NCBI GenBank assembly: GCA_965218095.1
Contig: OZ244587.1
Span: 1,792,001 to 1,856,000, forward strand
DNA from: Candidatus Poribacteria bacterium
Lineage (GTDB): Bacteria > Poribacteria > WGA-4E > PCPOR2b
Direction of reading: 5' to 3'
DNA length: 64,000 nt
Shown: piece after piece, positions 1 through 64,000 of the stretch
How the letters are laid out: each line of letters starts with the position of its first letter
Position numbering within the stretch: position 1 is the first letter of the stretch
Position numbers and translations under genes: made by a program
The notes under the pieces: model-generated
What the model was told of the DNA's origin: nothing
Databases searched by the model: none
The model's input: the letters and a program-made list of their open reading frames with translations, nothing else

Positions 1-391
1 CGGCGCCTCCCTTATTATTGCCGGTTAAGAGTCCGAGCAGGCACGCCTTGTAGTTCGCTACCGCTGAAATCAGTTCTTGCGCGCCATCCAACAGCTTAAC
101 ATTCGCTCCCTTTTGGCAAGCCGCCGTCAGGATATCCGCAATACGGTCAAAAATTGAGGGCAGCAGTCGGTGGATGGCGTTTTCAGAGAGAACGCCATCC
201 AGAATTTCATGCACGATCTGCGTGTCCGTTTTTCCCGACATCCGAACCTGACGAAATTCACCGGGCGAATTCTCCCCGAACACTTCCATTTGACGGCAGA
301 CCTCTTCAATCGCCTGATAGGTGGCTTCCCGTCCAGTTTCGCCTGCGTTCAATATGGTTCCATCGATATCAAATAAAACGAGTTTTCTCAT
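1..391 (-). CDS. HAD-superfamily hydrolase (phosphoglycolate phosphatase-like), runs off the window start
   Basis: Manual translation from ATG 391: MRKLVLFDIDGTILN...SGKTD...LGLLTGN, giving HAD motif I (DxDGT) and motif II; not in the ORF track because it is truncated. Confidence 0.85.
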   Translation of the reverse strand, partial: MRKLVLFDIDGTILNAGETGREATYQAIEEVCRQMEVFGENSPGEFRQVRMSGKTDTQIVHEILDGVLSENAIHRLLPSIFDRIADILTAACQKGANVKLLDGAQELISAVANYKACLLGLLTGNNKGGA

Positions 392-458
392 CGTAGATTC
401 TTTGTGTTTGTCCTTGCCCTACACCTATACGCATCTAAGCAAGTTTCAGGATTAAATT

Positions 459-548
459 TGTCATTCTGAAATAGAGGCTTTGCGAAGAATCTCATCAACG
501 ACCCACGGTCAGAGATTTTTTGGTCGCTTAGCTTCCCTCAAGATGACA
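459..548. repeat. GTCAT-type palindromic REP-like element
   Basis: TGTCATTCTGA...CGAAGAATCTC...GAGATTTTTTG...TCAAGATGACA; related copies at 12427-12486 and 20247-20310. Confidence 0.7.
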
Positions 549-593
549 GAAGATGATAGTTTGTTTTTGAAAATTACGTTAAGCAATGAACCA

Positions 594-1442
594 CTATACG
601 TCCGCTTTATCGCCCCAGCGGTTGGGATTTACCCCTGGACCGAGTCGATCGCACATGTCGTCAGGACGATGGTCGAGCTCCCAGCTCCAACCTTTGGTGT
701 TGAGTGGGGCAAGGAGGCGCCGTGCGATTTCGGGCGCTTTCGCCAAATCCGCTGAGTCCCACTCATCTACCGGCTGGATGGGCGACGCCCACGCCGGACG
801 ATAGCTGTAAAGCAGGACCCGACGTAACCCGGTTGCTCCCTTGTGCGGATGGGCGCCGTGAAAAATACGAGGTCCAAAAAGCACCGCATCGCCCGCTCGC
901 GCTAAGAGCGAGATCTCCTCCGGATGAGAGTCGTAGCGAATGTAAGGCCGAGCATCGGGGTGGAGACAAATATGGGAGCGGGGGATGATGCGGAAGGGAC
1001 CGTTGTCCTCCGTGAGGTCGTCAAGATAGTACGAGACCCGGACAATTACCGGTGCTGTCCAGAGGTAACCGCCGCGATTGGAGCCATAGGGATAACCGTC
1101 GGTGTGGATAACGACGCCAATAGCGCCCGGTTCGTAGTATCGGTAGCTACCGCTGAAGAAGATGATGTCGGGACCAATCACACGCTCAAGAAATTCAATA
1201 ATCGGCGGGTTAGCAATTAACTCACCCAGGGCGCCCCCCTGCCACTGGGGTTGACAAGTGGCGTTGCCCTGCCGGTCGTGGTAGCTGCTGTGCTCGGTGG
1301 GCAAGCGAGTGGTTTCCTCTCTCAGTTGCTCCAACTGCTCCGGCATGAGGGCATCGGGAAGCACCACATACCCCTCGACTTCAAGATGACGAATCTGTTC
1401 AGGCGTCGACAGCACCCGCCAGTCGGTTGTAACGATATTCAT
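594..1442 (-). CDS. Phytanoyl-CoA dioxygenase (PhyH) family Fe(II)/2OG dioxygenase
   Basis: HxD (IHTD), GPFRIIPRSH, AGDAVLF...FHG, RR motif. Confidence 0.9.
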   Translation of the reverse strand: MNIVTTDWRVLSTPEQIRHLEVEGYVVLPDALMPEQLEQLREETTRLPTEHSSYHDRQGNATCQPQWQGGALGELIANPPIIEFLERVIGPDIIFFSGSYRYYEPGAIGVVIHTDGYPYGSNRGGYLWTAPVIVRVSYYLDDLTEDNGPFRIIPRSHICLHPDARPYIRYDSHPEEISLLARAGDAVLFGPRIFHGAHPHKGATGLRRVLLYSYRPAWASPIQPVDEWDSADLAKAPEIARRLLAPLNTKGWSWELDHRPDDMCDRLGPGVNPNRWGDKADV

Positions 1443-1568
1443 AGTTTCCCCTTTCTAACATTGAGAACTTTCTGAGAAACCCCAGATCGTAGTGCATGAT
1501 GGCCTGTTCCTAAAGTCTTGTTCTCTTTATCGTTGGGCGGGATGTCCCTTGATTTGAGAACTTTTCAA

Positions 1569-2600
1569 TTACAGCGGCAGTGGAATCGCCCTTCCCGTTT
1601 CCATACTACGGGTCACGGCTTCGGTAAATTCCATATATTTCACACCGTCCTCGAAGTTGGTGTGCGTGATGACCTCCTCCCCACGGATGGCACTGACGAA
1701 TTCCTCTTCCACCCGCCAACCGCTTTCCTCTTCAGGGGGAATGGGAATTTCCGCAAGTTCCGTGTCATCGCGCTGTCCACCGTAGAGGTTGTTGTTGGCA
1801 AATCGCAATGTGCCTGCGCTGCCGAATAGGAACACTTCAGGTTCGCCGACCAAACCGGCGACATTGGAAATCTGATAGTGCGCCTGCGCACCACACGTCA
1901 TGTCCGCAATAATGTCGATGTGCTCTGGAATCCGCACAGGGCGCATGACGCCGTTGGCATCCTCGCGCATTTTGACATACGTCTTTCCCATTGCCATCAC
2001 TCGCGTCGCCTCACCGACCCAGCGCAATAACGCCTCGTACCAGATTCCCATACTCATGATGTTAAATCCACTCAAGTTGAAGTCCTCGCGCCAGTGCAGG
2101 GGAGAATCAGGGTCGAGGAATGTGCCGCCTGCACGCACCTCGATTGCCAGTATATCACCGAGATACCTTTCGGCCATGAGCCGCTTGATGGTGTTGTCCA
2201 CACGGAGGGAGAGTGGTGAGGGAACAATTTGGGTGACCAGATGGGTATTTTCACGAGCGGCGCTACGCATAGCGTGCGCCTCCTGTGCGTTCATCGCCAT
2301 CCGCGCCTCACACATCACATGCTTGTCCGCCGCCAAAGCCGCCAGTGTGACGCGGCAGTGCATATAGGGCCATGTTCCGATGACGATAGCATTGGTATCC
2401 GAGGCAGCAACCAACTCCTGCCAGTTCTCGTAGATTGTTGGGATACCGAACTGCTGCGCCACCCGTTCGGACGACTCGTAGCTGCGGTTGCAAACGCTGA
2501 CAATCTCAACGCCGTCAATCGCTTGCAGCCCCGGAATGTGGCGGGAGGTCGTGTTTGCACCTGCGCCGATAACGCCTACGCGAATTGTGTTATTGCTCAT
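1569..2600 (-). CDS. Gfo/Idh/MocA family NAD(P)-dependent oxidoreductase
   Basis: RVGVIGAG Rossmann motif; KHVMCEARMA equivalent to the EKP motif. Confidence 0.9.
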   Translation of the reverse strand: MSNNTIRVGVIGAGANTTSRHIPGLQAIDGVEIVSVCNRSYESSERVAQQFGIPTIYENWQELVAASDTNAIVIGTWPYMHCRVTLAALAADKHVMCEARMAMNAQEAHAMRSAARENTHLVTQIVPSPLSLRVDNTIKRLMAERYLGDILAIEVRAGGTFLDPDSPLHWREDFNLSGFNIMSMGIWYEALLRWVGEATRVMAMGKTYVKMREDANGVMRPVRIPEHIDIIADMTCGAQAHYQISNVAGLVGEPEVFLFGSAGTLRFANNNLYGGQRDDTELAEIPIPPEEESGWRVEEEFVSAIRGEEVITHTNFEDGVKYMEFTEAVTRSMETGRAIPLPL

Positions 2601-2643
2601 AGTATACTCCTTGACAAGTTATTTGTTTCTGATGACAAATCCC

Positions 2644-2734
2644 ATTTTACCTCAGATCGCCAGGTGAGTCAACGCCTTTTTTGCACGGATTTGAGAAAAA
2701 AGGGTTTGACAGATTTGCTGCTTTTTAGTATGAT
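2644..2734. promoter_or_regulatory. Divergent sigma70-like promoters
   Basis: Minus strand TTGACT-17-TAAAAT (2672-2644); plus strand TTGACA(2706)-17-TATGAT(2729). Confidence 0.6.
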
Positions 2735-2842
2735 GACTGATGGAAGATAGTTTGTCTATCATTACCTGGTTGACTGACAAAACTATGTCGATTCCTTTCA
2801 GAAATTAGTATCCGAGTGTCAGAAAAAAACCGAGGTTGAGTC

Positions 2843-3127
2843 ATGACCAGAAGACAAGAAATCATAAAGATTCTCAGAGCGGAGGCGCTTTCTTTACAAG
2901 ATTTGGCGGAAATGCTTCCGGCGCATCCCAAGGAGGTTCTCTCCGACATCCCCTACATCGAAAAATCGGTTCGACCAGCGGAAAAACTGATAATTACGCC
3001 TGCTCAATGTCGAAAATGTGGATTCACTTTCAAAGACAGGCGCAAAATTCAAACGCCCTCCAGATGTCCCAAGTGTAAGGGGACATGGATCAAAGAACCC
3101 CTGTTTCAGATTCAAAAGGCTAGATGA
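2843..3127 (+). CDS. Small HTH plus Zn-ribbon predicted transcriptional regulator (COG3357-like)
   Basis: TRRQEII N-terminal HTH, CRKCGF and CPKC zinc ribbon, WIKEPLF tail. Confidence 0.8.
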   Translation: MTRRQEIIKILRAEALSLQDLAEMLPAHPKEVLSDIPYIEKSVRPAEKLIITPAQCRKCGFTFKDRRKIQTPSRCPKCKGTWIKEPLFQIQKAR

Positions 3128-3284
3128 ATACGAGTGTCTTGATTAGCATTGTAGAGCGTGCAGTGCTCGTCCGAGAATCGGACTTGCTCGTTCCCAACAC
3201 CTGTTTAACCTTCAAAGTCATGGAAACAAGCCCCGATAGATCGGGACAGGTTTGGGAGCATGTTCTACTTCATTCATAAAAATC

Positions 3285-4204
3285 GTTAGGTGGAAGGAGA
3301 CAACAAGCAGATGACACAAAAGCCAACGATAATGATTCTTGGCAGTGGTCACTTGGCGGAACATGGGAGAGATGTAGTCAATTTTAAAATGGATGATGTA
3401 CGGACTCCCAAGCGGCAACGCGAGATTAAACAACTTGTCAAGCTGCTTAAGCGATTCGAGCCGACGAAGATGGCTGTTGAGGTAGAACCAGAGGATGATG
3501 CTGAACTCCACACAAAGTATCAAGGCTATCTGCAAGAGAGTTATCAACTGGAGCGCAGTGAGGTGGAGCAAATCGGGTTTCGATTGGCGAAAGAGATGGG
3601 GCACTCCAAAGTATACCCCGTCGACTGGAAGAAGCCGCCTCCCGTGGATCTGGTAAAGGTGGACTTTGTCGCGTTTGCAGAAGCAAATAATCAAAAACAC
3701 CTACTGGAAGGAGCTTTCGGTAAGTCTCACGTTCCTACCACCGATGGAGACACAATCTGGATCGAGCCTGAAGGGTACGAACCTCTGATCGAGGAGTATA
3801 GAAGGATTAACCAGGATGAAACAATACGCACAGGCCATCAGATATACCTCGTGATTGCCTGAATCGGTCTGCAAGACCAATACGTGGGCGCGGATTGGGT
3901 TCAGTATTGGTATGGGAGGAATCTCAAGATTTTCGTCAACCTGACTCGAATCACAGAATCCGACGATGAACGGATTTTGCTAATCATTGGATCTGGGCAT
4001 GTTCGGCTACTTCAACAGTTTGTGGAGGATTCTGGCTATTTCTTTTTGGAAAGTCCACTGAAGTACTTAGACGCAGGAGAGGTAGAAACCACCTAACCAG
4101 TTGTTGCAGGTGCGCTCTGTGGTTTTATTAATGGTGCGGTGGGTTTTGGTTTGTCGGATGTCTTTCGGCAAACTCCCGCCGCAACTGAACTTTGGTCGTT
4201 AGGC
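3285..4204 (+). mobile_element. Integron-type gene cassette (core site, ORF, attC)
   Basis: GTTAGGT at 3285-3291 upstream; attC 4091-4204 with R'' ACCTAAC (exact reverse complement of the upstream core), L'' GTTGCAG / L' CTGAAC with one extra base, R' GTTAGGC. Confidence 0.75.
3311..4096 (+). pseudogene. DUF5694-like protein with in-frame TGA at 3860-3862
   Basis: ORFs 3290-3862 and 3884-4096 are in the same frame: YLVIA*IGLQDQYVGADWVQYWYGRNLKIF...RILLIIGSGH; RSEVEQIGFRLAK motif. Confidence 0.75.
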
Positions 4205-4217
4205 TGAGGAGTACGTC

Positions 4218-5381
4218 ATGCCCCGTATCATCAAAGGACCCTACCTCCAGTGGCCCACCCGTGATTCCATCATCATCATGTGGGAGACTTCCGACGAGGC
4301 TTCCTCTCGCGTCATCTATTACCAAACCGAGAGGGTGCATAGTGGGTTGAACGGCAAGTTCCGTACTATAGAATCATCGGAAAAGATCGTGGAGGACGCT
4401 AACCTCTGTTGTATACATGCCGTTACGCTTACAGGTCTCCGTCCGGACACAACCTATCACTACAAGGTGAATTCCACCAGTCGCCAGGGCGAGGCAGCCG
4501 AGAGCAAGGTATACCCGCTGAAGACGGCTGTCGAGGGGGATACACCATTCTCCTTTGCAGTGACGAGCGAAACCGGCGGCTACGGCGATGATGAGGTCAA
4601 TCGCCGGATATTCAGCCAGATTAGCCGCTACCGTCCAGATTTCCTGCTGATGGTGGGCGACGCCGTTGCGCACGGATCGCGGTACGAAGACTGGGATAAG
4701 TGGTTCTTTGCACCGGGCAAAGCCCTGTTGTGCAATACCCCGTTCTATCTCTGCCTCGGCAATCACGAAGAAAAATCCCCGTGGTTCTACCAGTTCGTCT
4801 CCTATCCAGAACCCAAAAACTATTACGCCTTTGACCACGGTAATGCACATTTCATCGCCCTGGACAGCACTGCTCTGGTAGACTACAAAGACGGAAAACC
4901 CGTCCCGACCGAAGCTCTCAAGCCCGGCGCTCCCCAGTATGAATTTCTCATTGATGACCTCAAAGCGACGCAGGCGATCTGGAAACTCGTATTTTTTCAC
5001 TATCCGCCCTATGTATCCGGGGACTATCAGGTGGAAGAGATGCGTGCCCTCTGCCCGATTCTGGAAGCCTACGGGGTCGATCTGGTGTTCAACTCCCACA
5101 CCATCGTCTATGAGCGCAGCCAGCCCCTCAGAGGTAATCAGTTGGATACGGCAGGGGGCGTCATCTACATCGTGGCTGGTGGGGCTGGCGCAAAACCGGA
5201 ATGGTTTCACCACAAGCGGGCCTGGCATACCGCTCAGTCTCTGGCTGTTCCTCACTTTGTTCAGGTCGTCATTGCCGGCAATACGCTGGAATTGCACGCC
5301 ATTGATGATACGGGGCGTCTCTTCGATACCCTCAAATTGACCAAATCATCCTCGAAGGGTTATACTCAACGCCGCTCTTAA
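4218..5381 (+). CDS. Purple acid phosphatase-like metallophosphoesterase with N-terminal FN3 domain
   Basis: GPYLQ, LRPDTTYHY, VGDAV, LGNHE, FFHYPPY, NSHT motifs. Confidence 0.88.
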   Translation: MPRIIKGPYLQWPTRDSIIIMWETSDEASSRVIYYQTERVHSGLNGKFRTIESSEKIVEDANLCCIHAVTLTGLRPDTTYHYKVNSTSRQGEAAESKVYPLKTAVEGDTPFSFAVTSETGGYGDDEVNRRIFSQISRYRPDFLLMVGDAVAHGSRYEDWDKWFFAPGKALLCNTPFYLCLGNHEEKSPWFYQFVSYPEPKNYYAFDHGNAHFIALDSTALVDYKDGKPVPTEALKPGAPQYEFLIDDLKATQAIWKLVFFHYPPYVSGDYQVEEMRALCPILEAYGVDLVFNSHTIVYERSQPLRGNQLDTAGGVIYIVAGGAGAKPEWFHHKRAWHTAQSLAVPHFVQVVIAGNTLELHAIDDTGRLFDTLKLTKSSSKGYTQRRS

Positions 5382-5485
5382 TTGCGTTTTTGGGACAGCG
5401 TCCCAGTAGAACGTGCTGCCAGCTCGTTCTACTGGGGCGATCCTTCCGTGCTTAAAAAACTCAATTTCTGGCGGCGCAAAGTATA
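5361..5485. mobile_element. MITE-like TATACT...AGTATA element (copy A) with internal GTAG-type hairpin
   Basis: About 30-bp ends homologous to the ends of 20212-20350; internal hairpin CCCAGTAGAACG/CGTTCTACTGGG at 5402-5436. Confidence 0.7.
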
Positions 5486-5495
5486 GCATGCACGC

Positions 5496-5528
5496 AACCT
5501 TGCGAAGGTTTGGAACCTTCGCAAGGTT
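5496..5528. repeat. AACCTT..AAGGTT palindromic doublet repeat
   Basis: AACCTTGCGAAGGTT-TGG-AACCTTCGCAAGGTT; single related units at 16902-16916 and 18003-18017. Confidence 0.6.
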
Positions 5529-5556
5529 CAGCAGAGGTTTCAGAGGAGAGGAAATT

Positions 5557-6657
5557 ATGCAGATATTCACGACATATACTGAACTGCTTGACCGCGTCGA
5601 GCAGACCGGCTGTCCGACGCGCGTGCTGGGATATACGCCGGACGGGTCTCCCATCGTCTCCGTCAAAACTGCGGGAGGGAAAGAACCTGCCATACTCATT
5701 ACGGCGGGGAGCCACTCCACGGAACATGCCGGGGTCAGTGCTGCGGTTGCCCTCATTGAGCAACTTGATACCGAACACCGAGTCTATATCATACCCACCC
5801 GCGATCCCGTCGGACTCAACGGCTACGCCTGCGCTCTGAGTCTGGGCTTGGGAGAAGTACCAGCGTTTGACACCTTTGACGTGGTGGAAGCCATCCTGCG
5901 GGATGCGGGCGAGACTTTCTACGATGAGGACGATATGGTGCTGTCACTGATTGGGGATTACGGCTATGCCAGCAGCCGACCGTCGGCGCAACGACCCCAT
6001 CCGCAGTGGGCTTTCTACACTAAGCTCCAGGAAATGCATAAAACACAGCCCGACATACTGGAGCCATTCAAAGCCCGGCGAATCTATATGACGCCCGGTC
6101 AGCCGGGGGTCGAAGGCACGGGAAATTTCGGACGTGCCTATACGCTGATCATCGGCCTGGATGGAGAGATCCTGCACCTGAACCGCTTCCACGATACAGC
6201 GTGGGCCCCGATAGAAGTCCGTTGCGTCCGTCGGCTGATAGCAAAAATCAATCCCGGAATTACATTCGATCTGCACGAATCTCAACTCATGGAGGACCGC
6301 TATTGGCTTTCGGCGCGTCACCAACAAGATCAGGAAAATGAAGCCTGGGCACAGCGGGTTTCGCAGGCGGCCATCAAAGCCATTGCCGATTCTGGCGCGG
6401 TGCTGGCTTCCGACGACGATGTTTTTGGACATACACCTCCCGACAACAACTGGTTCACACAGTCTGAAAAAGGGGTGTACTGGCTGGATGCCAACGTCCG
6501 AGGAGAAGGCTTGAACCTTGCCGACTATGCGTCGCGCTTCTACGGTCTGGCTTTTGGGACGGAGATGGGCATGTACGGCAGCTTTGAAAAGCGGGTCTCG
6601 CTGGGCATGCTGACGGTGCAGACGGCGGTTAAGGTTTTTGAGGAGCGGTACAGGTAA
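5557..6657 (+). CDS. M14-type zinc carboxypeptidase / deacylase-like protein
   Basis: ITAGSHSTEH (HxxE), IIPTRDPVG, LNRF, FDLHE; RBS GAGGA before ATG 5557. Confidence 0.75.
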   Translation: MQIFTTYTELLDRVEQTGCPTRVLGYTPDGSPIVSVKTAGGKEPAILITAGSHSTEHAGVSAAVALIEQLDTEHRVYIIPTRDPVGLNGYACALSLGLGEVPAFDTFDVVEAILRDAGETFYDEDDMVLSLIGDYGYASSRPSAQRPHPQWAFYTKLQEMHKTQPDILEPFKARRIYMTPGQPGVEGTGNFGRAYTLIIGLDGEILHLNRFHDTAWAPIEVRCVRRLIAKINPGITFDLHESQLMEDRYWLSARHQQDQENEAWAQRVSQAAIKAIADSGAVLASDDDVFGHTPPDNNWFTQSEKGVYWLDANVRGEGLNLADYASRFYGLAFGTEMGMYGSFEKRVSLGMLTVQTAVKVFEERYR

Positions 6658-6694
6658 TCTGAATTTTAGACCGAACCAGATAAAGGAAATAGAA

Positions 6695-7350
6695 GTGGCT
6701 AGACGTAAGCCATACACAAAGATTGTTAAAACGAATCAGATTCGTGCAGGTCACGTCAAAGGGATGGGAGATGTGGTCTTCAAAGGCTTCCAGTGTTTGA
6801 ATAGTGAGTGTCAGGAATTTATTTTCACCCGTAAAGATAAGATTGGCGATGATTTCGAGATAACCTGTCCGAGTTGTGAAACAGTTATCCGATCGGGTGA
6901 AGAGACTCAATTCTATGAGTATGAAATGGTAGATCGGAGGGACAATTCCGTTACAGAAGAAGGCGAGTTTACAATTCTGCACGATGACTATATCGCAGAA
7001 GCGCAAGAGTACAAGTACTGTATTATCTGCAATACGATCAAACCGTTTCATCTATTTGACCGCCACCGTGCTCGAAAGTCAGGCCGTCAGGGCGAGTGCA
7101 GACTGTGCAAGGCAGTTTACAACGCTATTAAGAATAAGACTCGGTTGACGGATCAACACCGCGAAGCAGCACAAAAGCGGCGGATGTATCTGGATTTGTC
7201 TGGAGGTACAAAGATTAACAGCGAGGTAGTCCACAAGCGTTCTGGATATCGTTGTTTCAAGTGCAAGAAGGACTTACGAAAAGCGGATGCAGAAGAACGT
7301 CCACTCGATCACACGCTTCCCGCTGTCTTTTTGTGGCCCCTGACAACTGG
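6695..7350 (+). pseudogene. Zn-finger/HNH restriction endonuclease-like protein (SapI/BspQI-like C-domain), truncated
   Basis: CIIC...FDRHRARKSGRQGECRLCK...CFKCKKDL...LDHTLPAVFLWPL, then sequence switches to another gene before the HNH CxxCN. Confidence 0.65.
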
Positions 7351-8061
7351 GTGCAGTCTAATCACATTGGTCGCGTGGGGCATTACACCGAAATGGCCGC
7401 GGACGAAGGCATGATCTCGATGATTTGTCTTGGTGGACAGGGGGTCAAGAATCCCACGGCGGTGCCATTCGGTGGGCGTGAGCCTGTGATGCATACCAAT
7501 CCAATTGCCATGGGTTTCCCCGGTGGCAAGGGGCCACCGATGTGCTTCGATTTCGCAACGACCGCGGTGGCCGGCGTCAAGGTCGTCAATGCGCATCGGC
7601 GTGGACAAGAACTACCGTCCGGCTGCATTGTCGACAAGGATGGTGTTCCCACGACGAATCCCAACGATTTCTTTGACGGAGGCGGGCACCTCGCTTTTGG
7701 TGGGCACAAGGGGTACGCTTTGATGATAGCGGTCGAGTACTTGGGGCGTATCTTCGTTGGATCGGACGCTTTCATCGATCAGAACCGCGGGGGAATGTAT
7801 GACCGGTATGCCGGTACCTTCATGATGGTTTTCAAAGCTGACATGTTCCAGCCCTTTGCCGATTTTGCCCGCACCGCTGACGAGATAGGACAGCACGTAC
7901 GGGTGGTCCCCCCGGTGCCGGGATTCAAAGCGGTACTGGTGCCAGGCGATTTGGAAGTGCAGGCGCGAGAAGTTCGCGAGCGCGATGGCATCCCCATTGA
8001 GGATGATATCTGGGAGACGATCGTCGAAGCAGCAAACACTGTTGGCATCAAGAGCATCTAA
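7351..8061 (+). pseudogene. Ldh_2 (malate/L-lactate dehydrogenase family) oxidoreductase, 5'-truncated
   Basis: NHIGRVGHY, TNPIAMGFP, DFATT, GGHKGYAL, VLVPGD; roughly 100 N-terminal residues and the start codon are missing. Confidence 0.85.
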
Positions 8062-8097
8062 CTTCAACTAGGAAAGATTCATCAGGAGGATGGACCA

Positions 8098-8954
8098 ATG
8101 GAATTGACAGATGAAGAACGTTTTAACCTAGAATGCAGAACATACAACTGCGAGCCCACGCTGACGGACAATTAGGTTCTGGAATTCTGCAAGCAGGGCT
8201 TTCTTGTGTTGAAGAAAGTCGTTCCGGACGAGATCAATCGCAGAACCTCTGCATATCTCGACGCGAATACCTATTACGAACCGGCCGAAATCCTCAAAGA
8301 GGACTGGTTCGTTGACAGCGTGATTCTTAACCCGCACGCGGTGGGTGCAGTTCGATCGTTGCTTGGTAAAAATTTGGCTTGCCGATTATGATGAGTCAAC
8401 ATCGGGTCAAGTGTCCGATGTCGGCGCAGAACTGGCATCGGGACACCGGTTCAAAATTCGGTCCCGAACTGAATTACCTGCAGGTATTCTACTATCCGCA
8501 GGACACGCCAGAGGAATTCGGACCAACGGAGGTGCTGCCCGGTTCACATCTTTTCGACTGGTCCGCGCGTTATATGGGGCACTACGGGGGCATTCGTGGT
8601 ACGGTCAAAACAACCGTACTCGCCGGATCAATCTTCATCACGGTCTATTCGATCTGGCACCGTCGCTCGGTTTCCACGGCGGATGGGATGCGCCATATGC
8701 TAAAATACAACTACTGGCGAACCGTCCCGCCAGAGCAGGATTGGATAATTGAGCCGGACTTTGACTTCGACTCTGCGGATTATGGCGACAACCGATTCCA
8801 AAGCGCAGAGATGTTCTACTGGCTCTGTGGCAAGGCGGACGAGTTTCGCTGGATAGGGGGGCAGGCGTGGCCATTGCGTTATCAACTACAAGCCTTACGG
8901 GGCGCCATCTGCGCCGCCGGGACGCTAGTAAGTACATCGAAGTTAGGGAATTAA
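8098..8954 (+). pseudogene. PhyH family dioxygenase with in-frame TAG (8173-8175) and frameshift (about 8373)
   Basis: MELTDEERF...LTDN*VLEFCKQGFLVL; GKN(F)GLP broken by a missing T; WHRD, GPTEVLPGSH, IWHR. Confidence 0.85.
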
Positions 8955-8957
8955 GAT

Positions 8958-9036
8958 GTGAGGAGTGACAAGTGAGGAGATTAAGGCTCACTTGTCACTC
9001 CTCACCCGTTATTTCTCACTTCTGGTAACTCACATC
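8958..9036. repeat. Inverted heptamer-period repeat hairpin
   Basis: Perfect 19-bp stem GTGAGGAGTGACAAGTGAG / CTCACTTGTCACTCCTCAC built from 7-nt units, followed by degenerate units. Confidence 0.75.
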
Positions 9037-9116
9037 CGATCGGGCATGAAATATGAAAATAGTTATGTCCAACTACTTATAACAATCACCCATTGCAGCA
9101 AGGAGAATATCAATCC

Positions 9117-9917
9117 ATGAACGACGACGAAAAATACCTATTCGATCTCAACGGTTATCTCGTGATTGAGGACGTACTGACGCCTGACGAGGTTGCCTTC
9201 GCAAACGAAGCCATTGACCGCCATTGGGACCAGGGGCGCATCCGGCCCCGTGAGCAGGCCCTGGACGGAGGCTCTCCTGCGCTCAGAGGTGAAAAAGGCC
9301 GCGGCGAGTTAGGCGGGATGCTCAATTGGGAAGAACCGTGGTGCAACCCGTTCCGGGAAATGCTGGTTCACCCACGAATTGTCCCTTATCTCAACGAAAT
9401 TCTTGGCAAAGGTTTTCGGATGGATCACCAAATGTCTCTGCTTTCGATGGATAAGAGGGCAGAGGGCTTTATCTTCCATGGTTCTTCGGGGCCCGGTTTT
9501 GATCCAAACCAATACTACATCTTCCGGGACGGCCGGATGCATTGTGGACTGACAGTCGTGGCGTTCCAACTCACCGATGTGAATCCAGGCGATGGTGGAT
9601 TGATCGTCATCCCTGGCAGCCACAAAAGTAACTTTCCCTGTCCCCAAAAAATGCGACGGTATGAAAAATATCAAGAGCATGTTCGGCAGGTTGTGTGCAA
9701 CGCTGGCGGTGTCATCATCTTCACGGAGGCGGCGACGCATGGGACGCTGCCGTGGACAGCAGAACACCCACGTCGGTCGGTGCTGACGCGTTATACGGCG
9801 GGGAACCTTGCGTATGTTTCTGCCTATCCCATTCCCGAATGGGCGAATGAGAGGCAGCGGGCGGTCATGGAGCCACCATATCATACGCGGCTGAATCGGC
9901 CTGTGTTGGAGAAGTAG
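9117..9917 (+). CDS. PhyH family dioxygenase
   Basis: KYLFDLNGYLV, FHG, DGGLIVIPGSHK, HGTLPW, RRSVL. Confidence 0.9.
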   Translation: MNDDEKYLFDLNGYLVIEDVLTPDEVAFANEAIDRHWDQGRIRPREQALDGGSPALRGEKGRGELGGMLNWEEPWCNPFREMLVHPRIVPYLNEILGKGFRMDHQMSLLSMDKRAEGFIFHGSSGPGFDPNQYYIFRDGRMHCGLTVVAFQLTDVNPGDGGLIVIPGSHKSNFPCPQKMRRYEKYQEHVRQVVCNAGGVIIFTEAATHGTLPWTAEHPRRSVLTRYTAGNLAYVSAYPIPEWANERQRAVMEPPYHTRLNRPVLEK

Positions 9918-9964
9918 CAGATAAGAAACCGAGTTTTTCGGAAAAACTTGGTTTCTTATCTGCT
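9916..9964. terminator. Long near-perfect hairpin (terminator or REP-like)
   Basis: AGCAGATAAGAAACCGAGTTTTTC-G-GAAAAACTTGGTTTCTTATCTGCT immediately after the stop codon. Confidence 0.6.
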
Positions 9965-10314
9965 CAGTATGAATAAGTGGTCTACTTTTTAAATAGATAT
10001 AGGGTTTGATCCCGGACCTGCCAGGTTTCAAAAACCTGTACGGCGGCATGCCTCGACTGATCTTCATCTCTCATCGCACCGGATCGCCGCGGATCTTTGT
10101 CGAAGAGCACGCTTCTGGCTCGCTCATCCGATTGACAGGTCGCTCAAACCTCAGCGAATAGTCAGTTTATCCCTCACACAATGGACAGTCTGTTTTCTTC
10201 TCGACACACAGGCTGAACAACGCGTAACCTCCTTCAACACCTGGCACGCAATGACTGTCAACCTTTACGCATTACGCATTATGTTTCACGCATTACGCAT
10301 AAGGATAATCACGA

Positions 10315-12057
10315 ATGAACCTATATCTCCGCTTACTGAGCTACCTTAAACCGTACTGGAAAAGCACGACCGTCTCGCTGATAGCGATGCTGGTTGTGTC
10401 CGCAGGCAATCTTGCCCCGACATGGATTGGGGGCAGGATTGTCATTGACCAGGTGATCATGCAGCAGAATGTCAGCCGATTGCATTGGATCGCGCTGCTG
10501 CTGCTCGGCATCTATCTGGCGAAGAGCATTGGGGTAATGTTGGCGGAATGGCTGTCCCACGAAATCGCCGAGAAAATTATCTATGATATGCGGACGCAGA
10601 TTTACAGCCACCTGCAGAAACTCTCGTTCCGCTTTCACAAGGACAACACCACCGGCGATCTGATGTCGCGTGTGGTGAACGACATTGATGCGATGCGGGA
10701 TATGCTCGCGCACACCGCACACATGATCACTGTACAAATGTTGACCTTTATCGGCATCGCGATCTTGCTGTCCGTCATGAACTGGAAAATGGCCATCCTG
10801 ACACTTTTCCCACTCCTGATCTTGGGGCCGCTCATTGTCCGCTTCGGCATAAAACTGCGGTGCATCTCCCGCGATGTTCGCGCCGAGCTTGCAGATGTCA
10901 ATGCCCGTTTGCAGGATAACCTCTCCGGAATCTTCGAGATCCAAGCCTTTGCCCGTGAACCTTACGAAGAGACGCGGTTCACCGCCGACTGTGCCGATTA
11001 CCGCAACGCAATCATCCAAGGCGTGCGCTTGTGGGCGCGGCTGAATCCCACGGTTCAGTTTTTGCTTGGTGTAAGTTGGACAGTGATTCTGTGGTACGGG
11101 GGTTGGCAGATTATCAGCGGTTCGAGCGATATGACCGTCGGACAACTGTTTGTCTTTCTCGGATTTCTGTGGCGGCTGTTCATGCCGATTGAGATGGCGA
11201 GCCATGAGAACGAGCGTTTGCAGAAAGCCCTCGCGGCTGGTGAGCGGATGATGGAATTGTTGGATACAGAGCCAGAGATTAAAGACATCCCAAACGCTTG
11301 GGCTGGGAATGTCACAGGCGAGATTTTGTTTGAAAATGTCTCTTTTAAGTACACGGATGAAGAGGTGCTGACGGACGTAAATTTCAAAATTCGTCCGGGG
11401 GAAACGATTGCTTTCGTGGGTCCCAGCGGCGTCGGAAAAACCACGCTTGTTGGGCTTGTGCCGAGATTCTACGATGTGACCGATGGGCAGGTGGAGGTTG
11501 ATGGTGTCAGTGTACGGAATTGGCAAATTCACGCGCTGCGGGGTCAGATTGGACTCGTGCCACAAGAGACTTTTCTGTTCAACGGAACCGTCGGAGGAAA
11601 CATCGCCTACGGCAAACTGGACGCAACGCAGGCGGAGATCGAGGCCGCAGCAAAAGCCGCCAACATCTACGATTTCATCATGGACCTGCCAGAGCGCTTC
11701 AACACCGTTGTTGGTGAACGTGGCATGCGGCTCTCCGGTGGGCAGAAGCAGCGAATCTCAATTGCGCGAGCCATCCTGAAAGACCCGCCGATCCTCATCC
11801 TCGACGAAGCAACGTCCTCTGTCGATACGGAATTGGAACGGCTGATCCAGCAGAGTTTGATGAATCTGCTGCATGGGCGCACGACGCTGATTATCGCTCA
11901 CCGACTCGCAACCATCAGATTCGCTGATCGAATTGTCGTGTTGGAGGACAATCGAATCGTGGAGCTCGGGACGCATGTCGAACTCATCTCACAGGGTGGG
12001 TTGTACACCCGGCTTTACGAAGCACAATTTGGGGAAAAGCAGTTGTCAATTGCGTGA
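10315..12057 (+). CDS. ABC exporter, fused permease and ATPase (MsbA-like)
   Basis: TM domain, GDLMSR, Walker A GPSGVGKT, LSGGQ, ILILDEATS. Confidence 0.95.
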   Translation: MNLYLRLLSYLKPYWKSTTVSLIAMLVVSAGNLAPTWIGGRIVIDQVIMQQNVSRLHWIALLLLGIYLAKSIGVMLAEWLSHEIAEKIIYDMRTQIYSHLQKLSFRFHKDNTTGDLMSRVVNDIDAMRDMLAHTAHMITVQMLTFIGIAILLSVMNWKMAILTLFPLLILGPLIVRFGIKLRCISRDVRAELADVNARLQDNLSGIFEIQAFAREPYEETRFTADCADYRNAIIQGVRLWARLNPTVQFLLGVSWTVILWYGGWQIISGSSDMTVGQLFVFLGFLWRLFMPIEMASHENERLQKALAAGERMMELLDTEPEIKDIPNAWAGNVTGEILFENVSFKYTDEEVLTDVNFKIRPGETIAFVGPSGVGKTTLVGLVPRFYDVTDGQVEVDGVSVRNWQIHALRGQIGLVPQETFLFNGTVGGNIAYGKLDATQAEIEAAAKAANIYDFIMDLPERFNTVVGERGMRLSGGQKQRISIARAILKDPPILILDEATSSVDTELERLIQQSLMNLLHGRTTLIIAHRLATIRFADRIVVLEDNRIVELGTHVELISQGGLYTRLYEAQFGEKQLSIA

Positions 12058-12079
12058 CAACTGAAACGTGAAAATCCGC

Positions 12080-12108
12080 TTGACGCTAGCGCTAAAAAAT
12101 CGTACCAT
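12080..12108 (+). promoter_or_regulatory. sigma70-like promoter ahead of a 27-codon ORF (12159-12242)
   Basis: TTGACG-17-TACCAT. Confidence 0.5.
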
Positions 12109-12263
12109 TCTCTAACTGGCATGGATTCAAACAAATTTTTCTTCAAGGTATAAGGACTATGGCTGACAAAAAGAATTCGGGTTCTGCTCCGCAGCCGCAG
12201 ATTCCCTTTGATATGGAGACCCGCGCGAGTGTTACGTATTGACGTAAATAGAGTAAAACTCAG

Positions 12264-12354
12264 GGCTCATGTCAAAAGAAAATGCAAAAGCGTCAGAGAA
12301 GCATCGAAATCACTGATCTGGATCTTTCCCTTGCACGAGTTCTTAGCATGAGCC
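12264..12354 (+). mobile_element. 91-bp MITE with GGCTCATG terminal inverted repeats (copy 1)
   Basis: GGCTCATG...CATGAGCC; same length as, and clearly homologous to, the reverse complement of 22392-22482; flanks AAACTCAG/AACTTCAG resemble a decayed 8-bp TSD. Confidence 0.8.
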
Positions 12355-12374
12355 AACTTCAGAAAGGAGTCACG

Positions 12375-12426
12375 ATGTTAAAAGCAGGATTTATCGGTGC
12401 CGGCGGACGAAGTCAAGGCACACACT
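12375..12426 (+). pseudogene. 5' remnant of a Gfo/Idh/MocA oxidoreductase, cut by a REP
   Basis: RBS AAGGAG then MLKAGFIGAGGRSQG, followed directly by the GTCAT-type REP at 12427-12486. Confidence 0.6.
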
Positions 12427-12533
12427 TCATCCTGAACGAAGTGAAGAATCTCTTGCACCTTAACAAGGAGATTCTTCGCTGCGCTCTATTAGACTACCAA
12501 GAAACTACCCGCAATGAGTTCAAACACTAAGAA

Positions 12534-12562
12534 TTGACAAAATTAGTGAATTGGTTTATAGT
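12534..12562 (+). promoter_or_regulatory. sigma70-like promoter of the aldolase gene
   Basis: TTGACA-17-TATAGT. Confidence 0.65.
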
Positions 12563-12625
12563 ATTTTCAGCATGACGCTACCACTTTAGTCTAGGGTAGC
12601 GATTTTATTTAAGGAGAAGATAACA

Positions 12626-13426
12626 ATGATGCGTAATCGAGTGAGGGAAATTTTTAACTCAGACGAACTTTTGCTTGACACAAGGATACACAGTCCATGG
12701 GCAAACGAAATTGATATGATTGGCTGCACAGCTCTCAATACGGTGCAGGTTGTTGCCGAGTATGGCGCCCTTGAAACCTTAGATTTCGAGCACCTCTGCC
12801 GTGCAGCAGAAGCTCAGGGCTTAGGTAAGATTATTAAGATCGACAGCGCTGGCCAACAACTGAGGGTTCAAAGAGCAATTGGCGCCGGATTTGAAGCCGT
12901 GGTCTTCGTTGATGTGCATAACCGCTCCGAGACAGAAGAGTGCGTGCGCATTATTCGTGCCGAAACACCTGAGGATGGTGGATTGAATCCGGTTCGATCA
13001 GTCCGGGCTTTCTATCCCGGTTATGGTGGCACCCAAGCGTATATTGAGGCGCTGAGAGAGATTGTGGTTATCCTCATGATTGAGAAGGCGGAGGCGGTTG
13101 AGAATCTGGAAGCGATCCTTTCAGTTAAAGGCGTTGATGGGATCATCTGGGGGCCCGGGGATTTCTGGCAGAGTAAGGGGGCGCCTGAAAAAAGAGGCAC
13201 TGAAGAGGACCGAGCTATACAGACGGAGGTATACCACAAGGCTCTGAGTGTGGGTGTTGAGCCAATCGTCGAGATTAACGATTTCGAAGAAACTGCGCCG
13301 TGGCTTGATATGGGTATTCGCATGTTTTCTCTGGGAACGACGATTACCATTCTCCATGCCTATTGGCGTAAACATGGAGACGGTCTTCAGGCAATCTATG
13401 CACAACGTCAACAAATAAAAGGCTGA
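12626..13426 (+). CDS. HpcH/HpaI aldolase family protein
   Basis: AEYG, VILMIEKAEAVENLEAILSVKGVDGIIWGPGDF. Confidence 0.88.
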   Translation: MMRNRVREIFNSDELLLDTRIHSPWANEIDMIGCTALNTVQVVAEYGALETLDFEHLCRAAEAQGLGKIIKIDSAGQQLRVQRAIGAGFEAVVFVDVHNRSETEECVRIIRAETPEDGGLNPVRSVRAFYPGYGGTQAYIEALREIVVILMIEKAEAVENLEAILSVKGVDGIIWGPGDFWQSKGAPEKRGTEEDRAIQTEVYHKALSVGVEPIVEINDFEETAPWLDMGIRMFSLGTTITILHAYWRKHGDGLQAIYAQRQQIKG

Positions 13427-13510
13427 TTAACTCCGGGTTTCGCACAAATTCTTATGACAGTTTTCACCCAAGTGTGCAATTTTACCCAGGTTTGATTTCC
13501 TGTACACCAC

Positions 13511-13561
13511 CTAGTGCTCCACGGCAGAAGTTTTTGAGTTATTTATACTCAGCAGCACTAG
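13511..13561. mobile_element. Possible 51-bp mini-element with CTAGTGCT inverted ends
   Basis: CTAGTGCT...AGCACTAG; single copy in the window. Confidence 0.35.
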
Positions 13562-13728
13562 CTGTTTTATGACATCGACGCCGCCATGGTGGCCCAGCAC
13601 GTTGATATGGAACGCGCTCTAAAGCAAATACAAAACAACCCGGGTTTAAGGGAACGGACACAATCCGCATCGCATCGGCGAGTGTGCATAAGCGTTAAGA
13701 CAACCCATTAGAAAACCTGGAGGAAACC

Positions 13729-14796
13729 ATGAAAGCAGCAGTATTTTACCAACCCAACGTTCCTGTGTCCGTCGAGGCGCTCGAAATCGAAGCGCCGCGA
13801 ACGGGGGAAGTGGTGCTCGATCTCGTTGGCGCGGGCGTCTGTCACAGTGACTACCACTACGTTGATGGTCACGTAAAGCGCGAGCAAACGCCGTGGGTCA
13901 TGGGACACGAAGGCGCGGGTGTGGTCAGGGAGGTCGGCCGCGGTGTGACCCCTGTGGCGCCCGGCGACAAGGTTATCCTCTCACTCGACGCGATGTGCGG
14001 TTACTGCCGCAACTGCAACAACGGTAGCCCAGCGCTGTGTGAGACGTATCCCGACGTCCCCGTGAGCCGCATGACGAAAAACGGCGAACCAGTCTACCAC
14101 GGCAGACCAACGTTTGTCGAGCAAACCATCGTCCTGGCCGATGCGTGTGTCAAAGTTCCGGATGACACGCCACTGGAAAAGGCTTGCCTTATTAGCTGCG
14201 GGGTCATCACCGGCATCGGTGCGGTCGTCAACCGGGCGAAGGTCGAAGCGGGTGCAACGATGGCTGTGTTCGGCTGCGGGGGCGTGGGGCTGAACGTCAT
14301 CCAGGGCGGTGTCCTCGCCTCGGCTAGCAAAATCATCGCGGTCGATAAAGTCCCGTACAAGCTGGAGTTGGCCGAACAATTTGGTGCGACCCACTTCGTC
14401 AACGCTGCTAAAGAGGATCCGGTGCAACGGATTAAGGAGATAACTAGAGGCGGCGCCGATTATGCCTTCGAAGTTGTTGGATTCCCGGCACTGGTACGGC
14501 AGGTGATCGACTCGGTCCGCACGACCGGAACCGCCGTGATGGTCGGGGTACAGCCATCGGGTAAAGAAGTTTCAGTCGAAGGCTGGCATCTGTTGCAGGA
14601 CCGGACGCTGATGGGCGCCTGGCACGGTGCTGCCCGCGCTCGCGTCGACTTTCTCTGGATTCTCGATCTGTACAACCAGGACAAGATCAAGCTCGACGAG
14701 CTGATCTCGCGCTACCGTCCGTTGGACGAAATCAACGAAGCCTTCGACGATATGAACCAGGGGAAGGTTGCGCGTACGGTGCTTGTGTTCGAATGA
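13729..14796 (+). CDS. Zn-dependent alcohol dehydrogenase (class III-like MDR)
   Basis: GVCHSD, GHEGAG, CGYCRNC...C, FGCGGVG. Confidence 0.93.
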   Translation: MKAAVFYQPNVPVSVEALEIEAPRTGEVVLDLVGAGVCHSDYHYVDGHVKREQTPWVMGHEGAGVVREVGRGVTPVAPGDKVILSLDAMCGYCRNCNNGSPALCETYPDVPVSRMTKNGEPVYHGRPTFVEQTIVLADACVKVPDDTPLEKACLISCGVITGIGAVVNRAKVEAGATMAVFGCGGVGLNVIQGGVLASASKIIAVDKVPYKLELAEQFGATHFVNAAKEDPVQRIKEITRGGADYAFEVVGFPALVRQVIDSVRTTGTAVMVGVQPSGKEVSVEGWHLLQDRTLMGAWHGAARARVDFLWILDLYNQDKIKLDELISRYRPLDEINEAFDDMNQGKVARTVLVFE

Positions 14797-14934
14797 AGAT
14801 CTATCTCGGCTTTCTTAAATTACAAATCAAATCGGGTTTAATCCAGTGTTGGTAAGGCTTTAGACTGCATTTCAGTCAAAATTATGACAAAGCCGAGTTA
14901 TTTGCTAACCAGCCTATCTATAAGGAAAAGAAAC

Positions 14935-15792
14935 ATGCTTGATGAACATCATCTTCAGCATCAGATTACTGAAGAACAACTTCAACAACTCAACGGAGAA
15001 GGTTATTTCATTGTCGAAAATGCGCTGCCGGATGACCTTGTGGAGACACTCGAAAGGCGCGTCGATCGCATCCACCAGGAACATTTGGAGTCGGGGTATG
15101 ATCCATACACGAAGTCCGAGATGACGCCACACAAGAACTTCTTTTATCCCAATTTTCTTGGCAGAGACTAGCTTTTCGTCAACCTGCTTGATTGGTATAA
15201 GACCTTCCCGAAGGTTTGGGGCATCCTCGGTTGGAACATCTACTCGTACCATTCTCACTTAATCATCATGCCGCCGCGCCTGCCTGAAGAGCGCAACAAG
15301 CCAAAGCCACTCGGCTGGCATCAAGATAGCGGATATGTCAACGTGGAGACGGAAAGCTCTCCACGCCCCCGCTTATCATTGAAGATTGTCTTCTGGCTTT
15401 CCGATTGCTCAGAGCCGGGACGCGGCAATTTTTACATTATTCCCGGTAGTCACCTCTGGGATACACTCGACCGGCCGAGCGATGGGGCACTGCCCGAAGA
15501 CGCAATGTCTGTCTGTTGTAAGCCCGGCGATGCGGTCTTCTTTGATCGGCGACTCTGGCACGCTCGTAGCGAAAATGACTCCGACATTACTCGGAAGGGG
15601 CTCTTCTATGGGTACGGTTATCGTTGGCTGCGTTCCAAGGATGACATGACCATTCCACAAGAGCTCTTCAAGAATAACGATCCAATCCGGCAGCAATTAC
15701 TTGGTGGCGGCACAGATGCGAACGGACACTTCTCACCAAAAGATGAAGATGTGCCGCTGAAAGTCTGGCTTGAAGAACATGGAATCATCTAG
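14935..15792 (+). pseudogene. PhyH family dioxygenase with in-frame TAG at 15169-15171
   Basis: FLGRD*LFVNLLDWYKTFPKVWGILGWNI continues in frame into the ORF at 15268; WHQD, IIPGSH, GDAVFFDRRLWH. Confidence 0.88.
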
Positions 15793-15884
15793 CGCAATTT
15801 ATACCCTCGTTGAGTATATCGTAAAACGGTAAGAAGTATTATCTCCCTGTCCGGATTACACACAAACACACTCGGGGGAACCGA

Positions 15885-16901
15885 ATGAAAAAAGCAGTCA
15901 TACTCGGAGAACGTCAAGCGGGACTCATTGACGTTCTGGATCCGCAGCCTAAGGAGGACTGGGTTGTCGTCAAGGTGCATGCGGCGCCAATGTGTACCGA
16001 ATACAAAGGCTTTGTATCGGGAGACAAATCAGAGTCTCTCAGACACGAAGCTGTCGGAGAAGTTGTGGCGGTTGCACCGCCGGGGAAGGTCAAGGAAGGG
16101 GATCGGGTCGTTGTGATGCCACAATACCCATGCGGCACATGTCATCTGTGCATCGCCGGCGACTATATCCACTGCGAAAATGCCTGCAATTTTGCAGAAT
16201 TTACCGGCACCCCTGATGGATGGGCGACGATGGCGCAATACCTCCTGAAGCCTTCCTGGCTTCTGCCGAAAATTCCAGATGGGGTTCCATACGAACATGC
16301 TAGTCTCGCTTGCTGCACACTGGGCCCCTCATTTGGTGCTTTTCAGACGATGGGCTTGAGCGTATTCGACACCGTGCTGATTACTGGCATTGGTCCCGTC
16401 GGATTCGGTGCGGTTGTCAACGCGTGTTTTCGTGGCGCGCGGGTTATCGCCGTGGAGTCGATACCGTGGCGTGTGGAGCGGGTGAAGCAGATGGGAGCCG
16501 CTGAAGTCCTGCATCCACGCGATCCGGACATCATCCAGAAGATCAAAGACCTCACGGATGAGATCGGCGTTGACTGTGCGTTGGACTGCTCCGGCGCCGT
16601 GCAAGCAGAACGGCTCTGCATTGATGCGACGCGGCGAAAAGGCAAGGTTGCTTACGTCGGTGAGTGTGGACAGGATTTGGCGATCCGCGTCAGCCCAGAC
16701 CTTATCCGCAAGGGGCTCACCATCATCGGCAACTGGCACTACAACCTCAACGATTTTCCGGGCATCATGAAAGTCATCCAAGAATCGCCGCTGATTGACT
16801 TGCTCATCAGCCACGTTATCCCGATGAGTCAGATTCAGGAAGCGTTTGAGATCTCGTCGTCTCATGAGAGCAGTAAGATAATCTTGAAACCGTGGGAGTG
16901 A
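15885..16901 (+). CDS. Zn-binding dehydrogenase (threonine/sorbitol DH-like MDR); GHE motif altered to RHE
   Basis: PMCTE, RHEAVG, CGTCHLC...C, GIGPVG. Confidence 0.88.
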   Translation: MKKAVILGERQAGLIDVLDPQPKEDWVVVKVHAAPMCTEYKGFVSGDKSESLRHEAVGEVVAVAPPGKVKEGDRVVVMPQYPCGTCHLCIAGDYIHCENACNFAEFTGTPDGWATMAQYLLKPSWLLPKIPDGVPYEHASLACCTLGPSFGAFQTMGLSVFDTVLITGIGPVGFGAVVNACFRGARVIAVESIPWRVERVKQMGAAEVLHPRDPDIIQKIKDLTDEIGVDCALDCSGAVQAERLCIDATRRKGKVAYVGECGQDLAIRVSPDLIRKGLTIIGNWHYNLNDFPGIMKVIQESPLIDLLISHVIPMSQIQEAFEISSSHESSKIILKPWE

Positions 16902-16930
16902 AACCTTTGAAAGGTTAGGCGCTTTACGTT

Positions 16931-17363
16931 TTATGCACCAACGTTTGCTTGTAGATAATCAACGATGTGTTGACTAAACGTCTCAAAATCGGTAACGCAC
17001 CTTTGTAGGAACTGATAGATTAGCTCATGGTCGACAGTCATATACCGATGAACAATCACGTTTCGTAGCCCCGGCATGCCAGTGAGCTCCTGTGCAAAAT
17101 CTTGAGGCAGGATGCCGTGTCCACCAAGTCCGAGTATTGCAGATCTACTGTCGGGCGGCTGTTCCAGGTCGCCACCGATAAGCAGATGATTTGCAATGTC
17201 AATCACACACTAGATTGCCGTTTGCAGCGCATAACGAATCATCGATTGATAATTGCGATCTGCTACCGCCTCATCATAACTCAACTGCTGGTAAGTACGG
17301 AGATCTTCGGTATATTCCGAAAGCGTTTGTAACAGGTCTTGGACAGTTTGCGGGTCGACTATA
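16931..17363 (-). pseudogene. HepT/DUF86 HEPN ribonuclease toxin, in-frame TAG at 17212-17210, start apparently ATA
   Basis: ALQTAI*CVIDIANHLL...GLRNVIVHRY (RxxxxH motif); the two ORFs are in the same frame. Confidence 0.85.
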
Positions 17364-17364
17364 A

Positions 17365-17802
17365 TTAATCGGGCTCGTTTCGGGAGTTTTGGGATTTGGC
17401 TTGCTGTCTTTTGAGGTAGTATTGCCATTGAAGGTCACGCAAAGGTTGGGTATCGACATAACGATTGAACGTGTCAACACAGAATGAGACATACCGCTGA
17501 TGTGGGTCATAGATGACAACGCCGTGACGCACGACTTGAAAAGACAGCAGCGGTGGGGCGTTGTTCAGCAGTGCAACATCGATTGCGTCTCGTTGGAAAA
17601 TGCCAATGAGCTCGGTATTGAGGTCTACCACCCGTTGACTGTATTCCGCTTGAGGAATCTGATCAGATAGCAGAACGGCGATGTCGATATCAGATTCACG
17701 GTTTGTGGTGCCTTTCGCCTGCGATCCAAAAAGGTAGGCGAGGACGACATCGCTTGCATCAAAGAGAGATGTAAACTGTGGCTTGTATCGGTTAATATTC
17801 AC
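17365..17802 (-). CDS. MntA-type minimal nucleotidyltransferase antitoxin
   Basis: AYLFGSQAKG...SDIDIAV, IDVALLNNAPPLL; upstream of DUF86. Confidence 0.9.
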   Translation of the reverse strand: MNINRYKPQFTSLFDASDVVLAYLFGSQAKGTTNRESDIDIAVLLSDQIPQAEYSQRVVDLNTELIGIFQRDAIDVALLNNAPPLLSFQVVRHGVVIYDPHQRYVSFCVDTFNRYVDTQPLRDLQWQYYLKRQQAKSQNSRNEPD

Positions 17803-18056
17803 AGGGTTATTCCTTAGATTACATTAGAACACGGATTCAGTCGGATTTCGCGGAGGTTGCCCGCGTCGGTGGACAAGATTTGTGAAATCCGACGACATCT
17901 GCGATTCTATAAAGGTATAATAACACATCCGATAGCGAACCGACAAATGAATCAGGCAGTTCGTACACAGTGGATCTGATTGTAAATTTGCACCGTGTCA
18001 CCAACCTTCCGAAGGTTATTTTTACGTTTCACACATCACGTTTCAGGTGCAAACTC

Positions 18057-20177
18057 ATGAAACTGACAACCTTAGCGACATGCAATCTCAACCAATGGGC
18101 GCTCGATTTTGAGGGAAATTTGGGGCGGATTATCGAGTCAATTCAGAGTGCCAAGGAAAGCGGAGCACGCTATCGGCTTGGCCCAGAGTTGGAGCTCTGC
18201 GGCTATAGCTGCGAGGACCACTTCCTCGAACAGGATACCTTTCTCCATTCTTGGGAATGCCTCGCCGAAATCCTCAAGGGCGATTTGACCGCCGATATTT
18301 TGTGCGATATCGGCATGCCGGTCATGCACAAAAATGTGCGGTATAATTGTCGTATCTTCGTGCTGGATGGAAAAATTCTCCTCATCCGCCCCAAGCTGAT
18401 TCTGGCGGCCGATGGAAATTACCGTGAAACGCGATGGTTTGCGGCGTGGCAACGTCCACGACAGTTGGAGGAACACTACTTGCCGCGCATGATTCGAGAG
18501 ATTACCGGACAGGAAACAATTTCCTTCGGAGATGCGGCAATCGCTACGCGGGACACTGCTCTGGCCCCTGAAACCTGTGAGGAGCTTTTTGCGCCAAATA
18601 GTCCACATATCTATCTCGGCTTGAATGGGATTGAGATTATCACAAATGGGTCTGGGTCACATCACGAACTTCGGAAACTCGATACGCGGTTGGATCTCAT
18701 CCGCAGCGCCACATCGAAAGGCGGCGGGATTTACCTCTACGCGAATCAACAAGGCTGTGATGGCGGACGGCTCTACTTCGACGGATGTGCGCTGATTGCC
18801 GTCAATGGAGAGGTTGTCGCGCAGGGGTCACAATTTTCGTTGAACGATGTCGAAGTGGTGACTGCTACGGTCGATCTGGAAGATGTCCGTTCCTATCGAG
18901 GCTCGAAGGTCAGTCGCGGAGTTCAAGCCAGCCAATCAGAGCCGGTGCCACGAGTCAACGCGGATTTTGATCTGACCACTGATGATTTTCGCCTTGCTCC
19001 ATGCCTCCCAATTGATGTACAGTACCATACGCCTGAAGAAGAGATCGCCTATGGTCCCGCGTGCTGGCTGTGGGACTACCTGAGACGTTCTGGAGCAGCT
19101 GGATATTTCTTGCCACTCTCCGGCGGTGCAGATAGTTCATCAGTCGCAACGATTGTTGGCTCAATGTGTCAGATGGTTGCAAAAGAGGCGAAAGCGGGCA
19201 ACCAGCAGGTCATCCGAGATGCGTGTCGAATCACTGGAGCGGATGAAGATACCGACTATCTTCCGACGGATGCGCGAGAATTCGCCAATCGGATCTTTTA
19301 CACATGCTATATGGCGACTCAGAATAGCTCAAAGGCGACACGGGACCGCGCGAAAAAACTGACCAATCAGATCAGCTCTTACCACCTGAACGTGAATATC
19401 GATTCGGTCGTCGCTGCCATGGTCTCCCTTTTTGTGCGTTTGACCCGGAAGACACCTCAATTCAAGGTGGAGGGTGGAACGGAGGCGGAGAACAATGCAA
19501 TGCAAAATATTCAAGCCCGTCTTCGTATGGCCCTCTCCTATCTATTGGCGCAACTGCTGCCGTGGGTGCGGGGTAAACGCGGAACGTTGCTGGTATTAGG
19601 CAGTGCAAATGTAGACGAAAGCCTGCGCGGCTATGTGACAAAATACGATTGCAGCAGCGCGGACCTGAACCCAATCGGCGGAATTAGCAAGACAGACCTC
19701 CGCCGGTTTTTGCGATGGGCGGCGGAGAACCTTGGCTACACCGCACTGGTCGATGTGATCAAAGCCCCACCGACAGCAGAACTTGAGCCGATCACCGAGA
19801 CGTATATGCAGGAGGATGAGGCGGACATGGGGTTGACTTACGATGAACTCAGTCGCTTCGGAAAGCTGCGGAAGATTGATCGATGTGGTCCCGTAAGCAT
19901 GTTTGAGAAGCTGGCCCATGAATGGAATCATCTCACGCCCCATGAAGTCGCCGAAAAGGTCAAACGCTTCTTCTACTACTACTCAGTCAACCGCCATAAG
20001 ATGACAACCCTCACTCCCTCGTACCATGCTGAATCGTATTCTCCCGACGATAACCGATTTGACCTCCGCCAGTTCCTTTACAGTGTCCGCTGGGGGTGGC
20101 AGTTTCGCAAAATAGATCAGCTTGTCGAGCAGATGGAGAGTGAAGTGAATAAGCCAATTGACAAATCAGCATATTAA
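18057..20177 (+). CDS. nadE: Glutamine-dependent NAD+ synthetase, eukaryotic (Qns1/NADSYN1) type
   Basis: Nitrilase domain (GPELE, RPK, CEEL) plus synthetase domain ([31 protein letters not shown]); NQWALDF and [16 protein letters not shown] signatures. Confidence 0.95.
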
Positions 20178-20211
20178 AGCGGAAATCCCGGATGACATCT
20201 ATACTGCCCAC

Positions 20212-20350
20212 TATACTGCCCACCGCCAGAAACTGCGCTTTTTGGCTGTCATTCTGAGGCTTTACGAAGAATCTCAGCGCAAGAGATCCTTCACTGCGTT
20301 CAGGATGACGGGCGCCTCCAAAAGCGCAATTTGACGCGGTGTTGAGTATA
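20212..20350. mobile_element. MITE-like TATACT...AGTATA element (copy B, inverted) with internal GTCAT-type REP
   Basis: Ends homologous to 5361-5485; cargo at 20247-20310; 12-bp tandem duplication CTATACTGCCCA at 20199-20222. Confidence 0.7.
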
Positions 20351-20672
20351 TTGCAAGTTTCTGCGTAATATTCACATTATCACGTTTTACATTTTAGGCA
20401 TCACGTATGATGGTGGGTTCGAGGTATGCTAACTTTTGGGAATTCTTGACTATTAGCTCGTTTGCAGGAAATTGTCGAGGCATCAGCAAACTGGCGTGTG
20501 CGCGTTGGTATCCGTAAAAGAGGAATGGAGATGTTTCGAGTTGATGGACTGATCGCATAAAAGAATTGACTCAGCAGTGCAGCCCTATATCCTCAATGAT
20601 GTAGAGCTTTTTTTGTTTTTATACTCAGTTGGCCCACCGAACTTGAAAAGGTTATGTACACAGCAATTACAA

Positions 20673-22043
20673 CTACAGTTGGCCTGACGACGCGTCCCAG
20701 TTTTCCAGGAGGAATTGGTAAGCCGGGGCCTGGTAACGCTCAAGCAGGAATGCTGACGCGTATTCGGGCAGGTCATCGCCAGTGATGTGAGCCGCCAGCA
20801 ACTCACCCGCCGCCTGAGACCCCATAATCCCGTAGCCGGATAGCGCCCCGATGACATAAGTCCCTTCGATGGGCAGGGGGCCAATTAACGGTCGATTTTC
20901 CGGCGTCTTGCAATAGTACCCACCATCGACATACGTTGCTCTTCCCCGACCAAAATATGCCGACAAACCGGGAATCATCCGGGTGAGGCCACGTATAAGA
21001 ACTTCGGGGTAATAGGAATCAAAAGTCGGCGGCCAGACAGGCTCCTGGGGTGCGCTATCGTACGTCCAAATGACCAAGAGCACGTGGGTGTCCGCGTTCG
21101 TGCGCGGCCGAAAATGGACACCGGCAGGAAACTGACCGAGCAGCCGGCGTGTTTCACCCCGCGCCGCCAGTTTCTCGTGCTCGACTTCGGTCCAGGGTAG
21201 GTAAACTGGGTCGTTCCAAAACATAAGAGACGCCCCGGGTGGCACAATTCCCAGATTATCTCGGAGGGCGATCTTGCCATGCAGTTCATTAAAAACAGGA
21301 AGATCCAACCCTAGCATGGCGCCAACTCGCTTGAGATATGGGCCGGCAGCGATGACGAAGGTGCGGGTGCTGATGTGGTCGCCGGATCGGAGGTAGATGT
21401 GTTGAACCCGGCTGCCGGTGACGGTGACATCTGTCACTCCATCCTGGAGTAAACGAACCCCATGAGTTTGCACCTGATCTAACAACCACCTGCCTAATCG
21501 CTGCGCATCTAGCCACCCACAGCGACGGACGTGCATCGCAGCCACCACATCTTCGGTGACGAAGGGGAACTGCTGTCGGACGAAAGCTCCATCCACCAGC
21601 AGGTCAGCGCCGGTGGGCAGATTGTGAAAGCCTTCAGGCGGAGAAGGGATGTAAGGGGACGGACCCGGGTGCTCTCGGATCGGTCCTGCACCAAGCGCAG
21701 AGATCTCAGCAGCCGCTTGCTTCATGATAGGAATCTGGTGATGCTCGGCCGTTAAGAACACATAACCACGCCGGTTCAATTGGAAAAAATTGTTGGTTTC
21801 TTGAGCCAGTTCTTCCAGCAAGTCAATGGTGCGGTTCATGAAACGCACCATCGCATCGCCGGGACCGGGCCACCAGTTCCGATACGCCTCTGTTCCTTTA
21901 TCACTGGTGAGGGTCAGCGGTGGCCTTTCATCGATCAGTACGATGTCCTTGACCCCTTGCCGGACCGCCAGGTGATATGCGGCGGCAATTCCGGCCATCC
22001 CCGCACCGCAAATGACGACATCCGAATGTTGTTTGGCTGCCAT
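20673..22043 (-). CDS. FAD-dependent oxidoreductase (DAO / sarcosine oxidase beta-like)
   Basis: VVICGAGMAG, GYYCKTPENRPLIGP, SGYGIM. Confidence 0.88.
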   Translation of the reverse strand: MAAKQHSDVVICGAGMAGIAAAYHLAVRQGVKDIVLIDERPPLTLTSDKGTEAYRNWWPGPGDAMVRFMNRTIDLLEELAQETNNFFQLNRRGYVFLTAEHHQIPIMKQAAAEISALGAGPIREHPGPSPYIPSPPEGFHNLPTGADLLVDGAFVRQQFPFVTEDVVAAMHVRRCGWLDAQRLGRWLLDQVQTHGVRLLQDGVTDVTVTGSRVQHIYLRSGDHISTRTFVIAAGPYLKRVGAMLGLDLPVFNELHGKIALRDNLGIVPPGASLMFWNDPVYLPWTEVEHEKLAARGETRRLLGQFPAGVHFRPRTNADTHVLLVIWTYDSAPQEPVWPPTFDSYYPEVLIRGLTRMIPGLSAYFGRGRATYVDGGYYCKTPENRPLIGPLPIEGTYVIGALSGYGIMGSQAAGELLAAHITGDDLPEYASAFLLERYQAPAYQFLLENWDASSGQL

Positions 22044-22391
22044 TGTACTTTCCTCTTCTGTTTGAAAGGTACTTACACCATATTACACCAAAAGATTGGT
22101 GTCATTGGGCAGGCTTGGAAGGATGCTGACGCTGCATAAATGCGCGTCTTTGCGTTTCCGTCAACATTCTCATCAGCCGCTCAAACACGGACACGGGGGC
22201 AAGGATCTTTACACGCTGTTGGTGAAGTGGCTCACTGAAGCGCGCTTTCTGCCGTGCGAGATCGTCCTTTCCGGACGTGATGAGGGTGTGCAACTCTTTT
22301 TAGAGGTTTTCGATCTGGTTTGAATCGGTTGATGTTGTTCGTCCGCATCCTTACAGAATTGTCTCAATCTGTTTCTGCTGAAAATTCGTGA

Positions 22392-22482
22392 GGCTCATGT
22401 TAAGACTTCGTGCAAAGGCAAAATTCACACCAATGATTTCGTGGCTTCTCTAACACTTTTGCACTTTCTTTTGACATGAGCC
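22392..22482 (-). mobile_element. 91-bp GGCTCATG MITE (copy 2)
   Basis: Reverse complement aligns end to end with 12264-12354. Confidence 0.8.
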
Positions 22483-22531
22483 AGAAAAATCAGTCTCCAA
22501 AGGGTTTTCATTTGTTCAGCTCCAGTTATCG

Positions 22532-24178
22532 TCATTTATTCCTTCGTTTGGTCACCCGCTGATCCAATTCCTTCAGGTTGAACCGCACGCTGATGACTGA
22601 GTGTTCCTCGCCCGGTCTGTGGACAATGTAGGTGGTGGCAACGAATGTGCCATCCGGTAGCACCTCCAAGCCCGCGTAGCCGCAGTCTCCGTACTCGTCA
22701 GGCGGAAAGTTGCCGTAGTGCTGCAGCAACAGCACGCGGTACTCACCCTCGCAGCCATTGACGAGATCATCGTAAGTGCCAACCCACGCGACAAAGTTGA
22801 ATTTCGTCGAGCTGGCAAGTGCGGTATCTCGGAAGACAATCACCAGGCGACCATCGGGGGCGTAAGCCAGGTTGTGGCGGTCGCCAGTGACGCCGGCAGC
22901 TGCTTCCCTGCATTCGGACCACGTTTGGCCTTCATCGTCGCTGGTAATCACCATCGCGTTGTACGCCCGCGACTGTTCGCGCATCACCGCCGCGAGTTGC
23001 TTTCCGTCAGGCGAGCGGATGACGCCTGGTTCGTCTGGCAACGCATCTTCGTGCTGAGCAATCAACCGCTGTTTCTCCCACGTCAACCCGCCGTCAGCGG
23101 TGATACTCTGCACGATGACGTGGTCGTCGGGGGTTCTGGTTCCGCGATCGACATATATCGCCAGGTATCGATGCCCCGAGATCGGTATGAGCCTGTTTGG
23201 AACGACGATGCAATGCAAGCCGTGGGGCTTGAATGGCGTCCATGTTTCTCCGTTGTCGAGCGAGACCGACTGTCGCATATCGCCATTGCCTTCTAAAATG
23301 ATCAGGCGTTCTACACTGTCCGGACCAGTGAGGTGGTGAATGCACGGGCAGTTTGTGGCTGTCTTCCAGTTATCGGGTACAGGCAGGCGACCGCTCCAAG
23401 TTAGACCGCCATCGGTGCTCTTTTTCAGCACAGCCGATGGGCCGCCATGCCCAAGGGGATAGGTGCAAAACATGGTCTTGTTGTCGGGCAGCAGCACGGT
23501 GTCTGGATGGCCGAGGTACTGACCCGGTTGCTTGTCCACGACAATCTGTCGGTGTTCTTCGTCGGATATATCGATTGTGGGGATAAAGATGTTGATTGGT
23601 TTAGTCCGATTCCAGTTTAGCGGGATTGTCTGTCCCCGGACAGAAAAATCGTGTATCCGCAGCACACCCTCATAAGAACAGAAGCCGACCTTCCCAAACT
23701 CGCCGCCGAAAAGAAAATGTTTCACCGCTGCCTTGTCAACAAGAACAACGACCCTTTGCCCCTTGCGTACCACCTCAAAGGTGAACGGTATGCCAAGCGT
23801 GACCCAATCGGACAAGATGGACATGTGCTGATGACTGAGGACCTCTCGCGGCCAAAAGCCGCAGGTCAAACGGCGAAAACCGTTGATTCCAGCTTTATTG
23901 GCACCAACCACGAAATTCGGTTGATCGTCGTTGCTTCGGATGGTGAACCTGGCTTTGAGATGAAAATCACCGCCGCCGATTGCGCGACCTCCATACAACA
24001 GGGATTTCTTGTCGTAGATCTCGATGTACTCCGTTTCAAACTCCCAGCCGAGCCCGATTTCCCGAATGAGCCTGGGCGCTCCATCCTGAACGAAGACGGT
24101 TTCGTTTGTCGTATCGCTTGGCTCCTTCCCAAACGTTCCAAAAGTCGATTCAACGAGGGAAGCACCGCTAGTATACAT
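22532..24178 (-). CDS. BNR/Asp-box sialidase-family protein with N-terminal beta-sandwich domain
   Basis: Asp boxes STDGGLTW, SLDNGETW, TADGGLTW, SDDEGQTW; DCGY near the C-terminus; promoter TTGACA-17-TACACT at 24256-24228. Confidence 0.85.
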   Translation of the reverse strand: MYTSGASLVESTFGTFGKEPSDTTNETVFVQDGAPRLIREIGLGWEFETEYIEIYDKKSLLYGGRAIGGGDFHLKARFTIRSNDDQPNFVVGANKAGINGFRRLTCGFWPREVLSHQHMSILSDWVTLGIPFTFEVVRKGQRVVVLVDKAAVKHFLFGGEFGKVGFCSYEGVLRIHDFSVRGQTIPLNWNRTKPINIFIPTIDISDEEHRQIVVDKQPGQYLGHPDTVLLPDNKTMFCTYPLGHGGPSAVLKKSTDGGLTWSGRLPVPDNWKTATNCPCIHHLTGPDSVERLIILEGNGDMRQSVSLDNGETWTPFKPHGLHCIVVPNRLIPISGHRYLAIYVDRGTRTPDDHVIVQSITADGGLTWEKQRLIAQHEDALPDEPGVIRSPDGKQLAAVMREQSRAYNAMVITSDDEGQTWSECREAAAGVTGDRHNLAYAPDGRLVIVFRDTALASSTKFNFVAWVGTYDDLVNGCEGEYRVLLLQHYGNFPPDEYGDCGYAGLEVLPDGTFVATTYIVHRPGEEHSVISVRFNLKELDQRVTKRRNK

Positions 24179-24408
24179 GCTGATTTTCTCCTATTGTATT
24201 CACGAAATGGTATGGGGCACTATAGGGAGTGTATCAAAATATGGGTTGAATGTCAAGGACGATGATATCACTAAATACTTGGGAAGTCCACAATGACAGG
24301 AGAAGCGCGTGAAACGTGACAGGTGATACACCGTGCAGCTCATGGGTGCTGTAGGGGTTTAAGTGTTTTTCAATTACTGATGGTACGTGCACTCCACACT
24401 ATTCGTAA

Positions 24409-25317
24409 TTATCCATAGATCAGGTGCAGGAGGTTAAAGAGAATTATCCCCGCCACAATCAAAACGATAAATGCGAAATAGAAACGGATTGAACTTCCAC
24501 GCGTCCTTCGAGTGGTCATTGCCCCAACCTGCGCACAGATTGTCGATCCAATCAGTAATGGTACAACCAGCCACAGGTCAACGTTGCCTCGTATCGCATG
24601 GGTAACGGTTCCATAAGCGGAAGAGAAGAAAACAATGAGTAGACCTGTGCCAATCGCAGTACGTGTTTCAACGCCATACCCATAGATGAGCAATGGCACA
24701 ACAATTACGCCACCGCCAATTCCAAGCAGACCTGTAAAAATGCCGATGAAGACTGCCGAGTAAGTAACTACAAGGAGTGAGATTCGCTGCACGGTGCTGA
24801 TGGGAAAGGAAACATAGGGTGGGATTGGGATGCGTTGAAGCAAGCCGAGAGGCTCTTTGAGTTTACCCTCTTTTTTGCTGCTGTTGATGACTGACTCGAT
24901 AAGAATCAACCCTGCAATGACGATGAGTACCCCCAGGAAGATCCATTGGAGGTAAAACTGAATAGCTGGAATCAATTGCTTACCGACATTGACTCCACCG
25001 AGTTTGTCCAGCCAGTCGAGCAAGTGCACGCCGATCTCAACACCGACAAAGTTGCCGCCAATAATCATCAATGCCAGCTTTACATCAACATCACCAAATT
25101 GCCAATACCGCGATACCGCAGAGAACGAAGCGCCAGTCGTTTGAGAAAGGATACTTCCGATGCCAATCGGAAAGGGGATGCCGAAGAAGATGTGGAGAAT
25201 TGGTGTGATTAATGCACCGCCACCGATGCCGAAGAACCCGGACAAAAAACCAATGATGCAACCAAGGCCGAGTAACTCAAGGAGATTGGTGGGGATACCG
25301 CTGATGTCAATATTCAT
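24409..25317 (-). CDS. Sulfite exporter TauE/SafE family membrane protein
   Basis: Duplicated GFFGIGGG / GLLGIGGG...P motifs, hydrophobic. Confidence 0.92.
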   Translation of the reverse strand: MNIDISGIPTNLLELLGLGCIIGFLSGFFGIGGGALITPILHIFFGIPFPIGIGSILSQTTGASFSAVSRYWQFGDVDVKLALMIIGGNFVGVEIGVHLLDWLDKLGGVNVGKQLIPAIQFYLQWIFLGVLIVIAGLILIESVINSSKKEGKLKEPLGLLQRIPIPPYVSFPISTVQRISLLVVTYSAVFIGIFTGLLGIGGGVIVVPLLIYGYGVETRTAIGTGLLIVFFSSAYGTVTHAIRGNVDLWLVVPLLIGSTICAQVGAMTTRRTRGSSIRFYFAFIVLIVAGIILFNLLHLIYG

Positions 25318-25779
25318 TTAGCGTGGCGGATTCAGATATGATAATCGATTGGATGGGAGGGGCGTCGTGAACGGTGGGCGCGACGCTGGAAAAAGGTAAA
25401 GATCCAGTTGATGAACGCTCCCCAGCATATTGGAAACAGTAAACAGCCTAAGACAGAGAAAATGGTTTTCATGCAAAACTCCGATTCGGTAAAACATCAA
25501 AATCTGCTAAATAGTATCCATTGATGTTTTTTACACTTTGCAGCAGTTGTGGCGGTTGCTTGAAATGAACAATCGCCAACAAACGGTGTGGTGGCTTGAT
25601 TAGGTCGTCGGACTCAATCGTACTTCCTCGCCCCCTCGTGCCATCCCGATTGCATCAAGGGTAGGTTGCTTTGAATCCCGATCCATCGGGGCTTGGCAGG
25701 TTGTTGAAAGTAAAAAGAATCTGCGTGGGATTATTTAGTCGCGGAAGTCCGCCTACCATTCATTTTTATTGAAAAAATG

Positions 25780-25860
25780 GAACACGGATAACGCAGATTT
25801 GCACGGATTTTGCCAAAGCCTTATCCGCGAAAATCTGTGCAATCCGTGTCATCTGTGTTC
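25780..25860. repeat. Inverted 9-mer-period repeat (ACACGGAT type)
   Basis: GAACACGGAT AACGCAGAT TTGCACGGAT ... ATCCGCGAA AATCTGTGC AATCCGTGT CATCTGTGTTC; related tracts at 17827-17908, 43204-43231, 49211-49240. Confidence 0.75.
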
Positions 25861-26058
25861 TATCATTCTTTAACGGTAGGTCAACTTACGCCGTCGTGTA
25901 CTGGTGTATTCAAGTGTAGCGTAAAGTTGTCGTATTGTAAAGGGAAAAAATGCGATTCGATCGACGCGAGGCAGAGGGAAAATATCAGTTCGAGCAGATT
26001 ATCAGCTTGATGGATATAGGGCAGCGCCTACCCGACACCGTCTGAACAGTTACATCTT

Positions 26059-27108
26059 TCACGACATGGACATTACAACCCCCAACGCCTCATTCGGGAT
26101 TTGGATGAGCTTCTCACACCCATCGGCTGCCCGATCAATGGGAACGACATCCGTAATCAGCGGTTTCACCCTCAGTTTGCCTTCGGACATGAACCGCAGC
26201 ACCAATTCCAGATTTCGTTGAGTTGGCCAGGAAATAAATACCGGCGGATAATGTGCCCCATGTTCGTAGGCTTCGTCGTGATACCCGGGTCCTGTCCGTG
26301 CTGCGCTGATCACGTCTACATTCCCAAGTCCAGCCGCGAATCGGTGCGTAATGGTGGCGCCTCCGACGATGACGATGCGTCCCATCTTATGCGTGTCGGG
26401 AGCCGTCTTGAGCATACTGCGGATCTGACGGAATGCTTCCGTGCCCTCGCCGCCGAAGGCGATGATTCCGCAGTCCACCCCGTATCCATTCGTGAATTCC
26501 TCCGCAATCGGCGCCGGATCGGTTTCTGCCACGTTGATCGCTCCATCCACACCAGCCTCCCGCGCGATCTTCACACGCAAAGGCAAGCGATCTAGTCCCA
26601 TGACATACGCGCCGGCAATTTGCGCGATTTGACAGGCGAGTTGTCCCACCAAGCCAAGGCCCGCCACGACAACATTTTCGCCAATCGCGATTCGTCCACG
26701 CTGCACGGCGTGTAAGGCTGTGGCGGCAAGATGATTGGATGCGGCTTCCTCGTCGCTCACGTTGTCAGGAATCTTTGCGCAGAGATTATACGGCACACAG
26801 GCGTATGTTGTGTGCAGTGCGTATCCACCCCCCATACCCGACACACGGTCGCCAACCTCGAATTCGCCACAATCCCCCTTTTTGTTGATGACGACGCCAG
26901 CGTTGCTATAACCAAAGGGATGTTTCGTCGGATTTGGGCCTGGATTGGCGCGTCGTTCCTTGACTCCACTAAGTTCGGAGCCGGGGCTCACTATTGATGC
27001 GCGAACTTCAGTCAACAACTGTCCCAGCTTGAGTTCAGGGATGGGCTGTTCCTCCGTCCAGATTTCTCCGTTGCTATCCATCACAACAACTTTTCTTGTT
27101 TGGCTCAT
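26059..27108 (-). CDS. MDR-superfamily (Zn-ADH-like) oxidoreductase
   Basis: VSPGSE, GYSNAG, GLGLVGQL. Confidence 0.85.
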   Translation of the reverse strand: MSQTRKVVVMDSNGEIWTEEQPIPELKLGQLLTEVRASIVSPGSELSGVKERRANPGPNPTKHPFGYSNAGVVINKKGDCGEFEVGDRVSGMGGGYALHTTYACVPYNLCAKIPDNVSDEEAASNHLAATALHAVQRGRIAIGENVVVAGLGLVGQLACQIAQIAGAYVMGLDRLPLRVKIAREAGVDGAINVAETDPAPIAEEFTNGYGVDCGIIAFGGEGTEAFRQIRSMLKTAPDTHKMGRIVIVGGATITHRFAAGLGNVDVISAARTGPGYHDEAYEHGAHYPPVFISWPTQRNLELVLRFMSEGKLRVKPLITDVVPIDRAADGCEKLIQIPNEALGVVMSMS

Positions 27109-27214
27109 GATATTCTCCTTATGGGCAGATGGTTCATGAGTTCATAGGTTCGGCAGTGCATGGGCTGATTCTAATCCATCAAATGAAATCCGACAGCCCC
27201 CTACATTTTACGCA

Positions 27215-28606
27215 TCATGTTTCATGTTGCTTGTTCAAAGCAGCAAGCCAACCCCTCGCTTTATCCAGCGTCTCCTGGTATTCGGAAACAGGATCTGAAT
27301 CCGCGACGATGCCGCTGCCAATATGAAAGTAAGCGAGACCGTCTTTCACAATGCAGGTCCGAATAGCGATATTGAGCTCCATACCGCCGTCGAACCCAAG
27401 ATAGCCGATTGCTCCGGTGTATACGCCGCGATTTGTCGGCTCAAGTTCATCAATGAGCTCCATTGCCCGAATCTTCGGCACCCCAGTAATCGAGCCGCCG
27501 GGAAAGCACGATTGCAGGAGCTCTATCCAATCACAGTCCGTCCGGAGTGTTCCCGCGACAGTTGCAACGAGATGGTGTACATTAGAATAACTTTCAAGAG
27601 AGATCAGTTCACGCACATGAACAGACCCAATTTCACAGACACGCCCGAGATCGTTTCGCTCAAGATCTACAATCATCAATAGTTCGGCACGGTCTTTTTC
27701 GCTGTGGAGGAGCGCTGCCGCAAGTTTTCGATCTAACTCCGGTGTCAAACCGCGAGGGCGTGTCCCCTTGATTGGACGGGTTTCGACGGTTCGGCTATCC
27801 GGCCAGAAACGCAGAAAGCGTTCAGGGGAAGCACTGAGGATGTGAAAGTCACCACAGTGGAGGTACGCGCCAAATGGGGCGGGGCTTAACTGACGCAAAC
27901 GGGCGTATAGTTCTGCGGGCGGCAAATCGCTTGAGGTTGATAACCGTTGTGACAGGTTGACCTGATAGATGTCGCCTGATGCGATGTATGCCTTCGCGCG
28001 TTGCACAGTGGAGAGGTAGTCGGCTTCGGAGAAGTTAGATCGAATCGGAGATTTCGTGAAGCGTGAAACGTGAAACGTGAACCCCTCGGAACGAAGTTGT
28101 GAGGGTTGATTTTCAGATTTGAGAATCGAGCGGAGTTTTTCGACCTGTTGTTGATGTCGATTGGCGGAGGCTTCGTCAGCAGGCGATTGACACAAATAGA
28201 CCCGATTGGACAGATGATCGAATGCAACGATGGCATCGTAGAACGCAAAGTAGCAATCGGGGAGATTCAGATCATCATGTGTTGTGGCCGGCAACTCTTC
28301 GATAAAGCAGTGGAGCGGATATCCAAAATATCCAACGCCGCCGCCTGTAAACGGCAGATTCTTGAGAGGCGGAGGAGATTGAAATCGATCCAAAATCTCC
28401 CTGAGTGCATCAAACGGGTTGCCCTTCCACTCCTCAACACGATCACCCCAATCAAGCTGGAGAGAACTGCCTTTGCTGCGAAAAACCAAAAAAGGCTGCG
28501 AGCCGATGAACGAGTAACGCCCAAGCTTTCGGGCATTCATGCCACTGTCGAGGAAAAAACAGTGGGGCTCATCAGCCAACAGCCGAAAGAGGTCAAAAGC
28601 CGTCAA
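27215..28606 (-). CDS. pabB: Aminodeoxychorismate synthase component I
   Basis: FLDSG, GDIYQVNLSQ, SPERFL, RPIKGTRPR, KDRAELLMIVDLERNDL, FPGGSITG; start position uncertain. Confidence 0.9.
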   Translation of the reverse strand: MTAFDLFRLLADEPHCFFLDSGMNARKLGRYSFIGSQPFLVFRSKGSSLQLDWGDRVEEWKGNPFDALREILDRFQSPPPLKNLPFTGGGVGYFGYPLHCFIEELPATTHDDLNLPDCYFAFYDAIVAFDHLSNRVYLCQSPADEASANRHQQQVEKLRSILKSENQPSQLRSEGFTFHVSRFTKSPIRSNFSEADYLSTVQRAKAYIASGDIYQVNLSQRLSTSSDLPPAELYARLRQLSPAPFGAYLHCGDFHILSASPERFLRFWPDSRTVETRPIKGTRPRGLTPELDRKLAAALLHSEKDRAELLMIVDLERNDLGRVCEIGSVHVRELISLESYSNVHHLVATVAGTLRTDCDWIELLQSCFPGGSITGVPKIRAMELIDELEPTNRGVYTGAIGYLGFDGGMELNIAIRTCIVKDGLAYFHIGSGIVADSDPVSEYQETLDKARGWLAALNKQHET

Positions 28607-28707
28607 CTGCGTCTGAATCTCTTCAAGAGTGGAAACAATGCAGGTCGTGATTCAACCCACCTTTCTAAAAATGTAGGCAAATGGAGAAATCAGAGCCAAG
28701 CGCCTTT

Positions 28708-29742
28708 TTAGGGACTATTCCCAAAAAGAAGCATAGTCTCAGTCGGCGCTGCCTCAACCCGGCGACGCGCATACTCGCAGTATTCAGAGTTGATGTCATA
28801 GCCGATAAAATACCGCCCAAGTTTTTTGCAGGCGACGGCTGTGGAACCGGAGCCGATGAAGGGGTCTAGGACGACATCGCCAGTGCATGTGAGAAGGTAC
28901 AAAAACTCCTCAACAACCTTTACAGGATAAATTGCCGGGTGCTTGATTCCTTTAATTGACTCGACGGAGGTTTTGATGACATCCCGTTTGAGCTTGTCGC
29001 CCCGTAATCGAATGATCGTGAAGCCGTTTTTTTCAATCTGAATCTTACGTCCGCCATCTTGTCCGCCGAATGCTTCCGCATGGATGCCACGAATTTTCAT
29101 TCGTAATCCTGCGATTTCACCGCGGTAAAGTTCTCGGATTGCTTCTTCCAAAGCAAGTCGGGCGTTATGTTTTTCGCCCTCAGACAAATCTGATTGATCA
29201 ATCAGATCGAAATACTTCCGCCCCACATTTGCCCCTTGGGTGCGCGATTTTTTGGGAGCGTTCTCGTTTGCCATAAACGCATCGGGATTGTAAAAGTAAT
29301 CTTCTGTTTTGACGAAATGAAAGAACGGCTCGGTGCTGCTGACCAATCGCCGTCGAAACTGGCGTGGTGTTGGATTTTTCTTCACCCAGGTCACGCTGTT
29401 GACCAATTTCACCAATCCGGTTTCCGTCGCCCCAATTGCAAAACGGTACGGCACGAGGAGTAAACTGCTATTTTCATATTTATCTCCTAAATTGAACACG
29501 ATGCTTCCATTATCGCTTACAACGCGCACGCACTCGCGGAACAGACATAACAAGGTCTCAAGATAATCTTCCAGATGTTCCTCGGCGCCTATTCCTCCGC
29601 CGTAGTTACGTTGTTGGAAGTATGGCGGCGATGTGATGACGAACTGAACAGAGCAATCCGGCACCTGTCGAATCAACTCCAGATTGTCGCCACACAAGAT
29701 CTGATCGAGCGGTAGCGCAACTGTGCCGTTGTTGTCTTGCAA
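28708..29742 (-). CDS. Orphan beta-class DNA methyltransferase (N4-C/N6-A)
   Basis: TSPPY motif IV precedes HPAIYP and VLDPFIGSGST motif I; no adjacent REase. Confidence 0.9.
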   Translation of the reverse strand: MQDNNGTVALPLDQILCGDNLELIRQVPDCSVQFVITSPPYFQQRNYGGGIGAEEHLEDYLETLLCLFRECVRVVSDNGSIVFNLGDKYENSSLLLVPYRFAIGATETGLVKLVNSVTWVKKNPTPRQFRRRLVSSTEPFFHFVKTEDYFYNPDAFMANENAPKKSRTQGANVGRKYFDLIDQSDLSEGEKHNARLALEEAIRELYRGEIAGLRMKIRGIHAEAFGGQDGGRKIQIEKNGFTIIRLRGDKLKRDVIKTSVESIKGIKHPAIYPVKVVEEFLYLLTCTGDVVLDPFIGSGSTAVACKKLGRYFIGYDINSEYCEYARRRVEAAPTETMLLFGNSP

Positions 29743-29809
29743 AACGCCTCCTCTTAATTCTTTCCCTACGTCAAGCAGCAGATTCCGTATATCGCCTTAA
29801 ATCAGTAAG

Positions 29810-30175
29810 TTAGTTTGAGTTATGGCTTAAAATCCAAATCGCCTCTCGCATCACTGTTGAATAAAATCTTCGCTGACGCAGTCCATCCCATTCCGCCTGG
29901 GTATAGATTAATAGATCGACCGGGACCGGCAACGCCGCGACATCCCAACTGATACTTCGTCTTTCAAAAGGCAGGTTGGAGTGTTTGACGATGACGATGA
30001 GATCGAGGTCGCTTCCTACCCCCCAATCCCCTCGCGCGTAAGAACCAAAGTAGCCAATGCGCAACACATCTTTTCGGTGTTGACCGATGTCTTCTGCCCA
30101 ACGACGCACCGCTCTGTCAACGGTTTGTGCATCAGGCCACTTGAGCACGGATGAACTCAATAATCTCACGGGCAT
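29810..30175 (-). CDS. Minimal nucleotidyltransferase (MNT) domain protein
   Basis: YFGSYARGDWGVGSDLDL, PVDLLIYT. Confidence 0.88.
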   Translation of the reverse strand: MPVRLLSSSVLKWPDAQTVDRAVRRWAEDIGQHRKDVLRIGYFGSYARGDWGVGSDLDLIVIVKHSNLPFERRSISWDVAALPVPVDLLIYTQAEWDGLRQRRFYSTVMREAIWILSHNSN

Positions 30176-30521
30176 ACCGAATAGCCTCCCCACTTTGCAG
30201 TGGACCGTAGTGCTCAAAAGGGGCGCCTGCCGAATGACTATTCGGATAACGGGATGGAATGTAGAAGTTATCCAAAACGCGCCCCTTCTCTACCAATTGC
30301 GCTGGCACATCAATAGTTTTCGGTAACTCCTCAAGGAGCCGAGCGATGACATGGCCCCACGCCTCCTGCCCCGAGTTCAGGTGCAAGGCTTTTACCGCTT
30401 TCTCCGCCGCTTGTTGCGCAGCGAAACATGCCCACTCATGTCGTTGGGCATGACGAGAGTCCACCGCTTGCTCCAAATCTCTGTCTGCTTGTTTCAGCCA
30501 ATCACGCGCACGATTTGGCAT
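30132..30521 (-). CDS. HEPN domain protein (HEPN-MNT pair)
   Basis: WLKQADRDL, ACFAAQQAAEKAVKA, WGH, YIPSRYP. Confidence 0.9.
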   Translation of the reverse strand: MPNRARDWLKQADRDLEQAVDSRHAQRHEWACFAAQQAAEKAVKALHLNSGQEAWGHVIARLLEELPKTIDVPAQLVEKGRVLDNFYIPSRYPNSHSAGAPFEHYGPLQSGEAIRYAREIIEFIRAQVA

Positions 30522-31101
30522 TCTCAGCCCCTTCCCATACGTAAAATGATAGAACCGTATCCCCATAATGTTCTTGGCGATTTAAGGCGAGCTCGCCTAG
30601 CATCGCAGGCATGGGATCATTTGCTTTTTTGACCTTCCGATGTTCCATGACAAGCAATCCGGTTGGAGAAAGTAGGCGCACTTCAACGATCTGCGCCAGA
30701 CAGGATTTGTGGATTCCAGAGACGTAAGGCGGATCAAAATAAATCAGATCGAACACCGCCTTGCGCCTGCCAAGCCGGGCAAGCGCCCTCCGTGCGTCAA
30801 GGTTGAGAAGCTGCACCTGTGGATGCTTGCGGTAAAACCCGCACAGTTCAAGATTGGACTCGATAATACCGATACGGTGATGATTGCTATCAATAAAGGT
30901 TGCGGACTTCGCTCCCCGGCTTAACGCTTCAAGACCGATACTTCCAGTACCTGCGCAGAGATCGAGAAAATCGGCGTCAATAACCCGTGCGCCAAGGATA
31001 CGGAACATTGCCTCTTTCACGCGGTCAGAAGTCGGGCGCACTGCTGAACCTTTGAACTGTTTTAAGCGTCTACTTTTGAATTTTCCGGCAACGATTCTCA
31101 T
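30502..31101 (-). CDS. rsmD: 16S rRNA (guanine966-N2)-methyltransferase
   Basis: MRIVAG, RPTSDRVKEA, LDLCAGTGSIGLEALSRGA, DPPY; promoter TTGACG-17-TATAAT at 31177-31149. Confidence 0.93.
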   Translation of the reverse strand: MRIVAGKFKSRRLKQFKGSAVRPTSDRVKEAMFRILGARVIDADFLDLCAGTGSIGLEALSRGAKSATFIDSNHHRIGIIESNLELCGFYRKHPQVQLLNLDARRALARLGRRKAVFDLIYFDPPYVSGIHKSCLAQIVEVRLLSPTGLLVMEHRKVKKANDPMPAMLGELALNRQEHYGDTVLSFYVWEGAENAKSCA

Positions 31102-31352
31102 TCTAGCAACCTTGCTGGTGCTTTGACACTTGTTGAGCGGATAGGCTGATTATACTATAGTCAGTTTCGCGCGTCAACCCAAAACACCGTGACAAATAAT
31201 GCACATCTCATTTGCGTTAGCCTAGAAGTCCATGTTATAATTGTAAATTGTCAGCAATCAGTCAAACAAAAAATAATGCGCACTGACCACGATAGTTGCA
31301 ATCCATTCCAACTTAAATCGTTCTTAAATTCAGAAGAGGGAGACCATTTCTC

Positions 31353-31811
31353 ATGGCTTACTACATTACAGAAGAATGTGTCGGCTGCATGGCATGCCTG
31401 ACGAATTGCCCCGTTGATGCCATCACCGGGGACCGCAAAATGCTTCATGTTATAGATCCGGATATATGTATCGATTGCAGCGCGTGCGGCATGGTTTGTC
31501 CGGTTGAAGCGATTCATGACCAAAACGGAGATGTTTGTAAATTTATTAAGCGTCCCAAAAACCGACCGATTGCGGTCATCTACGAAGAACTCTGCTCTGG
31601 GTGCGATTTCTGCGTCCACATCTGTCCGTGGGATTGCCTGGAGCTCAAAGACCCGGAGACCGGTGAACACGCGGAGAGTTTCTTCGGCATCTGCGAACTT
31701 GTAAAACCGAAAGATTGCGTTGGGTGCAAACTCTGTGAAGAGGTCTGTATCAAAGATGCAATCCGTGTTGAATCTCCGATCTTGACTGAGTGGCAAGAAG
31801 CGGCGGATTAA
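31353..31811 (+). CDS. Polyferredoxin with four 4Fe-4S binding motifs
   Basis: Four CxxCxxCxxxC motifs. Confidence 0.9.
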   Translation: MAYYITEECVGCMACLTNCPVDAITGDRKMLHVIDPDICIDCSACGMVCPVEAIHDQNGDVCKFIKRPKNRPIAVIYEELCSGCDFCVHICPWDCLELKDPETGEHAESFFGICELVKPKDCVGCKLCEEVCIKDAIRVESPILTEWQEAAD

Positions 31812-31813
31812 TC

Positions 31814-32698
31814 ATGATCAGAAGTATGACAGGCTACAGTCGGCATAGAGCGGAAACAGCCTTTGGGCAGTTGGTCATTGAGCTCAAATCGTGGAACCAT
31901 CGCTACTGTAACGTGACGGTCCGCACCTCAGAGCTCCTTTCCAGATTTGAGAACCGGATCCAAAGCGCCATCCGGAATCGAATTCCCAGAGGGCAGATCC
32001 AAGCTACAGTCGAGTTGGGCAAAGACGCCTCGACTGCAACTCAACTCCCCGTCGCCGATTTTGCGCTGGCGAAGCAGTATCATCAAGAACTTGTACGGCT
32101 GCAAAATGAACTTCATTTGGGTGGTGAGACTTCAGTTTCCCTTCTGGCGCAACTCCCTGGCGTCTTGACCGTTCAGGAGGCCGCTTTGGACGAAGAAGCG
32201 GTTTGGCAGATGTTACAATCTCTCCTGGAAACTGCTTTGGATGGATTGGACATAACCAAACAGGCCGAAGGGGCTGTCATGCTTGAAGAAATCGAAGGAC
32301 GAATCCAGTCCATTCAGTCTCTGGCCGGGGAGATAAAATCTGTCAGCGTAGATCTCGTCGAAGCTGCGCGTACGAAACTCGAAGCGCGTTTGAACGAACT
32401 TTTTGAGGGCCGTGCTAAAATCGATTCGGACCGTATCACGATGGAGGCCGGCGTAATCGCTTCTCGTTCAGACATCACTGAAGAACTGGTGCGGCTTGAT
32501 AGCCACTGTTCCCAGTTTGCGGAATACCTGCAAACAACTGAACCCATCGGCAGACAACTCGATTTTTTGCTGCAAGAGATGAATCGAGAGGTCAATACCA
32601 TCTCTGCCAAAGCGTCTCGATCCTCCATCTCCTCTACCAGCGTTGCCCTGAAAACAGAGATTGAAAAAATTCGGGAATTGGTTCAGAATGTGGAATAA
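31814..32698 (+). CDS. yicC: YicC/YloC family endoribonuclease
   Basis: MIRSMTGY, DITEELVRLDSH, GRQLDFLLQEMNREVNT, RELVQNVE. Confidence 0.95.
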   Translation: MIRSMTGYSRHRAETAFGQLVIELKSWNHRYCNVTVRTSELLSRFENRIQSAIRNRIPRGQIQATVELGKDASTATQLPVADFALAKQYHQELVRLQNELHLGGETSVSLLAQLPGVLTVQEAALDEEAVWQMLQSLLETALDGLDITKQAEGAVMLEEIEGRIQSIQSLAGEIKSVSVDLVEAARTKLEARLNELFEGRAKIDSDRITMEAGVIASRSDITEELVRLDSHCSQFAEYLQTTEPIGRQLDFLLQEMNREVNTISAKASRSSISSTSVALKTEIEKIRELVQNVE

Positions 32699-33326
32699 TC
32701 GACCCTCCCAAAAGGGATTATTCATTGTTATATCGGGTCCTTCTGGGACCGGCAAAACGAGTGTTATCAAAGAACTTTGCAAAGGCGAGCCAACATTAGA
32801 GTTTTCGATCTCCGCGACGACACGTCCGCCCCGCTCCGATGAGATTGATGGCATCGACTACTATTTTTTAGCCCAGACTGACTTTGAGGAACTGATTGAT
32901 AATGGCGGTTTCTTGGAATGGATAAAGTATGGCGACCACTACTACGGCACATTGAAATCCACAGTGGAATCGACGATCGAAAAAGGTAAGGATCTGATTT
33001 TAGAAATTGATGTGCACGGTGCAATGAAGGTAAAAGACATCGGTATCCGGTGTACCAGTATCTTTCTCTTACCTCCCTCCCTTGAAAGTTTAGAGAAACG
33101 GCTTCGCAACCGCAAGACAGAATCTGATTCGGAACTTCAACAGCGTTTGCTGACGGCGGAATCAGAATTCGCTTATGTTGCAGACTACGAATACTGTGTT
33201 AAAAATCCGGATAACTATGTCGAGAAAGCTGTGACTCAAATTCGCCACATCATCTCCGCAGAACGCTGTCGAATCGACGAGCAGCTTCTCGCCTCAATTT
33301 CTCAAGAATTTTCCTCCCCCCAATAG
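32688..33326 (+). CDS. gmk: Guanylate kinase
   Basis: SGPSGTGKT, SATTRPPR, YYGT, EIDVHGA; follows yicC. Confidence 0.96.
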   Translation: MWNNRPSQKGLFIVISGPSGTGKTSVIKELCKGEPTLEFSISATTRPPRSDEIDGIDYYFLAQTDFEELIDNGGFLEWIKYGDHYYGTLKSTVESTIEKGKDLILEIDVHGAMKVKDIGIRCTSIFLLPPSLESLEKRLRNRKTESDSELQQRLLTAESEFAYVADYEYCVKNPDNYVEKAVTQIRHIISAERCRIDEQLLASISQEFSSPQ

Positions 33327-33383
33327 CAGGACGCACGCCCCACTTCCACAGTACCCCCAGCGTCAACGAGAAGGAAAATCAAC

Positions 33384-34841
33384 ATGAACGGAGATGACAG
33401 GGCAAAAACCCACAATACACCGAAAATCGAAATCTCAGTCCGCAACTTTGGACCGATTGCAGAAGCAGATCTCGATCTGCGCCCGCTAACGGTATTTGTC
33501 GGACCGAGTAACACCGGCAAGACCTACCTCTCGGTGCTGATTTATGCCCTGCATCGTGTCTTTGAGGGATTTTCAGAATTTCTTTCACTGTACAACCTAG
33601 AGTGCCTAGTAGGTAACTGGTACTGCGAGCCCCCGGTAGACACAACACAACATCTGAAGGTAATGGGCAAACTAAACATAGGGCAACCGCTCGTATTCTC
33701 GGATCTGCCCCAGGAGGTTCGTGAGAGAGCACTGGAAGATCTCAATCGGCTAGGCTCGATTTCGGAAATGCTAGAAGATGAACTTAAACGTTGTTTCGAT
33801 CTCGATTCTGTTTCGAGACTAATACGATCTTCCGGCGACCAAAACGATGAAATAACTGTTTCACTGATAGTTAGCGAGAAAAATCAAGATCTCTGGTCAA
33901 CCAAATTAGGGATCTCCAAATCAAGCACCGCCATAAATGGAACGATTAACGAAAATACTGCCATTGTTCCCGAGAATTGGTTGTCCCCGACCCGGCGGAT
34001 TGAGGTTGAAGATTTGGTAAAATTCCTCATTGAACATCGTAGAAACATAGGAAAACCTTACTACCTACCAGCCGCCCGGAGCGGCATCATGCAGAGCCAC
34101 CGGGTAATCGCCAGTTCCCTTGTAGCACGCTCCACCCGCGCAGGCCTCGAACCCTTCCCCGAGGTTCCAACACTTTCGGGGGTAGTAGCGGATTTCATGC
34201 AACAAATTATCCTCTACGGGGAACGTAAAAGACCAGACGATGGTATGAATCGCATCGCCGATACACTAGAGTCCTATGTGCTTGCCGGACAGATAATCAT
34301 GAACCCCTCACCAACAGGGTATCCAGAATTTCTCTATCGCCCGCAGGAAACGGGACAGGATATGCGTCTAACCCGCTCCTCGTCGATGGTGTCTGAGCTC
34401 GCTCCCCTTGTTTTGTTCATCCGCGGCCTCGTCCGCCCCGGCGACACGCTCATCATTGAGGAACCCGAAGCCCATCTGCACCCCGCCGCCCAGACTGAAA
34501 TGGCAGCGACCATTGCTCGCTTAGTCCGCGCTGGCGTGCAAGTGCTTGTTACCACCCATAGCGACTACATGCTCCAAGAAATTGGAAACCTGATGCGCGT
34601 CGGTATGCTCAAGGAAAAAGGTGCTCTGAAGAAAGAGACCAACGATTGGCTGTTACCGGAGGAAGTGGGAGCGTGGCATTTCCAAAAAAATCAGCCGGTG
34701 AAGGAAATTGGATTCGATCACACCGTAGGCATAGAGCCGGATGATTATGAGGATGTAGCTGAATCCCTCTATAACCGTTGGGCAGGCTTGCAGAACCGAA
34801 TTGAGGAGCTGAAAGACGAGAGTGAACGTGAATGTGAATAG
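33384..34841 (+). CDS. ABC-type AAA ATPase (AAA_15/AAA_21, defence-associated type)
   Basis: RNFGPI, GPSNTGKT, YLPAARSG, SSMVSEL, IIEEPEAHLHP, TTHS. Confidence 0.88.
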   Translation: MNGDDRAKTHNTPKIEISVRNFGPIAEADLDLRPLTVFVGPSNTGKTYLSVLIYALHRVFEGFSEFLSLYNLECLVGNWYCEPPVDTTQHLKVMGKLNIGQPLVFSDLPQEVRERALEDLNRLGSISEMLEDELKRCFDLDSVSRLIRSSGDQNDEITVSLIVSEKNQDLWSTKLGISKSSTAINGTINENTAIVPENWLSPTRRIEVEDLVKFLIEHRRNIGKPYYLPAARSGIMQSHRVIASSLVARSTRAGLEPFPEVPTLSGVVADFMQQIILYGERKRPDDGMNRIADTLESYVLAGQIIMNPSPTGYPEFLYRPQETGQDMRLTRSSSMVSELAPLVLFIRGLVRPGDTLIIEEPEAHLHPAAQTEMAATIARLVRAGVQVLVTTHSDYMLQEIGNLMRVGMLKEKGALKKETNDWLLPEEVGAWHFQKNQPVKEIGFDHTVGIEPDDYEDVAESLYNRWAGLQNRIEELKDESERECE

Positions 34842-35325
34842 GGTTCTCGACCATATCCGGGGGCGAGTAGATGGGGGGAGCCTTACCGATTCGTGTAGCG
34901 GCGAGGGATGTCGCGTGGACATGACCGGCATGCCATCGGAGCGGGTTGTGATAGATGTCGAACGTGAATTCGACTCGCGTAACATCACGAAGAAACGATG
35001 TGACCGTCTCCTCTTCTTTATCGAAATCGCCGAAAGCAACCTCGTTGCGGCGCCCATTGAACTCAAGAGCGGCAAAGCGGAACAATCGGAAGTTACTGAA
35101 AAGTTGCAAAACAGCTTGCACTTTGCCGCCGACATTGTTCCGAGGATTTTGACAACCGTTTATAGACCAATTCTGTTTGAAGGACGGGGCATTAAGTGGA
35201 TCAACCCCAGAGGGACAAAACAACTCAATGTAAACTTTCGCAGTAGTAATCTGCGGATTCGGAGAGGGCGCTGCGGAAAAAGCGAGAATCTAGTGAGAGC
35301 CCTATCTGAGCCAAACAACCTCTAA
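34822..35325 (+). CDS. Hypothetical protein, possible PD-(D/E)xK nuclease fold, coupled to the ATPase
   Basis: Overlaps the ATPase stop; CDRLLF...PIELKSG...EKLQ pattern. Confidence 0.6.
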   Translation: MNVNVNRVLDHIRGRVDGGSLTDSCSGEGCRVDMTGMPSERVVIDVEREFDSRNITKKRCDRLLFFIEIAESNLVAAPIELKSGKAEQSEVTEKLQNSLHFAADIVPRILTTVYRPILFEGRGIKWINPRGTKQLNVNFRSSNLRIRRGRCGKSENLVRALSEPNNL

Positions 35326-35353
35326 TCAACCCCCACTCGCCATAACAAACACG

Positions 35354-38300
35354 ATGCCAACCCTCACCCTCAAACCCACACACAAACCTATTAGAGACTA
35401 CTACACCGCACTCGACCGATACGCGCAACTCAGTGTCACGCATGAGACCGCCGTCAGCTCGGCGTTCCAATTCCTGCTTGAATCGTGTGGACGACAATTT
35501 GATTGGACGCTCGTCCCTGAACATTCAATGACCAGCAATCTAAATAGGCGGATTGTCATTGATGGGGCATTGATTGACAACTTCAAGCTAATTCACGGCT
35601 ATTGGGAGGCGAAGGATATCCACGACGACCTGTCCACCGAAGTAGCACGCAAATTTGAGAAAGGCTATCCCCGCGACAACATCCTCTTCCAAACCCCACA
35701 TCGTGCCATCCTTTGGCAGAACAGTCGGCAGGTACGCGATGCAGACCTGACCGACCCGACGCAACTGATAAAGATTCTTGACACTTTTTTTGCCTACCGT
35801 CCACCAGAATACACCGAATGGGAGGAGGCCGTCGCGCATTTCAAAGACAGAGTGCCCGACATCGGGAGCGAGTTGGCGGATTTAATCCAAAAGGAACGGG
35901 ATGCCAACCCTCGCTTTACCGGGGCGTTCAGGACTTTTTACGAGAAATGCCGGCAATCAATTAACCCGAACCTCTCCGAAGCCGCCGTTGAGGAGATGCT
36001 AATCCAGCACCTCTTAACCGAGCGTATCTTCCGCACCGTTTTCGATAACCCCGACTTCACCCGCCGCAACGTCATCGCCAATGAGATTGAGAAGGTGATA
36101 GACGCGCTCACATCACAGTCGTTCAGCCGCGATGATTTTCTCCATAGCCTTGACCCTTTCTATGCGGCAATCGAACGCACCGCCGAAACCATCAGCGATT
36201 TCTCCCAAAAACAGGGGTTTCTCAACACCGTCTACGAGCAGTTTTTTCAAGGCTTTTCAGTAGAGGTCGCCGATACACACGGAGTAGTCTACACGCCGCA
36301 GCCGATTGTCGATTTTATAGTGAGAAGCGTGGCGCACATCCTACAGACCGAATTTGGGGGTGGGCACCGGGGGCGGGCAGCCACAAGGGTTGCCCCTACA
36401 ATTTCGGATAGGGATGTGCACATCATTGACCCGTTTGTGGGGACGGGCAATTTCATCGTGCGGACGATGCGCGAAATTCGCAAGACCGCGCTGGCGAAAA
36501 AGTACACGACAGAATTGCACTGCAACGAGGTGATGCTGCTGCCCTACTACATCGCTTCAATGAACATTGAGCATGAATTTTACGAGGCGACGGGTAGGTA
36601 TCAACCCTTTGATGGCATCTGCCTTGTGGATACATTTGAACTGGCAGAAGACTCCCACTATTATGAAGCCTCGTTGTTTACAGAGGAGAACACGCGCCGC
36701 GTTGAAGAACAGAAAAATACCCCGATGTTTGTCGTTATCGGTAATCCGCCCTACAACGCTGGTCAGATCAATGACAGAGACAACAACAGGAATCGAAAAT
36801 ATCCAACGATGGATGCACGGGTTGCGGATACCTATGCAAAAGACTCTACAGCAACGCTCAAGAACGCACTCTACGACCCGTACGTGAAGGCGATCCGGTG
36901 GGCATCGGACCGAATAGAGGAGGAGGGGGTTGTCGCATTCGTAACGAACAATAGCTTTCTCGGTGGTGTAGCGTTTGATGGGATGCGGAAACATCTCGCA
37001 GACGATTTCGACGCGATTTACATTCTGGACTTGGGCGGAAATGCCCGGAAGGGATTGAAGGTCTCGGATGCCAATGTGTTCGGGATTCGGGTCGGCGTGA
37101 GCATCAACCTGTTTGTAAAAACTGGACAGGCGATGAATCATCCCATTACAAACGGAGGAGGCTCTGTCCCTGCCCGCATCTTTTATTATCGCACCGATGA
37201 CCTGTGGAACAAAAAACAGAAATCCGATTTTCTGAATGAGTGCCAACACATCGGCAATATAGACTGGCAGACCATTCAACCCGATGCACGCCACACATGG
37301 CTCACTGAAGGAATCCACGCCGAATTTGAGAACTTTATTCCGATGGGGACTAAGGAGACGAAGGAGGCGAAGGGTGAGGTAGTGGATGCGATTTTCAAAC
37401 ACTATAGTCGCGGTGTCACAACCTCCCGCGATGTGTGGGCATACAACTTCAACCGAAACACACTAACAGAAAACATGAAGGGGATGATTGAAGCTTATAA
37501 TGCAGAAGTTGATAGGTGGAAACGTCATGGGAATCGGGACGCAAATATCAATGATTTTGTAGTTTATGATGACACGAAAATCAAGTGGGATCGGGAATTA
37601 AGACAGCACTTAACACGAGGCAGAATCGCCGAATACACTGAACACAAAGTGAGGAATTCGCTTTATCGTCCCTTCACAAAATCGAACTTGTTCTTTGATC
37701 GTGTTATGAACAATTGCGTGTATGTGTTACCATCTATCTACCCCACACCCGAAACAGAAATGGAAAATCGTATGATTTGTGTTGCTGGCATTGGTAATAG
37801 AAAAGGCTTTGGTTGTCTTATAACAAATATGATTCCTAACTTAGATTTAGCCTTTGAAAAAACCCAATGTTTTCCCTTCTACACCTACGATGAGGACGGG
37901 AGAAACCGCCGAGAGAACATCACCGATTGGGCGTTGGCACAATTCCGGGCGCATTACCGAGACGATACCATTAGCAAGTGGGACATTTTTCATTACGTCT
38001 ACGGTCTGCTCCACCATCCGGGATATCGGGAGTGGTATGAAGCCAACCTCAGGCGGGACCTGCCGCACATGCCGTATGCGCCGGATTTCTGGGGGTTTGC
38101 CAAAGCGGGGCAACGGTTGGGCAAAATCCACATCGGCTACGAGGAGATACCCGAGTATCAACTCGCATTCATCGAAAACCGTGAAGTGCCAATTGATTGG
38201 TGCGTGGAGAAGATGAAGCTATCCAAAGACAAAACGCAGCTTGTGTACAACGATTTCCTGACCCTCGACAGGATACCCGCGAAGGCATTGGAATATCGGC

Positions 38301-38512
38301 TTGGGAATCGATCAGCGTTGGAATGGGTGATTGACCAGTATTGCGTCAAGATGGATGACCGGAGTGGCATCGCCAACGACCCGAACCGCGAAGACGACCC
38401 GCAGTACATCGTCAAACTTATAGGGAAGGTGATTGCGGTTAGTTTGGAGACGGTGGAGATTGTGGAGGAGTTGCCGGGGTTGGGGCTCTCCACCAACGAT
38501 CACAGTGCATAA
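35354..38512 (+). CDS. Type IIG / helicase-less type ISP restriction-modification enzyme
   Basis: N-terminal IDG...WEAKD nuclease, GVVYTP, DPFVGTG, GNPPY, LlaBIII-like C-terminal region (YRPF, IFHYVYGLLH, SALEWVIDQY). Confidence 0.9.
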   Translation: MPTLTLKPTHKPIRDYYTALDRYAQLSVTHETAVSSAFQFLLESCGRQFDWTLVPEHSMTSNLNRRIVIDGALIDNFKLIHGYWEAKDIHDDLSTEVARKFEKGYPRDNILFQTPHRAILWQNSRQVRDADLTDPTQLIKILDTFFAYRPPEYTEWEEAVAHFKDRVPDIGSELADLIQKERDANPRFTGAFRTFYEKCRQSINPNLSEAAVEEMLIQHLLTERIFRTVFDNPDFTRRNVIANEIEKVIDALTSQSFSRDDFLHSLDPFYAAIERTAETISDFSQKQGFLNTVYEQFFQGFSVEVADTHGVVYTPQPIVDFIVRSVAHILQTEFGGGHRGRAATRVAPTISDRDVHIIDPFVGTGNFIVRTMREIRKTALAKKYTTELHCNEVMLLPYYIASMNIEHEFYEATGRYQPFDGICLVDTFELAEDSHYYEASLFTEENTRRVEEQKNTPMFVVIGNPPYNAGQINDRDNNRNRKYPTMDARVADTYAKDSTATLKNALYDPYVKAIRWASDRIEEEGVVAFVTNNSFLGGVAFDGMRKHLADDFDAIYILDLGGNARKGLKVSDANVFGIRVGVSINLFVKTGQAMNHPITNGGGSVPARIFYYRTDDLWNKKQKSDFLNECQHIGNIDWQTIQPDARHTWLTEGIHAEFENFIPMGTKETKEAKGEVVDAIFKHYSRGVTTSRDVWAYNFNRNTLTENMKGMIEAYNAEVDRWKRHGNRDANINDFVVYDDTKIKWDRELRQHLTRGRIAEYTEHKVRNSLYRPFTKSNLFFDRVMNNCVYVLPSIYPTPETEMENRMICVAGIGNRKGFGCLITNMIPNLDLAFEKTQCFPFYTYDEDGRNRRENITDWALAQFRAHYRDDTISKWDIFHYVYGLLHHPGYREWYEANLRRDLPHMPYAPDFWGFAKAGQRLGKIHIGYEEIPEYQLAFIENREVPIDWCVEKMKLSKDKTQLVYNDFLTLDRIPAKALEYRLGNRSALEWVIDQYCVKMDDRSGIANDPNREDDPQYIVKLIGKVIAVSLETVEIVEELPGLGLSTNDHSA

Positions 38513-38843
38513 CAGCGTCGTTGTTTTTGAATTGCCCTTGGATTGCTTATTTGTTATAGTACGGGGTCGCCATGGATACCCCCTACAACTTTGTCGATGA
38601 TAATTACCCGACGCCGGGTATACTGTCGATTTTGGAAAATAGACCGATAGGTATGCGGTCGTCGAATAATCAAATGACCGATTACAATTTCAATTGAAGT
38701 TGATTTTATTGTCCGGTTTTTGTATACTTTTCACTGTCTGCCATCCGCACCAAGCGCAGGGTGCCACTGACCGACGCAGATCGAGTTCACGGTCATCTCC
38801 ATGGGTGCGGGTATTACCATCTCATACTAGGAGGAACAACAAC

Positions 38844-39230
38844 ATGACTGGAAAAACGACCAAAGCGTTTGCTTCGCACGTAAAGGATGCCCATTGGACC
38901 AAGGGGTTGCGCCCCTACTTCGCCTACCGCGATCTGGGGATTAACGCCGCCACCAACGGCAAGGTGCTGGCGCACGTCATTCGCGCCGATCAATCCTGTG
39001 AGGGCCCCATGGGCTACCACTCCCACGCCCTCGACTTTCAGATGAATTACTTGCTCAAGGGCTGGGCACGACTCGACTTTGAGGACATCGGCGAGGTCCG
39101 CGTTGAGGCCGGCGATGCCTGGTACCAGCCGCCCGGAATCAAGCATGAGGTGCTGGAGTATTCCGATGACTTCGAGGTCATTGAGATCGCCATGCCGGCC
39201 GAGTTTCCCACACAAGACGAGTCGCGTTAG
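38844..39230 (+). CDS. Cupin domain protein
   Basis: YHSH...GDAWYQPPGIKHE; RBS GGAGG. Confidence 0.85.
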   Translation: MTGKTTKAFASHVKDAHWTKGLRPYFAYRDLGINAATNGKVLAHVIRADQSCEGPMGYHSHALDFQMNYLLKGWARLDFEDIGEVRVEAGDAWYQPPGIKHEVLEYSDDFEVIEIAMPAEFPTQDESR

Positions 39231-39390
39231 GCGTTATTGACGCATTCGAGAAGCTCATTAAAAGTAAAGCATTATAACCCCAACCGCCGCTGGTGCTGAA
39301 GGTGACTAATGCTTGGTTACCAGGGAGAATTGGTATTAGGCTACACGCGGCGTGGTCAAAAATTCATCAACACGTCCTGGAGGGGTTGAC

Positions 39391-40338
39391 ATGAAAGTCG
39401 GTTTCATCGGTCTGGGTAATATGGGCAATCCGATGGCAGCAAATCTCTTCAAGGCCGGATACAACTTAACAGTCTACGACATCCGTTGCGAGATGGGTCA
39501 GAACCTCGAAACTGCTGGTGCGACATGGGCTGTAAGCCCGATGGGCGTAGCGGCTACGTCTGACGTGGTACTTACATCTCTGCCGGGCCTCCGAGAAGTC
39601 GAAGCAGTCGTTCTGGGTGAAGATGGTGTTTTTGCCGGACTGAACAGCAGATGCGCTTATATCGATCTGAGCACCAATTCACCTACAACCATGTGCAAAA
39701 TCGCCGAGATTGGAGCGTCGAGGGAATTTCACGTCCTCGACGCGCCGATTAGCGGCGGTGTGTTTGGCGCAAGGGATGGGACGCTCACTATATTTGTGGG
39801 CGGAGAACAGGAAGATTTCGAGCGGTTTCAACCCCTGTTGCGGAGCATTGGCGAAAATATCGCTTACATGGGGCCGGCGGGCAGTAGACACGTGACCAAG
39901 TTGGTAAACAACCTGATAATGTTCATCAATTTTGCAGGCATTTGCGAGGGGATGGCGATTGGTGCCAAGGTGGGCATCCATCCACAAGCACTGCTTAATG
40001 TGATTAAAACAAGCACGGGTGATAGCATGTACTTGCGCAGAACCGTGGGGTTACTCATGGAAGGCGAAGATGTGCATTCTGCAGCGGATCTTGCTGTTAA
40101 GGACGTGCACTTGGGGGTTGAACTTGGCGCGGAACTCGGTGTACCGTTAGAACTCGGCCCGTTTGTTGAAGATATTTTCACACGGTTTTGTGCTGAGGGG
40201 CATGGGCAGGAGGACCAGTTGGAAATCATGCGAGATTTCATGCGGCGGTCAGGAGTGGATATACCGAAAAGGAAGCCATCGGGGTTTTACTGTAAGAACT
40301 ATCATTATCTATGTGAAAAATTTGGTTCTCGGGTATAG
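39391..40338 (+). CDS. 3-hydroxyisobutyrate / 2-hydroxy-3-oxopropionate dehydrogenase family; C-terminus runs into unrelated sequence
   Basis: VGFIGLGNMG, DAPISGG, KLVNN, KD motif. Confidence 0.88.
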   Translation: MKVGFIGLGNMGNPMAANLFKAGYNLTVYDIRCEMGQNLETAGATWAVSPMGVAATSDVVLTSLPGLREVEAVVLGEDGVFAGLNSRCAYIDLSTNSPTTMCKIAEIGASREFHVLDAPISGGVFGARDGTLTIFVGGEQEDFERFQPLLRSIGENIAYMGPAGSRHVTKLVNNLIMFINFAGICEGMAIGAKVGIHPQALLNVIKTSTGDSMYLRRTVGLLMEGEDVHSAADLAVKDVHLGVELGAELGVPLELGPFVEDIFTRFCAEGHGQEDQLEIMRDFMRRSGVDIPKRKPSGFYCKNYHYLCEKFGSRV

Positions 40339-40367
40339 GTTGAAACTGGAGTGATTAAGTTTATCTT

Positions 40368-40583
40368 TTGAATCCTCCCGATTTGCCGAACCTGTGTGCG
40401 AGAATTGTTGTATATTATGAGGGGTTGAAGGAAAGCGTCGATCAATCGGGCGATCTTCCGACTCAGGAATATACGTTCCTCAAACAGATTATTGTGGAAA
40501 GTCAACCCAAGCGTTGGGAAGAGGTGAAACAACTTTATCAAGAAAAATTGAAAGCGTTTCCTTATGTGCAGAAAGGTAGTTAA
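40368..40583 (+). pseudogene. Probable 3' remnant of a hypothetical gene
   Basis: Protein-like low-GC ORF with weak TTG start and no RBS. Confidence 0.3.
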
Positions 40584-40693
40584 TCATTCGGTGTTCATTG
40601 CAGGCCACATCAATACACTTCTGGAAGTGCCTTGAACTCCCTTAATATGACACCCTCCTGTAGCTAGGGTTGTTCCCCGACGCCGCACCCACA

Positions 40694-40762
40694 CTGGGTT
40701 TGGTTGTCAGCCATTTTTCGGCACGCTGCCACCGCAACTGAACTATTGCCTGTTTCGTTAAC
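40694..40762 (+). repeat. Degenerate right half of an attC-like site
   Basis: TGGGTTTGGTTGTC...TTTCGGCA...CCGCAACTGAACT aligns with 4140-4192. Confidence 0.55.
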
Positions 40763-40824
40763 GATGCAGGCGAATCGGTCAAAGCCGCAGATCATAGCAA
40801 GCAACGAGATAGGAGATTCTCGAC

Positions 40825-41064
40825 ATGAAATTAACCACAGTTTACAAAAAAGTCTGAGAAGGATACATCGGATTTGTTGAAGAATTATCCGGCGCCAACA
40901 CGCAAGGAAAAACGCTTGAAGAAGCCAGAGCCAATCTCCAAGAGGCAATTGAGATGACACTTGAAGCAAATCGCATCCGTGCCGAAGAATCCATTGCGGG
41001 AATACAAGATGTGATTCGTGAGCCTGTTTTGTACAGATATGAAAAGACGCGATGTCGTCCGTAA
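40825..41064 (+). pseudogene. HicB-like antitoxin with in-frame TGA (40855-40857), followed by a HicA-like N-terminal stub at 41039
   Basis: MKLTTVYKKV*EGYIGFVEELSGANTQGKTLEEARANLQEAIE; then MKRRDVVRK truncated. Confidence 0.8.
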
Positions 41065-41135
41065 GAGTTCAGAAAAACTAACTTCTCCTGAAAACAACCC
41101 GTAAAACCCAATCCCTTAGACGAGGAAGTTCTCAA

Positions 41136-42353
41136 ATGAAATTAGAAAATAAAAACGTTATTCTTGGCGTTACCGGCGGCATCGCCATCCATAAATCCCT
41201 CGACTTGGCGAGTCAATTGGTGAAGCGGGGTACTTCGGTGCATGTAGTCATGACGGAAAACGCCACACGTTTGGTGCAGCCGATCCAATTTCAGGTCATT
41301 TCCCGAAACCCCGTGCTGCTCGACCTCTTCGACCTCGGCTCCGATTGGAAACCGGTCCACATCGATCTCGCAGACAGAGCCGATCTGTTGGCAATCGTCC
41401 CGGCTACAGCAAACATTATCGGGAAAATGGCGAACGGCATCGCGGACAACGCGCTCTCCACCGTCGCGATCTCCGTCCACTGCCCGATCCTGCTCGCGCC
41501 GGCGATGGAACAACACATGTATGAGAACCCGTTTGTGGGGGCAAACATCCAAAGGCTGAAGGAACACGACGTGGAATTTGTCGCGCCTGTCAGTGGAGAC
41601 CTCGCCTCTGGCAAACAGGGGAGGGGACGGTTGAATACGGTCAAAATCATCCTTGAACGCATCACCCAATTGCTGAAAACGCCCAAGGACCTGCGGGGAA
41701 AGCGGGTGGTTGTTACGGCGGGGCCAACGCGGGAGTATCTCGACCCGGTCCGCTTTATCAGCAACCGGTCTAGTGGAAAGATGGGATACGCCTTCGCCGA
41801 AGCGGCGCAACATCGCGGGGCGGAGGTTCTCCTCATCAGCGGACCAGCGACATCGGAACCGCCCGCGGGCGTCGAAACTCAACATGTGGAAACCACGCTG
41901 GAGATGCAAGACGCAATCCTCGAAGTGTTCGATCAGACCGATATAGTGGTGATGGCCGCAGCCGTTGCCGATTATCGCCCGCAAGCGTTTTCTCCGAACA
42001 AAATCAAGAAAACAACCGATCGACTGACCATCTCACTCGAACAAAACCCTGATATTGCACAAGTGTTGGGACAACGAAAGAAGAAAGTCCAGATCACAGT
42101 TGGCTTTGCCGCTGAAACCAACGATCTGTTGGAAAACGCTCAACGGAAATTGATTAACAAGAACTTAGATCTGATTGCAGCAAATGATGTGCTTGCAGAA
42201 GGTGCGGGGTTTGAAGGCGACACGAACATTGTGACGCTGTTGGATCGGGAGGGGGTTTGCGAACAGCTACCCCTGCTTTCCAAGCGAGAGGTTGCTGATA
42301 GGATTTTAGACCGTGTGGTTGGGATGATAGAAAGAGGAAATTCGGGGAAATGA
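41136..42353 (+). CDS. coaBC: Bifunctional phosphopantothenoylcysteine decarboxylase / synthetase
   Basis: GVTGGIA, PATAN, PAM, TAGPTRE.LDPVRFISNRSSGKMG, GFAAET. Confidence 0.96.
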   Translation: MKLENKNVILGVTGGIAIHKSLDLASQLVKRGTSVHVVMTENATRLVQPIQFQVISRNPVLLDLFDLGSDWKPVHIDLADRADLLAIVPATANIIGKMANGIADNALSTVAISVHCPILLAPAMEQHMYENPFVGANIQRLKEHDVEFVAPVSGDLASGKQGRGRLNTVKIILERITQLLKTPKDLRGKRVVVTAGPTREYLDPVRFISNRSSGKMGYAFAEAAQHRGAEVLLISGPATSEPPAGVETQHVETTLEMQDAILEVFDQTDIVVMAAAVADYRPQAFSPNKIKKTTDRLTISLEQNPDIAQVLGQRKKKVQITVGFAAETNDLLENAQRKLINKNLDLIAANDVLAEGAGFEGDTNIVTLLDREGVCEQLPLLSKREVADRILDRVVGMIERGNSGK

Positions 42354-43204
42354 CTCTCTACCAACAGGCTCATGAATTCCTCAAACGTACCGGCAGACAC
42401 CCCAACAAGAAACTCGGTCAGCACTTCCTGATTGATCCGCACGCCTTGCAGGAGATGGTCTGGGCAGCGAAATTGACAGATGCCGACTTTGTTTTGGAGA
42501 TTGGGGCCGGACTCGGATTTCTGACATCGGTGCTGGTGCCTACCGCTAAAAGGGTCGTTGCGGTTGAAATCGATGACTTTCTATACGCCGAATTGCAGCT
42601 CAAATTCTCAAAAATCCCGCATGTTATACTCCTGCAAGCGGATATTCTCAAACTTGATCTGTCCTCACTGCTGAATGGCTTTCCTTCCGAAAACACCAAA
42701 ATCGTCGCTAACCTGCCTTACTACATCACCACACCGATTCTCTGGGAGTTATTGAAGTGTCACAAGCAAATCGGTGACTGCGTGTTGACGATGCAGACAG
42801 AAGTTGCTGAACGAATCATTTCTCCGCCGGGGAACAAGCGTTATGGTGCGCTTTCAATTGGCGTGTCTTACTACGCCCAAGCCGAGATCGTCCAAACGAT
42901 TCCGCCGGATCGATTTTATCCCTCCCCACAGGTTCATTCCTCCGTCCTAAAACTCAAGATGCGTGACAGCCCTCAAGTTGCTGTCGAAGATGAAGCGTTA
43001 TTCTTTCGGATTGTTCGTGCTGCGTTTCAATCTCGACGCAAAATGTTACGAAACGCGCTTCTGAGAAGTGGCGTTCCTATTCCTGTGGATGCGCTCAATG
43101 TCGTTTTTGATCAACTCGCCATCGATCCGCAGCGACGTGGAGAAACGCTGGACATTGCTGAGTTTGCCACGCTTGCGAACGGTTTGAATCAGCAAATCGG
43201 CTAG
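42350..43204 (+). CDS. rsmA: 16S rRNA adenine dimethyltransferase
   Basis: KKLGQHFL, EIGAGLG, ANLPYYIT, RRKML, RGETL. Confidence 0.96.
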   Translation: MTLYQQAHEFLKRTGRHPNKKLGQHFLIDPHALQEMVWAAKLTDADFVLEIGAGLGFLTSVLVPTAKRVVAVEIDDFLYAELQLKFSKIPHVILLQADILKLDLSSLLNGFPSENTKIVANLPYYITTPILWELLKCHKQIGDCVLTMQTEVAERIISPPGNKRYGALSIGVSYYAQAEIVQTIPPDRFYPSPQVHSSVLKLKMRDSPQVAVEDEALFFRIVRAAFQSRRKMLRNALLRSGVPIPVDALNVVFDQLAIDPQRRGETLDIAEFATLANGLNQQIG

Positions 43205-43279
43205 AACACGGATTCATAGGATTACGCGGATGGATAAAAAATGACTACACTAACACTTCTGTAGACGAAACGGGTGGTT

Positions 43280-44857
43280 ATGAAAGGTCCGTATATATAC
43301 TTCCTTGTCTTGCTTGCGTTACTGTTGTTTGCTTGCTCACGCCCAATGCAGCTTTCATCGGCGATTCATGACGCATCATCGATTTATAACGCGGCTTCAG
43401 CCAAGCATTACCAACTGGCGCACGGGCAGATCCCATCCACTGACCCGGAGTGGGTTGCCTTGATTGAAGAATTCCAGCGTGCCATCAACGCGGATGCGGA
43501 AGGAGAGTGGGCGGACAGTGCGCACTACGCAATTGCTTCTTGCTGGATGTGGTTGGGACAAAGTACCGAACAGCCGTCTATTGACAATGCAATTGGTGCA
43601 TTCAAGAAACTGCTCCAAGATTACCCCAATTCAGCACACGCAGCGGAGGCCCACTACTGGCTAGGAGATTGCTATGATCGGCTTGGAGACTATGGTCGGG
43701 CGGTGACACACTATCAAACGGTGATTAGTCACTATCTCGACCACCCAATCGCCGACAAGGCACAGTTGCGGCTTGGCAGATCATACGAACGCCAATACTA
43801 CTTCACATTGGCTCGTATCACCTACGAAGCCCTCTCTCAGCGAAGCCAAGCGCCCCAAATTGTCGCTCAGGCGAAAAAACAGGTCTTACGCCTGCAGGCC
43901 AAACAAACGGGGGCTTCCACGCGTGCTGATTCACCACCTGAAATTGTGCCTCTGGAATCCCCTCAAGTTGCTCAGCCGAATCCATCCAAAATACCGCTGG
44001 AAATGATTAAGCCTTCCCCGGAACTGCCGAAAATGCCTCAACCTAGCACCAAGGCTGCGCCAATTCAGCCGCCACACGCTGACGGCAAAACTGTAACAGC
44101 GCTGAGTCCCATCGAACCTTCATCTGAACCACCGAAAACGCCAAAACCCGTTGCCGATCCGTCGCTGGTTCAGCAACTGGGCCTTGGCGTCAAAACTATC
44201 GTTATCGATCCGGGACACGGCGGCAAAGACCCTGGTGCCGTGAGTCGAATGGGGCAAGAAAAACGGATTGTGCTCAGTCTATCAAAAATGCTGCGCGAAA
44301 TCTTGGTTGAGAAGGGGTATCATGTGCGGCTGACGCGCAAGACCGATGTTTATATCCCGCTCAAAAAACGCACACAGTTTGCGACGAAGCAGGAAGCGGA
44401 TCTGTTCATCAGCATTCACGCCAACGCGAGCACCGCCCGTGATGCTGCCGGCATAGAAACCTACTACCTTGCACTCGCCTCCGATGAATCCGCCCAGTCC
44501 ACCGCCATGCGGGAAAACGTCGGAGCAAAGTACAGCATGAAGGAGCTTGATACGCTTGTGGGAAAAATCCTCAAGGAGAGCAAGAGTACGGAGAGTCGTC
44601 GGCTGGCACAGTTCATTCAAGAGCAGCTTACATCAGCAAAACAAGCGAAAGACCGGGGTGTAAAACATGCCCCTTTCGTTGTTCTCATCGGCACAAAAGT
44701 TCCCGCAGTGCTTGTTGAGGTGGGCTTTATATCGAATTCAAACGAAGGGAAGAAGCTCACTACAAAGGCGTACCAACGCCAGCTTGCAACAGCGATTGCC
44801 GAAGGGGTTGAGCAATACGTCAGAAGCATCCCGCTGGCAGTTGCGAATCAACCGTGA
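43280..44857 (+). CDS. Lipoprotein: TPR repeats, Pro-rich linker, N-acetylmuramoyl-L-alanine amidase (Amidase_3)
   Basis: LLLFAC lipobox, TPRs (AHYWLGDCY), IDPGHGGKDPGA, FISIHAN, VLVEVGFI. Confidence 0.9.
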   Translation: MKGPYIYFLVLLALLLFACSRPMQLSSAIHDASSIYNAASAKHYQLAHGQIPSTDPEWVALIEEFQRAINADAEGEWADSAHYAIASCWMWLGQSTEQPSIDNAIGAFKKLLQDYPNSAHAAEAHYWLGDCYDRLGDYGRAVTHYQTVISHYLDHPIADKAQLRLGRSYERQYYFTLARITYEALSQRSQAPQIVAQAKKQVLRLQAKQTGASTRADSPPEIVPLESPQVAQPNPSKIPLEMIKPSPELPKMPQPSTKAAPIQPPHADGKTVTALSPIEPSSEPPKTPKPVADPSLVQQLGLGVKTIVIDPGHGGKDPGAVSRMGQEKRIVLSLSKMLREILVEKGYHVRLTRKTDVYIPLKKRTQFATKQEADLFISIHANASTARDAAGIETYYLALASDESAQSTAMRENVGAKYSMKELDTLVGKILKESKSTESRRLAQFIQEQLTSAKQAKDRGVKHAPFVVLIGTKVPAVLVEVGFISNSNEGKKLTTKAYQRQLATAIAEGVEQYVRSIPLAVANQP

Positions 44858-45086
44858 ATAAGGCTCAGTATCTCAGGATTTGATATGAGACAGGAAGGGA
44901 ACCGGTAGGAAGCTTGGAAGAAAGAATGGCGTGAGTATAAGGATATAGGCCACACATGGACAGGAGTGTGTGAGGGGCGCTCTTTCTCGCTCCCTCGCTT
45001 CCCCGTGCTCGTCCGATCCCATCGGACTTACGCAGATTCTTACGTCGAACTCACGTGGTGTTAGACATTCCAGTGAATTTATCTTC

Positions 45087-46313
45087 CTACGCCATGAACG
45101 GGCCCTCCTTCTCAACTCGCTCGTAGATCCGTTCAAACTCTGACGAGCCATCGTCTTCCCACTTCTCGAAATTGATTCTCCGGATGGCACCTTCCTCATG
45201 GCCCGTCAACCTCTGGACGCTCAGCCCCCGAGAGGTGTAAATCTTGTGCCCGCCCGGCAGGGACAGAATGCCAACGATTCTGCCCGTCGTTAATGGCGTA
45301 CCCGAAGCGAACCGTACGATGGCATCATCATCCACTTCGACACCCAGACCTGGACCTTCAGGAACGGGAGAGAATCCCTCGATCACCGGAATTTGTTCCG
45401 TCGTGATGTCCTCATCGTACTGGTCATCAAGAACTATCGTGTGCGCCGTTGCGGTCGGGAGGACAGCAGCCTGGTGTAGGGTCAACGCCTTCATGAGCGT
45501 GCCGCCGCTTTGCTGTATGAGCGTTTGAATGTTTGCCTGACCATAAGCAAATCCTTTCATCAAAGTATCTCCGATACGGCCCCCGATCATATAAATGTCG
45601 GCACAGCCCTGGATGACTTCTTGGATACCACCGAGTTGTGGAACGTGCATGATGAGGGGGATGCGCGTCTTCTCGCGCAATTTTCGCCAGCCATCGATAT
45701 CCGTCCACGGAAGGGGGTCTTCGATGTAGCCAACGATGGGATGGTTTTTCTCCAGTTCGTTGATGATGGGCAGGACTACCGCCAGGCTGCGGTTGTGGTT
45801 GAAGTCCCAGTGGATCTTAAAGCTTGGCGGTGCGACTTCTTCAGCGAGGCGCGTCTGCTCAATGACATCGTACAATGCGCTGGAGTGCATCTTAAAGATG
45901 GTGTAACCTCCAGCCGCCGCTCGACGGATTTCATCGCGGAAGACCTCTGGCGGACACGGCCGAGTCCATGCCCCCACAGAAACGGCATCTCGTACCTTTT
46001 GTCCCATCAGTTTGTAGGCCGGGACTTCGAGGTGTTTTCCCATCACATCGTAGAGCGCCATGCCCAGCGCCATGTTGAAATCGTTATGGAGAAAGTCAAA
46101 CGGGCTGCGGCCGATGAGGGACTCGATAATCGACTGAGGAATTGGATTGGGATCATCCTCATAGTCACCGTAGCCAACTAGCCCATTGTCTGTGTGGATC
46201 TTGATAACCAAGTGTTCGTCTATGTTCCCCATGCGGACGCGTCCATGATGATTATCGTAGCGTTTTGCAAGGGGCATAACAATCGGGATAGCTTCAATGT
46301 CGGTGATTTTCAT
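45087..46313 (-). CDS. Mandelate racemase / muconate lactonising enzyme family (enolase superfamily)
   Basis: MALYDVMGK, FKMH, WDFN, YIEDP, PEGPGLGVE. Confidence 0.88.
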   Translation of the reverse strand: MKITDIEAIPIVMPLAKRYDNHHGRVRMGNIDEHLVIKIHTDNGLVGYGDYEDDPNPIPQSIIESLIGRSPFDFLHNDFNMALGMALYDVMGKHLEVPAYKLMGQKVRDAVSVGAWTRPCPPEVFRDEIRRAAAGGYTIFKMHSSALYDVIEQTRLAEEVAPPSFKIHWDFNHNRSLAVVLPIINELEKNHPIVGYIEDPLPWTDIDGWRKLREKTRIPLIMHVPQLGGIQEVIQGCADIYMIGGRIGDTLMKGFAYGQANIQTLIQQSGGTLMKALTLHQAAVLPTATAHTIVLDDQYDEDITTEQIPVIEGFSPVPEGPGLGVEVDDDAIVRFASGTPLTTGRIVGILSLPGGHKIYTSRGLSVQRLTGHEEGAIRRINFEKWEDDGSSEFERIYERVEKEGPFMA

Positions 46314-46668
46314 AGTGGACTCCTATTTTGACTTTGTTAATTTGCCACCAGTGGATCTGCCGACGTGTCGGCGCCACTGATTTTGAATTTCTTGCGCTTT
46401 CAGACATTCAACAAAAGTTCTCCACCGGTTATTGATGGGCTCCTTTAGGCGTTGTATTTAATTTTGGGGGTTGTAACGCGCCGATAGTATGTTGAAGATC
46501 CTTCTCTCGCTGTTCTAAAGTTTCTATTTGGCGGCGTAATACCGCGTCGTGCTAATGTAAAATACAGTTGAGCCCAATCGGCGTTAACGCCAAAAGGACA
46601 CTGAAAATCAGCCAATGAAACACTTTTTCGCGTATATTTTAACCTGCTTACCTAGTTGAAGGCAAGGC

Positions 46669-48570
46669 TCATTGTGAAGCATCTTTTCGCACAACGATAA
46701 GCCTGCCCTGTCGTACATCAAAAGATAGCGTGGTATACGTCTTCCCGTTCGCATGCCAATGGTCTTGGGGGAGTTGCTCACCGTTTACAGTATTCCACTC
46801 CTCAACTGTCGCTTCCCATTGAATCTCGATCAGCGTCTCAATCGGACGTTCGCCGCGATTAAACAGGTAGAAAAGATCTAAATTTTCCGATTGGCGGTAT
46901 TGGACAGCAATTGCGTGCGTTGGGGCATTATCGGGTTTGACGTAAACCTGTATCGGTGGCTTAATTCGTTTCCGCAGGAGCCTTTCGAGACTCGCCACTT
47001 TTTCGTCAGTCGTTCCACGCAGGGTAGACGTGCGCCATCGATAAAGCAGTCGTTCAAGTGGGTAGGGGTCAATGCCAATTCGACCGTTGAGAAGGTATGG
47101 GACGGGATCCATAGTGATCAGCCTGCCGCGAACCTTGACTTCCTTAACAAACCGGGTCAACACCCCCACCGTTCCCTCCTGAAGGGATAAACAGCATGGT
47201 AGCAAAATCAATGGATAAGATTCTTCGTTAAGGCGCAATGCACGAGCGCCTTTATCTATTTCCGCTGCGGCGAGCACTGTTTCTGAGGCTATATCAAAGT
47301 CATATCCAAGTTCCCAGACAGTTTGACAGAGCCAGCTCCATTCCTTCGCGATCCAATTCCACGTTTTCGGATCGGGTTTCGTCCATAAACTGTGTACCGG
47401 CGAGACGATGAGAACCGATCGCTTGGGAACACCGATTGACAAAAATCGGTTGAGGTGATTTTGCGTTAAAACGCCTCCCCTGTGAAATCGAGGCTTTGCG
47501 TTGTGATTAACGGCAAACATCCATGAATTGAACCCCAGTACGCTATCGCCGGCGGACAGCTCGGCCCCGTGCTCTAGGCTTGAATCAGACCGGCAAATGC
47601 TGATTTGTCCTAATCGCTCCGAATGCAATGCACTGGTAATCTGCTTAGCAATTAAGAACTGCTTTGGTTTGTCGAGGTTATCGGTACTGAGGATGGGGCG
47701 ATCGGCAGCGTTCAGAATTCCCCCGACATCGACTTCTAACGCTATTGCGGTCGCTGGGAAGTTGACTGCGAATTGGAGGTTCCATTGATGACAAAATTCC
47801 TTCAACCCTCCAACGCAAACCTTCGCAAACTGCTGAGTCAGTCGCTCCCAAAAACGACTGCGAATCGTCGCCGAGTCGTAGGTTTCGTAACAGATTAACG
47901 GTAGGTGAGATAGAGGTTCTGCACCCAAGACCACTCCAAACGCATCGCTCCAGGGAATCGCCAGCGGCGGCGATCTGAGAGGGGAAAGAAAGGTGGGAAA
48001 CTCGCAGCAGAAACCCACAACCGGACGCCCTATAAAACCCGCGAATTGGTGGATATATTCCTTCAGAATGCGATGTGCGATTTCATGAACACCGTCCCGG
48101 CTCAACAGATCATTCGCCTGTATCTCCGTTTGATGAAGGCGAAAGATTGTTCGCCCTTTCAGCCTGTCCGCAATGGAGAGATCCCCGCCCACACAACGCT
48201 GTATGTAATCGGTTATATCATAGCAGGGCGCTTCTGCATTCGTTTGGGCGAGGAGGTAAATGCGGTTAAATGCCTGAGAAGGCGACCACCACTGGCGCAG
48301 TTGACTATGGATGGCTTCTCTGCTCTCGGTCTGATGGAATGTATGTTCAGCGAAGTTTAACCAAAAGCGCGTTTGATTTGTCACGGAATCAAGAAAGATC
48401 CACACAGCCATTCCCTCGCGGTTCAACTGCTGGAGCTTTACGCGATGGGCTTCGATTTTTTTCAGGGTGACGAAACGAGGCAATCCGAGCAATATCTCTC
48501 CTCGAATCATTGCAGAATCTCTCGAATTAGAGACGTTATCCATATATTTTCTCACCACTGCCTCCATCAA
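46669..48570 (-). CDS. Divergent GH106 (alpha-L-rhamnosidase)-like protein
   Basis: C-terminal half YDFDIASE...YPLILLP...LFYLFN...EEWNTVNGE resembles GH106-like proteins; N-terminal half is degenerate. Confidence 0.5.
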   Translation of the reverse strand: MMEAVVRKYMDNVSNSRDSAMIRGEILLGLPRFVTLKKIEAHRVKLQQLNREGMAVWIFLDSVTNQTRFWLNFAEHTFHQTESREAIHSQLRQWWSPSQAFNRIYLLAQTNAEAPCYDITDYIQRCVGGDLSIADRLKGRTIFRLHQTEIQANDLLSRDGVHEIAHRILKEYIHQFAGFIGRPVVGFCCEFPTFLSPLRSPPLAIPWSDAFGVVLGAEPLSHLPLICYETYDSATIRSRFWERLTQQFAKVCVGGLKEFCHQWNLQFAVNFPATAIALEVDVGGILNAADRPILSTDNLDKPKQFLIAKQITSALHSERLGQISICRSDSSLEHGAELSAGDSVLGFNSWMFAVNHNAKPRFHRGGVLTQNHLNRFLSIGVPKRSVLIVSPVHSLWTKPDPKTWNWIAKEWSWLCQTVWELGYDFDIASETVLAAAEIDKGARALRLNEESYPLILLPCCLSLQEGTVGVLTRFVKEVKVRGRLITMDPVPYLLNGRIGIDPYPLERLLYRWRTSTLRGTTDEKVASLERLLRKRIKPPIQVYVKPDNAPTHAIAVQYRQSENLDLFYLFNRGERPIETLIEIQWEATVEEWNTVNGEQLPQDHWHANGKTYTTLSFDVRQGRLIVVRKDASQ

Positions 48571-48593
48571 GTCACCCGAATTTGCGCGAGAAA

Positions 48594-49109
48594 TTAATCA
48601 ATTTCGAAAGTCGCGAGTGCATCGGGAAGTGCTCTAAAATCGAGAATGGTTCGGTACATTTTTCCGATCCTCACTTCATCCGAACACTCGTTAAACCACA
48701 CACTTCGAATTCCTGACTGATTTGCCCCGAGCACATCCTGCTCAAAGTCATCACCCACCATAATGATGCCCGATCTGTCCATCCGAAGGTCCGCGATAAT
48801 GTAATCAAAGAATCTTGGCGACGGCTTACGATGACCGATATTATGGAAACAATACACCTTGTCCAATAATGAATGCAGATCTGCCCGACCCAGCGCTTCC
48901 CAAATGTCCGCCTTATCCGAATCTGCTGCATTTGTAGCAAGAGCAAGCGTCCATCGTGGACGAAGTCCGATGAATACATCTTTGACGTTAGCAAGGTCCT
49001 CAACACGTGGCCAGGTAACCATTGAACCGCTAAACTCTGGAAAGTCCCGCATCAAGGTATTGCCCCAATCAAAGAGGATACATTGACTTTCCCTTCGTAT
49101 TCCTGACAT
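48594..49109 (-). CDS. HAD-superfamily hydrolase
   Basis: LFDWGNTL, LATN, RKP, MVGDDFEQDVLGA. Confidence 0.88.
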   Translation of the reverse strand: MSGIRRESQCILFDWGNTLMRDFPEFSGSMVTWPRVEDLANVKDVFIGLRPRWTLALATNAADSDKADIWEALGRADLHSLLDKVYCFHNIGHRKPSPRFFDYIIADLRMDRSGIIMVGDDFEQDVLGANQSGIRSVWFNECSDEVRIGKMYRTILDFRALPDALATFEID

Positions 49110-49301
49110 TTTCGCCCTCCGGGTATCGCAACCGATTCCTAAACATCGAAGATGATTTTCCGTCTGAGTGAATAAAGCCAGCAATTTGACGCTAATTTAC
49201 ACAAAAAGTGCAATCCGCGATATCCGTGGCATCAGCGTTCCGTAATTGAGAGGTTATTCTATCACACGCAGTTTAACGCAACAAGAAAAAAGGGACATCC
49301 G

Positions 49302-50548
49302 ATGAGACTGTTAGAAGGGGTAATCACAGCATTTTCAATTTTACTGTCGAACAAGTTGAGGTCATTTCTGACGATGTTAGGAATCGTTATCGGCATTGCG
49401 GGTGTCATTGCGATGATGTCCTTCGGGGCGGGCGCCAAAAGCATCCTAGCATCCTGATGTGGGAGGTTGAAAAGGTCAGCGGACCAAGCATATTCGGGGT
49501 CTATCGGCTCAGTTGGATTCGTAGAAACGCAAAGTGGGTGCGAAATCCAAGCAAGCACTACCTGACAATGGCAGATGTGCGAGCGATCCAAACCGAGTGT
49601 CCCTCCGTTGATGTGGCGACCCCAGAAGTCGATGATACAGCGACGGTTTCGGTCGAAGGAAAACGTAAGTATTCTCGGATGCAAGCCACAACTTATGAGT
49701 ATCAGATTGCACGGAAATGGTACAATGGATATGGCAGGTTCTTGTCTCATGATGATCTGAGCCTCTGGAGCAAGGTCTGCGTGATTGGTGAGGAGATCTG
49801 GAGAGACCTATTCGCGGGGCTCGACCCAATCGGAAGAGAGCTAAAGATTAACAATCAACGTTTTACTGTTGTGGGCATTATGGAGTCCAGAGGGAAGGGA
49901 CTCGATCCGGATAATAGTGAAGACAACCAGGTGTTTGTTCCGATCACCACAGCGCAGACCCGCTTTTGGGGGAATGATCATGTCGAGCATATTTTGATCT
50001 GGGCGAAGGATTACCAATCCGTTGATCAGGCAGTAAACGAAGTCAAGACGGTCTTGAAGCGAAATCATGCCGGGGAAGAGTTTTTTGAGACATGGATGAT
50101 GAAGGAGGAGTTGAAATCTGCCAACAGGATTATTATAATTATTGAACTCATTCTCGTCGTGATTGCCTCTGTTTCTTTGATTGTTGGCGGGATTGGCATC
50201 CTGAATATCATGCTAGTGTCCGTGATGGAGCGCATCCCTGAAATTGGACTCCGTAAGGCTGTCGGCGCAAAGAGCATGGACATACGCGTGCAGTTTCTCA
50301 TTGAATCCGTCATTCTGTGTCTTATCGGCAGCCTAATCGGAATCGCTTTGGGAGCGTTAATGGGCTACGGCTTTGCGTGGGCAGTCAGCAAATTTATGAA
50401 GGACTTTATTGAGTGGCCCTCCGTAATTACGCTCCAATCCGTGTTAGCCGCTGTATTCGCTGGTGGAGGTGTTGGCATCTTTTTCGGGTACTATCCGGCA
50501 AGCCGAGCGGCGAAACTTACGCCGATTGAGGCGCTGAGACACACATAG
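49302..50548 (+). pseudogene. MacB/FtsX-family ABC permease frameshifted by an 8-bp tandem duplication
   Basis: MRLLEG...KLRSFLTMLGIVIG; AGCATCCT twice at 49440-49455; removing one copy restores the frame into MWEVEK...GGIGILNIMLVSVMERIPEIGLRKAVGA. Confidence 0.9.
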
Positions 50549-50558
50549 TGCGTCTATG

Positions 50559-51558
50559 TTATTCCAATTTCTCCAGCAATTCGGTAATCTGCTCTGGTGT
50601 CGGTAGCTGACCTTTCAATTCTTGGGGCAGCGTTGAAATGATCCGATAGGCGGCTACACCGATGGGTTTGTTTGATTCCCTCAAGGCGTATTCGACGATA
50701 GTTTTATCCTTCGATTTACAAAGGATAATGCCGATTGAAGCATTTTCGTCATCCAGCCGTATCTTGTCATCTAACACCGCCAAGTAAAATTGCATCTTGC
50801 CGACGTATTCTGGGAAAAACTCACCAATCTTCAAGTCCAGCACCACCAAACATTTCAGATGGCGGTGATACAGCGTCGCCAATCTCCAGACGATGCTGAC
50901 TGCCGATGAAACAGAACATTCCACCCATTTCGCGCAAGAAGAGTTCTACTTTTGAGAGCAAGGCTTGTTCCAACTGGCGTTCGGTATGTTCGTCGCCCAA
51001 TTCCAGAAAGCCGAAAGTGTACCCGTCCTTCACCGCCAGCTTGGCTTGATTGCGAATTTCGTCCGAGAGAGTCTGCTCAAAATTGGTCTGATTGAGCAAG
51101 GTTTTCTCGTAAGTCTGGTTCTCGATCTGATGAATTAGTACATTCTTTGTCCAACCAAATTTTCGGGTCATACGAAGGTAGAATTCGCGCTCAAGATCAT
51201 CCTTGCATTTTTCCATGATGACCATGTTTTTTGACCAGCTAATTTCTCGCACCAATGGTGCGAGTTTTTCATGATGAGCGCAGGTTTCATAGAAATGCTT
51301 CATGCGCCAGAGATTTGCAGCGGAGAAGCCACTAATACCGGGAAACTCTGCCCGTAGATCTTTTGCCAGATTTTTCACCACTGACTTGCCCTAGGTTTCC
51401 CCTCGCTGGCGTTCGACGATTATCTCCCCGATGTCCCAATAAAGTGAGATGAGTTCCTTGTTTACCGTTTTCAGCGCCTCGTATTGTGCGGAACGAATGC
51501 GTTGTTTGATCTCGATCAGGAGATCTTTGTAATCATTAGAAGCAATTAAATCACTCAT
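50559..51558 (-). pseudogene. YhcG/DUF1016 PD-(D/E)xK nuclease, in-frame TAG (51393-51391) and internal deletion frameshift (about 50870)
   Basis: VNKELISLYWDIG...ET*GKSVV, GFSAANLWRM, ISWSKN; the FIDLL segment is missing before LYHRHLKCLVVLDLK. Confidence 0.9.
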
Positions 51559-51597
51559 TTGGCGTCCTCCATTTCTTTCTGCAATTTTCGTTAAGCG

Positions 51598-52707
51598 TTA
51601 TCCGTTGCACTCAAGGCGAAATGGATCTAGCGACATCGACGGATTTCCACTTGTGATCAATTCGCAGATCAGTTTGCCCGTAATCGGCGCAAGGAGGATA
51701 CCGGTTTTGAAATGCCCCGATGCAATAATCACATTGTCGAAGCCGGACAGTTTTCCAAGATACGGGTCACCCTTCGCATAAGGACGCAGCCCCACCCATG
51801 TCTGCACAAAAGATCTCTCCGCAAGCGCCGGCACCAATGCAATACCAGCTTCAATCATCTGTCGTGTGCCTTCCAGTGTTGTCCGCTTGTCATAGCCTAC
51901 AAATTCGACCGTGGCACCAATCAATATCTTTCCATCAGACCGTGGGACCAGGTAAACCCCTCGCCCGTTGATGACGTGCCCCAGGATTGGCGGCATCACC
52001 TCAACTAACACAATCTGCCCACGCGCCGGCTCAATCGACAGCGAGTAGCCAAGCAGCGCAGCAATTCCGCCCGACCAGCACCCCGAGGCGATCGCGAAGG
52101 TATCTCCATAATGTGCTTCTCCGTTAACTTCGACCCCAGTAACACGGTCCCCTTCTCGCAAAAATGAGGTGACAGGATTCCCGAACAGAAATTCCGTCCC
52201 CAACAGCGCTGCCCCTTTCGCAAGCGCTCGCACAAGTTTGGGATTTCTGACCTGGGCATCGTGAGGAAAACGAACACCCCCGACAACTGACTTTGAGATT
52301 GCAGGCTCTAATTCCCACACCTGCGCTGCTGTCAACGCCTCTGCTGAGAAGCCGCGATCAAGCCGCCGCTCTGCCAATCCTGTTAATCCTTGCTTTTCTT
52401 CATCGGTGAAGCATACGGCAATCGAGCCGGATCGCACAAACTCAATGTCAATCTGCGTTTCCTCTTTTAACGCCTCTGCCAGCGCTGGATAAAGCGCCAG
52501 ACTCGCGCGGCAGAGCTCGGCGTAAGGCTCACGTGTCGATGCATGGGAAGCCAGGATTCCTGCCCCCGCCCATGATGCCTCTCTGCCAACACTATCGGCT
52601 TTATCAATAACCAGTGTCTTCACTTTTGCCCTGGCGAGGTTATAGGCAATGGCGCAGCCAATTACACCACCACCAATGATAACCACATCTGCCTTGTTGC
52701 TGCTCAA
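51598..52707 (-). CDS. thiO: Glycine oxidase
   Basis: IIGGGVIG, ASWAGAGIL, RGQI, YLVPR, GLRP, GHFKTGILLAP. Confidence 0.82.
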   Translation of the reverse strand: MSSNKADVVIIGGGVIGCAIAYNLARAKVKTLVIDKADSVGREASWAGAGILASHASTREPYAELCRASLALYPALAEALKEETQIDIEFVRSGSIAVCFTDEEKQGLTGLAERRLDRGFSAEALTAAQVWELEPAISKSVVGGVRFPHDAQVRNPKLVRALAKGAALLGTEFLFGNPVTSFLREGDRVTGVEVNGEAHYGDTFAIASGCWSGGIAALLGYSLSIEPARGQIVLVEVMPPILGHVINGRGVYLVPRSDGKILIGATVEFVGYDKRTTLEGTRQMIEAGIALVPALAERSFVQTWVGLRPYAKGDPYLGKLSGFDNVIIASGHFKTGILLAPITGKLICELITSGNPSMSLDPFRLECNG

Positions 52708-52851
52708 GATTTTCCTCCTTATTTCTCAGTGTGCAATTCTGGAAGCAAAGCACCATACCCCAAAATTCTTTGCTGATTATACATCAGATTAAATGAAAAG
52801 TACAGAAGATTATTTGTACAGACTCACACAAATATAAAAGGACCTTTTTTC

Positions 52852-52880
52852 TTGACACCTGATATGCCTGCTAGTATACT
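52852..52880 (+). promoter_or_regulatory. sigma70-like promoter
   Basis: TTGACA-17-TATACT. Confidence 0.65.
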
Positions 52881-52928
52881 ACCAAATAGTTTCGTCGGGC
52901 TGAATTCTTTATATCAACGGGAGGCTTC

Positions 52929-53642
52929 ATGAAAAGTGTCAAACAGTTTATCTTTTGCGGGATGTTCCTGCTGATTGCAATGAACGCCGCCTTTGCACAT
53001 ATCGTGGATCCAGATACAGGTCTTGACCTCCGTTATAAAGCTGAGTTAGCGGAGGTCGCGCCCGTGGTTGATGGGTTCCTTGACGATCCGGTGTGGACGG
53101 GGGCTATAGAAGGCAAGCTGGACCTGGAAATTAGAGAAGGCAAACGCTGGCGCGAGTCGGATGACTTCACAGGGAGTTTTGCTGCGGTGTGGCGTAGTGG
53201 ATCGCTCTACTTAGCCGTTCAATTGACTGATGACCAAGTTGAAACGCATGCCGAAAAATTCTCTCTTCGAGATCATCTGGAGTTCTATTTCGACATAGAT
53301 CATACAGGACACAAAAGCGATCCTTATCGCTACATTCTCCCGATCGGGGAAGACGCTACACTGTCTAACTCGCCGGGCATGTTTATTGCCTGGGGAAATG
53401 ATGGGCAATTTTGTGAGTTAAGCTTGAACTTAGAGCGTACGCCGAACAAAGAAGATGTCATCGGTTTCGGTATTTACTATAATGATGTTGATGAGGGGAG
53501 CCTGAACCATAGATTTGGCTGGGGACCGACCGGACATACTGAATCAGAAAACTCTCTTGCGGATTTGGTATTCACGGCGAAGCTAAGGCGAAATGTAAAC
53601 CAAAAAGCGATGCAATGGGGGCGTATCAAAAAGCTGTATTAA
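52929..53642 (+). CDS. Secreted CBM9/DOMON-like sugar-binding protein with C-terminal WGRIK motif
   Basis: Signal peptide, PVVDGFLDDPVW, LYLAVQLTDD, DHLEFYFD, IYYNDVD. Confidence 0.75.
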   Translation: MKSVKQFIFCGMFLLIAMNAAFAHIVDPDTGLDLRYKAELAEVAPVVDGFLDDPVWTGAIEGKLDLEIREGKRWRESDDFTGSFAAVWRSGSLYLAVQLTDDQVETHAEKFSLRDHLEFYFDIDHTGHKSDPYRYILPIGEDATLSNSPGMFIAWGNDGQFCELSLNLERTPNKEDVIGFGIYYNDVDEGSLNHRFGWGPTGHTESENSLADLVFTAKLRRNVNQKAMQWGRIKKLY

Positions 53643-53653
53643 CTATCGCGTAA

Positions 53654-53926
53654 ATGGTATTTGTTCCGCAACTTCAGAAGGCAAGTCGCTCACTCATCTC
53701 ACAAGGAAAATCGTCTGCAATTTCAAGCCAAATCCGGGGAAGAAATGTGTTTATCATTGGCAAAACATTAGAACTGATAGGGATGGCGTTTCTGGGAGCG
53801 GGTTTATATATTGGATGCGTTAACCCCTACGGATTGAGTGAAGGCGGTGCAATGGGCGCAGAGATAGGTTCACTTGTCGCAGGTATCTTGATCTTCTTTA
53901 TAGGCAGAGTGATGGAGAAACACTAA
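53654..53926 (+). CDS. Small two-TM membrane protein (start may be 53746)
   Basis: Two hydrophobic segments; follows the previous gene. Confidence 0.55.
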   Translation: MVFVPQLQKASRSLISQGKSSAISSQIRGRNVFIIGKTLELIGMAFLGAGLYIGCVNPYGLSEGGAMGAEIGSLVAGILIFFIGRVMEKH

Positions 53927-54041
53927 TCGTAACTTGCGTAACAAATCATGATTGCCCTGCTTGGGGTAATTGGATGGCAGTTGGAAGCGCCGGAAGAAAA
54001 ATGGTGAATAACACAGCCAATTTCATTCAACACAAGCACTG

Positions 54042-54073
54042 AAGCATCGAGAGTTTGCTCTCGATGCTTTTTT
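54042..54073 (+). terminator. Rho-independent terminator
   Basis: AAGCATCGAGAG-TTTG-CTCTCGATGCTT followed by a T tract. Confidence 0.85.
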
Positions 54074-54134
54074 AATGTCCACATCATTTAGAGCGTTCGC
54101 TCAATTTATCGCAGTGTGTAGCAACGTTTTAGCA

Positions 54135-54254
54135 GGATCATGTATGATTATCTCACATTTACATCAACTATTCAATGAAGAAACGTGTCAAGCATACTTT
54201 CATACGTTGTGCTGGAAGGATCGCTCCTTACTGAAAGGTACAGAGTCATTCTAA
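54135..54254 (+). mobile_element. IS1595-family transposase 5' remnant
   Basis: GGATCATGT end followed by MIISHLHQLFNEETCQAYFHTLCWKD, resembling the IS1595 N-terminus before the Zn ribbon. Confidence 0.5.
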
Positions 54255-54685
54255 AATGATAAATTGGGGAGAAATTCCCAATGCACCACTATCTACGCCA
54301 GAAAGGACCGGTGATGTGTCCTGAAATGGGTTTTGTTAACGCTGACGCTGTTTGTGTTCAGGTGTCGTAACGATGATGAAGCACCCAAAACCCAAGTCAG
54401 CCGCAATTTGTTCTGAGTCCGTCAGATGATGGTTTTCTCACAAACGCATACGTCAAAGTCGATGCGAGTCAATTTGGTCAAACCCATGGTGAGGTTGAAG
54501 TTCAAGTGGATTGGGGCGATGGATAGCAAACCTCCTTGAAGGTGGAATTTACCTGTCGTCGGGATTTGGCAATCTCGTCCACTTTGACGACTTTGAAGTT
54601 CGATACGATTCGGCAGTACGATAACCTGCTGGCAAATCTGGGCTAATTTTTCGAATCGGTGATTTGGTATACGAGGAGAAACAAC

Positions 54686-55285
54686 ATGGAAGAAACTCAC
54701 GAAGCGAACGCGTTAATCGAGCAATTGGAATATGGGGATGATGAGGAACGTATGGCGGCAGTTTCAGCATTGACTGAAATTGGTGAACTGGCAATCCCGG
54801 CATTGATTGAAGCGTTAGGAAGTCTGGTTTGGGATGCTTGCGATGGTGCCGCTGAAGCATTAGCTGAGATTGGTGAGCCGGCTGTCCCGGTACTGATAGA
54901 AGCGTTAGGGGACGAGCGACATATCAGCATCAACGCCGCCGATGCGTTAGCCCGGATGGGCGAGCCGGCTGTCCCGGCATTGATTGGGGCATCGCGTGAT
55001 ACATATCAATCCGTTCGCGAACACGCGATTCGTGCATTGGGTGACATCGGTGAACCGGCGAAAACAGCAGTTCCGGAATTGATTCAAGCATTGCGCGACG
55101 GAGATCAGGATATTCGCGCCAATGCCGCCATTGCCCTAGCAAACATTGGTGCGCCTGCTAGGGACGCTGTCCCGGCATTGATTGATGCACTGCGTGATGA
55201 ATCCGAACGGGTTTGTGAATATTCGGCTTTTGCACTACAAAGGATCGGCACGCCAGCAGCCAAAAAAGCATTGAATGCGCTGTGA
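54686..55285 (+). CDS. HEAT/PBS-lyase repeat protein
   Basis: Repeated AL..IGEPAVPALI.AL.D units; RBS GAGGAG. Confidence 0.92.
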   Translation: MEETHEANALIEQLEYGDDEERMAAVSALTEIGELAIPALIEALGSLVWDACDGAAEALAEIGEPAVPVLIEALGDERHISINAADALARMGEPAVPALIGASRDTYQSVREHAIRALGDIGEPAKTAVPELIQALRDGDQDIRANAAIALANIGAPARDAVPALIDALRDESERVCEYSAFALQRIGTPAAKKALNAL

Positions 55286-55319
55286 CTCCCACATCTCACG
55301 CTAGCAAAAGGAGTCGTGG

Positions 55320-55721
55320 ACGATAAGCCAAATCGAACTTCGCACCCATCGCCAGACTGAGTTTATTCCCATCACCGACCAAATCCAAAAGGTGGTAAGG
55401 GATAGTAGTATTGAAAACGGTGTCTGCTGCATTTATGTTCCCCATACGACCGCAGCCGTTACCATTAACGAGAATGCCGATCCAATGGTCGCCCACGACA
55501 TCCTGCGCGTTGTGAACCGAATCGCCCCATTCAGAGACGACGGGTATCGCCATATCGAAGCAAATTCTGCGGCGCATGTCAAAGCTTGTTTGTTTGGGAC
55601 TTCTGAAACCATTTTGATCCAGAATCGTCGCCTGGCTCTTGGCAGATGGCAAGGCATCTTTTTCTGCGAATTTGATGGTCCCAGGGGTCGGCAGATCTAT
55701 TTGAAAAGAATTGAAGGGTAA
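55320..55721 (+). CDS. yjbQ: YjbQ/UPF0047 secondary thiamine-phosphate synthase family; apparent ACG start
   Basis: PHTTAAVTINENADP, NSAAHVKA, LGRWQGIFFCEFDGPR; frame extends upstream to ACG 55320 after AAGGAG. Confidence 0.85.
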   Translation, partial: TISQIELRTHRQTEFIPITDQIQKVVRDSSIENGVCCIYVPHTTAAVTINENADPMVAHDILRVVNRIAPFRDDGYRHIEANSAAHVKACLFGTSETILIQNRRLALGRWQGIFFCEFDGPRGRQIYLKRIEG

Positions 55722-55776
55722 CCGACTGCGAGTTTATATAAATCGCTGTTGGTCTGTCAATCTTGAATTGATGGAT

Positions 55777-55831
55777 GGGAGGGCGAGGCTCCCGCCGAGC
55801 CAAATCAGTTTGGTAGGAATCTCACCCTCCC
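55777..55831. repeat. GGAGGGCGAGG-type REP-like palindrome
   Basis: GGGAGGGCGAGGCTCCCGCCGAGCC ... TTTGGTAGGAATCTCACCCTCCC imperfect inverted pair. Confidence 0.55.
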
Positions 55832-56244
55832 ATGTCAACCTGACTCAATTGAAACAACCTATCCATCAAACTAAACTTGATGAAACACTCTGTGTTTCCC
55901 CCGCTTTATCATATTTCCTTGGATTCTATTTCTCAGGGAAAATCATCCAATACGGTGACGATTCTGAATTGATTAAGCCGGATTATGAAGTCCGTCATCT
56001 TTACGATTGGCAACGCTTCAAGAATAAGTTCAAGTGGCCTGTCAAATTAGAACACACTGTCACTATCAACGGTATTGATTTCGTGCATATATACAAAGTT
56101 GTTACGAAAGAGTAAGAGGTGCGGACACCATAAGAATGGGATCCTTCTCTAAAAAGATGAGATTTGTCGAATAAGGCACGGATGGAAATTGGCAATCGCT
56201 GTAATCTCTGTGCATTCACATTCCGGCAGAAGTACGGATGACGA

Positions 56245-57243
56245 CTATTGATAGTCCTTCTCCAATCTCGCCAACGGTGTCCACACAATGAACACACCCG
56301 CTCCCCCAGGTTGGTCCGGATCTAGATCGTAAAAGACCGTGCCAAGCGTCTCAGCATCGATCTGCACCGTGCGTGGCCAACCACGCCCGGCAATCCGCCG
56401 GCCCGGGTTGTAAACTTCAAAAGCATCGTCGAAGTTCCAGGTCTTGCCATCATCACGCGATAGCACCAATTCGTAACTAAATTCCCCATCGACTCCGACG
56501 CCGTAGACGATGTATGTCAACACAATCCAGCCGTTGATCAACACCGTGAGGTCGTACCCGGCGACACCGAAGTGTGGGAAAACGCCCAACGCACCCCAGG
56601 TGCTGCCGTCGTCCGTAGAACGAAGCCCGCTGACCATGTTCCCCGGCACACCGACGGGCACGGGTGCATTGGCTTGCGGCGCGCCGCTGATTAGCGTTCC
56701 TTTGGAGGTGCGAACGATCGGTACCATGCCGTGGTTGCAGCCATCGCCAAAAGGCGTGACGGATTCGGTCTGCATATTGTAAAGAACTGTGCGGTCATAG
56801 AAAGGACACACCCACTCATCTGTTGACCATTCGGCCACCGCGTGGCGCATGCAGGTATAATTGGTGTGATCGGTAATCGGATAATCCTGCGGTGTTGACC
56901 AAGTTTCGCCTTCATTCGTGCTAATCGAAAATTGTGGCTCCCGCCATAGTCTCTCTGCTGCTTTGCAGTAACAGGACCAGTTGAGTAATATCCGTCCGTC
57001 GCTCAACGTCGTCAGGGAGCCCGGATAGATCGAGCAGTCGCGGATAACGGGAATCGGCACCGGGTTGCTCCATGTCGCGCCGGCATCGCTGGAGCGGCTC
57101 AACAGGAGTTCTTTGCCACCGCTGCCTTCTTTATTGTAGACGACGAGTGTTGCACCACTGAGGGTGACACAGACAGCCGGATGGACGTGTCCGCCGATGA
57201 CATCGGCGATGCGTATCGGTTCAGCGGTACTATTTTTGATCAT
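56245..57243 (-). CDS. BNR/Asp-box sialidase-family protein
   Basis: SSDAGATW, STNEGETW, STDDGSTW, SRDDGKTW. Confidence 0.85.
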   Translation of the reverse strand: MIKNSTAEPIRIADVIGGHVHPAVCVTLSGATLVVYNKEGSGGKELLLSRSSDAGATWSNPVPIPVIRDCSIYPGSLTTLSDGRILLNWSCYCKAAERLWREPQFSISTNEGETWSTPQDYPITDHTNYTCMRHAVAEWSTDEWVCPFYDRTVLYNMQTESVTPFGDGCNHGMVPIVRTSKGTLISGAPQANAPVPVGVPGNMVSGLRSTDDGSTWGALGVFPHFGVAGYDLTVLINGWIVLTYIVYGVGVDGEFSYELVLSRDDGKTWNFDDAFEVYNPGRRIAGRGWPRTVQIDAETLGTVFYDLDPDQPGGAGVFIVWTPLARLEKDYQ

Positions 57244-57938
57244 CGTTCATCATACCTCATCATTGTAATTTGACTTTGGTAAATTGGCCCCCCGGCCCCC
57301 AATCCCTTACCTTTTACCCACAAGTTTTCAACGCCCCCGTTGCACGGGATCTCGCTTCGCTAGAGACTTGTGGGACACAGCTTCTGGCGATTCCTGAAGG
57401 CAAAAGGGGAAAATGGAAACCCGCTCCCATGCTCCCTCCGATTTCTGGGGGAGTTGGTTGGGGGTATAGTGCCAAATATATGACCAACAACCAACATCAG
57501 CAGGATTTCTATTGCTTGGTCGCAGTTTTGGCGAAAGTTATCAGTTATCGTAGAGAAGCCAGCGATAAAATCAAAGCAATTCTTTCAAATCCAGGAGCAT
57601 TTTCATCCAAGTATAAGGCTCTATCCCCGAGGTGTCAAGCATTTTTCATATTTGGAAACGTCAGTTTTATCTCTTTGGTCTTTGCAATTGTAGTGTAATA
57701 GTATGGGATAGCACAAGAAAAGACTGGCAAGGCGCAAATGTAAAATTTACCAAGATTTCCCAGATGAATCCTTAAAATTTGGGATAACTCATGTCTCGTT
57801 ACCAATTTAATTCCTTTTCTCTCGACTGTATCGATCCATCGTGATATAATCTCTGTATTGCTTGACGACGAGCGAAAGGGTACTGGTTCATGTCGATTAA
57901 AATCGTCAAAAACTCTCCAAAGGAGGATACAAGTTACC

Positions 57939-58358
57939 ATGCTGAAACTGAACCATCCCATTGTTGACATTGCCATCACGTGCAGTAACTTCGAGGAGTC
58001 ACTTCACTTCTACCACGAATGCTTAGGGCTAGAGATTGTCCTAGACATCCAGATTCCTGAAGACGTGGCAAAAGGCGCCGGACTGGCACCGCGGGGATTT
58101 CACCAGGTCCGGCTGAAAGCCGGGGACACGCTGATTAAGCTGATGGACATCGAATCACCACCCCCAATGCCCTCCCGCGACTTCGCGGCTGGCGTGCGAT
58201 GGCTGACCTTTTTCGTCGAGGACGTGTGGGGAACCGTAGCGGAACTCAAGCAGAAGGGCGTGGAATTCCTGTCCGACCCTGTCGGGGCGCCGGATGCTGG
58301 AGGTGTGGTGTGCGCCAGAGATCCGGACGGTATCCTGATTGAGCTTGTGCAGAGATGA
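57939..58358 (+). CDS. VOC/glyoxalase family protein
   Basis: SLHFYHECLGL, RDPDGILIELVQ; RBS AGGAGG. Confidence 0.9.
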   Translation: MLKLNHPIVDIAITCSNFEESLHFYHECLGLEIVLDIQIPEDVAKGAGLAPRGFHQVRLKAGDTLIKLMDIESPPPMPSRDFAAGVRWLTFFVEDVWGTVAELKQKGVEFLSDPVGAPDAGGVVCARDPDGILIELVQR

Positions 58359-58373
58359 AGGGAAACACTGAAA

Positions 58374-59147
58374 ATGATAGGCGCAATCGCTGGAGACATT
58401 ATCGGTTCCGTTTATGAGGCATATAATATCAAGACAGCGGATTTCCCCCTCTTTAGCCCGCATTGTCGTTTTACCGATGATACGGTGCTTACCGTGGCTT
58501 TAGCGGATAGCATACTTTACGGTTCGAGTTATGTGGAGAGGTTAAAAGAGTACTTTTGGTGTTATCCGTATGCGGGCTATGGTGAAACATTCAGTATGTG
58601 GGCGACGTCGGAGAGTTGGGAACCGTACAACAGTTGGGGAAATGGTTCAGCGATGCGGGCCAGCCCGGTTGGTTTTGTCTGCGATACTTTGGAAGAAGTG
58701 CTAGAACGTGCCAAAGAAAGCGCCGAAGTCACGCATAATCACGCGGAGGGCATAAAAGTCGCCCAGGCGACAGCTTCAGCGATCTTCTTTGCAAAATCCG
58801 GACAAAGCAAGGCGGAAATAAAAGCGTATATTGAGGAAACCTTCCAATACGATCTGAGGAAATCCCTCGACGAAATTCGGCCGTACTATCGATTCGACAT
58901 TTCTTGTCAAGGCTCAGTCCCCCAGGCAATCACTGCTTTTCTTGAGTCGCACGATTATGAGGACGCTGTGCGGAAAGCAATTTCGATTGGCAGGGATAGC
59001 GATACGATTGCGTGTATCACCGGCGGAATCGCTCAAGCGTTTTATCAAGGTGTGCCAGATTGGATCAAAACGAAGGTTTTTGAAATACTCGATGAGAGAC
59101 TAAAGCAGGTGACCTATGCGTTTACGGAAAGGTATTCGTGTGGTTGA
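58374..59147 (+). CDS. ADP-ribosylglycohydrolase family protein
   Basis: GAIAGDIIGS, FTDDT, GNGSAMR, THNH, DSDTIA. Confidence 0.92.
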   Translation: MIGAIAGDIIGSVYEAYNIKTADFPLFSPHCRFTDDTVLTVALADSILYGSSYVERLKEYFWCYPYAGYGETFSMWATSESWEPYNSWGNGSAMRASPVGFVCDTLEEVLERAKESAEVTHNHAEGIKVAQATASAIFFAKSGQSKAEIKAYIEETFQYDLRKSLDEIRPYYRFDISCQGSVPQAITAFLESHDYEDAVRKAISIGRDSDTIACITGGIAQAFYQGVPDWIKTKVFEILDERLKQVTYAFTERYSCG

Positions 59148-59180
59148 GTCATGCAAAACCTGTTGATTAAGGAGGGCTCT

Positions 59181-59339
59181 TAGTTTGACTTTGTTACATT
59201 CGCCCCACGACCCCCAATTCCCCGATGGATCGGGGCAGGCTTCAGGAGTTTTTGCGATTCTCCCCAGCATCGGGGGGCCGGGGGGCAAGCCACCAGTGGA
59301 TCTGCCGATGAGTTCTTTTAATCTAACAAAGTCAAGTTA
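59181..59339. mobile_element. MITE-like shell with TTGACTTTGTTA inverted ends enclosing several repeat types
   Basis: TTGACTTTGTTA (59185) / TAACAAAGTCAA (59324); the same left end occurs at 46328 and 57270. Confidence 0.6.
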
Positions 59340-59465
59340 GATGCCTGAGGAGAATACGGAAGTCCACCACACAAATGCCGATGAACATAGGCAAGCAATT
59401 ACGGGCGCCTATGTTCGCAGTGGAGGCGAAGTCCCGATAGTCGATGATTGAGGAGGGATTAGACG

Positions 59466-59966
59466 GTGAAACCGGTAAGAATGATTCTTCTGTTATGCTT
59501 GACTTTTATTCCTTCGCTGGGGTGTGGAAAGGCGTATCAATCTATTACTGCCGATAATCTGGGGATGCAATTGAATGGTTACGAAGGACAACGCATATCA
59601 ATTGTTGGCATTCCCGAAACGCCGCAACGTCATGATTTCTTGCCACCAACCCCGCTACGTGATGGACAATGGACGCTTATTGTCAACAGCGTCAGATGTA
59701 CAGAGACAATCAATTTTGAAAATGAACCCCGCCTCAGATCCATGCTTCAGATAGCAGCGGCTGCCCGACGGGCAAATCGTCCAATCAAAGTTTCAGGAGT
59801 GGTTAAGGCGGGGCAGTTAGAGATGGAGTATTTTGAATGGATTCGCACGGATACGGCATGGTATAAAAATAAGAATCCGTACTATTCCTACGGCGAGTAT
59901 TATGAATGGTATCCCTTCGCTTATCGCCCGAATTCTCGAGTCCTCAGGGCTTTGGGACCGAGATAG
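59466..59966 (+). CDS. Hypothetical lipoprotein
   Basis: SLGC lipobox, RBS GGAGG, Tyr-rich C-terminus. Confidence 0.65.
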   Translation: MKPVRMILLLCLTFIPSLGCGKAYQSITADNLGMQLNGYEGQRISIVGIPETPQRHDFLPPTPLRDGQWTLIVNSVRCTETINFENEPRLRSMLQIAAAARRANRPIKVSGVVKAGQLEMEYFEWIRTDTAWYKNKNPYYSYGEYYEWYPFAYRPNSRVLRALGPR

Positions 59967-60129
59967 TCCCTATCCGGTGAACTGTTTCCTCGGTGGCATT
60001 GTCAGTCTGGAAGGCGGCTACTACGAAAAATAAACCTTTTGCCCTGCCAACCCGCCTCAACGCCCCAGATTCTGGCAGAAATTCGGTGTCAAATTGGGCA
60101 CCGCTGTCAAAAGTGGATCTTTCAAAAGG

Positions 60130-61373
60130 TCAGGCAAATAACTTTCTCAGTTCATCCGTATTTCCTCTTACCTTTCGAATGGCTTCGATAATCAAATCCA
60201 TGTCCTCTTTTTCACCGAGGAAATATCGATGGCTGATGGATAGGGCTTCGGTTTGGTGAATGCGTTCCGCTTCGGGGCAGTGACCGTTTGTGTAGTCAAC
60301 CCGCTGTGGCAACTTTATCGGGCAAGTATCGAGCGATTGGAACAGTGGATTGTGATAAATTGGTGAGCCGTGACCACCCACCGCGATGGGGCACCTTCCG
60401 CATTGACCGCTTCAAGGAATAGGTGTCTTGGAATGCCATCAAATTCTACTTGCCTGTATCTGAAGTTCCAATAATAGATGCCCCAACGGGTCACACGCGG
60501 GTCCCTCTCAAAAGGTTCGATGCCATCAATCTCCTTTAACCGCTCCCCCAAATAAGTGAAATTCTTTTCACGTCTGTCAATTTGCTTATCAAGCCGCCCA
60601 AGCTGTGTGAGTAGAATGGCTGCCGTCCACTCCGGCATCCGAAAGTTGGAAGTTGTTGCCAAACGTTTTGACTTGTCCTTTCGTTCCGTCCACCGTCCCA
60701 AGTCCATGTAGGCGTACAATCTCTCCCGGAGTTGGATCGCATTTGTCAGCACGATTCCACCTTCCCCACCCGCAAGCGACTTCCCCGCCATAAGGCTGAA
60801 CGCTCCCAAATGCCCGATTGTACCAACGCGACTTCCTTTCCACTCCGAACCGTGTGCGTGAGAACAATCTTCGATAATCGTCAAATTCTGCTTTTGGGAA
60901 ACTCCCATGATGGTGTCCATTTCTGCCGGATAGCCGCCGTTATGTACAACCACAGCCGCACGAGTCTTGTCGGTGATGGCCGCTTCCATCGCTTTTGGGC
61001 TGATATTGTAATTGGATGGGTCAACATCGACAAACACCGGAACCGCATGAATGAACAAGGCGCACGTCGCCGAAGCGAAGAAACTGAGCGCGGGGACAAG
61101 GACTTCATCGCCCGGCTCCACCCCAGCAGCCATCAATGCACAGATGAGAGCCTGTGTGCCAGAAGTTGTTGTGACGCCATACTTGGCGTGTTGATAGGCG
61201 GAAAAGGTGTCTTCAAACTCTTGGACCTTTGAGTCTTCTCCACCACCGCACCAGTGTTCGCTGTGAAGCACTTCGCGCAAAGCATGCTCCTCGCGCTCGT
61301 CCCAGATGGGCCACGCTTTGCCCAAGGGACGCTGGATGACTCGCTCTCCGCCTGAAATTGCTAATTTTACCAT
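60130..61373 (-). pseudogene. DegT/DnrJ/EryC1/StrS aminotransferase with -1 frameshift at about 60390
   Basis: SGTQAL, IIEDCSHAHG, FSLMAGKSL.GEGG, NFRM; EGAP(I)AVGGHGSPIY is split between two frames. Confidence 0.88.
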
Positions 61374-61577
61374 GTTTGATTCCCCTTAAATTTTAAGCAC
61401 TCCGTTGTTGGCAGGTCTAACAAAAATATAGTCCCTATCGATTGCTTTTGCCAAAAAAATCGACATTGTTACTCATCACTTCTCACTCCCCACGCCGGAC
61501 ACCAGACAACGGATGCAGCGTTGGCCGACTTTCTCAAGGGTTTAGTGATAGTACACCATCCCGTTCCTCCTTCATCT

Positions 61578-62435
61578 TTATCCTCCTTCAAAACTAGTAA
61601 TCAAGTCCTTGCAGTATTTCATCGCAATCGGCAACAGTTCCGCTTCGCTAGGCGGCCCTAAATGTTCAGGTTGCACCACGCCCCGGTAGCCGATGTCGCA
61701 TAACCCCCGCATCACCTGCTTGATCTTCGCTATTCCCTTTCCCGGAAATACCTCCAACGCATAGGCGTCTCGTTCAAATTCTTCGCGCTTGACGTTTTTC
61801 ACGCTTTTCCAATCCCCTGTCACGTCCCGGATATGCACCATGTGTATCCGCTCTTTGAACGCTTCTAGCCCCTCCAATGGGTCATCGCCGCAGATAGCCA
61901 TGATGCCCGGGTCATAGCAGATACCGTTGTGAATATCTGGAAGTTCCGCAAAAGAACGTGCGAAGAAAGCGTTCCCGTCCACCAGTCCTATCGGCGGAAA
62001 GAAGCCATGCATGGCGATGTTGACATCTGCTTCCCCCGCCGCCTCAATGACATACCGGTAATGATCGACGAAAAACGGCCACAGGGCTTCTCTATCCGAA
62101 TTCGCTTCGACCCGCTCTAGCATAAACAGCAGCAACGTTGGAACGCCTGCTTTTCTCATCGCGTGGATAGTCTTGACCCTGTTGTGGAGGTCCTCGTTAT
62201 CCTGCGGGGTTCTACCGATGACCGGTATGGGTCTCTCCACCAACACGGAACACGAAATCCCGCCTTTGTCGAGGATTTCCAGGGTTTCTGAGATGGCGTC
62301 TGGCTCCAGATATCCCTTCTCATCGCAGTCGGGAATTTGACTGCATTCCATAATCGCCGTGTCAACGCCCAATCTGTGGCAATATTCAATGGAATCTTGG
62401 GCGCTTCTAAACGGTCTTGCTCCTACCTTCATCAT
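61578..62435 (-). CDS. Xylose-isomerase-like TIM barrel (sugar phosphate isomerase / mannonate dehydratase-like)
   Basis: GICYDPG, IHMVHIRD, PGKG, GYRGVVQPEH; RBS AAGGAGG. Confidence 0.82.
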   Translation of the reverse strand: MMKVGARPFRSAQDSIEYCHRLGVDTAIMECSQIPDCDEKGYLEPDAISETLEILDKGGISCSVLVERPIPVIGRTPQDNEDLHNRVKTIHAMRKAGVPTLLLFMLERVEANSDREALWPFFVDHYRYVIEAAGEADVNIAMHGFFPPIGLVDGNAFFARSFAELPDIHNGICYDPGIMAICGDDPLEGLEAFKERIHMVHIRDVTGDWKSVKNVKREEFERDAYALEVFPGKGIAKIKQVMRGLCDIGYRGVVQPEHLGPPSEAELLPIAMKYCKDLITSFEGG

Positions 62436-62772
62436 CTGCCTCCTTCGAGCGGAAACCTTGGATTCGCGCTTCGGTAGTCTGTTCCTCCTTGGGCATAATG
62501 TCAATTTGCACATCAGCATCCAGTGTTTCTGCACTCTTTTTCAAGGTACTGAGGGTACATTTCCCGTGATTTTCTAATCGACTGATTACAGGCGCACTGG
62601 TATTCATCTTTGCGGCTAACTGCGTTTGCGTCAGTCCACGACGCTTCCTCAATTGTGCGATTTTGACGGCAAGTCGCAGTTTATCAAGGCCCTCGTAGAA
62701 TGATTCTACCACTTCTGGGTCTTTCAACTGCTCTTCAAGAAACATCTGGGCATTGTTTTTGTTGTCTGTCAT
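62407..62772 (-). CDS. XRE-family HTH antitoxin (HigA-like)
   Basis: IAQLRKRRGLTQTQLAAKMNTSAPVISRLE. Confidence 0.85.
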   Translation of the reverse strand: MTDNKNNAQMFLEEQLKDPEVVESFYEGLDKLRLAVKIAQLRKRRGLTQTQLAAKMNTSAPVISRLENHGKCTLSTLKKSAETLDADVQIDIMPKEEQTTEARIQGFRSKEADDEGRSKTV

Positions 62773-62775
62773 GTT

Positions 62776-62900
62776 CTAACCCTCTTTCTGCTGTTGGTCA
62801 TCTTTCATTCGTTCCATCGCAATTCGGATTTCTCTTTTCGGAAGTTTCTGGCTTCGTTTTTGGAATGCGTGCAATGCGAAGGTTCCAAATCTCTGCAAGG
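62776..62900 (-). pseudogene. C-terminal remnant of a RelE/HigB (Gp49-like) toxin
   Basis: LHAFQKRSQKLPKREIRIAMERMKD directly upstream of the HTH gene; N-terminus is unrelated. Confidence 0.7.
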
Positions 62901-63034
62901 TTGGCTCCGCTGGTCCACACATTTCGGGGCGATATGCTTCTACTGCCTTGTCACACGCAAATTGACAGAATCGTAGTGACGAGTTTATTTGTTCTATAAG
63001 CAACTGAAGTCGTCACTACAAAATTCACAGCGTA

Positions 63035-64000
63035 CTACCGTCGTGGCGCCGACTTCAGGGCGGCGCGGGCCCAAGCAAGATTGCGTTTGGCATCTGTGTA
63101 GCCGGGTCGCAGCCGGACCGCCTCTTTGAAGTGCCGGATCGCTGCTGCGAAGTTGCCGCGCTTGCCCAAAGCGAAGCCAAGGTTGTTATGCGTTTTTGCG
63201 TGGTTCAGTCGAAGGTGTAGCGCTTCCTCGTAGTGTTGAATCGCTTCCTTGTACTCGCCCTGGAGCATCAGCGCGTCCGCGAGCATTCGATTGGCGTCGA
63301 AGTTCTCGCTATTCGCGCGCACTGCCTTTGAAAGGAGCTTAACGATTCGCTTGTAATCCTTTGAAGGGATCAGCATACTCGCCTGTCGGATGAGGGCACT
63401 GCTGACGAGCCCTCCTAGATTCTTCTCGCGCATTTCCTCAATGGCCGAGCTCGCGTCGGAGGAGAGTTCAAAATCAACCAGATTCGCGACAGGCTCAAGA
63501 TGTTCGCGCAGGTTGTCAAGGAGTGAGATTTCATTCCCCTCCGTTTCGTGCGCACGGCTTGTCGCGTAGTCGAGAACCGGGAGGTCATCCCGGTATAGGC
63601 GAGCGTCCGCCGCCAGGTCAGCTAGCCCGCGAGGGCCCATCAGGTGGCCGGCGAGAAGTACCTGCGGGCGATTGAGCCAATATTTAGAGCCACCCCAATA
63701 GCCGTACCGCAAGTCTCAATGGAGGCGCTCGTCGGACGACAGCCGCTTGAGGGCGGTTCTATGGAGTTTGACTTGCTCATCATTGACACCGATCAGCAGC
63801 AACTCCGAACTGTTAAACCACAGAACGCTCTGCGGGAAGGTATCAAGGAAGGTTCGCAGAAGGTTCGCAACACACTTCGGAACTGGTCGATCGTGAAAAC
63901 CGGAAACGGTACGAATTGGGCGAGGACACCGCTGATTTCTATCGTCGCGCCCGGGCGCGACGATAGAAATCAGCGGTGTAGAAGAACGCAACGCCGGGGC
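63035..64000 (-). pseudogene. Spermidine-synthase-like protein with C-terminal TPRs, multiply disrupted, runs off the window end
   Basis: FYTADFYRRARAR...GVLAQFVP, TFLDTFPQ, YRDDLPVLDY, TPRs; in-frame TGA at 63718-63716, 11-bp duplication at 63848-63869, 54-bp palindrome at 63926-63979. Confidence 0.75.

What the first reader, a model, noticed from the sequence alone, without database searches (positions are those of the whole stretch)
18057..20177. Eukaryote-type (Qns1/NADSYN1) glutamine-dependent NAD synthetase in a bacterial chromosome
Seen: the protein carries [96 protein letters not shown] and [20 protein letters not shown]. Known: these blocks, as I recall them, characterise yeast Qns1 and plant/human NADSYN1 rather than typical two-domain bacterial NadE. 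The gene is intron-free, intact and flanked by bacterial genes and repeats. Inference: either a eukaryote-to-bacterium transfer of an essential cofactor gene (notable if the organism is a sponge symbiont), or a bacterial lineage close to the source of the eukaryotic enzyme.
Basis: partly seen in the sequence, partly recalled or inferred. Interest (0 to 1): 0.75.

Follow-up and report, generated by a model that had tools for sequence, protein, structure and literature searches.

The report
Eukaryote-type NAD synthetase in Poribacteria
This bacterium's only NAD synthetase is about 60% identical to the human, fungal and protist enzyme; its whole bacterial order and some Chloroflexota share this version, which points to an ancient gene exchange between eukaryotes and bacteria whose direction is still open.

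Summary
Observation confirmed. Window 18057-20177 (+) is an intact 706-aa two-domain glutamine-dependent NAD synthetase. It matches human NADSYN1 (PDB 6OFB) end to end at 960 bits, against 219 and 79 bits for the best bacterial structures. It is 55-67% identical to animals, fungi, Amoebozoa, oomycetes and Rhizaria, but only 21-33% identical to every other bacterial NadE tested.

It is not contamination. It is the only NAD synthetase in a closed 6.35-Mb Poribacteria chromosome. GC and codon usage are typical of the window, dN/dS is 0.05-0.08, and the catalytic residues are invariant.

The same gene occurs in 138 of 139 other genomes of the same order, and in 0 of 11 genomes from other Poribacteria families, which keep ordinary bacterial NadE. 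It is patchy in Chloroflexota.

In trees all bacterial copies form one short-branched clade (99/97). The clade lies outside Opisthokonta, so a sponge-host origin is unlikely, and it joins the unresolved backbone between eukaryotic supergroups. Outgroup rooting failed, and an AU test cannot reject bacteria as sister to all eukaryotes (p 0.50).

I favour an ancient eukaryote-to-bacterium transfer that displaced the native gene (about 0.6). A bacterial donor or sister lineage remains possible (about 0.27). I found no paper describing this.

The parts
18057..20177 (+). nadE/NADSYN1-type gene: a 706-aa glutamine-dependent NAD(+) synthetase including its stop codon. It is the only NAD synthetase in the genome.
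   Evidence: ORF and translation. Pfam two-domain hit. 960 bits to human NADSYN1 6ofb. It is the only strong PF02540 match in the 6.35-Mb genome: 93.6 bits, against two weak hits of 34.7 and 22.9 bits in frames of 311 and 528 aa.
18072..18899 (+). N-terminal nitrilase-like glutaminase domain (residues 6-281). It carries the catalytic residues Glu44, Lys113 and Cys174, the second glutamate Glu124, and Tyr50, Tyr122, Glu175 and His202.
   Evidence: Pfam PF00795 E 3.4e-43. Residues read. Their roles come from the human enzyme (Glu45, Lys114, Cys175, Glu125, Tyr51, Tyr123, Glu176, His203; passages of PMC6946656). All are invariant in 81 of 81 bacterial copies.
19065..19859 (+). C-terminal NAD synthetase (ATP pyrophosphatase) domain (residues 337-601), with the PP-loop SGGADS at residues 355-360.
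   Evidence: Pfam PF02540 E 3.8e-26. PP-loop located and invariant in 81 of 81 copies.
18045..18049 (+). AGGTG, a Shine-Dalgarno-like sequence 7 nt upstream of the ATG.
   Evidence: Read directly from the sequence. Inference only.
17892..17921 (+). Sigma-70-like promoter match (ACGACA-18-TATAAT, 10 of 12) about 135 nt upstream of the start.
   Evidence: Consensus scan. It found 5 sites against 2.8 +/- 1.8 in shuffles, so this is a weak lead and not evidence of function.

Best explanation
The gene encodes the organism's single, working glutamine-dependent NAD(+) synthetase. The N-terminal nitrilase-like domain (Cys174-Glu44-Lys113 triad plus Glu124) hydrolyses glutamine. The ammonia passes through an internal tunnel to the C-terminal PP-loop domain (SGGADS 355-360). 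There, nicotinate adenine dinucleotide, made by a bacterial-type NadD, is adenylated by ATP and amidated to NAD+. The enzyme belongs to the eukaryotic NADSYN1/Qns1 lineage, not to any ordinary bacterial NadE lineage. Most likely an ancestor of one Poribacteria order acquired it long ago from a eukaryote that was not an animal host. The donor would have branched near the base of the eukaryotic radiation, or belonged to a slowly evolving lineage I did not sample. The new gene displaced the native bacterial NadE, has since been inherited vertically under strong purifying selection, and was also exchanged with several Chloroflexota lineages. Shown here: gene integrity, family membership, conservation, distribution, and position outside Opisthokonta. 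Inferred: enzymatic activity, the direction of the transfer and its age.
For: Identity and function:
- 960 bits, full length, to human NADSYN1.
- 13 of 13 checked catalytic, tunnel and PP-loop residues are invariant in 81 of 81 bacterial copies. This includes Tyr122 and His202, whose human counterparts PMC6946656 describes as conserved in eukaryotes where prokaryotes have Phe and Pro.
- dN/dS is 0.045-0.079 against four relatives.
- It is the sole NadE in its own genome and in 5 of 5 sampled genomes of families f1-f4.
- nadD is present in the genome (175 bits, cut-off 112).

Native and old, not an artefact:
- GC 0.524, GC3 0.574 and RSCU correlation 0.747 all lie within the range of the window's 30 long ORFs.
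- The upstream neighbours (ADH, HepT, MNT) are kept in 20, 13 and 14 of 80 related loci, all Poribacteria.
- Contigs from three studies bridge the 5' junction.

Distribution:
- 138 of 139 other genomes in families f1-f4 carry it. None of 11 genomes in families f5-f9 do. Those genomes have ordinary NadE of about 545-585 aa, 267-269 aa, or a split form, 22-25% identical over the full-length alignments (24.7-32.9% over shorter partial matches).
- In Chloroflexota it was found in 0 of 300 further genomes drawn evenly from the phylum, in 1 of 56 genomes of one order and in 25 of 121 of another.

Phylogeny:
- All bacterial copies form one clade (99/97). Opisthokonta (100/99), Metazoa (100/99) and Fungi (98/94) all exclude them (same pattern).

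Direction (argument, not proof):
- The bacterial copies are 55-67% identical to every eukaryotic group. Eukaryotic supergroups are 53-64% identical to each other. The nearest other bacterial type is only 26-33% identical.
- At conserved columns polarised by outgroups, 15 (strict outgroup) to 56 (3ilv-type, 3 of 4) derived states are shared by the bacteria and all eukaryotes. At none does the bacterial clade keep the outgroup state while eukaryotes are derived.
- No indel separates the bacteria from eukaryotes.
- So the whole long stem leading to the eukaryotic type predates the split, no intermediate bacterial forms were seen, and the bacterial range is narrow and patchy while the gene is found in every eukaryotic group sampled.
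Against: - The direction is not demonstrated. With the bacterial clade as root, the eukaryote tree splits roughly into Opisthokonta versus the rest at a polytomy. That is compatible with the bacteria being sister to all eukaryotes.
- An AU test does not reject eukaryote monophyly: p 0.504, log-likelihood difference about 0.
- Outgroup rooting was uninformative. The Mtb-type outgroup joined long-branch unnamed sequences or Metazoa. The closer 3ilv-type outgroup joined vertebrates, on a stem of about 8 substitutions per site.
- Eukaryote sampling lacks named Discoba, Metamonada, Haptista, Cryptista, red algae and sponges.
- The 49 cluster representatives used in the trees (of 150 returned) are unnamed, and I only assume they are eukaryotic.
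- A clade of bacteria plus Metazoa is 54.7 log-likelihood units worse but not formally rejected (p-AU 0.105).
- The careful searches under the site-heterogeneous model never finished. The only finished careful tree uses LG+G4, and its bootstrap had not fully settled.
- Activity, substrate preference and oligomeric state were not measured.
Confidence: 0.6

Rival explanations
1. The Poribacteria/Chloroflexota clade is a surviving bacterial sister, or the donor lineage, of the eukaryotic enzyme. On this reading the NADSYN1 type evolved in bacteria and passed to the eukaryotic stem shortly before the last eukaryotic common ancestor. These bacteria have simply kept it.
For: - The unrooted trees attach the bacterial clade to the backbone polytomy between eukaryotic supergroups, not inside any named group.
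- Eukaryote monophyly is as likely as the free tree (AU p 0.504).
- The bacterial sequences are ancestral-like. They are closer to each eukaryotic group than those groups are to each other, and they score as high on a eukaryote-only profile as its own training sequences do.
- De Ingeniis et al. 2012 (PMC3376133, section 16 read) already argued that the eukaryotic branch derives from a bacterial two-domain branch.
Against: - There are no eukaryote-only derived states at polarised conserved columns (0, against 15-56 shared by bacteria and eukaryotes). The eukaryotic stem after the split would therefore have to be essentially of zero length.
- The whole branch joining the bacteria to the backbone is about 0.08-0.11 substitutions per site, shorter than the Opisthokonta stem.
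- The bacterial range is narrow: one order of Poribacteria and scattered Chloroflexota. Sister Poribacteria lineages carry ordinary NadE.
- No bacterial sequences were seen between about 33% and 55% identity among the named material.
- In the gene tree Poribacteria are paraphyletic to Chloroflexota (94/82), so at least one of the two phyla is itself a recipient.
Confidence: 0.27
2. The gene was transferred recently from the sponge (animal) host to its symbiont.
For: Poribacteria are best known as sponge symbionts. Public runs holding this stretch include sponge metatranscriptomes. The nearest single cluster representative by identity (P0122, 60%) groups with animals.
Against: - Metazoa (100/99) and Opisthokonta (100/99) exclude the bacterial clade.
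- Forcing bacteria plus Metazoa together costs 54.7 log-likelihood units, though p-AU is only 0.105.
- Identity to animals (55-62%) is lower than to oomycetes, Rhizaria or Amoebozoa (59-65%).
- The gene is present across four families of the order, and in Chloroflexota whose record titles name activated-sludge and other non-sponge sources.
- Composition is fully host-like.
- Caveat: no named sponge sequence was in the trees.
Confidence: 0.03
3. The gene is an assembly chimera or eukaryotic contamination in the bacterial contig.
For: Short-read contigs of the runs laid do not bridge 20241-20321 just downstream of the gene.
Against: - That break coincides with a 145-bp repeat that has 41 matches in the genome.
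- Contigs of three studies bridge the 5' junction (17716/17723/17725 to 18343 or 18625) and run 64 nt past the stop.
- The gene sits in a single 6.35-Mb contig. It has no introns, a Shine-Dalgarno-like site and host-like codon usage.
- It recurs in 138 of 139 related genomes, many of them closed chromosomes.
- No other NAD synthetase exists in the genome.
Confidence: 0.01

Closest known systems
Eukaryotic glutamine-dependent NAD+ synthetase (human NADSYN1, PDB 6OFB; yeast Qns1)
   Same: Collinear two-domain architecture with no group-specific indels. 960 bits over residues 4-696 to 6OFB. 57-66% identity to 24 named eukaryotic sequences. The C-E-K triad, the second Glu, the PP-loop and the eukaryote-typical Tyr/His of tunnel constriction 1 are all present.
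   Different: It is encoded in bacterial chromosomes (Poribacteria, Chloroflexota), has no introns and has a bacterial-type ribosome-binding site. It forms its own clade outside every named eukaryotic group. At the position of human Trp179, a glutamine-tunnel gate, it has Phe, as do non-animal eukaryotes. Oligomeric state and kinetics are unknown.
Cytophaga hutchinsonii-type bacterial two-domain NadE (PDB 3ILV; also Hymenobacter, Spirosoma and Vibrio plasmid nadE)
   Same: Two-domain glutamine-dependent NAD synthetase. It is the nearest ordinary bacterial type found: 219-224 bits, aligned over about 94% of the length.
   Different: Only 26-33% identical. 38-56 conserved columns differ between this type and the whole group of eukaryotes plus Poribacteria/Chloroflexota. 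The branch between them is about 8 substitutions per site under the mixture model.
Mycobacterium tuberculosis-type NadE (PDB 3DLA/3SYT; NCBIfam NF002730) and the shorter PRK13981 type (NF010588)
   Same: Same reaction and same domain order. These are the forms carried by the other Poribacteria families and by 40 of 300 sampled Chloroflexota.
   Different: 21-26% identical. NCBIfam scores are 139 and 122 bits against cut-offs of 473 and 479. According to PMC6946656 (passages), this type has Phe130/Pro204 where the window protein has Tyr/His.

Membership tests
Eukaryote-type glutamine-dependent NAD synthetase (NADSYN1/Qns1 lineage) | Fused N-terminal nitrilase-like glutaminase domain plus C-terminal NAD synthetase domain in one chain of about 700 aa | tested here: met
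   PF00795 at residues 6-281 and PF02540 at 337-601 in a 706-aa protein. End-to-end alignment to 6ofb.
Eukaryote-type glutamine-dependent NAD synthetase (NADSYN1/Qns1 lineage) | Glutaminase catalytic Cys-Glu-Lys triad plus the second Glu (human Cys175, Glu45, Lys114, Glu125) | tested here: met
   Cys174, Glu44, Lys113 and Glu124 are present and invariant in 81 of 81 bacterial copies. Residue roles come from passages of PMC6946656.
Eukaryote-type glutamine-dependent NAD synthetase (NADSYN1/Qns1 lineage) | PP-loop ATP-binding motif SGGxDS in the synthetase domain | tested here: met
   SGGADS at residues 355-360, invariant in 81 of 81 copies. The motif definition is recalled knowledge of N-type ATP pyrophosphatases.
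Eukaryote-type glutamine-dependent NAD synthetase (NADSYN1/Qns1 lineage) | Eukaryote-typical constriction-1 residues Tyr123 and His203 (human numbering), where prokaryotic enzymes have Phe and Pro | tested here: met
   Tyr122 and His202 are present and invariant in 81 of 81 copies. The criterion comes from PMC6946656. Its Supplementary Fig. 2 could not be seen.
Eukaryote-type glutamine-dependent NAD synthetase (NADSYN1/Qns1 lineage) | Groups with eukaryotic sequences, not with bacterial NadE clades, in a maximum-likelihood tree | tested here: met
   It branches on the eukaryotic backbone with short branches. Identity is 55-67% to eukaryotes and 21-33% to three bacterial types. Whether it lies inside eukaryotes or beside them is unresolved.
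Eukaryote-type glutamine-dependent NAD synthetase (NADSYN1/Qns1 lineage) | Catalyses NaAD + ATP + glutamine to NAD+; homo-octameric assembly as in 6OFB | not testable with these tools
No structure or complex prediction was run, because 60% identity to a solved structure already fixes the fold.
Ordinary bacterial two-domain NadE (NCBIfam equivalogs NF002730 / NF010588) | Whole-protein score above the curated equivalog cut-off | tested here: not met
   139.1 bits against a cut-off of 473, and 122.2 bits against 479.

The most novel reading that the evidence does not exclude
The Poribacteria/Chloroflexota enzymes are the living bacterial sister, that is the donor lineage, of the NAD synthetase of the last eukaryotic common ancestor. 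They would be slowly evolving near-copies of the protein that eukaryotes inherited, and would identify a concrete bacterial contributor to the eukaryotic metabolic gene set other than the mitochondrial ancestor.
Probability: 0.25. Interest if true: 0.8.

Novelty: new member of a known kind. Interest (0 to 1): 0.6.

Why it matters
NAD synthetase is an essential single-copy housekeeping enzyme. Here a whole bacterial order, plus scattered Chloroflexota, runs on the eukaryotic version instead of a bacterial one. These bacterial copies are closer to each eukaryotic supergroup than the supergroups are to each other.

If the gene came from a eukaryote, this is an old and stable inter-domain replacement of a core enzyme, and it is not explained by the present sponge host. 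If the bacteria are the source, they mark the origin of eukaryotic NADSYN1, which De Ingeniis et al. (2012) traced only to 'a bacterial branch'.

There are practical consequences too. These easily expressed, intron-free bacterial enzymes could serve as models for the human type of ammonia tunnel. The finding also matters for annotation: the NCBIfam bacterial equivalogs miss this protein.

Five full-text searches found no paper describing this. Databases merely label the relatives 'NAD(+) synthase'.

Tried and rejected
**Naming of relatives.** A profile of six deep representatives did not retrieve their own relatives, apart from P0193 and two unnamed sequences. It did, by luck, return 45 eukaryotic proteins with source labels (44 naming an organism, one an unnamed EukProt transcript). 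I used 24 of them. The other 21, all near-duplicates of the same groups, were left out (listed).

**Profile trial.** A profile built only from eukaryotic representatives scores the bacterial proteins as high as its own members. A larger profile search for names would therefore have returned mostly bacteria, and I ran no further search on it.

**Rooting.** Three outgroup attempts all gave implausible or unstable attachments on a saturated stem:
- five Mtb-type NadE sequences from Chloroflexota genomes;
- four 3ilv-type NadE sequences from plasmids;
- Poribacteria PRK13981-type NadE, which I used only for identities and column polarity.

**Unfinished runs.** Careful searches under LG+C20 PMSF did not finish within the time limit. 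For those data sets I report their quick trees. One careful LG+G4 tree did finish, with its bootstrap not fully settled.

**Indels.** No indel separates bacteria from eukaryotes or unites them with a subgroup. The gaps in the Lupinus sequence look like gene-model errors.

**Other bacterial clades.** The 21 unnamed hits all fall inside Poribacteria, Chloroflexota or named eukaryotic groups. P0324 sits loosely with the plant sequence.

**Rows dropped.**
- Of 150 representatives, only the 49 with 90% or more coverage in one BLAST segment and under 850 aa entered the trees. Later trees used 25 or 13 of them.
- Of 80 bacterial loci, 21, 14 or 9 were used in trees, and all 80 in the conservation count.
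- Only the first 640 residues of the 1201-aa Lupinus model were used.

**Reads.**
- No listed short-read contig spans 20241-20321. A hole in contigs proves nothing, and the place is a repeat.
- A 210-nt RNA-library contig with no mismatches lies inside the gene (19047-19256, run X10). This is not proof of transcription.
- The runs with a share under 0.2 were not used to name a habitat.
- The best DNA holders may include the window's own source sample, so they are not independent.

**Other limits.**
- Supplements of PMC3376133 (full trees S1 and S5, Table S3) and of PMC6946656 (Supplementary Fig. 2) could not be seen. They may show whether any bacteria were already placed in the 'eukaryotic branch II'. 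My guess that 3ILV represented that branch in 2012 is inference only.
- The tally of 41 of 301 genomes includes one weak ordinary-type match in a genome flagged unpublished (G193). No other claim rests on it, and nothing was fetched from it.
Full report
**1. What is there**

The frame 17970-20177 (+) is open. From ATG 18057 it encodes 706 residues. Homologues start at the same [11 protein letters not shown]-like N-terminus, and AGGTG lies 7 nt upstream of the ATG, so 18057 is the likely start.

Pfam finds a nitrilase-like CN_hydrolase domain at residues 6-281 and an NAD_synthase domain at 337-601. The NCBIfam equivalogs for bacterial two-domain NadE score 139 and 122 bits against cut-offs of 473 and 479.

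Against all PDB sequences:
- the best match is human NADSYN1 (6ofb), 960 bits, E 5.8e-288, aligned 4-696 to 6-698;
- next is Cytophaga hutchinsonii 3ilv at 219 bits;
- next is M. tuberculosis 3dla at 79 bits.

**2. Is it a working gene of this bacterium?**

The window lies in a single-contig genome of 6,350,489 bases (93.9% complete by marker genes). That genome has one strong NAD_synthase match, which is this gene. Its two other PF02540 hits are weak (34.7 and 22.9 bits, in frames of 311 and 528 aa) and are probably other PP-loop enzymes. A bacterial-type nadD is present (175 bits, cut-off 112), so the substrate NaAD can be made.

The residues that the human structure paper names as catalytic or tunnel-forming are Glu45, Lys114, Cys175, Glu125, Tyr51, Glu176, Tyr123 and His203 (passages of PMC6946656). 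They correspond here to Glu44, Lys113, Cys174, Glu124, Tyr50, Glu175, Tyr122 and His202. With the PP-loop SGGADS at 355-360, all 13 checked positions are invariant in 81 of 81 bacterial copies. Tyr123 and His203 are the pair that paper describes as conserved in eukaryotes where prokaryotes have Phe and Pro.

Other evidence that the gene is native and under selection:
- dN/dS against four relatives is 0.045-0.079.
- GC is 0.524, against a mean of 0.530 +/- 0.027 for the window's 30 long ORFs.
- GC3 is 0.574, against 0.587 +/- 0.051.
- The codon-usage correlation with the other ORFs is 0.747, against 0.61 +/- 0.16.

The neighbours are bacterial:
- upstream, two zinc alcohol dehydrogenases, a PhyH fragment and a HepT/MNT pair;
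- downstream, on the other strand, a DAO oxidoreductase, a BNR-repeat protein and a TauE exporter.

Logan contigs of runs from three studies bridge the 5' junction (17716, 17725 or 17723 through to 18343 or 18625). They run to 20241, which is 64 nt past the stop. There they break at a 145-bp inverted-repeat element that has 41 matches in the genome. A 210-nt contig in a sponge metatranscriptome matches 19047-19256 exactly, which is only a weak hint of transcription. Contamination or a chimeric join is not tenable.

**3. Who else has it?**

The 120 best hits among 5.8 billion protein clusters are 70-100% identical, apart from one tandem-duplicated Lupinus gene model (P0045) at 54%. Eleven carry an organism name: 6 Poribacteria, 4 Chloroflexi/Chloroflexota and the Lupinus model.

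A scan of one genome per prokaryotic species found 190 stretches encoding a relative. The 80 best are 55 Poribacteria, 24 Chloroflexota and one unassigned, at 69-87% identity.

Within the phylum Poribacteria:
- 138 of 139 other genomes in families f1-f4, the window's order, have it. The one miss is a 260-contig assembly.
- 0 of 11 genomes in families f5-f9 have it.
- Identity falls by family, consistent with vertical descent: f1 81-87%, f2 76-79%, f4 71-76%, f3 67-72%.

Five genomes from f5-f9 carry ordinary bacterial forms instead: two-domain proteins of about 544-585 aa, single-domain proteins of 267-269 aa, or a clustered split pair. Their full-length alignments to the window protein are 22-25% identical; the shorter partial matches reach 24.7-32.9%. 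Five genomes across f1-f4 have this gene as their only PF02540 match at E 1e-10 or better. The eukaryote-type gene thus replaced the native one at about the origin of the order.

In Chloroflexota the gene is patchy:
- none of 300 further genomes drawn evenly from the phylum has it. Forty of them have weak, Mtb-type matches, and one of those lies in a genome flagged unpublished;
- 1 of 56 genomes in the order of one carrier has it;
- 25 of 121 genomes in the order holding Leptovillus and the Ardenticatenaceae have it.

Record titles name activated-sludge and other non-sponge sources for several carriers.

**4. Relation to eukaryotes**

The best representative in a library clustered at 50% identity is only 61% identical, and it groups with animals. 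The protein atlas lists Chordata, Ascomycota and Arthropoda clusters as nearest.

A profile search happened to return 45 eukaryotic proteins with source labels. I used 24 of them, plus the Lupinus model:
- 10 animals
- 8 fungi
- Heterostelium
- Amorphochlora
- 3 oomycetes
- 1 EukProt transcript

The identity ranges are as follows:

| Comparison | Identity |
|---|---|
| Poribacteria/Chloroflexota versus each eukaryotic group | 55-67% |
| Eukaryotic supergroups versus each other | 53-64% |
| Versus 3ilv-type NadE (Hymenobacter, Spirosoma, Vibrio plasmids) | 26-33% |
| Versus Mtb-type NadE | 21-25% |
| Versus the NadE of other Poribacteria | 23-26% |

A profile built only from eukaryotic representatives scores the bacterial proteins as high as its own members.

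**5. Trees**

- The FastTree run (71 rows), the quick LG+G4 runs (89 and 51 rows), the quick LG+C20-PMSF runs (65, 40 and 52 rows) and one finished careful LG+G4 run (48 rows) all recover a single bacterial clade (93-99 SH-aLRT across the runs; 99/97 in the careful run). Its branches are short.
- The gene tree otherwise tracks eukaryote phylogeny: Opisthokonta 100/99, Metazoa 100/99, Fungi 98/94, oomycetes 100/100.
- The bacterial clade lies outside Opisthokonta and joins an unresolved backbone with Amoebozoa, the SAR-like groups and the plant-like groups.
- Its connecting branch is about 0.08-0.11 substitutions per site, shorter than the Opisthokonta stem.
- Within the clade, Chloroflexota sit among Poribacteria lineages (94/82). 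This suggests transfer between the two phyla, probably out of Poribacteria.

**6. Direction of transfer**

Outgroup rooting failed. Mtb-type sequences attach among long unnamed branches or inside Metazoa. The closer 3ilv-type sequences attach inside vertebrates, and the stem is about 8 substitutions per site.

Two AU tests were run:
- An AU test of 'all eukaryotes on one side, bacteria plus outgroup on the other' gives p 0.504 with no likelihood loss. A sister position is therefore allowed.
- A clade of bacteria plus Metazoa is 54.7 log-likelihood units worse, but p-AU is 0.105. It is disfavoured, not rejected.

As a test less prone to long-branch attraction, I polarised conserved columns with the outgroups:
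- 15 columns (strict outgroup) to 38-56 columns (3ilv-type only) have a derived state shared by the bacterial clade and all eukaryotic groups.
- No column has the bacteria keeping the outgroup state while eukaryotes are derived.
- No column is a bacterial-only change.
- In 3-4 columns a single eukaryotic group (Metazoa or oomycetes) shows the outgroup state.

No indel separates bacteria from eukaryotes. So every detectable 'eukaryotic' character was already in place when the bacterial clade split off, and no eukaryotic stem follows that split.

Four further points favour an ancient export from a eukaryote, followed by displacement of the native gene:
- the narrow and patchy bacterial range;
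- ordinary NadE in the sister Poribacteria lineages;
- the absence of intermediate bacterial forms among the named material;
- the gene's presence in every eukaryotic group sampled.

I put this reading at about 0.6. The donor or sister reading would need the transfer to eukaryotes to have happened immediately before their radiation, and the gene to have survived in only these two phyla. I put it at about 0.27.

**7. Comparison with what is known**

De Ingeniis et al. 2012 (PMC3376133; I read the abstract, section 16 and passages) divide two-domain enzymes into branches I-III. They derive the 'eukaryotic branch II' from bacterial branch I, and they mention transfers to a few Archaea. The text I could read names no bacteria with a eukaryote-like enzyme. 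Their full trees are in supplements that I could not open.

Chuenchor et al. 2020 (PMC6946656; passages only) contrast the human and M. tuberculosis enzymes. By their residue criteria the window protein is of the human type.

Five full-text searches found no report of a NADSYN1-type enzyme in Poribacteria or Chloroflexota.

The protein passes every membership feature of the NADSYN1/Qns1 lineage that I could test. It fails the curated cut-offs of the bacterial equivalogs. It is a new, bacterial set of members of a known enzyme kind, and what is unusual is where it occurs.

**8. Verdict**

It is not specific to this genome and is not explained by the sponge host. It is an order-wide replacement of a core enzyme by the eukaryotic type. 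The polarity of the inter-domain transfer remains open.

Noticed in passing
window 20209-20353: A 145-bp element with 34-nt imperfect terminal inverted repeats (76% complementary, 77 nt between the arms) sits just after the nadE stop codon. It has 41 matches in the genome, about a dozen of them near full length at 85-90% identity. Short-read contigs break there, and some copies lack 63-72 nt. It looks like a MITE-like or REP-like dispersed repeat.
   Followed up: partly
window 16931-17206 (-) and 17365-17802 (-): A HepT-like ribonuclease and an MNT/Pol-beta nucleotidyltransferase, which form a type VII toxin-antitoxin-like pair, lie directly upstream of nadE. They are kept next to it in 13 and 14 of 80 related loci, all Poribacteria. 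Read depth suggests the family is multi-copy.
   Followed up: partly
window 14884-15171 (+) and 15268-15792 (+): A PhyH (phytanoyl-CoA dioxygenase) gene appears split. The second ORF matches only profile positions 109-212 of 213. The upstream 95-aa ORF looks like the missing N-terminal part by eye only. This may be a frameshifted or interrupted gene.
   Followed up: no
Poribacteria genomes G057, G058, G060, G070, G079, G108, G111, G126 (family f3); G112 and G116: In these relatives the match to the window protein comes in two pieces (about residues 4-310 and 310-697). In eight of them the pieces are separated by roughly 70-110 nt inside one open frame of 719-779 aa, which suggests an insertion in the inter-domain linker. 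In G112 the two halves lie in separate frames of 358 and 391 aa on one contig, which may be a split glutaminase/synthetase form or a frameshift. In G116 they lie on two contigs.
   Followed up: no
Poribacteria genome G008, locus L087: A Poribacteria lineage outside the window's order carries a separate nitrilase-like ORF (288 aa) and a synthetase ORF (329 aa) in one locus. This corresponds to the 'clustered' two-subunit NAD synthetase arrangement described by De Ingeniis et al.
   Followed up: no
plasmid records NZ_CP015514.1 and NZ_CP062152.1 (L101, L102): Large Vibrio replicons listed as plasmids carry a 3ilv-type two-domain nadE directly downstream of pncB. This is the same enzyme type as in Cytophagales, 39% or more identical to the Hymenobacter and Spirosoma copies.
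   Followed up: no
window residue 178 of the protein (nt about 18588-18590): At the position of human Trp179, a glutamine-tunnel gate according to PMC6946656, the bacterial clade and all non-animal eukaryotic groups have Phe. Animals and the 3ilv-type, Mtb-type and other-Poribacteria outgroups have Trp. This may be a reversal in animals.
   Followed up: no
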